DNA of 19,329 nt from a virus (taxonomy: Duplodnaviria > Heunggongvirae > Uroviricota > Caudoviricetes). Positions within the stretch are counted from its first letter, which is position 1. Every line of letters begins with the position of its first letter. The translations under genes and the position numbers were made by a program. Where the stretch lies: the IMG/VR virus record IMGVR_UViG_2802429248_000011, positions 1-19,329 of that record, one strand, 5' to 3'. Shown here piece after piece: positions 1 through 19,329 of the stretch. Below the pieces are notes generated by a model that saw nothing but the letters and a program-made list of their open reading frames with translations, ran no database searches and was not told where the DNA came from.

Positions 1-462
1 ATCCCGTTTCAGGAAATCAACATGTCGGTTTTCCAGTTCCGGAAAACGCCGCTGTACCGAGAGAGGGATCCCGTCAAGAATACTGGCAATTTCACCTGCG
101 ATCCGTGACAGCACGAAAGTACAGAATGCGGTTTCCACCACTTCTGCGGAGTCTCTGGCATTCTTCAGCTCCTGGGCGTCAGCCTGCGCACGCGTAAGTC
201 GATGGCGTTCGTACTCAATAGTCCCAGGCTGGAGATCTGCCTCGCTGGCAGCCCTGTAATCCTCAACCTCTTTACGGAGTTTTTCATTTTCGATATCAGC
301 TTCCCTCTGCGCATACCACTGAATTGCCATGGCGGTATCAAATACAGATTCAACGCCCTTACCACCTCCGGAGACGCAAGGGAGTCCCTGAGACTGCCAG
401 CGTTCAATCGTTCGCGGATCCACGTTGAAAATTTCGGCAAGTTTCTTTTTATTAACCTTCAT
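1..462 (-). CDS. nu1: Terminase small subunit, lambda Nu1-like (3' end cut by window edge)
   Basis: Minus-strand ORF with ATG at 460-462 running off the window start. Translation begins [23 protein letters not shown] and continues ...[58 protein letters not shown]..., matching lambda Nu1 as I remember it. It lies directly beside a lambda-type cos site. Confidence 0.9.
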
Positions 463-638
463 GAAACAGTCTCACAATAAATACAGGGTCCGACATGAAA
501 GTGCCCGAAAATGACTTTTTTAGGCGTTTTCATGTCGGACCTTTTACGGATTCGATATTAGAAAAAACAGATAGTTATGTTCGAGAAGTACCGACATGAT
601 TTTCCCCGGAAAATTTTCATAAATAGCGAAAACCCGCG

Positions 639-650
639 AGGTCGCCGCCC
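639..650 (-). other. cosN cohesive-end sequence of a lambda-type cos site (cosB expected in 463-638, cosQ side in 651-700)
   Basis: Minus strand reads GGGCGGCGACCTCGCGGGTTTTCGCTATTTATGAAAATTTTCC, which matches the lambda left end as I recall it. The plus-strand flank CGTAACCTGTCGGATC..CCGGAAAGGACCCG resembles the lambda right end. Position between Rz and Nu1 is as expected for a prophage. Confidence 0.8.
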
Positions 651-922
651 CGTAACCTGTCGGATCGCCGGAAAGGACCCGCAGGCGTTCTGGTTTATTC
701 GCAATGAATTCAATATCTGACAGACCTGAATACACGTCCTGTTTCTTCCACCCCCGCACAGGACTGGCGAGCATGAGGGACAAACCCGCGCACCATAAAC
801 GCGGTAAAAACCCGGTGTGCATCGTTTTTGATTATTCCCGCACACTCACGCAGAAGGAATTCCCCGTCGGGCTACGGTCATGGTTAATGCGGGAATACAG
901 CGACGATACTGCGCATGATGTG

Positions 923-1472
923 TCAGACTTGAATACCCTTATCGAATCCCGGTAATAAAAACTGTCCCTGTCTCTCCAGGCGTTTCAGCTTTGCAAGCAA
1001 TTGAGGTTTTTTCGTTCTTCCCCAGCGATTGAGCAGCCGGCCAGACATACTGGCGACATCCTTCTCTTTCATATACTCCAGCATTATGGCGTTGCGTTCT
1101 GCTTCATAACTTTCGCTGTACTTACGGAGTTCTGCTGACATCCAGTTAAAGGCATTTATATAGGCCTCTTTAACGGCGTCGGCTTTTGCGCCATTAAATC
1201 CCATGACCAGCATAACGAAGCCACTAAAGTCCATGCGGTAGTAAATCTGTTTCTTGTCGAAAATCCCTAATTCATTGATTTTTTTCGGCAACGCAAAAAT
1301 GCGCGCTCCGGAAATCTTCAGAGCAATGACAATTTTTCAGCGCCCTCAATACGTCCGCGTGACGCTTACCAAAAGCCTTTGCGATCTGGAAGGTGTCAGT
1401 TACCGGTTGACCTTCTGCTGCGGTAACTAACTGGCGAAAGTCAAAGTCATGATTCACAATTAATTCATTCAT
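923..1472 (-). pseudogene. Rha-family phage regulatory protein (antirepressor-like), reading frame broken in an A7 homopolymer
   Basis: Two overlapping minus-strand ORFs (1272..1541 and 923..1291) together encode a Rha-like protein (N part ...QPVTDTFQIAKAFGKRHADVLRAL..., C part ...YYRMDFSGFVMLVMGFNGAKADAVKEAYINAFNWM...). The frames join if the A7 run (plus 1279-1285) is read as A6. Likely start is ATG at 1472 with an AGGTAA Shine-Dalgarno. Confidence 0.55.
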
Positions 1473-1623
1473 GGCGTTACCTGCTACTTCGAAATGAACC
1501 TTTGCCGCACAGGAAACCAGCCCACCGAGGCTCGCCAGCACTAACTGGTATCCTCAAAGGCCCATTCCAAAGGGTCAGGTTCGGTGGTTATTGTGCGCTG
1601 CGGTGCGCGGTGAAATACCTATA

Positions 1624-1652
1624 CAAAAACGCCCCGCATCTGCGAGGCATTT
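1624..1652 (-). terminator. Possible intrinsic terminator downstream of the lysis cassette
   Basis: Minus strand GCCTCGCAGATGCGGGGCGTTTTTG: imperfect GC-rich hairpin followed by a T5 run, just after the Rz stop. Confidence 0.3.
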
Positions 1653-1690
1653 TCCTGAAAGTCACTTGTTAAATTTCAGTGAAATTAAAA

Positions 1691-2140
1691 TTATTTTAAG
1701 CACTGCGTCCTAATGTACTCCTGCAAGTAGTTAACCTGCGCGGTTATCCTGTCGATTCCACTTCGGAGACGGTAATAATTGAGTTCAGCATCTGCTGTAA
1801 GTCTTGGGCTTTCTCCATCGCCCATGCCGCTGGCTCCGGTCTTTGACTTTGCACAGGAGGCGGCGACTTGCAGCCGCTTACGCCCAGCAGAAACATCATC
1901 ACGGAGACTTTCGATAGTCGCGTTAGCATCAGCAAGCTCCTTTGTATATCTGGCATCGAGTTCTGCTACATCACGTTGACGCTTCTGCATATCAGCGATG
2001 ATGGATGTGGCTTTATCGCGCTGGTCTTTGTAGGCGATGGCGTTATCACGGTAATGATTAACAGCCCATGACAGGCAGACGATGATGCAGATAACCAGAG
2101 CGGAGATAATCGCGGTTACTCTGTTCATTACTGACCCCAC
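1691..2140 (-). CDS. Rz: Rz inner-membrane spanin (i-spanin)
   Basis: 149-aa ORF with an N-terminal TM segment ([19 protein letters not shown]) and coiled-coil periplasmic domain, similar to lambda Rz as recalled. Overlaps the end of R and contains an embedded +1-frame lipoprotein ORF. Confidence 0.9.
1744..1929 (-). CDS. Rz1: Rz1 outer-membrane lipoprotein spanin (o-spanin), embedded in Rz; start codon uncertain
   Basis: ORF wholly inside Rz in another frame. Signal peptide with lipobox ...LLGVSGC followed by a proline-rich mature region ([17 protein letters not shown]...), the typical Rz1 architecture. Confidence 0.7.
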
Positions 2141-2622
2141 AAACAGATTTCACGCTCAATCTCACGACGAGTCATGAGACCTTTCCATTGCTTACCGCCA
2201 GCATATGTCCAGCGACGTAGCTGATCACATGCGCCTTTGATATCGCCCTGGTTTATTTTGCGAAGAAGCGTCGATGTTCTGAAATTGCCAGCACCCACGT
2301 TGTAAACGAATGAGTAAAGAGCGCCGCGCGTTGTTTCCGGTATATCGACTTTGATGTACGGGTTAATTTGTCTGGCGACAGTGGCAAGGTCTTTATTCAA
2401 GAGTGCTTTGCATTCTGCTTTGGTATACGTTTTACCGAGCATGATGTCTTTTCCTGTATGCCCGTGACATACAGTCCATACACCAACAATATCTTTGTAT
2501 GGTATGTAGCTGACACCTTCCAGACCATCGTTACCACTTGGGCCAGTGATTAACACTGATGCTATAGCAATTGCTCCGCCACCAATAGCAGCAACAACGG
2601 CTTTTCGTAATGATGGAGGCAT
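2128..2622 (-). CDS. R: SAR endolysin (phage 21 R-type lysozyme)
   Basis: 164 aa. N-terminal Gly/Ala-rich SAR segment ([20 protein letters not shown]) and the Glu35/Asp44/Thr50 catalytic positions (..[22 protein letters not shown]..). Near-identical to the phage 21 / DLP12 lysozyme as recalled. Confidence 0.92.
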
Positions 2623-2837
2623 TATTCACCTCTCGCAGCCTTACGCCTGTCTTCTTTAATCTTGAAATAAAGATTTGTCAGATACGTCAGCAGGCCAAAA
2701 ACCAGGCTACCCAGCACACCGATTGCAGCCCACTGTGACGGAGTTACTTTATCGAGTAACTGCAATGCCCAGAAACCAGCATTACCCGCCGATGTGCCAT
2801 AGGCAACACCTGTTGTTAACTTATCCATTGATTTCAT
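2622..2837 (-). CDS. S: Pinholin (phage 21 S-type holin) with dual-start motif
   Basis: 71 aa beginning [26 protein letters not shown]... with two TM segments. The Met1-Lys-Ser-Met4 dual start is typical of S21 antiholin/holin. Its stop overlaps the R start. Confidence 0.9.
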
Positions 2838-3056
2838 ATCCTCACCCCGATGTACACGGATGGTGCAATATGTTTGAAAATATCGGAGTCTACGGGGTAG
2901 TTTTTACAGCACACGTTGTTCTCAACGGCGCTAAAAAAACATACACATTAAAAATGTGGTTAATTATTTTGAAAGAAAATCATATATTAATTAATAATAC
3001 GAGAAATGTTTTCATATTTAGTGTACTGTATACGGCCATTTATACAGGAAAAGCCT

Positions 3057-3227
3057 ATGTCAGAACGTAAAGACTCAAAATCACGCCGTAATTATCTCGT
3101 TAAATGTTCCTGCCCAAACTGCACCCAAGAGTCAGAACACAGTTTTTCAAGAGTACAAAAAGGTGCCCTTTTGATCTGCCCTCATTGCAACAAAGTATTC
3201 CAGACAAATCTTAAAGCTGTAGCCTGA
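3057..3227 (+). CDS. Small zinc-ribbon protein (two CxxC pairs), moron gene
   Basis: 56-aa ORF MSERKDSKSRRNYLVKCSCPNCTQESEHSFSRVQKGALLICPHCNKVFQTNLKAVA. AGGAAA Shine-Dalgarno 6 nt upstream; TTGAAA / TAATAA promoter-like hexamers at 2969-2997. Confidence 0.6.
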   Translation: MSERKDSKSRRNYLVKCSCPNCTQESEHSFSRVQKGALLICPHCNKVFQTNLKAVA

Positions 3228-3286
3228 TTGATTTTATTCGCAACAAGTATTTTTTATATTTTAATAATATATTTAAAGCAGATAAT

Positions 3287-3309
3287 AAAAAACCCGCCTG
3301 AGCGGGTTT
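3287..3309 (-). terminator. Intrinsic terminator (strong on minus strand, weak on plus)
   Basis: AAAAAACCCGC-CTGA-GCGGGTTT hairpin. The minus strand has a T-run after the stem, so it would end the cspB-like transcript; the plus strand is followed by TAATATT. Confidence 0.55.
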
Positions 3310-3590
3310 AATATTGTGGTGCTTTTTGTGAGAGTCATCCACTTACGCACTTTGTTTTGCTATGCCAGCAGTTAGCTTCTGCTGTAAAACTATTCATGCA
3401 GCAAACCTGCACTTCACCACAATGGTTAGCATACTTTTCCTGATTAAGTTATTACCAAATATGCTGGCCATTGTTTCATGTATTGGACCGCCTTACTCTT
3501 TATTAAAGAGATCCAATATTCACCACTCTGTCTGTATCTCCACTCAGGCATCAGCCTTCTTCGTTATCGTATACAGACAAACTATGAATT

Positions 3591-3806
3591 TTAATCATTA
3601 ATGATGACATTTGCTGCTGCAGGACCTTTAGCACCACTCTCTACAGAGAAGGTAACCTTTTGACCTTCAAATAAGGTTCGATAATTATCATTCTGAATCG
3701 CAGAAAAATGCACAAACACATCTTTACTACCATCAACAGGAGAAATAAAGCCGAAACCTTTATCAGCGTTAAACCATTTTACTAAACCAGTCATTTTATT
3801 TGACAT
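3591..3806 (-). CDS. cspB: Cold-shock protein, CspA family (CspB-like)
   Basis: 71 aa [67 protein letters not shown]...; canonical cold-shock-domain RNP motifs; long upstream untranslated region as in csp genes. Confidence 0.9.
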
Positions 3807-4105
3807 TCTACATTCCTTAACTTGAGCCTTTCGGCATAAATGGTTTGTATAACAGAAACGACTTCGTACTTAATTGGAGAGACTCAAAGAAGGAATAAGT
3901 GAATAACACCTGAAATGAGAACTGCTTTAGTAAACTACTTCGTATATCGTCTGTTCTTCAAACCGACGCAATCATTAACGCATAGTTGAACATATGAAGC
4001 AATGTTTATTTTAGACATCCAGCCATCTTCAACCCCATCAAAAAACTATAGCTTTCTTCAGGAACGTGTGTATAGTGCGCCAAGTTATCAGTATTAAGGA
4101 ATTTT

Positions 4106-4318
4106 TTGTCCCGTAAAATGACAGGAATTGTCAAAACCTTTGACTACAAAAGCGGCAAAGGTCTTATCATACCATCCGATGGCCGTATCGATGTCCAGCT
4201 GCACGTTTCTGCTCTCAATCTCCGCGATGCAGAAGAAATTACCACAGGATTACGCGTGGAATTTTGCCGAATCAATGGTCTACGTGGACCTTCAGCTGCC
4301 AATGTTTATCTTTCATGA
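4106..4318 (+). CDS. cspF: Cold-shock-domain protein, CspF/CspH-like
   Basis: 70 aa [70 protein letters not shown]. Divergent from the cspB-like gene, as in the Qin prophage arrangement. First codon is TTG with AGGA upstream. Confidence 0.85.
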
Positions 4319-4372
4319 GCTATATTAAAGCTTTTACTTTAAGCCCCATCGGATCACACATGGAGAGTTTTT

Positions 4373-4462
4373 ATGAATAACCCCGTCTGCCTTGATGACT
4401 GGTTGATTGGCTTTAAAAGCTTATGCTGTACTTTGGCCGTAATAGCTCTGCTAATAATATAA
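4373..4462 (+). CDS. Putative 29-aa hydrophobic peptide (speculative small protein)
   Basis: GGAGAG Shine-Dalgarno 8 nt upstream of the ATG; encodes [29 protein letters not shown]. Lies between the cspF-like gene and its terminator. Confidence 0.25.
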
Positions 4463-4611
4463 TAAGCAGACTCATTGTGTTTAGGGACATTGTACTGGAA
4501 GAAAACATTTTAAACATCAGGCAAATAACTAAGTCACCAGCTAAATAATAAGTTAACAGACATGGGTCCCGGGATGAGGTTCAACATCACCATTGCCCCA
4601 TTTAAAGCACA

Positions 4612-4637
4612 AAACCCGCTCATCAGCGGGTTTTCTA
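4612..4637 (+). terminator. Intrinsic terminator, plus strand
   Basis: AAACCCGC-TCATCA-GCGGGTTT followed by TTCTAATTTCTTT. Confidence 0.6.
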
Positions 4638-5049
4638 ATTTCTTTCTAAACATCAGATATACAAAGCCCATCATTGAGGGAATCTTATCCATATTTTTTG
4701 AAAAATGCAAGCATCACGTTGCCATCTTCATTGAAAAACCTTTATCGTGTTACTTTTATCAATTGCACTTCAGCATAGAGTTATCCCAGGCAGCACTTTA
4801 AAGACTTCTACATTACACACACCTTGTCTCCCCTTCTCGTCATATCTGCAAGACCGATATGCATGACGCAGTACATACGCTGAACTGCTTTATCCATCAG
4901 CATATTCTAGTGCTAAAGCGACTTCAGTAGCAGAAGCAAAATTCTGCTACTGTGCCAAACAGGAGTAAACGTCATTTTATGTAATGTTGATTGAGTGGTC
5001 ATAGTATCACCTCAATAACAGCTCTTCGCCCTATCATTGAAAGCATATC

Positions 5050-5058
5050 TGCTATAAT
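5050..5058 (+). promoter_or_regulatory. Extended -10 promoter element (TGcTATAAT)
   Basis: TGCTATAAT lies about 32 nt upstream of the ATG at 5090; no good -35 hexamer, consistent with an extended -10 promoter. Confidence 0.35.
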
Positions 5059-5089
5059 TAAAAAGCCACTTAACATCAGGACTTCAAAC

Positions 5090-5275
5090 ATGACTTCAAA
5101 TCAATCTGAAAACGAAATAGTTAATACTGTCAAAAAATATGCATCATGTGCTGACGATGCTTTGCAGGCAGGCAAAGAAAACGTTAAAGATAAATTTAGA
5201 AATTATCCACTGACTAGCGTGGTGGTCGCTCTAAGCATAGGGTTAACGCTTGGTTTTATTATTGGCAGAAAATAA
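5090..5275 (+). CDS. Small C-tail-anchored membrane protein (ElaB/YqjD/DUF883-like)
   Basis: 61 aa MTSNQSENEIVNTVKKYASCADDALQAGKENVKDKFRNYPLTSVVVALSIGLTLGFIIGRK. AGGA Shine-Dalgarno 8 nt upstream; C-terminal TM anchor ending in basic residues as in the DUF883 family. Confidence 0.55.
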   Translation: MTSNQSENEIVNTVKKYASCADDALQAGKENVKDKFRNYPLTSVVVALSIGLTLGFIIGRK

Positions 5276-5338
5276 TCTTAAGCCTCCCATAAGTCGTACA
5301 CAATCACATCTACCAATTAATGTTCCATTAGTAAAAAA

Positions 5339-5357
5339 CCACCTCCTGTGGAGGTGG
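5339..5357 (-). terminator. Intrinsic terminator (strong on minus strand, weak on plus)
   Basis: CCACCTCC-TGT-GGAGGTGG: perfect 8-bp stem, A6 on the plus side upstream (T6 on the minus strand after the stem), TTT on the plus side. Confidence 0.5.
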
Positions 5358-6403
5358 TTTAAGGATAGCAACAAAACACAACCTACTTTAAACGGCTATA
5401 TTCTGCTATATCTAAATAATAGGTTCTCTTTTATCATCCGGTGAAAAAGGGTTCAATGGTTGCCCCTCATCAGGACGCTCAACGGGCTCATCATCAGGCT
5501 TACGGTCATCAAAATCTGGATGTTCTGACATATTCCACCCTAGTATTTTTATGCAGGAAAGATTATTTACTCTTTCCGGTTGTCTTTTTTATTATCCTTA
5601 CCCTTACTATCCTCATTGTTTTTATTCCTGTCATGAGATTTTTCATTTGAATCACTTACATATAATGTATTCATGGGGACTCCAGTTTTTTAACAGCACA
5701 ATGCTGTATCTGTAATTATAGATGCAATTAATCATTATGGTATGTATGTTTCATGCACAAATCAGAAACGCATCTAGTGCTTTAATTAATATGGATTTTA
5801 TTGCTGTAGATTTACAAAAATTTTCATAATTAACCAGCAATATAAGACAAATATCTCATAACATGAGGGAAATCAAGCTCATTTAAAGCAATTTATAATT
5901 TTCATCCTACTATTTTCCCTACACTGCCAACACCAGTTTCGTCGCAACACTCTGACAAGACACCTATAAAATCAGTTTCGTTATCACCTTAATTTTCTTC
6001 ATGGGTAACAAACCGGTAATACATCGATAGCCTGATTGATGCACGTTACTGTTACCTCTTCCCTGCATCAGGATGGCTTCCCAAGATGATATGGTTAATC
6101 ACACTGGAACATTCACGCATAACCGTTTCCTTCATATCCTGCCGTTTTAGCATGTCTTTTCCCCTTCTTGTTAATATCAATGACTAACACAAATCTAAAA
6201 AAGCCAGCAATGTAAAAAAACTGCATTCACGGCAACCAGAATGGTTACCGTTCTGCACAAAGTTTATGTCCACAAAAAAACCACTCTGCGCGGCTTATTG
6301 ATATTTTCCACCGGTATGCATATAAGGCTCATCATTGGAAAACTCTTTGCACGTTTCCTTAGAAAATACAATCGTTATGTCGCCATCGTTCGGTGAAAAT
6401 CTT

Positions 6404-7156
6404 TTATCTTGTCACTTTTCTCAGTTGTGCTTCTGCATACGCTTCTTCCTGCCAGCACTTTGTTACCAGTTTATCAATGACGTCCGCATACCCCTTGTAC
6501 CACTGATAATCTGTCAGGTCCGGTACCAACTTCTGGACATGACGTCGTGCCAGTGTGGTCGGTAAACGACTAAACCTGTTTCCATTACAACGCCCACAAA
6601 TCTTATAAACCGGTACGCCATGAAGCCGGGTTCTTTTTTCATCCAGGACAATACCTTTACCCTTACACCCTCTGCACGCTGTGCTGACTTCGCCCTTACC
6701 ATGGCAATGCTGACATAGTTCCTTCCCCCATTCTTCCTTGATAACAGATTCCCCACTTCTGTAGTGTTTCACCACTTCGCGCAATACATTATGAAATCCC
6801 GTACCTGCACAATGTTCACAGCGAGCCTTACTTGCCGCAGACCTGGAATAATCAGCAAAGGCAAAATTCACAAGGTAAGGGATGATCTGTAACCGGGTTT
6901 CTTCACTCAATTTGTTCAATATCGGGTTATCCAGTGCCATCGCGTAATTGAGCAGACCTTCAATCGCAAACTGAGGGTTCTGAACACCAACTTTTGCCAG
7001 AAATAAGGCAAACCCAAGCGGTGCTTTCGACTGCACCATCCCCTGCGCAGCCATCACATCCGTAATTGTTAAACCACCAGAGCCTGTCGCCGGTGCGTCA
7101 TCGCTCAGTTTTGGTGATTTCGGGGAGTAATATTTCGGTAAGACTTCAAGGTTCAT
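6404..7156 (-). CDS. Q: Late-gene antiterminator Q (lambda Q family)
   Basis: Translation from ATG 7156 (GGAGA Shine-Dalgarno) begins MNLEVLPKYYSPKSPKLSDDAPATGSGGLTITDVMAAQGMVQSK..., closely paralleling the lambda Q N-terminus as recalled. Cys-rich zinc-binding pairs (CEHCAGTG, CQHCHGKG, CRGCKGKG, CGRCNGN). Longest ORF is 6404..7198. Confidence 0.88.
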   Translation of the reverse strand: MNLEVLPKYYSPKSPKLSDDAPATGSGGLTITDVMAAQGMVQSKAPLGFALFLAKVGVQNPQFAIEGLLNYAMALDNPILNKLSEETRLQIIPYLVNFAFADYSRSAASKARCEHCAGTGFHNVLREVVKHYRSGESVIKEEWGKELCQHCHGKGEVSTACRGCKGKGIVLDEKRTRLHGVPVYKICGRCNGNRFSRLPTTLARRHVQKLVPDLTDYQWYKGYADVIDKLVTKCWQEEAYAEAQLRKVTR

Positions 7157-7169
7157 GCTCGTTCTCCAC

Positions 7170-8165
7170 TTACGCCAGCACGCCAATTGCCAGCGCACGA
7201 TCGATAAAACGAAATATCAGCTTCAGCTGGGAGCCATACTTCTCTTCAAATGCCACGGTATCCGCATGCAGCTCGTCGTGATGCTTTCTGCACAAAGGCA
7301 ACACAAAGAGGTCATGCGCTTTTGTAGCCATTCCACCCTGACCGTGGCCTATCAGGTGGTGGGGATCATCAGCAGGCTTTCCACAACATGCACACGGCTG
7401 TGTCTTAACCCAGCGCGTGTACTTTTCGTTAACCCAGCGGCGACGTTTGGGGCGTAACATAAAAGACTCCGGCGACTCCGGATCCACTTTCAGCGCCAGC
7501 ACCTTTTTCGCTTTATCCTGGATAATGCTGGTGGCAGGAACCGAAGGCACAAGGTCACTTTCCCGGGTGACAGACGGCACAACAGGCTTCGGTAATCTCA
7601 GTGCCTTACGGGCTGCACTTTCCGGTAAGGCATCCGCCAGGTCATTACGAATCAGCCACCAGCACAGTTCCGGCATTGTCACAACGTGACTATCATCAAA
7701 ACCGAGATCCCGACGCACAACAGACAACACCCAACGGGCACAGTTATCCGTTGCCATTGATTCCAGCCGTTCCGTGAACTGATCGCGCAGCTGGTTATCG
7801 CAGTGCCAGCACAGACGGATTGCGCCCGGGGCGTGTCGCATTGTGGTCATGTTCTCGCTGTGCCAGTCGGAATGAGGCCACTGGCAGCCCTTTTCACGAA
7901 GTAACCAGCTTTCAAGACATTCCACGCCACCAGCACGACGGATCACTGCCTCATTGCGGAACACGGCCCGAACGGCAGGATCATCCGCCAGCGGTTGTGA
8001 TGCCGCCGGAACGGCACCACTGGCGAAAGATGAATAACGCTCCGGCTCAGGCTCCAGCAGGACACGCCCCTGCATAAACAGGGGCATCAGCTCTGAACCT
8101 GGCCTGAACAATACGATCCCCATACGCGGGGCAATTTCAGGGGTCAGCAGTGCTCTCACGGTCAC
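7170..8165 (-). CDS. DUF968-like protein with C-terminal HNH/zinc-finger-like Cys/His motif; start codon uncertain
   Basis: 331-aa ORF. C-terminal ...TQPCACCGKPADDPHHLIGHGQGGMATKAHDLFVLPLCRKHHDELH... resembles the DUF968 family found just upstream of Q in E. coli lambdoid prophages (memory-based). Several candidate starts. Confidence 0.7.
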   Translation of the reverse strand: MTVRALLTPEIAPRMGIVLFRPGSELMPLFMQGRVLLEPEPERYSSFASGAVPAASQPLADDPAVRAVFRNEAVIRRAGGVECLESWLLREKGCQWPHSDWHSENMTTMRHAPGAIRLCWHCDNQLRDQFTERLESMATDNCARWVLSVVRRDLGFDDSHVVTMPELCWWLIRNDLADALPESAARKALRLPKPVVPSVTRESDLVPSVPATSIIQDKAKKVLALKVDPESPESFMLRPKRRRWVNEKYTRWVKTQPCACCGKPADDPHHLIGHGQGGMATKAHDLFVLPLCRKHHDELHADTVAFEEKYGSQLKLIFRFIDRALAIGVLA

Positions 8166-8211
8166 CTCAGCGAACGGTATTGCATGAACGCAGAAGAAAA
8201 AAATTCAGCCA

Positions 8212-8469
8212 TCACGCAGTAAACTCCTTCACCAGCGTTTCAAACTGGCTTACCTGGCCTTCCAGTTCCGCCACGCAATCCACCAGCTCATCCACCGCCT
8301 TTTGTGTGCGGTGTTTTGCCTGCAGCAGATCACGCAGCGCCGGAGTAAGCTGCTTGCAGAGCGTATCCTTTGCCACGCTCGTTTTTTCCATCTGTTCAGC
8401 ACAACGAAGCATCTCCTGTGCCTGCCGACGAAGTTGTTCCGGTGAAACAGTGGTTGTTCTGTTATTCAA
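8212..8469 (-). CDS. Hypothetical small coiled-coil protein (85 aa)
   Basis: ORF MNNRTTTVSPEQLRRQAQEMLRCAEQMEK... whose TTG start overlaps the DnaB-like stop (TTGA), suggesting translational coupling; no recognised family. Confidence 0.45.
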   Translation of the reverse strand: MNNRTTTVSPEQLRRQAQEMLRCAEQMEKTSVAKDTLCKQLTPALRDLLQAKHRTQKAVDELVDCVAELEGQVSQFETLVKEFTA

Positions 8470-9866
8470 AATAAACGCTCCGTTTTACTGCCCGACATGC
8501 GTTTATTGCTGTATCTGCGCGGATTGCCCGGAGTCATGGGTGTGGAAAGAACCCGGGCACTCTCCTGGTCCACAGGCAGAAAATGTCCGTTATAAAAACG
8601 CCGGTAAATCGTCCCCAGAGAACCGTTACGTTGTTTCGTGATATTGATTTCTGCGATGCCCCTGGCCTGCGTATCCGGGTTGTACACTTCATCCCTGTAA
8701 AGCATCAGAATGATGTCTGCATCCGCCTCTATTTCTCCGGAATTTTTCAGGTCCGAGTTCATGGGGCGTTTATTGGGTCTGGATTCCACGCCGCGGGAGA
8801 GCTGGCTAAGAGCAATCAGCGGAAAACCGCCGGATTTTGCCAGGCTTTTAAGTCCCTTTGAGATTTCCCCCACCGCAAGGTCGTGACGCCCCGTGCTGCG
8901 GGTTTTAATCAGGCCGAGGTAATCGACCACCACCAGCGCCGTTTCCGGGTGTTTCATCCGGTGGTGCTTCGTGGTTGCACATATCTCATCAATGGTCAGG
9001 TTTGCCTGGTCCACCATCCAGATATTACGCCCCGTCATTCGTCCCACGCCCTGCGAGAAACGCGCCCAGTCTTCATCTTCAAAACGGGCAACAGACTTAA
9101 GACGTGATACCGGCATTCCTCCAGCCGCAGACACCATACGTTCACCAATCTGGATGTTCGACATCTCCATGGTGAACAGAAGCACACCATGCCCCTGCTC
9201 AGTCACCTTGTCGATGATGTCCAGCGCAAGTTCGGTTTTCCCCATCGAAGGACGGGCGGCAATGAATACCAGGTCTCCGGGCTCCATACCGCCCGTTTTT
9301 GCGTCCAGTTCATCAATACCGGTCATCAGCGCCCTGGATTTCTCCAGTCCCTGATTGCGGCATTCAACACGGTCGACCACTTCCGGAAGGACATCATCAA
9401 TGTGAACCGGCTGAATGACGCCCTTTCCTGTCGACAGTGTGACCATCATGTTCTGCGCATCCTTCAGAGCATCCTCGGCTGCTTCACAGGTATGCGCATC
9501 ACGTAAATTCTGTAATGCTTCAGTCAGTGTTTTTTCTGCATCGCGCAGTGCGGCATTTCGCCGCAGCGCTGCAACATAGTGCTCCAGTGAAGACTTCACC
9601 CAGGTTTTACGCCCGGTGTCGGTAATCACCGGGGCAAGTTCCGGCATCTCATTGCACAGCAGCACGGGGTCAATGACGCCGGATACGCGAGCCTGTCTGC
9701 AAATCCCCGCGTAAATATCCCTGTACTGACGCACGAAAAAGACATCCGCCGGAAGCGTGGCCAGAATATCCATCACTTCCGGATCAGCCCCACGCAGAAA
9801 AAACGCGCCAATCACGGCACCTTCCAGGTCATCGTTACGCCATGCCGGATTTGTCGTTTTTGTCAT
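8466..9866 (-). CDS. Replicative DNA helicase, DnaB-like
   Basis: 466 aa from ATG 9866 (ATGA overlap with the upstream DnaC-like stop). Walker A ...FIAARPSMGKTELAL... and DnaB C-terminal RecA-like domain motifs. Confidence 0.9.
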   Translation of the reverse strand: MTKTTNPAWRNDDLEGAVIGAFFLRGADPEVMDILATLPADVFFVRQYRDIYAGICRQARVSGVIDPVLLCNEMPELAPVITDTGRKTWVKSSLEHYVAALRRNAALRDAEKTLTEALQNLRDAHTCEAAEDALKDAQNMMVTLSTGKGVIQPVHIDDVLPEVVDRVECRNQGLEKSRALMTGIDELDAKTGGMEPGDLVFIAARPSMGKTELALDIIDKVTEQGHGVLLFTMEMSNIQIGERMVSAAGGMPVSRLKSVARFEDEDWARFSQGVGRMTGRNIWMVDQANLTIDEICATTKHHRMKHPETALVVVDYLGLIKTRSTGRHDLAVGEISKGLKSLAKSGGFPLIALSQLSRGVESRPNKRPMNSDLKNSGEIEADADIILMLYRDEVYNPDTQARGIAEINITKQRNGSLGTIYRRFYNGHFLPVDQESARVLSTPMTPGNPRRYSNKRMSGSKTERLF

Positions 9867-10753
9867 GCTGCCACACCTCTGATATGCGCACGGTAGCTTT
9901 CCCAACCAAACACCAGGCAGTTACACCCACCATCAGTAACGCGATCCACAATCCGTTCACCAATGGATTCTTTAAGCTGTTCAAACGTCAGGTTGCTGAT
10001 CAAAATTGTCGGTAAAACGCTTTCGTAACGCGCATTTATGATTTCCTGCAGGATGGTTATCTCTGTAGGCGTGCCGAACTGCACACCAACCTCATCAATG
10101 ATCAGCAGGTTCAGTGAGGCGAAATGAGCGAGAACTTCATCCTCGGTACGCTCTGAATTGTGGCGCCAGGTATTTTTCACAGCGCGGGTCAGTCGCATAA
10201 CATCCGTAATTTCGACGGTCGCCTGGTGGTGGCGAATAATATTTTTTGCCATTGATACAGCCAGATGATTTTTCCCGGTACCACAATTGCCAATCATGAC
10301 CATGCTGGTACCCGCAGCAAGACACTTCTCCCATGAACCGGCATAGCGCCGACAAGCCTCAAGATTTCTCTGTGCGTCAGCATTCACCGCCTGATAATTC
10401 TCAAACTCGCAGTTCTGGAAGCGGCGGGCAATACCAGCCCTGTCGAGTAATTCATGAACTTTCAGGATGCGTAACGCCTCCTGTACCTGATCCAGCTCAT
10501 TCGCAATGCAGGTCGGGCAACCAGACACCCGTTTGATGGTTTCCCCACGAACATCTGGCCCTTTCAACACCAGACGTGTGTATTTCCCGTGTTTCTCACA
10601 CTCAGCAGTATCCTCGCTTGTCAGCCAGTGTTCACAGCGCCACGGACGCTTCCCGACACGGGCAAACTGCATCTCCTCCTCCAGTTCCGCCCTGCGGTTG
10701 AGCAATTGCGCTTTGTCGTGTTGTGCGTAGTGTTTTTTTAACTGTTCAAACAT
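9863..10753 (-). CDS. Helicase loader, DnaC/IstB-like AAA+ ATPase
   Basis: 296 aa. Walker A GNCGTGKNHLA and Walker B LLIIDEVG; GAGGTGA Shine-Dalgarno before ATG 10753. Confidence 0.88.
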   Translation of the reverse strand: MFEQLKKHYAQHDKAQLLNRRAELEEEMQFARVGKRPWRCEHWLTSEDTAECEKHGKYTRLVLKGPDVRGETIKRVSGCPTCIANELDQVQEALRILKVHELLDRAGIARRFQNCEFENYQAVNADAQRNLEACRRYAGSWEKCLAAGTSMVMIGNCGTGKNHLAVSMAKNIIRHHQATVEITDVMRLTRAVKNTWRHNSERTEDEVLAHFASLNLLIIDEVGVQFGTPTEITILQEIINARYESVLPTILISNLTFEQLKESIGERIVDRVTDGGCNCLVFGWESYRAHIRGVAA

Positions 10754-10772
10754 TGTTCATCACCTCGAAAAA

Positions 10773-11582
10773 TCACCAGTTGAAGTTCGTTGAACCGTAG
10801 TCCTGCTCACTGAATCCCGAGATCGGGAGGCCGGTAGTTCGCCCACCTCCGGGAGCGGCTGGCTGTTGCCAAGATTCCTCGAAGTGACGATCGGGTCCAA
10901 AGAACGTCGCAGCCTGCTTCACGAACTGTGTGCCGATATTTCCGGTAGCTCGTACCCAGGCGGCATACCGCTTCACGCCATCAAGCATGGTCTCCGGTTT
11001 TATTCCCTCCCTGATACGGGCTTTCCAGGCTTTGAAGGCTGCTGACTTGGAATTGCCACCGGCACGTTTGGGATATTCCTGCCAGGCCTGTTCAAATTCC
11101 GGTGAATATTCCTGTCGGGCAGAACGCGCTGGTGCAGACGCGTCAGCGGATGCGCCAATAGTTGATTCATTGACTGGTTCTTTGACTGGTTCAAAAGAGT
11201 GACTGGTTCTGGGTGAATCTCCTGCACTACCCCCTAGTGCAACTCCTGCACCACCTGGTGAATTTGTTGCACTAGGTAGTGAATTATTTGCACTACCACC
11301 TAGTGAATCTTTTGCACCATCAAGACGAAGAAGATAAATATTGCTCGAGTTGCCTTTTTCACCTTTCCGGGAAACTTTTTTTACCAGTCCCGATTCACAA
11401 AGAGCCGTAATATGATTCATCACAGAACGTTTGCTAATCTCGCACTGATCAGCAATATGCTGATAGCTGGGCCAGCACTCGCCCTGATCGCTGGCATTAT
11501 CAGCCAGCTTAATCAGAACCAGTTTTCGCAATGGATTCCCCACACGAATTTTCATCGCTTTAACCATCAGCTCCATGCTCAT
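10773..11582 (-). CDS. Replication initiator (lambda O-like; N-terminal winged-HTH, low-complexity linker, C-terminal domain)
   Basis: 269 aa. GGGAGG Shine-Dalgarno before ATG 11582. Direct repeats with internal dyad symmetry (iterons) lie in the linker-coding part of the gene, as in lambda O/ori. Confidence 0.8.
   Translation of the reverse strand: MSMELMVKAMKIRVGNPLRKLVLIKLADNASDQGECWPSYQHIADQCEISKRSVMNHITALCESGLVKKVSRKGEKGNSSNIYLLRLDGAKDSLGGSANNSLPSATNSPGGAGVALGGSAGDSPRTSHSFEPVKEPVNESTIGASADASAPARSARQEYSPEFEQAWQEYPKRAGGNSKSAAFKAWKARIREGIKPETMLDGVKRYAAWVRATGNIGTQFVKQAATFFGPDRHFEESWQQPAAPGGGRTTGLPISGFSEQDYGSTNFNW
11223..11310. repeat. Origin-of-replication iterons (four ~20-22 bp repeats with internal dyad symmetry) inside the initiator gene
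   Basis: TGCACTACCCCCTAGTGCAA / TGCACCACCTGGTGAATT / TGCACTAGGTAGTGAATT / TGCACTACCACCTAGTGAAT in tandem. Adjacent at 11165-11215 are three copies of TGACTGGTTC. Confidence 0.7.
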
Positions 11583-11803
11583 AGAGCACCTCCCAGGCGT
11601 TTAAACATTTTTCCGGACTGAAACGCCATCAACGGATAGCTAATGGTGTAGTTACGCCCCAGTAATTCACACACAACTTTCTGGCTTTCGGTGCTGACCA
11701 GGCAAACCCGCAGAACGTGACCGTTGCTGGTGGCGAACCACTGCCCCACACGGGGGCAACGGTTGTATCGGTGATACAGGGAATTAACGATGTAGCGGAT
11801 CAT
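11579..11803 (-). CDS. Hypothetical protein (74 aa)
   Basis: GGAGGTG Shine-Dalgarno; ATGA overlaps with both the upstream ORF and the initiator gene downstream; no recognised family. Confidence 0.55.
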   Translation of the reverse strand: MIRYIVNSLYHRYNRCPRVGQWFATSNGHVLRVCLVSTESQKVVCELLGRNYTISYPLMAFQSGKMFKRLGGAL

Positions 11804-11994
11804 GGACGCACCTCCGCCGTAGTTACGTATTTAACCGGGCTACCTTTCATTGAGATGGTTTCACACATCTCTGCCGCTTTCAGTTCCGCCGTTTTTCTGG
11901 ATTTATAGCGACGGTGCCAGACAGATACATCCGTGCGAACTGATACATCGTTTCTGTATTCCGTAGTGGAGATGATGATTTCGTAACTAATCAT
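11800..11994 (-). CDS. Hypothetical protein (64 aa)
   Basis: GGGAGG Shine-Dalgarno 7 nt before ATG 11994, which overlaps the upstream stop (ATGA); MISYEIIISTTEYRNDVSVRTDVSVWHRRYKSRKTAELKAAEM... Confidence 0.55.
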   Translation of the reverse strand: MISYEIIISTTEYRNDVSVRTDVSVWHRRYKSRKTAELKAAEMCETISMKGSPVKYVTTAEVRP

Positions 11995-12653
11995 GGGCGT
12001 ACCTCCCATTGATTACGGCGAAAAGCAGTGTGATTCAGGCTGGTTTCAGCCTCATGGAATGCTCCAATGCAGCTCTCGTAGTACCGCATTGTGCGTAGAC
12101 TTAACCCAAGCTGAAGCATCATCAGGCCATCAAGGGTGATGTAATAACCACGCAGGGAGTCACCATAGATGTGGTAAGTACCCGGTATGAAGTTGCGGGT
12201 AAAAAATTCGCGCGAGCAGTTCAGATACTCGATTTTGTCGACGATGTTCTGGTGCATGCGCTTAAAGTGGCAGGCAACATGCAGGGAGAAAATAACAGCT
12301 TTGCCGTTGACGACTTCGATTTTGAGGAATGGGGAAGTTGGGACTGTAGCCATGATGGCAGCCTCCTTGATCGGTGAAAAACTTCCACCACCGGAGCTGC
12401 GAAACTCATGGGTGGTGAACTGAACAGGGTTCGCAGTACCGGCGATCAAGGAAACCGGCGAGCCTTTCGGCTCCCCTGCCCAGCCCACCATAATTCTGGC
12501 GTGCGTGAGCGCAGACGATAAAAAAGACGCTGGCGCGTCGTATATCGCCTTGATCAATTCCGGGCTGCGACCCCCGGCACCCGCTTTATAAGGTGCTGGA
12601 ACAGTGTAACGTCCCGAAATTACAGAATCAATATTTTGGCTTGAAACATTCAT
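11991..12653 (-). CDS. Hypothetical protein with Gly/Ser/Pro/Ala-rich N-terminal region and folded C-terminal domain; start codon uncertain (open frame extends to 12887; strong internal Shine-Dalgarno + ATG at 12353)
   Basis: 897-nt open frame. The first in-frame ATG (12653) lacks a Shine-Dalgarno; an internal ATG at 12353 has AAGGAGG 8 nt upstream. C-terminal domain ...YYITLDGLMMLQLGLSLRTMRYYESCIGAF... is not confidently assignable. Confidence 0.5.
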   Translation of the reverse strand: MNVSSQNIDSVISGRYTVPAPYKAGAGGRSPELIKAIYDAPASFLSSALTHARIMVGWAGEPKGSPVSLIAGTANPVQFTTHEFRSSGGGSFSPIKEAAIMATVPTSPFLKIEVVNGKAVIFSLHVACHFKRMHQNIVDKIEYLNCSREFFTRNFIPGTYHIYGDSLRGYYITLDGLMMLQLGLSLRTMRYYESCIGAFHEAETSLNHTAFRRNQWEVRP

Positions 12654-12677
12654 ATGCTTACTGGTATTTTTACTAAC

Positions 12678-12767
12678 GCAAATGTTCTTGGATGTTACTG
12701 GCTTACTTCTTTGTGAGGTTGCCTTTACTAACGTTGAGCGAGCCGGGTCACTACCCGGCTTTTTTTC
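12678..12767 (+). ncRNA. Candidate oop-like antisense small RNA (about 90 nt)
   Basis: Promoter-like TTGAAA (12641-12646), 18-bp spacer, TG-extended -10 TGgTATTTT (12662-12670), and a strong plus-strand terminator ending at 12767. Antisense to the Rha-2 stop and the region upstream of the next gene. Confidence 0.3.
12741..12767 (+). terminator. Intrinsic terminator oriented against the pR-type operon (antisense terminator)
   Basis: Plus strand AGCCGGGT-CACT-ACCCGGCT followed by T7; on the minus strand the hairpin is preceded by A7 and has no U-tract. Confidence 0.6.
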
Positions 12768-13473
12768 ACCGCTGCCAACCAATAACCTGAAATAACCCCA
12801 TTTTCGGGTGATACCAGCGAGTCCCTCGCGGTTCTGCTTCCGCCATAACCTGATGGAAAGCAGCCATAAACGGTTCCACGGCAACAATTGCGCGACGTGA
12901 CAACAATCCGTCCGGCGTCATGAACTCATGGGTGTCTGTAGGAATTTGATAAGCGTTCACCAGATTGCGGCATTTATCATCTGACAAACCGGTTTTCGCT
13001 TTCAGTTGGCGATATCCGGCATAGCCCTCACGAATGTTGCCCTTTTTGATTTGCTCAACTGTTTCGGCAACGTGGCTGACTTTTTCTTCCACCTGAGTGA
13101 TCCGTTTCTGCTGACGAACAGCTTCAAGAGCCATCGCGGCAACCATTTCGATTTCGCTCATTGGCTTACGGATCTGTTCTTCCAGTTCGCGCCAGCGATC
13201 TACTAGGCGGGCTGTGAATTCGGGACAAAGCTGTGCGACGACAATGATGCTGTCGCGCTTACCTTGTTCGCCTTCGAAGATGTAAGCACCTACATTTCGT
13301 TTTAATCCTAAGTTGTTGATTATTTCGAAATTCGCCATTGGCGCACTTCGAATAATCCCCTTATCCATGAGCCTTTCAATGCTGCGCTTAACATCTTTGT
13401 GTTGGCTGCCCACCAACTCTGCGATTTCAAGGCTGGTCATGGATGCTTTGCCGTTAAAAATTGCGGTGTTCAT
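12766..13473 (-). CDS. Rha-family phage regulatory protein (antirepressor-like)
   Basis: 235 aa. N-terminal ...MTSLEIAELVGSQHKDVKRSIERLMDKG... fits the Rha domain pattern; its ATG overlaps the cro-like stop (ATGA). Confidence 0.78.
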   Translation of the reverse strand: MNTAIFNGKASMTSLEIAELVGSQHKDVKRSIERLMDKGIIRSAPMANFEIINNLGLKRNVGAYIFEGEQGKRDSIIVVAQLCPEFTARLVDRWRELEEQIRKPMSEIEMVAAMALEAVRQQKRITQVEEKVSHVAETVEQIKKGNIREGYAGYRQLKAKTGLSDDKCRNLVNAYQIPTDTHEFMTPDGLLSRRAIVAVEPFMAAFHQVMAEAEPRGTRWYHPKMGLFQVIGWQR

Positions 13474-13733
13474 TGTTGGTCTCCTGTGGGCTTGTCATCC
13501 TCTGTGTGCGCTAAGCTTGGATGTGGAAAAAGCTCTGGTAGGTCTGGACGAAATTCATACGCTTGGATCTTTCCGTCGACAGCTGCAACCAATAACGGCA
13601 CAAATTCTGGTGAAATCTTGTTCTTGCAGTTCAACCAATCGCAGACTGTTGACTGGGCCTTTCCGCATCGCTTGGCTAAGGCTTGCTGACTTCCAAGAAT
13701 CTCAATAGCTTTCTCTATGGCTTTATGTTTCAT
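13470..13733 (-). CDS. cro: Cro-like repressor (Cro/YdaS-family HTH)
   Basis: 87 aa from ATG 13733 (GGAG Shine-Dalgarno): MKHKAIEKAIEILGSQQALAKRCGKAQSTVCDWLNCKNKISPEFVPLLVAAVDG.... Divergent from the CI gene. Longest ORF extends to 13784. Confidence 0.8.
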   Translation of the reverse strand: MKHKAIEKAIEILGSQQALAKRCGKAQSTVCDWLNCKNKISPEFVPLLVAAVDGKIQAYEFRPDLPELFPHPSLAHTEDDKPTGDQQ

Positions 13734-13755
13734 AATCGCATCTCCTATTGAACGC

Positions 13756-13784
13756 ATAATAACAACAGGAAAAGCGATATTCAA
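13756..13784 (-). promoter_or_regulatory. pR-type promoter for the cro-like operon
   Basis: On the minus strand, TTGAAT (-35), a 17-bp spacer and TATTAT (-10), about 20 nt upstream of the cro-like Shine-Dalgarno. Confidence 0.5.
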
Positions 13785-13803
13785 CGTTAAACCTAGAACA
13801 TTT

Positions 13804-13817
13804 ATCGGAAAGCCGAT
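13804..13817. promoter_or_regulatory. Palindromic operator candidate in oR (ATCGGAAAGCCGAT); a weaker related site at 13765-13778
   Basis: 14-bp dyad matching two sites beside the pL-type promoter (ATCGATAAACCGAT, ATCGGTAAACCTAT); located between divergent cI and cro start regions. Confidence 0.45.
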
Positions 13818-13852
13818 AGACTAGCCAAGATAGAGAGGGGAGGAAAATCGCA

Positions 13853-14545
13853 ATGACATTTTCAGAACGACTTGATTTAGCTATGCGCAACGCAAAATTT
13901 ACGCAAGGTAGGCTGGCCAAAGAAGTGGGTATGGCTCAGTCCAGTGTCAATCAACTACTTAACAAAGCCAACGGTTCCAGAAAAACAGTCGAAATAGCAA
14001 AAGTTTTGGGCGTTAACCCGGAATGGCTCGCATCGGGTGTTGGCCCAATGGAAATCGTGACCTCTGCAGACTCACACCAAATACGTAACATTTCTGAAGA
14101 TTGGGTTACTGATTCGTATGTCGTGGATGTTTTAGACATCAGATATAGTTGCGGACCTGGCAGTTATAACTCTGATTTTCCTGACATTGTCAGATCTATA
14201 GCGATAGAACCAGGATACGCATCAAGAGTTTTTGGCGGCAGACCAGCATCAGCAATCAAAGCAATAAACGCCCACGGCGACAGTATGAAAGGCACAATAG
14301 ACCCTGAAGACTTGGTATTTGTAGATGTATCAGTTCGCACATTTAATGGTGATGGTATATACGCCTTTACATACTCTGGAACATCGCACATCAAAAGACT
14401 TCAAAAAATCAAAGATACTCTAACGGTGATATCTGACAACCCAGCTTACAAGGATTGGGCTATCGAACCGGAAGACTTTGAACAACTTCACATTGACGGA
14501 AAAGTAATTGTCAGTTGGCCTATGACACTACACCGTTTTGCATAA
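13853..14545 (+). CDS. cI: CI-type prophage repressor (N-terminal HTH, C-terminal LexA-like S24 autopeptidase domain)
   Basis: 230 aa. N-terminal HTH (..QGRLAKEVGMAQSSVNQLL..) and C-terminal S24 motifs (..HGDSMKGTIDPEDLVFVD.. and ..IKRLQK..). GGAGG Shine-Dalgarno; divergent from cro. Confidence 0.9.
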   Translation: MTFSERLDLAMRNAKFTQGRLAKEVGMAQSSVNQLLNKANGSRKTVEIAKVLGVNPEWLASGVGPMEIVTSADSHQIRNISEDWVTDSYVVDVLDIRYSCGPGSYNSDFPDIVRSIAIEPGYASRVFGGRPASAIKAINAHGDSMKGTIDPEDLVFVDVSVRTFNGDGIYAFTYSGTSHIKRLQKIKDTLTVISDNPAYKDWAIEPEDFEQLHIDGKVIVSWPMTLHRFA

Positions 14546-14563
14546 GCAAAAATCATTTAACCC

Positions 14564-14589
14564 GCCCACTCTTAAGTGGGCTTTTTTTT
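14564..14589 (+). terminator. Intrinsic terminator after the repressor gene
   Basis: GCCCACT-CTTA-AGTGGGC followed by T8. Confidence 0.75.
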
Positions 14590-14596
14590 GGAAAAA

Positions 14597-14638
14597 ATCG
14601 ATAAACCGATTGACAGGCGAAATCGGTAAACCTATTAT
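14597..14638 (+). promoter_or_regulatory. pL-type early-left promoter with two operator dyads
   Basis: Consensus TTGACA (14610-14615), 17-bp spacer, TATTAT (14633-14638). Dyads ATCGATAAACCGAT (14597-14610) and ATCGGTAAACCTAT (14622-14635) overlap the -35 and the spacer/-10. Confidence 0.6.
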
Positions 14639-14687
14639 TATGGCATAGGTATCGAACTCACCAAAGCAATTATAGAGGATGAGAAAA

Positions 14688-15185
14688 ATGTCATCGTATA
14701 TGGGGTTACCAACAAATCAGCACGATGCTCTTGAGAATATTCAGCTCTTAGTCGGGGCTGGTGCACTACTGTATAGCAGCAATAACCCTGAGTTAATTGA
14801 ACTTGCCAGCTCCATCCTGGCTGTAACTCAAAAATATAGCCTCACAGCGTCGCGTTTATGCAAACAAAATTTAGCTATTAATTCCCAGAATCGGATTAGC
14901 ACTCAACGCGAAGCCTGCGGCTTAACAACCGCCGAACTCGCCAGGCTGCTCGATCTCGATGAAGAAATTATCATCCAGTGGGAGAGCGGAGAGTATGAAC
15001 CAACCATCAGCATGCTTATCCCACTGGCAAATATTCTTGGCTGCGATCCGATGTGGCTGTTAACTGGCGAGGTTACTCCTCCGGAGCAACCAAAAAGTGA
15101 GGAGCAGCAACACCATGACGCATCTCAACAAGTTTGCTCCTTATCTCGCGAAGCTCTTCTACGGAAGAACCAATACCAATGGTGA
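14688..15185 (+). CDS. HTH (XRE-family) protein, first gene of the early-left operon; N-terminal domain of unknown function
   Basis: 165 aa from ATG 14688 (AGAGGA Shine-Dalgarno). XRE-type HTH in residues ~95-150 (..CGLTTAELARLLDLDEEIIIQWESGEYEPTISMLIPLANILGCDPMWLLTG..). Occupies the position of N in lambda but is not N-like. Confidence 0.7.
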   Translation: MSSYMGLPTNQHDALENIQLLVGAGALLYSSNNPELIELASSILAVTQKYSLTASRLCKQNLAINSQNRISTQREACGLTTAELARLLDLDEEIIIQWESGEYEPTISMLIPLANILGCDPMWLLTGEVTPPEQPKSEEQQHHDASQQVCSLSREALLRKNQYQW

Positions 15186-15313
15186 CATAATCACCGCTTC
15201 GCCCCTCAAGGTACATGCGAACATTTTTATCAATCATTGCGGAAACAGTCTCAATATGAAAACACTTCTGAGACTCGCTATATAGCAGAACATATAAGTC
15301 AGCTGAGGAAGCC

Positions 15314-15679
15314 GTGAAAAAGTTCGAAAACATAACTGCTCTCCATGTTGATGACTTTGATTATACAAACCCGGAACTTCTCCCGGAGGTTGTAAAGGCA
15401 ATAGATGTTGCCGATATAGTGATTAGAGGAAAGAGAATCGTCAAAAACAGGCTCGCATGCACTTCAGGAGCAATGACAGAAACAACCTCACAACAAGATG
15501 ATTATGAAGGCATTTGTCTGGAGCCGGACTCATTTGCGGTAAATGTTTATCATTTATTGCATGCAACACAGGTATTACATATGTCAAGTAATCACGAAAC
15601 AAAAACACTTGGCAGCGAAATTCTGAATTTTGCATGTGAATATGCAAAAGCTGCTGCCGAAAAAGAATTAGCACAATAA
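15314..15679 (+). CDS. Hypothetical protein (121 aa)
   Basis: GTG start with GAGGAA upstream; balanced composition; the antisense frames over its body are Leu/His/Cys-rich and look non-coding. Confidence 0.5.
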   Translation: MKKFENITALHVDDFDYTNPELLPEVVKAIDVADIVIRGKRIVKNRLACTSGAMTETTSQQDDYEGICLEPDSFAVNVYHLLHATQVLHMSSNHETKTLGSEILNFACEYAKAAAEKELAQ

Positions 15680-15875
15680 CAATAAATATTCCCTGAATGT
15701 TTATTACGGTTTTATCGCCGGGGATTGTTGCAACCTTTATTCGCAGGTGATTATGTTATGACTTTCCTGAAACATAAGGCATCGTATAAAACTGCCTGCC
15801 TCATTGTACAACATGGAGATTCTTATCTTCATATAGCCAACCTGTATTTGCGCAAAGCATATGGGAGATAAGTCA

Positions 15876-16064
15876 ATGGAAGAAAAACAACAAAACATAA
15901 CACATAAAAAAGTAAGAGTGTTGCTAACCATTGAAAATGGGAAGGTAATTCACTCAAAACATCTGTTGGATAATGAATTTGTTGGCTGCATGGATACATT
16001 TTTGTTGGTGGTAAAAAGAGCGGGTTACACTATTATTCCACCAGCAAAGGAGCAAACATTATGA
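15876..16064 (+). CDS. Hypothetical protein (62 aa)
   Basis: GGGAG Shine-Dalgarno before ATG 15876; stop overlaps the next ATG (ATGA). Confidence 0.5.
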   Translation: MEEKQQNITHKKVRVLLTIENGKVIHSKHLLDNEFVGCMDTFLLVVKRAGYTIIPPAKEQTL

Positions 16065-16642
16065 ATCATTCAGAGTTCCGACCAGAAGTTACGCCACACG
16101 GTATAAAAATTGGCAATACAACCATAGATTATGCCGAGGCCGTACAGCGACTTAATGATGGTGAATACGATAATCCAAATTCTCAAGGTTTAAGAATTAT
16201 GCAGTGTATTGCTGAAGCCGATGATGCCGGATTACTGGGACGATTTTCAGTCGATATGAAAGTTGCTCAATGGCGATGGCTGTATGTGACAACATTTATA
16301 AATGAAGAGGAAGACAAGAACGGCACCATTGATATCCCTAACGATAATGGAACTACAGATCGCGCAGTTATTTACAAGGGTAAACATGGTTGCCTGAGTA
16401 TCTACCCAGGGCCACTTCGCATTGCCCTGCAAAACCATGTCGAATGGAGATTCATTGAAAAATATGGCGAAGCTGAAGGCATGGGGCGAGTTCTGTTTCT
16501 CTATCAAAAAATGCTCATCGCAGATCCTGATAATGGCTTCATTGTCTCTGCTATGGGACGAGAAGGGCTTGAACTTCTTCTGGATGAAATGATTCACGAT
16601 CTGAATACTCATGGTATGCCAGAAACACCATTGGCACATTAA
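16061..16642 (+). CDS. Hypothetical protein (193 aa), acidic
   Basis: AGGAG Shine-Dalgarno 8 nt upstream; ATGA coupling to the upstream ORF; no recognised motif. Confidence 0.7.
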   Translation: MNHSEFRPEVTPHGIKIGNTTIDYAEAVQRLNDGEYDNPNSQGLRIMQCIAEADDAGLLGRFSVDMKVAQWRWLYVTTFINEEEDKNGTIDIPNDNGTTDRAVIYKGKHGCLSIYPGPLRIALQNHVEWRFIEKYGEAEGMGRVLFLYQKMLIADPDNGFIVSAMGREGLELLLDEMIHDLNTHGMPETPLAH

Positions 16643-16644
16643 AC

Positions 16645-16926
16645 ATGTCAAATCAGAATAAAATTAATGTATTTCAGGTTGAATCAAAACATAAAACACC
16701 TGTGATAAAACACGTTCGCCGCCATACACTCATCTATACGCCAGAAGAGTTTATGGCAATTCCAATGATAAAGAAGTTTATTCGTGATAATCCCGATCAC
16801 ATTGCTATAGATAAACATAACGGAGAAATAATGTTATCACGCGAACTTGCCGAAATTTACTGTAACGTGAATAACGGTAAAAAATTGAAAAAGGCAATCC
16901 GAAAAAAATCAGGAGTAACAAAATGA
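16645..16926 (+). CDS. Hypothetical protein (93 aa) with Lys-rich C-terminal tail
   Basis: Starts 2 nt after the upstream stop and overlaps the next start (ATGA); C-terminus ..NNGKKLKKAIRKKSGVTK. Confidence 0.62.
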   Translation: MSNQNKINVFQVESKHKTPVIKHVRRHTLIYTPEEFMAIPMIKKFIRDNPDHIAIDKHNGEIMLSRELAEIYCNVNNGKKLKKAIRKKSGVTK

Positions 16927-17291
16927 ATAGCATCGAGACACAATGTTCCTCATCTGAAGTTATGAACTATGACCCGAATCTGACGTTGTACGGACGCATG
17001 GCAAAACAAACTGTTCTATTAACTTTCGGGCTATGGGAATACCGCGAAACATTCGAAGTTTCTGTCGGCGGCAATCTGACCGGACTGGATGTTATCAGTT
17101 GCGCCATTGAAAGCCTGTACGCAACGCTGCCTTATGAAGAAGTCGAGGATGAGCGCGATATCATAGCCACCATTAATATCGGCGGCATGGAATGCAAGGA
17201 TGAAAACCTGAACGGAGAACTCTGGCTTGCCGGGATGCTTATCTCGGCAGAAATCATCAGTATTGAACCCGCTACAAACATACGACTCTGA
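16923..17291 (+). CDS. Hypothetical strongly acidic protein (122 aa)
   Basis: AGGAG upstream; about 20 acidic versus about 6 basic residues (..LPYEEVEDERDIIATINIGGMECKDENLNGE..). Confidence 0.62.
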   Translation: MNSIETQCSSSEVMNYDPNLTLYGRMAKQTVLLTFGLWEYRETFEVSVGGNLTGLDVISCAIESLYATLPYEEVEDERDIIATINIGGMECKDENLNGELWLAGMLISAEIISIEPATNIRL

Positions 17292-17322
17292 AGTTCTCAC
17301 AACTCAGGGAGCAGGAGAAAAA

Positions 17323-17565
17323 ATGTTCGCTTTGATTAATCAGGGGCAACTGTATACCGATAGTGCTGGCTACCCGATAAAAATTATTCGCTGCATAAAC
17401 AACACTGTGTTGTACAGAAGAATGGATGGGCGAACACAGTCGGTAAAAATAAACGATTTTAATGAACTGTTTGAACGAATCGATCACCAGGAATACCGAC
17501 AAATTCTGGCAGAAACAGAGCAGGAAGCTCATCTGAAAAAATTACGGGTCATGAAAAGGAAGTAA
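17323..17565 (+). CDS. Small protein resembling the DUF4222 family common next to xis/int in lambdoid prophages
   Basis: 80 aa from ATG 17323 (AGGAG Shine-Dalgarno): MFALINQGQLYTDSAGYPIKIIRCINNTVLYRRMDGRTQSVKINDFNELFERI...; family assignment from memory. Confidence 0.55.
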   Translation: MFALINQGQLYTDSAGYPIKIIRCINNTVLYRRMDGRTQSVKINDFNELFERIDHQEYRQILAETEQEAHLKKLRVMKRK

Positions 17566-17568
17566 AGA

Positions 17569-17715
17569 ATGAATAAAGCGTTTGAGCTATGGGTACGCCA
17601 GCGTTACGGCAATCGCTATGACCTGACGCGAGATGTTGACGGTTTCCACTGTCGTGAAATTGTGAAACGAATGTTTGAAGTGTGGTGTTACTGTCGTGGA
17701 CTGAATGTTGTGTGA
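17569..17715 (+). CDS. Hypothetical small protein (48 aa)
   Basis: AGGAAG Shine-Dalgarno 6 nt upstream; MNKAFELWVRQRYGNRYDLTRDVDGFHCREIVKRMFEVWCYCRGLNVV; its stop overlaps the xis Shine-Dalgarno. Confidence 0.45.
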   Translation: MNKAFELWVRQRYGNRYDLTRDVDGFHCREIVKRMFEVWCYCRGLNVV

Positions 17716-17723
17716 GGTAATGC

Positions 17724-17960
17724 ATGGGCAATGTGATTCAACTGGCTCCCAATGAATGGGTTTGTGAAAGCGTTCTTATCGCAATTACCGGGCTCAAACC
17801 AGGCACAATTCTTCGGGCCCGGAAAGAATGCTGGATGGTTGGAAGAGAGTATATTCACGTATCACCAGACGGTAATCCAAAGCCTTCCAGCGAATGTATG
17901 TATAACAGAAAAGCAATAGATGCCTGGGTCGCTTCAATGAAAAACAAACAACCTGGGTGA
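17724..17960 (+). CDS. xis: Excisionase-like protein (DUF1233-type putative Xis)
   Basis: 78 aa MGNVIQLAPNEWVCESVLIAITGLKPGTILRARKECWMVGREYIHVSPDG... directly upstream of the integrase; GAGGT Shine-Dalgarno. Confidence 0.7.
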   Translation: MGNVIQLAPNEWVCESVLIAITGLKPGTILRARKECWMVGREYIHVSPDGNPKPSSECMYNRKAIDAWVASMKNKQPG

Positions 17961-18015
17961 TTTAATGCCATGAAATATGTAAGCTCGTATCGCTCTTGGG
18001 CGTCTGGAGGTATGA

Positions 18016-19329
18016 ATGGATAAAGTTAAATATCCAACAGGCGTCGAAAACCACGGTGGCACATTGCGCATCTGGTTTAATTTTAAAGGTAAACGTGTCA
18101 GGGAAAATCTTGGTGTCCCTGACACTGCCAAGAACAGGAAGATTGCCGGAGAACTGCGGACATCGGTATGTTTTGCCATCCGCACAGGAAGCTTTGATTA
18201 TGCTGCACAGTTCCCTGACTCCCCTAACCTTCAGGCTTTTGGGGTAAGTAAAAAAGAAATTACGGTGAAAGAACTTGAAGAAAAGTGGCTGGATCTGAAA
18301 CGAATGGAAATCTCTGCAAATGCATTCAATCGTTATGAATCCGTTGCAAGAACGATGGTCCCGAAAATTGGAGGTAGCAGACTGGTGTCAACGGTGACCA
18401 AAGAGGAATTGCTGTATATCAGGAAAGATTTGCTGACCGGATACCAAAATCCAACAAAAGGTAAGGCTCCGGTAAAAGGGCGAAGCGTTATCACAGTAAA
18501 TTATTACATGACGACAATCGCTGGAATGTTTCAGTTTGCTGCAGATCACGGTTACTTAGAAGCAAATCCCTTCCAGGGAATTAAGCCTCTTAAAAGAGCC
18601 AGGGCAGAGCCAGATCCGCTAACTCGTGACGAATTTATTCGCCTGATAGATGCTTGCCGACATCAGCAGACGAAAAACCTGTGGTCATTGGCTGTGTACA
18701 CAGGAATGCGTCACGGTGAACTGGTCTCCCTGGCCTGGGAAGATATCGATCTGAAAGCAGGAACTATTACTATCAGGCGCAATTATACGAAACTCGGTGA
18801 GTTCACTCTACCTAAAACTGAAGCAAGTACAAACAGGGTTGTGCATCTTATCCAGCCCGCTATCAGTGTCCTGAAAAATCAGGCTGAAATGACAAGACTG
18901 GGTAAGCAGCACAACATCAAGGTTCAACTACGTGAATATGGACGTTCAGTGAATCATGAATGTACTTTCGTGTTTAACCCCCAGGTGGTTAGAAAAAGCA
19001 AACAGGTCGGTTTTATCTACAAGGTAGATTCTATTGGCGACTCATGGGAAACAGCCATTAAGCGTGCGGGCATCAGGCACCGGAAAGCATACCAGTCACG
19101 ACACACTTATGCGTGCTGGTCATTATCTGCCGGAGCAAACCCAAGCTTCATTGCCAGCCAGATGGGCCATGCAAGTGCCCAGATGGTGTTCAATGTATAC
19201 GGAGCATGGATGACTGACAGTAATGCAGAACAGATCGCAATGCTGAATCAGAAGCTGGCAGATTATGTCCCAATGATGTCCCATGGTCACCAAAGTGACA
19301 CAAGAGACTTATTAAAATCAGTGGGTTAG
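18016..19329 (+). CDS. int: Tyrosine-recombinase integrase (phage integrase family)
   Basis: 437 aa. C-terminal catalytic region with ..RHTYACWSLSAGANPSFIASQMGHASAQMVFNVYGAW..; GGAGG Shine-Dalgarno; stop codon is the last triplet of the window, so att lies beyond it. Confidence 0.92.
   Translation: MDKVKYPTGVENHGGTLRIWFNFKGKRVRENLGVPDTAKNRKIAGELRTSVCFAIRTGSFDYAAQFPDSPNLQAFGVSKKEITVKELEEKWLDLKRMEISANAFNRYESVARTMVPKIGGSRLVSTVTKEELLYIRKDLLTGYQNPTKGKAPVKGRSVITVNYYMTTIAGMFQFAADHGYLEANPFQGIKPLKRARAEPDPLTRDEFIRLIDACRHQQTKNLWSLAVYTGMRHGELVSLAWEDIDLKAGTITIRRNYTKLGEFTLPKTEASTNRVVHLIQPAISVLKNQAEMTRLGKQHNIKVQLREYGRSVNHECTFVFNPQVVRKSKQVGFIYKVDSIGDSWETAIKRAGIRHRKAYQSRHTYACWSLSAGANPSFIASQMGHASAQMVFNVYGAWMTDSNAEQIAMLNQKLADYVPMMSHGHQSDTRDLLKSVG

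Follow-up and report, generated by a model that had tools for sequence, protein, structure and literature searches.

The region analysed here is the immunity module of a lambda-like Escherichia coli prophage, contained in a 19,329-bp stretch of DNA referred to below as the window. It comprises the repressor gene cI (13853..14545, plus strand), a divergent cro-like gene (13470..13733, minus strand), oR with pR and a putative pRM, an intrinsic terminator behind cI, and oL with pL. The cI and cro genes lie 119 bp apart with pR between them, and pL is found 65 bp past the cI stop codon. Leftward from pR, the operon carries cro, rha, genes for an O-like protein, a DnaC-like protein and DnaB, followed by Q, lysozyme and Rz, while the rightward pL operon opens with a helix-turn-helix (HTH) gene and extends to the excisionase (xis) and integrase (int) genes. 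The gene layout, the presence of the same motif over the promoters of both oR and oL, and the content of the flanking operons are those of a lambdoid region.

The 230-aa CI protein combines a 434-like HTH N-terminal domain with an S24 autopeptidase C-terminal domain, and a Shine-Dalgarno sequence, GGAGG, precedes its gene at 13839-13843. The 434 repressor is the closest solved relative of the N-terminal domain (E 3.6e-4), matches to HTH_3 and HTH_19 fall slightly under the gathering score, and the protein as a whole matches PHROG 4, transcriptional repressor (E 1e-53). Its recognition helix reads AQSSVNQLLN. The initial annotation had described the S24 domain as intact, and this description holds at the level of individual residues: Peptidase_S24 (PF00717) is matched over residues 127-219 with 61.5 bits against a cut-off of 23.3, and Ser144, Lys181 and the Cys100-Gly101 bond are all present. 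Among solved structures the C-terminal domain is matched best by UmuD, in which Ser60 and Lys97 align with Ser144 (within GDSM) and Lys181 (within IKRLQ, the KxLQ motif), the lysine column being marked by the K97A chain 8gmt_B; both residues are invariant among 13 homologues. At the CI scissile site, YSC100-G101PGS is matched by ASAGPGS in relatives of 52% identity; the CI bond is of the Cys-Gly type also found in UmuD, where it is Cys24-Gly25. Unlike CI, UmuD does not act as a repressor and has no domain for binding DNA. Given the integrity of this domain, the SOS/RecA-dependent induction that had been predicted is a reasonable inference.

The Cro-like protein (87 aa), encoded by the first gene of the leftward operon, belongs to the YdaS family (Pfam YdaS_toxin, PF15943; 54.6 bits, cut-off 30) and matches PHROG 35, transcriptional repressor. 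Its HTH segment is identical to that of CI at 12 of 24 residues (50%), with AQSTVCDWLN in Cro against AQSSVNQLLN in CI. The first gene of the pL operon (14688..15185, plus strand) encodes an HTH_3 protein (Pfam E 1.5e-10) with a DicA-like HTH that matches PHROG 4836, 'CII-like regulator', and PHROG 4739; its start is probably the ATG at 14688 rather than 14679.

Promoters and operators at oL

The pL promoter (14610..14638, plus strand) consists of TTGACA and TATTAT separated by 17 bp, agrees with the consensus at 11 of 12 positions and is directed rightward to xis and int. Both pL and pR had been called near consensus, and a consensus scan recovered the two promoters where they had been placed. 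The same scan of the whole window returned four sites, against 3.7 expected by chance from shuffled sequences; since this count is not above chance, the support for pR and pL comes from where and in which orientation they lie and from how relatives conserve them, not from their number. Among 22 oL variants from the E. coli cluster the pL hexamers are conserved, and the 4-5 bases 3' of the -35 are hypervariable.

Two candidate operators overlap this promoter, 25 bp apart from centre to centre. OL2 (14597..14610), ATCGATAAACCGAT, is an exact match to the dyad pattern and scores 16.2 on the independent matrix described below. It shares its final T with the start of the pL -35, and this CGAT-TGAC fusion is also present in E. 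coli, Salmonella, Providencia, Yersinia and Plesiomonas relatives. OL1 (14622..14635), ATCGGTAAACCTAT, reaches three bases into the pL -10; it has one pattern mismatch, yet attains the highest matrix score in the window (17.3). The dyad had been said to occur twice at oL, and while the first copy stands, the second departs from the literal pattern in reading CCTAT for CCGAT. In relatives the OL1 position is occupied by a perfect palindrome, ATAGGTAAACCTAT.

Between cI and oL, a terminator scan identified an intrinsic terminator (14564..14589, plus strand) with a 7-bp G+C-rich stem followed by T8. The predicted RNA fold has an energy of -12.4 kcal/mol (z = -2.2), and the stem is kept in relatives through different sequences.

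Promoters and operators at oR

The pR promoter (13756..13784, minus strand) has a -35 of TTGAAT (13784..13779), a 17-bp spacer and a TG-extended -10 of TATTAT (13761..13756), from which the cro start lies 23 bp downstream. In the scan it agrees with the consensus at 9 of 12 positions, with the TG extension in addition. Across 14 distinct oR variants its -35 is invariant and its -10 keeps TAnnnT, and minus-strand promoters equivalent to pR are found in every relative examined. A putative pRM (13794..13822, plus strand), with a -35 of TAGAAC (13794-13799), a 17-bp spacer and a -10 of TAGACT (13817-13822), matches 7 of 12 consensus positions, falls under the threshold of the promoter scan and was read directly from the sequence. 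The same geometry recurs in Salmonella, Providencia, Plesiomonas and Yersinia relatives, where it scores 8-10/12.

The strong dyad that had been reported at oR is confirmed as an exact pattern match at 13804..13817, ATCGGAAAGCCGAT, with a matrix score of 16.2. This site, designated OR3, occupies the spacer of the putative pRM, whose -10 begins on the last T of the dyad. It is kept across genera, and in the 14 oR variants it is invariant while the adjoining bases vary. An alternative minus-strand promoter under this dyad (TTGGCT-16/17-GATAAAT, 13828..13800) was considered and rejected: both hexamers vary among sister prophages, and the -10 is without the invariant T. Judged from the sequence, the strong oR dyad thus appears to be at the OR3 position in the pRM spacer, off pR, and pR appears to be covered by the weak site OR1.

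OR1 (13765..13778), ACAGGAAAAGCGAT, lies in the pR spacer and abuts the -35. Its earlier description as a weaker copy is borne out: it has 3 mismatches to the dyad pattern, and its independent matrix score of 10.9 ranks sixth of ~19,300 positions. Sister prophages offer a better match at this position, AATAGGTAAATCGATA, with 2 mismatches, and two of them (L003 and L027) carry ATAGGTAAATCGAT. Homologous sites with 8-9/10 half-site positions stand in the same place in Salmonella, Providencia, Plesiomonas and Yersinia relatives.

A tentative OR2 (13783..13796), AACGTTAAACCTAG, which the initial annotation did not list, overlaps the pR -35 and the -35 of the putative pRM. It retains 7/10 half-site positions, with a matrix score of 8.0 (rank 13), and the segment is invariant in 12 of the 14 oR variants; it is graded weak because in six sister loci (the L010 group) its right half has A in place of a C. 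OR2 is 18 bp from OR1 here, as opposed to 19 bp in relatives, whose OR2 dyad retains 8-10/10 positions, and 21 bp from OR3, so that oR sites are spaced 18-21 bp apart overall. Placing OR2 instead at 13779-13792, 25 bp from OR3 in an oL-like phasing, was rejected on account of a sequence unlike the motif; the segment at 13783-13796 resembles the motif and is positionally homologous to the OR2 of relatives.

A tentative fourth operator, OR0 (13735..13748), ATCGCATCTCCTAT, likewise new to the annotation, lies over the cro Shine-Dalgarno sequence at about +2..+15 of pR. It matches at 9/10 half-site positions, the independent matrix places it ninth in the window with a score of 9.2, and its homologue is a perfect 10/10 dyad in Salmonella (L127) and Providencia (L129), at a constant 30 bp from OR1. 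Alternatively, OR0 may simply reflect the AGGAG ribosome-binding site. At these matrix scores the numbers expected by chance per 19 kb are 0.9 for OR1, 4 for OR2 and ~2 for OR0, so each of these sites is weak individually.

Statistical support for the dyads

Allowing at most one mismatch, the dyad pattern was found at just three sites on both strands of the window, where 0.37 would be expected, a count that is post hoc in that the pattern was derived from those very sites. At two mismatches, 18 matches are spread across the window. An independent position-weight matrix was taken solely from eight sites in Salmonella and Providencia relatives; in it, positions 6-9 are A or T only, and positions 1-4 and 11-14 are nearly fixed. 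Scored with this matrix, OL1, OL2 and OR3 are ranks 1-3 among all 14-mers of the window, with scores of 16.2-17.3; a random 19-kb sequence would be expected to contain about 0.03-0.05 such 14-mers. Of the 13 best-scoring matches, six fall within the two intergenic regions that flank cI, which together make up 252 bp or 1.3% of the window (binomial P = 8e-9). Matches at 17348, 11554 and 10008 are within coding regions and occur at chance frequency.

Conservation and covariation with the CI recognition helix

The immunity type was found in 25 of 5426 complete E. coli genomes (~0.5%), as well as in Salmonella and Providencia prophages, and a scan of GTDB representatives added four distant relatives only. 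Among the isolated phages searched, none has this immunity type, the best CI match being 52% identical. Searches of 50,697 phage records by megablast, and by blastn with the region, gave no match to cI or oR and only a short match at the rha border, and a literature search for the operator sequences likewise found none. Within the E. coli cluster, the 14 oR and 22 oL variants reveal a footprint in which the dyads and promoter hexamers are conserved amid hypervariable neighbours. In the cross-genus relatives, CI is only 64-69% identical and the intergenic DNA has otherwise diverged, yet dyads and promoters keep their relative positions.

Half-site and CI recognition helix vary together, and this ties the dyads to CI. 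The helix AQSS[VI]NQLL goes with ATCGG in 37 loci, which represent 18 distinct oR sequences and 3 genera. AQSSVNKLL and AQSSVWKLT are paired with ATCGC, xQPSVWKL with ATAGC or ATAAC, and SQAAIQKLTS with ACAAC, and the 14-bp format with an A/T-rich centre is common to every helix class. The G-to-C change at half-site position 5 follows Q34K in CI, with the Cro helix QST[VI]CDWL unchanged, and Ser or Pro at CI position 30 is paired with C or A at half-site position 3, all within a sample of few independent lineages. If true, Q34/K34 with G5/C5 and S30/P30 with C3/A3 would make up a small recognition code for 434-like repressors. The candidate immunity specificity that had been proposed from this one prophage is thereby supported: across relatives the dyad changes together with the CI recognition helix, as a defined specificity requires, and the immunity type now has a predicted operator sequence and promoter map. 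These have uses in predicting superinfection immunity groups, in annotating prophage switches and as orthogonal repressor-operator pairs for synthetic biology, and the series ATCGG, ATCGC, ATAGC, ATAAC and ACAAC with its matched helices is a data set for the evolution of 434-type specificity.

Predicted operation of the switch

The region is very probably a lambdoid immunity (lysis-lysogeny) switch in which CI dimers act on 434-format 14-bp operators and RecA*-stimulated CI self-cleavage is the likeliest means of induction. CI dimers would bind these operators through the AQSSVNQLLN helix, reading the outer ATCGG or ATAGG, with the 4-bp A/T-rich centre probably uncontacted. Bound at OL2 on the -35 and at OL1 on the -10, CI would bracket pL and turn the rightward operon off; OR1 in the pR spacer and the weaker OR2 over the -35 would do the same for the leftward operon, possibly helped by a further site over the cro ribosome-binding site. 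OR3, the best oR site, is predicted to mediate negative autoregulation of cI from within the pRM spacer, and Cro, with its CI-like helix, probably uses the same sites to switch pRM off. Operator spacings are fixed at 25 bp for OL and at 18-19 bp for OR1-OR2. CI binding, with its cooperativity and the relative affinities of the sites, is inferred from these sequence features, as are the transcription starts, binding by Cro and dependence on SOS.

The best oR operator is on pRM and not on pR, which means that either the analogy to lambda fails or a match to the consensus poorly predicts CI affinity. If consensus match does equal affinity, the whole CI family (E. coli, Salmonella, Providencia, Plesiomonas and Yersinia) would have its best operator on pRM and weaker ones on pR, and its switch would run on dominant negative autoregulation with a four-site oR, a generalization that we regard as possible but doubtful. 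If it were true, such a four-site, negatively autoregulated oR would depart from the lambda/434 hierarchy.

The most likely course of induction is that RecA* stimulates CI to cleave itself at Cys100-Gly101 by means of the Ser144/Lys181 dyad. The architecture could also be as described and induction be due mainly to an antirepressor, a Rha/Ant-like protein or an Ash/Rha fusion, that inactivates CI without RecA-dependent autocleavage. The product of rha matches PHROG 63, 'anti-repressor Ant' (E 1e-46), and C4 (85 bits) and isrK (57.6 bits) RNAs are located at 12408-12596 in the pR operon, with the Ash/Rha fusion behind them; C4 is the antisense RNA that controls the antirepressor in P1 and P7. 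However, CI retains all residues required for self-cleavage, and the candidate antirepressor genes sit downstream of pR, so they would be silent in the lysogen and unable to start induction. Relaxed and strict searches of the window found no LexA box, and therefore no LexA-controlled antirepressor is encoded there. An antirepressor as the main route is accordingly judged unlikely, though the Rha/Ant-like protein and the isrK/C4 module may leave room for cleavage-independent induction.

That the dyads are operators of Cro alone, or of the HTH regulator encoded downstream of pL, with CI recognizing something else, is a considerably poorer prospect. The Cro helix is similar enough to that of CI to bind dyad-type sites, the most symmetric oR site is on pRM, where lambda Cro acts first, and the HTH gene is conserved beside cI in E. 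coli, Salmonella and Providencia relatives. Against this, Plesiomonas, Yersinia and Edwardsiella relatives are without the HTH gene and retain the dyads at both oR and oL, the G5-to-C switch follows CI while the Cro helix stays constant, and oR and oL offer CI no other repeated motif. The HTH_3 gene is classed here as a neighbour of the switch. Finally, the notion that dyads and promoter-like hexamers alike arose by chance in A/T-rich intergenic DNA, as palindromes with no regulatory role, is effectively refuted: the promoter scan is at chance level, the dyad pattern came from the sites it counts and its two-mismatch matches are scattered, but the three sites lead the ranking by an independently trained matrix, the best matrix matches cluster around cI, and the dyads are conserved amid hypervariable flanks, hold their positions across genera and covary with the CI helix.

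Comparison with known systems

The switch is of the ordinary lambdoid type and leaves the understanding of lysogeny switches unchanged; its DNA-recognition specificity is previously undescribed. With lambda it shares order and logic, namely cI divergent from cro, the promoters pR, pRM and pL, operators that overlap promoters, and a CI with an S24 C-terminal domain. The flanking operons are alike too, with replication, Q and lysis genes on one side and xis and int on the other. In both systems the pRM hexamers are poor and an operator lies over the -35, the hexamers being TAGATA/TAGATT in lambda and TAGAAC/TAGACT here. In contrast, operators are 17 bp long in lambda and 14 bp here, lambda oL has three sites where two are recognizable here, and oL and oR are 2.4 kb apart in lambda but only ~0.8 kb here. 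In place of N after pL there is the HTH 'CII-like' gene, and in place of cII after cro there is rha. The paradigm of lambda and 434 is an OR1 > OR2 > OR3 hierarchy with positive autoregulation, and the operator strengths predicted from the sequence here would reverse that order.

Common to 434 and the present system are 14-bp operators that are conserved in their outer bases and rich in A/T at the centre, three oR sites 18-21 bp apart, and the shared start of the recognition helix in CI and Cro. As in 434, Gln at the first helix position is paired with A at operator position 1; the 434 structures of Harrison and Ptashne are reportedly the source of such repressor-operator contacts. The half-site is ATCGG or ATAGG instead of ACAA, and the operators do not read ACAA-N6-TTGT; the two systems are therefore predicted to be heteroimmune. 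CI here is only distantly similar to the 434 repressor, Cro is of the YdaS family, the scissile bond is Cys-Gly, not Ala-Gly, and symmetry is highest at the OR3 position, not at OR1. A-tracts in the operator centre are read indirectly by the 434 and P22 repressors, with affinity raised (PMC3317979).

Cro here is in the same Pfam family as YdaS of the Rac prophage (RacR-YdaS) and of CP-933P, whose repressors are not known to be S24 autocleaving CI proteins. In these two prophages YdaS-type proteins are the Cro analogue (PMC8630535, PMC5700373) and YdaT is the CII analogue (PMC9986795); ydaT is used there, whereas none follows cro here.

Among isolated phages, the closest CI proteins are those of the Klebsiella phages Mulock and ST13-OXA48phi12.5, together with Enterobacter and Klebsiella prophages, at 52% identity overall and 77% in the N-terminal domain. 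The Mulock-related loci (L031-L034) share the oR grammar seen here, with three dyads of 14 bp; their operators were read in IMG/VR relatives, as opposed to the Mulock record. Their helix is AQSSVNKLL and their half-site ATCGC, so that the specificity at position 5 differs from that described here, and the scissile bond of their CI is Ala-Gly.

Genes of the immunity region

The region is the arm of a lambdoid prophage in E. coli. At least 80% of it is present in 25 of 5426 complete E. coli genomes, and the 24 listed range from 91.6 to 99.4% identity. The ORF list and sequence place a CI-type repressor ORF of 230 residues (13853-14545, plus strand) divergent from a cro-like ORF of 87 residues (13470-13733, minus strand), with 119 bp between the two. 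Leftward beyond cro lie rha, an ash-family ORF, O-like, DnaC-like, DnaB, DUF968, Q, lysozyme and Rz genes; rightward from pL lie an HTH gene, small ORFs, excisionase and integrase.

The S24 autopeptidase domain of CI, described as intact in the initial annotation, was recovered well above the Pfam cut-off (Peptidase_S24, 61.5 bits versus 23.3), and its Ser144 (GDSM) and Lys181 (IKRLQ) align to UmuD Ser60 and Lys97. PDB sequence searches matched this C-terminal domain to UmuD and the N-terminal domain, where the Pfam HTH_3 and HTH_19 matches were sub-threshold, to the 434 repressor (E = 3.6e-4). Among 13 aligned homologues, YSC100-G101PGS is column-matched to ASAGPGS of 52%-identical relatives, and the scissile bond is therefore Cys-Gly, the same type as in UmuD. 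The cro-like product is a YdaS-family HTH protein (Pfam, 54.6 bits versus 30), a family whose members act as Cro analogues in the Rac and CP-933P prophages (PMC5700373, PMC8630535). Its helix-turn-helix is identical to that of CI at 12 of 24 residues (AQSTVCDWLN versus AQSSVNQLLN).

Promoters and operator dyads

A consensus scan returned both near-consensus promoters at the sites initially named: pR (TTGAAT-17-TATTAT, 13784..13756, minus strand; 9 of 12 consensus positions and a TG extension) and pL (TTGACA-17-TATTAT, 14610-14638, plus strand; 11 of 12). As the scan overall performed at chance level (4 sites versus 3.7 in shuffles), the two owe their credibility to position and conservation rather than to the scan count. 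A terminator scan found an intrinsic terminator at 14564-14581 (fold -12.4 kcal/mol) followed by a T-run.

The dyad pattern ATCGNNAANCCGAT had been reported once in oR and twice at oL. The oR copy (OR3, 13804-13817) and one oL copy (OL2, 14597-14610) are exact, whereas the other oL copy (OL1, 14622-14635) is one mismatch off; these are the only matches in the window at one mismatch or fewer (0.37 expected), and allowing two mismatches gives 18 scattered matches (5.4 expected). The two oL sites form a 17-nt direct repeat with a spacing of 25 bp. Because the pattern was derived from the very sites then counted, an independent symmetric position-weight matrix was built from eight sites in the Salmonella (L127) and Providencia (L129) relatives only, and the window was scanned with it. 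OL1 (17.3), OL2 (16.2) and OR3 (16.2) were the top three of ~19,300 14-mers, at scores expected ~0.03-0.05 times per random 19-kb sequence. The proposed weaker oR copy (OR1, 13765-13778), three mismatches from the pattern, ranked sixth (10.9), an operator-like dyad over the cro Shine-Dalgarno (OR0, ATCGCATCTCCTAT, 13735-13748) ninth (9.2) and a tentative OR2 (13783-13796) thirteenth (8.0). Six of these 13 best matches fall in the intergenic regions flanking cI, 252 bp in total (P = 8e-9).

Conservation of the operators

Together with the window, 28 loci with near-identical CI (4 E. coli genomes and 24 IMG/VR or metagenome contigs) yielded 14 distinct oR and 22 distinct oL sequences. OL2, the pL -35, OL1 and the pL -10 are nearly invariant among the oL variants, and the five bases between the pL -35 and OL1 are highly varied (GGCGA, GATAA, TGCAA, CCACA, ACATG and others), a pattern that clearly marks selection acting on the sites. 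The left half of OL1 reads ATCGG or ATAGG, the latter form being the perfect palindrome ATAGGTAAACCTAT. In the oR variants, 13804-13818 is invariant and the bases on either side vary. The OR1 counterparts in two related prophage loci (AATAGGTAAATCGATA in L003, AATAGGTAATTCGATA in L027) are much nearer consensus than the window copy, marking the latter as a genuine site that has decayed. The pL leader (14639-14678, CATAGGTATCGAACTCACCAAAGCAATTATAGAGG) is also nearly invariant in this cluster and can still be recognised in the 83-89% relatives; it holds the adjacent half-site-like words ATAGGT and ATCGA, which form no dyad.

A homologous-protein search gave CI relatives of 83-89% identity in E. 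coli and 63-69% in Salmonella, Providencia, Plesiomonas, Yersinia and Edwardsiella. Their intergenic DNA has diverged (mean column identity 66-73%, with the conserved columns clustered at the motifs), yet the layout is the same in each: the OR1 dyad lies within the pR spacer and abuts the -35, OR2 follows 18-19 bp from OR1, the OR3 dyad fills the spacer of a plus-strand promoter (pRM) whose -10 starts on the dyad's final T, the last T of OL2 is the first T of TTGAC, and OL1 overlaps TATTAT. Homology with these relatives places the window pRM at TAGAAC-17-TAGACT (-35 13794-13799, -10 13817-13822, plus strand), predicted to be a weak promoter with its -35 overlapping OR2, much like the pRM of lambda; the Plesiomonas counterpart is TTGATT-17-TATAAT. 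In the Salmonella and Providencia relatives the OR0 counterpart forms a perfect dyad at a constant 30 bp from OR1; the window copy could be either a fourth operator in oR or a chance overlap with AGGAG.

Covariation of repressor and operator

When 130 loci were grouped on their CI recognition helices and each class was represented by the dyad half-site found most often upstream of cI, the half-site changed with the helix, in support of the proposal that the dyads define a candidate immunity specificity. Helix AQSS[VI]NQLL goes with ATCGG (37 loci, 18 distinct oR, three genera), AQSSVNKLL and AQSSVWKLT with ATCGC (8 loci), xQPSVWKL with ATAGC or ATAAC, SQPAIQKMTS with ATAAC (50 loci) and SQAAIQKLTS with the 434-like core ACAAC. 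The change from G to C at half-site position 5 tracks CI Q34K, with the Cro helix constant (QST[VI]CDWL), and that from C to A at position 3 tracks S30P. In 434 co-crystal structures, Gln28 reads the outermost and Gln33 the inner contacted base pair. CI Q29 and Q34 align opposite these residues, and the direction of covariation is therefore as the 434 contact model predicts. In the matrix from relatives the operator centre is A/T only, matching the 434 and P22 repressors, for which central operator bases are read indirectly and A-tracts there raise affinity (PMC3317979).

A model of the switch

The best-supported model is a switch of the 434/lambda type. CI dimers at OL2 and OL1 would occlude pL; CI bound at OR1, together with OR2 and possibly OR0, would occlude pR; and CI or Cro at OR3 would occlude pRM, Cro probably sharing the same sites. 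Induction would proceed by RecA*-stimulated cleavage of CI at Cys100-Gly101. Induction driven by an antirepressor is possible but unsupported, and the candidate antirepressor genes sit downstream of pR. A search for a LexA box across the window found none. It is unlikely that the dyads are read by Cro alone or by the downstream HTH protein, and the latter is excluded as their reader since they are kept in relatives that lack its gene. Chance is excluded as the origin of the dyads and promoters.

OR3, which sits on the promoter of the repressor gene itself, is the most symmetric operator in all lineages, and pR lies under weaker sites. Should the match to consensus reflect CI affinity, the switch would lean more on negative autoregulation and cooperativity than that of lambda; should it reflect Cro affinity, the arrangement would be conventional. 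The initial description and interpretation were essentially right, and to them the present analysis adds a tentative OR2, a putative pRM with the strong oR dyad upon it, a possible fourth site, the predicted Cys-Gly site and a candidate helix-operator code. The system is an uncharacterised immunity specificity within the known 434-like CI/lambdoid switch family, not a new kind. In the collection of isolated phages searched, this specificity was absent and no CI was more than 52% identical; the operator sequences did not occur in the literature searched.

Neighbouring features

The first gene of the pL operon (14688-15185, plus strand) encodes an HTH_3 protein with a DicA-like HTH (PHROG 4836, 'CII-like regulator') and accompanies cI in the E. 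coli, Salmonella and Providencia relatives; in lambda, N occupies this place. Shine-Dalgarno spacing favours ATG 14688 as its probable start over the first ATG, 14679. The window has no cII-like gene after cro.

Within the pR operon, between rha and the body of the ash-family ORF, Rfam matched in tandem the isrK Hfq-binding RNA (RF01394, 57.6 bits versus 50) and the C4 antisense RNA (RF01695, 85 bits versus a gathering score of 45), the pair occupying 12408-12495 and 12520-12596 (minus strand). In P1 and P7 the antirepressor is under C4 control, and the pair may add a further, RNA-based level of control over immunity or the antirepressor. The Phage_ASH Pfam match (residues 94-185 of ORF 11991-12887, minus strand; about 12335-12608) lies on the same DNA and strand; either this DNA encodes a protein as well as the RNAs, or the 'Ash protein' frame is a translated RNA gene whose CDS start is annotated too far upstream.

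A cspA thermoregulator 5'UTR (RF01766, 157.9 bits, 3526-3967, minus strand) lies upstream of a 71-aa ORF (3591-3806), a cold-shock-protein moron between Q and the lysis genes. The cro-rha junction is a moron hot spot: cro and rha overlap by 4 bp in the window, and three sister prophages carry differing small plus-strand genes between them (L002 1685-1936, L003 1690-1983, L004 1171-1416), encoding a bssS-family protein or hypothetical proteins. IMGVR_UViG_2681813321_000026 (24,073 bp; loci L016 and L019) carries two cI copies identical to that of the window, ~10 kb apart; tandem prophages or an assembly artefact could explain the duplication.

Follow-up and report, generated by a model that had tools for sequence, protein, structure and literature searches.

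Gene organization of the prophage

The window (the whole stretch of 19,329 nt that was analysed) is a phiP27/ASU11-like lambdoid prophage of E. coli, with DNA identities of 96% to phage ASU11 and 92% to phiP27. Its rightward-operon and lysis genes, namely cro-like, Rha, Ash, replication, Q and lysis genes, were recognized by Pfam. The present analysis concerns three genes, orf193 (16061..16642), orf93 (16645..16926) and orf122 (16923..17291), which encode proteins of 193, 93 and 122 aa and lie on one strand (+) between the CI-like repressor gene and xis/int, exactly where a preliminary description of this DNA had placed them. All features given below are on the same + strand.

The CI-like repressor of 230 aa (13853..14545) combines an HTH with an S24 peptidase (Pfam Peptidase_S24, E 7.5e-17; PHROG 4, transcriptional repressor). 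The leftward operon opens with an HTH_3 or "CII-like" regulator of 168 aa (14679..15185; Pfam HTH_3, E 1.5e-10; phrog_4836), followed by the acidic orf121 (15314..15679; net charge -8; phrog_5451; phiP27 L08) and by orf67, a gene for 67 aa (15861..16064; phrog_340; phiP27 L07), for which an alternative start with a better SD is present at 15876. Then come orf193 (phrog_1515; phiP27 L06), orf93, which has no match in Pfam, PHROG, NCBIfam or PDB, and orf122 (Pfam DUF5406; phrog_3409; phiP27 L04). Further downstream are orf80, a DUF4222 gene of the RgdR family (17323..17565; Pfam E 2.3e-15), this domain being present in RgdR (PMC10877973); orf48, a small ORF with 77-93% conservation across related loci (17569..17715); an excisionase gene (17724..17960; 100% identity to the phiP27 L02 excisionase); and a tyrosine integrase gene of 437 aa reaching the window edge (18016..19329; 97% identity to the phiP27 integrase L01). 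When the operon proteins were scanned with Pfam, NCBIfam and PADLOC, DUF5406 and DUF4222 were the only family matches among the accessory genes. The PADLOC-DB models gave 0 matches at E up to 0.1 for seven operon proteins, and an Rfam search of 13000-19329 gave none.

Putative transcription signals

The promoter, operators and terminator described here are putative, having been called by consensus match only. Just 3' of the repressor gene, an intrinsic-terminator-like hairpin was found (14564..14581), consisting of a seven-pair stem with five G-C pairs followed by a T8 run, TTTTTTTT. Next to it is a pL-like promoter, TTGACA-17-TATTAT (14610-14638), which agrees with the consensus at 11/12 positions. 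Operator-like 14-mers with 0 and 1 mismatch to ATCGRWAARCCGAT lie over its -35 (14597-14610) and -10 (14622-14635), and another, ATCGGAAAGCCGAT, which matches ATCGRWAARCCGAT exactly, is in the divergent intergenic region between the cro-like and CI-like genes (13804..13817). When up to two mismatches were allowed, ATCGRWAARCCGAT had five sites in the window versus 0.84 expected, a number reached in none of 200 shuffles, and three of the five (13804, 14597 and 14622) were at immunity-region promoters.

The same-strand position from the repressor gene to xis/int, together with a promoter lying under operators repeated from the oR region, is that of a pL-type operon, and the three genes are probably part of a repressor-controlled leftward operon of the early-lytic stage. 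Transcription would start from the near-consensus promoter at 14610-14638. In a lysogen, binding of the CI-like repressor to the 14-mers over -35 and -10 would turn this promoter off, and when repression is lifted at induction or infection, the proteins would be made early. A position downstream of a promoter with operator-like sites suits host-directed or counter-defence genes that are made early. Within the operon, five promoter-like sites were counted versus 11.4 expected, showing no excess; a weak 9/12 match before orf93 (16631-16659) was rejected as an internal promoter because such sites are rarer than chance.

Coding potential and translation

The dN/dS ratios in comparison with a Citrobacter prophage were 0.12, 0.21 and 0.21 for orf193, orf93 and orf122, respectively, and 0.08 for orf67. 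All three genes are RefSeq-annotated in E. coli O145 FWSEC0002, and homologues of each are found in other genera. They are genuine protein genes under purifying selection and not chance ORFs.

The junctions are as previously reported: two nucleotides separate the stop of orf193 from the ATG of orf93, and orf93 and orf122 share an ATGA. Since the 3' end of orf67 also overlaps orf193 by ATGA, which had been missed, the cluster is a tetrad by the criterion used in that report. Close packing is general in the operon, with adjacent junctions of +3 and +8 nt and more 4-nt overlaps in related loci. Ribosome-binding sites were found before orf193 (AAGGAG) and orf122 (AGGAG). For orf93 none was found and its start is 2 nt past the orf193 stop, and termination-reinitiation coupling is therefore plausible; orf93 would then be translated by reinitiation after orf193. 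It is reasonable to view the three as translated from one polycistronic message, probably with coupling, given that they are genuine genes of one orientation with tight joins.

Distribution of the genes

Of 5,426 complete E. coli genomes, 285 had orf193-like DNA, 215 had DUF5406-like DNA and 14 had orf93, so that at most 14 can have the whole set of three. In E. coli 06-00048 the order is orf193-orf93-orf62-SPFH-DUF5406, a 1,053-nt cassette composed of a 62-aa gene and an SPFH gene being located exactly at the orf93/orf122 junction; the ATGA junction of the window is the point at which this two-gene cassette is present or absent. Phage phiP27 and the yecE-integrated prophages of STEC strains have no orf93, while orf193 is present and DUF5406 absent in an Stx1a phage and in Klebsiella phage P18-100. 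DUF5406 stands alone in ten loci, and Halomonas phage phiHAP-1, Pseudomonas jumbo phages and Treponema genome bins carry it without orf193 and orf93; near the Pantoea orf93 homologue there is no DUF5406. The three genes are individually exchangeable and independently inherited, do not form a fixed unit, and are dispensable among close relatives. In the preliminary description they had been regarded as a co-translated set made in stoichiometric amounts; the tight co-oriented joins agree with co-translation, but a stoichiometric functional unit is not supported, as the genes assort independently.

This distribution also bears on the idea that the basic orf93 and the acidic orf122 are a type II toxin-antitoxin-like or defence pair expressed from the prophage. 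Such pairs are classically laid out as two small genes that overlap by 4 nt and encode proteins of opposite charge. However, orf93 and DUF5406 are not co-inherited (14 versus 215 E. coli genomes), the cassette in E. coli 06-00048 splits them, and the Pantoea homologue has no such neighbour. In addition, PADLOC, Pfam and NCBIfam gave no toxin, antitoxin or defence match, and no promoter of their own was detected, the operon promoter having repressor-type operators. We rejected this reading on distribution and regard it as very improbable.

Homologues of orf93 are rare, only 11 having been found among 5.8 billion clusters, and every one is directly downstream of an orf193-family gene. The Pantoea case is a probable one, since the orf193-like gene there is very diverged (hhalign P 1.6e-4, probability 50%). 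Because orf93 homologues always follow an orf193-family gene, orf193 and orf93 may be functionally linked, against strict independence.

Properties of orf193 and orf93

The 193-aa protein is acidic, as had been noted, with a net charge of -13 and pI 4.85. It is a full-length member of PHROG 1515 (E 6.2e-92), its residues 1-193 aligning with profile positions 12-203 of 203. An alpha/beta fold is predicted, with a disordered C-terminal tail that has a nearly invariant terminal His, and many polar and aromatic residues (R72, W73, R120, E128 and Y148) are conserved. In Stx1a, Stx2a and Klebsiella phages, homologues are likewise found at the early-left position, and orf67 is the most constant upstream partner. 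An Aeromonas phage is also listed among the carriers of a homologue. Neither a Pfam family nor a solved relative was found for orf193; the label "polyprenylphenol hydrolase", given to some of the copies in Klebsiella phages, is unsupported by Pfam. When the orf193 profile was used for an exhaustive HMM search, 132 cluster representatives were detected, nearly all of about 200 aa and single-domain, and the longer ones had no Pfam domain and thus gave no informative fusion. The protein may dock on a host protein through the disordered conserved P-x-x-P-V-x-His-COOH tail, and orf93 may at times be its partner. It could also be an enzyme of new fold rather than a binder.

The orf93 protein is basic (net charge +10, pI 10.0), and its gene has a low GC content of 0.33. 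The Lys-rich tail that had been pointed out is present: NGKKLKKAIRKKSGVTK has eight K/R among the final 17 residues, and KKLKKAIR is unchanged among homologues down to 54% identity.

The three genes could instead control the development of the phage itself, through lysis-lysogeny, excision control or FtsH/CII modulation, and not act on host defences. The basic orf93 with its conserved tail is in line with this. The location of the three genes between the immunity region and xis/int, near HTH and DUF4222/RgdR-type regulators, also fits, as does the SPFH (HflK/C-like) protein found in relatives in the slot beside orf93. However, Pfam, NCBIfam and PDB searches revealed no DNA-binding domain in the three proteins, close relatives can do without the genes, and DUF5406 occurs in P. 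putida phages of about 200 kb that, being presumably virulent, would make no lysogeny decision. We consider a developmental role unlikely.

DUF5406 and the anti-restriction question

The orf122 protein has 20 Asp/Glu in 122 aa (acidic fraction 16%), a net charge of -14 and pI 4.05. It belongs to DUF5406 (PF17400), matching model positions 1-116 of 116 with 76.6 bits against a cut-off of 25 (E 2.4e-21), and to phrog_3409 (E 9.5e-48). The invariant YDPN, Q, W, GN and D93 positions and the negative charge of the family are all present, and nothing sets orf122 apart from other members. Enterobacterial members have a 13-residue N-terminal extension, and some distant members are proteins of about 200 aa with DUF5406 as the C-terminal domain. 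The possibility that the N-terminal extensions of these long proteins correspond to orf193 or orf93 (a Rosetta-stone fusion) was dropped, as no similarity was found. The net charge of homologues ranges from -8 to -19 with a median of -13, and acidity is therefore a conserved trait of the family; an acidic stretch about D93-E99/W101 is conserved in orf122.

Members of DUF5406 include phiP27 L04 and ORF30 of the telomere phage phiHAP-1, and others are in the Pseudomonas putida jumbo phages of about 200 kb (whose virulence is our assumption and not a statement of their records), in Treponema genome bins and in Stx-converting phages. Their neighbours elsewhere are early DNA-metabolism genes: in one Treponema genome bin the gene next downstream of DUF5406 encodes SSB, in one Treponema genome bin a C5 DNA-methylase fragment is directly upstream of DUF5406, and in Mixta DUF5406 is downstream of a PDDEXK-like nuclease. 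A Treponema gene of 411 aa two positions upstream of DUF5406 has no Pfam match, and that it is RecT-like is a guess of ours. Literature searches with DUF5406, PF17400, PHROG ids and protein accessions found no papers.

Structure prediction gave confident folds with no solved relative for orf122 and orf193, that of orf122 being an alpha/beta, beta-rich topology. A Foldseek search of orf122 against BFVD retrieved uncharacterised phage proteins only, and PDB sequence searches with single sequences and four profiles found nothing below E 0.1. The 122-aa protein had been likened to DNA mimics of the Ocr/ArdA type. The strong negative charge on which this was founded is real and family-wide, but a sequence or fold match to Ocr or ArdA is not found. 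The Pfam Ocr model did not match, a scan at E up to 1 returning DUF5406 alone for orf122 and nothing relevant for orf193 and orf93, and no ArdA match was obtained by sequence family or fold. Ocr (T7 gp0.3) is all-helical, whereas the topology predicted for orf122 is beta-rich. The acidic fraction of Ocr and ArdA is well above the 16% of orf122, that of Ocr being roughly double, and their net charge is much stronger than -14 over 122 aa. Thus, orf122 is outside the Ocr and ArdA families, its likeness to them being one of charge and timing only (small, acidic, early and mobile-element-borne), and negative charge is the sole basis of its anti-restriction reading. Homology to a known non-defence family, named earlier as an argument against this reading, was found for none of the three proteins.

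The full form of that proposal is a co-translated stoichiometric trio in which orf122 blocks type I restriction-modification as an Ocr/ArdA-type mimic and the orf93 tail binds nucleic acid. Tight junctions, the early-operon position, the conserved acidity of DUF5406, the invariant basic tail of orf93 and the methylase fragment beside DUF5406 in Treponema are consistent with it, and no recognizable anti-restriction gene was found elsewhere in the window. These points have to be weighed against the rarity of the complete set compared with orf193 and with DUF5406 (over 200 E. coli genomes for each), the cassette that can split orf93 from orf122, the solitary DUF5406 loci, and the beta-rich prediction and low acidic fraction of orf122. 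On balance, we regard it as unlikely.

Another target would be a host DNA-end nuclease such as RecBCD, inhibited by orf122 in the manner of Gam or gp5.9, with DUF5406 replacing an absent gam and with unrelated roles for orf193 and orf93. The ORF list, Pfam and PHROG showed no exo, bet or gam in the leftward operon within the window, DUF5406 is a conserved, acidic family that is present in presumably virulent jumbo phages, and its SSB and PDDEXK-like neighbours point in the same direction. However, this support is purely positional, the neighbourhoods are heterogeneous, and the sequence and fold searches run revealed no similarity to Gam, Abc2 or gp5.9; we judge such a role quite improbable.

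Functional interpretation

The explanation that we favour, with somewhat better than even confidence, is that orf193, orf93 and orf122, together with orf67, are separate exchangeable accessory genes in the early leftward operon of a temperate phage of the phiP27/ASU11 type and probably encode small host-directed binders. Each product would be a small non-enzymatic protein that binds some host target at an early stage of the lytic cycle, for host takeover or counter-defence. The occurrence of DUF5406 in phiHAP-1 and in the P. putida phages of about 200 kb points to relevance in the lytic cycle. For orf122, the leading specific idea is an electrostatic decoy for a host nucleic-acid-binding protein, because its acidity and the acidic stretch D93-E99/W101 are conserved. 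A bolder version, to which we assign a low probability, is that DUF5406 is a new family of acidic alpha/beta decoys, with a fold unrelated to Ocr, ArdA, Gam and gp5.9, made early by temperate as well as virulent phages of Gammaproteobacteria, and perhaps of spirochaetes, against a conserved host DNA-binding enzyme such as RecBCD, a restriction complex or some other defence nuclease. Separately, orf193 would dock by its tail, sometimes with orf93 as a partner.

As they stand, the three are ordinary hypothetical phage genes. In lambdoid phages, genes for anti-defence or host takeover are often among the accessory genes that separate the immunity region from xis/int, and this slot here holds three families, all known from phages or prophage-like regions, that are catalogued yet uncharacterised, two of them with confident predicted folds and no solved relative. 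Of the three, DUF5406 most deserves follow-up, being small, consistently acidic, widespread and easy to test. Since the phages that carry these genes are related to Shiga-toxin phages, roles of these early genes bear on induction and host range.

A known counterpart, which the proposed mode of action would resemble, is the set of non-essential genes in the lambda pL operon (gam, kil, cIII, ral and ea). No sequence relationship between these and the three genes was detected, and this phage differs in having no N, exo, bet or gam in its leftward operon within the window. The lambda genes nevertheless occupy the same slot from the immunity region to xis/int, on the same strand and under a repressor-controlled promoter, and like the genes described here they are small, dispensable and mosaic.

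Gene Cluster and Its Putative Regulation

Judging from dN/dS ratios against a Citrobacter prophage of the same arrangement (0.12, 0.21, and 0.21, respectively) and from the ATGA overlaps kept in that prophage, orf193 (16061-16642, 193 aa), orf93 (16645-16926, 93 aa), and orf122 (16923-17291, 122 aa), all on the plus strand with ATG starts, are true genes and no chance ORFs. Their compositions and junctions agree with the preliminary description: orf193 contains 30 Asp/Glu against 17 Lys/Arg (net -13, pI 4.85), orf122 contains 20 against 6 (net -14, pI 4.05), and orf93 (net +10, pI 10.0) has the basic C-terminal end noticed there, NGKKLKKAIRKKSGVTK, in which K79-K80-L81-K82-K83-x-I85 is invariant among homologues. 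A 2-nt gap separates orf193 from orf93, and an ATGA overlap joins orf93 to orf122. Since orf67 (15861-16064, plus strand, 67 aa, dN/dS 0.08) also overlaps orf193 by ATGA, the cluster consists of four genes when such coupling is used as the criterion. Good Shine-Dalgarno sequences were found for orf193 (AAGGAG) and orf122 (AGGAG); none was found for orf93, and its translation by reinitiation after orf193 is therefore plausible.

The whole window represents a lambdoid prophage, and segment 15800-17700 has 96% identity to Escherichia phage ASU11 and 92% to Stx2e phage phiP27. On the minus strand are a YdaS-type cro-like gene, Rha, Ash, replication genes (HTH_36, DnaC-like, DnaB), DUF968/HNH, antiterminator Q, lysozyme, and Rz, while the plus-strand order is CI-like repressor, HTH regulator, orf121, orf67, orf193, orf93, orf122, DUF4222 protein, orf48, excisionase, and integrase. 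The 3.5 kb at 2850-6400, from antiterminator Q to the lysis genes, is the place where phiP27 has stx2e and is free of ORFs longer than 94 aa, of tRNA, and of stx; phages PhiR63_1 and HannyBb share 97% identity with it, and its counterpart in related phages bears annotations for cold-shock proteins CspB and CspF. Because phrog_4587 is matched both by the N-terminus of the HTH regulator (residues 3-58; gene 14679-15185) and by the C-terminus of orf121 (residues 57-121; gene 15314-15679), duplication of a small domain in these adjacent genes is suggested.

Directly 3' of the CI-like repressor gene (HTH and S24 peptidase; 13853-14545, plus strand) is a hairpin with a T8 run (14564-14581), and a near-consensus promoter, TTGACA-17-TATTAT, lies downstream (14610-14638). 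A partly palindromic 14-mer, ATCGRWAARCCGAT, occurs twice over its -35 and -10 (14597-14610 and 14622-14635), and an exact copy is present in the divergent cro/CI intergenic region (13804-13817). The window has five matches to the 14-mer against 0.84 expected, and none of 200 shuffles reached five. These three copies are candidate operators for the repressor, and from their consensus features we infer that the promoter and its 14-mers are equivalent to pL/oL, in which case the operon would be silent in the lysogen and its products would be synthesized early after induction or infection. Internal promoters were not in excess, and Rfam gave no match across 13000-19329.

Protein Families

The three proteins are in catalogued families of unknown function, with near-identical copies in public records of phages and E. 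coli. The match of orf193 to phrog_1515 covers its full length (E 6e-92), and it has no Pfam family. When its profile was searched exhaustively against 1.84 billion cluster representatives, just 132 relatives emerged, nearly all single-domain proteins of about 200 aa; no Pfam domains were detected in ten scanned relatives, including longer ones of up to 399 aa. D37, R72, W73, R120, E128, Y148, M151, G166, and the terminal His are near-invariant, the last being placed on a predicted disordered tail (16600-16642) with the consensus G-x-P-x-x-P-x-x-H-COOH.

For orf93, of low GC content (0.33), no family or PDB match was found, and homologues form only 11 clusters, from E. coli, Citrobacter (76% identity), and Pantoea (54%). 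The 170-aa gene preceding the Pantoea homologue is unrecognizable by BLAST as an orf193-family member. Against a diverse orf193 profile, it gives a weak collinear hhalign alignment (P 1.6e-4, probability 50%), which runs to a shared terminal P-V-x-His (PVIH in Pantoea), and its last four codons are similar in DNA too. Every orf93 homologue follows an orf193-family gene, the one in Pantoea being a probable member. An intact homologue, 99% identical, is present in ASU11 (ON416862.2, about 41576-41854; 4876-5154 of locus L001), whose GenBank record leaves it unannotated, so that gp53 and gp54 seem to be separated by a 280-nt gap.

A full-length DUF5406 member (Pfam, E 2.4e-21), orf122 also belongs to phrog_3409. 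Its homologues fall into 54 clusters, with Salmonella, Pseudomonas luteola, and Stutzerimonas among their sources; scanning of genomes yielded further copies in Citrobacter and Mixta and in genome bins labelled Ectothiorhodospiraceae, Pseudohongiella, and Treponema. Halomonas telomere phage phiHAP-1 likewise encodes DUF5406, as do nine Pseudomonas putida phages of about 200 kb; in all of these, and at the Ectothiorhodospiraceae locus, the domain makes up the C-terminal part of 180-208 aa proteins (phiHAP-1 ORF30, 3261-3857 of locus L018; 2701-3327 and 4797-5342 of compared loci L019 and L005). Their N-terminal parts show weak mutual similarity and match nothing in the window. The family is acidic throughout (net -8 to -19, median -13), with YDPN, Q29, W38, G50-N51, and D93 invariant and an acidic stretch before W101. 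The confident AlphaFold model of orf122 (pLDDT 82, pTM 0.74) predicts a beta-hairpin, a helix, three strands, a short helix, and a strand, and its BFVD matches are uncharacterized phage proteins only.

The 80-aa gene just 3' of orf122 (17323-17565, plus strand) encodes a DUF4222 protein (Pfam, E 2.3e-15), and DUF4222 and DUF5406 genes adjoin in those records of related phages and E. coli that were examined. DUF4222 is present in RgdR, which is encoded by a prophage and activates the LEE type III secretion system of EHEC O157:H7 (PMC10877973). In the phiP27 record (NC_003356.1; locus L002), L04 (444 nt) and L06 (639 nt) are given longer upstream starts overlapping their neighbors; the window and RefSeq E. 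coli annotations favor forms of about 370 and 582 nt, respectively.

Independent Exchange of the Genes

Stoichiometric production of the three proteins as a coupled triad, which had been proposed from the junctions, was not borne out. Of 5,426 complete E. coli genomes, 285 contain orf193-like DNA, 215 contain DUF5406-like DNA, and 14 contain orf93. Exactly the same arrangement as in the window is seen in ASU11, E. coli O145 FWSEC0002, and Citrobacter sp. S-77. The orf93 gene is missing from phiP27 and from those yecE-integrated prophages that were examined (strains 2011C-4251, 28RC1, and O26:H11 FWSEC0001), where its place is taken by a 62-aa membrane-type ORF (orf62) and an SPFH/Band-7 lipoprotein gene.

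E. coli 06-00048 carries both sets, in the order orf193-orf93-orf62-SPFH-DUF5406, and splits the junction: alignment of the window to this locus runs to 16929 and resumes at 16962 (site 16923-16961), and between lies a 1,053-nt cassette (3276-4335 of locus L016) encoding the two-helix orf62 protein and the lipoprotein. The cassette starts at ATGAATA, where orf122 begins in the window, and terminates at another ATGAATA, the DUF5406 start, so that this 7-nt repeat provides the start codon for whichever gene comes after orf93. The ATGA overlap of orf93 and orf122 therefore represents a cassette site that is unoccupied; 4-nt overlaps of the same kind join orf93/orf62 and orf62/SPFH in 06-00048. 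Furthermore, the genes downstream of the orf193 homologues of an Stx1a phage and of Klebsiella phage P18-100 are quite different, and both loci lack DUF5406; at ten loci, DUF5406 occurs with neither orf193 nor orf93. From these comparisons, the trio is not a unit, and the triad reading over-reads generic operon packing; steadier pairings are orf67 with orf193 and an orf193-family gene followed by orf93.

Possible Functions

We lean toward the account that the three are early accessory genes under repressor control, each exchangeable independently of the others, and that their products would each act singly as a small binder of a host target. PADLOC and NCBIfam gave no matches for them, and no literature on their families was found. 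The main value of these results is that DUF5406 is a cheap, well-defined candidate for anti-defense screening.

In other genomes, DUF5406 is often among early DNA-metabolism genes: directly 5' of SSB in a Treponema bin, beside a C5-methylase fragment in another, and downstream of a PDDEXK-like nuclease in Mixta. The P. putida phages, from their size and isolation source, are presumably virulent. Because of the conserved acidity, the probable early expression, these large phages, and the DNA-metabolism neighbors, orf122 would fit, by analogy, a decoy for a nucleic-acid-binding host protein, a specific DNA-mimic or anti-nuclease role being a minority possibility. Since no exo, bet, or gam was seen in the leftward operon of the window, a RecBCD-type target fits as well as a restriction enzyme; a Gam-like role is quite improbable. 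The Ocr/ArdA likeness in the preliminary description is one of charge, and orf122 was rejected as a member of either family on sequence and fold. An anti-restriction role, consistent with a conserved, acidic family that is probably expressed early, is unlikely; the charge density of orf122, which counts against both this role and the decoy analogy, is moderate, at about half that of Ocr.
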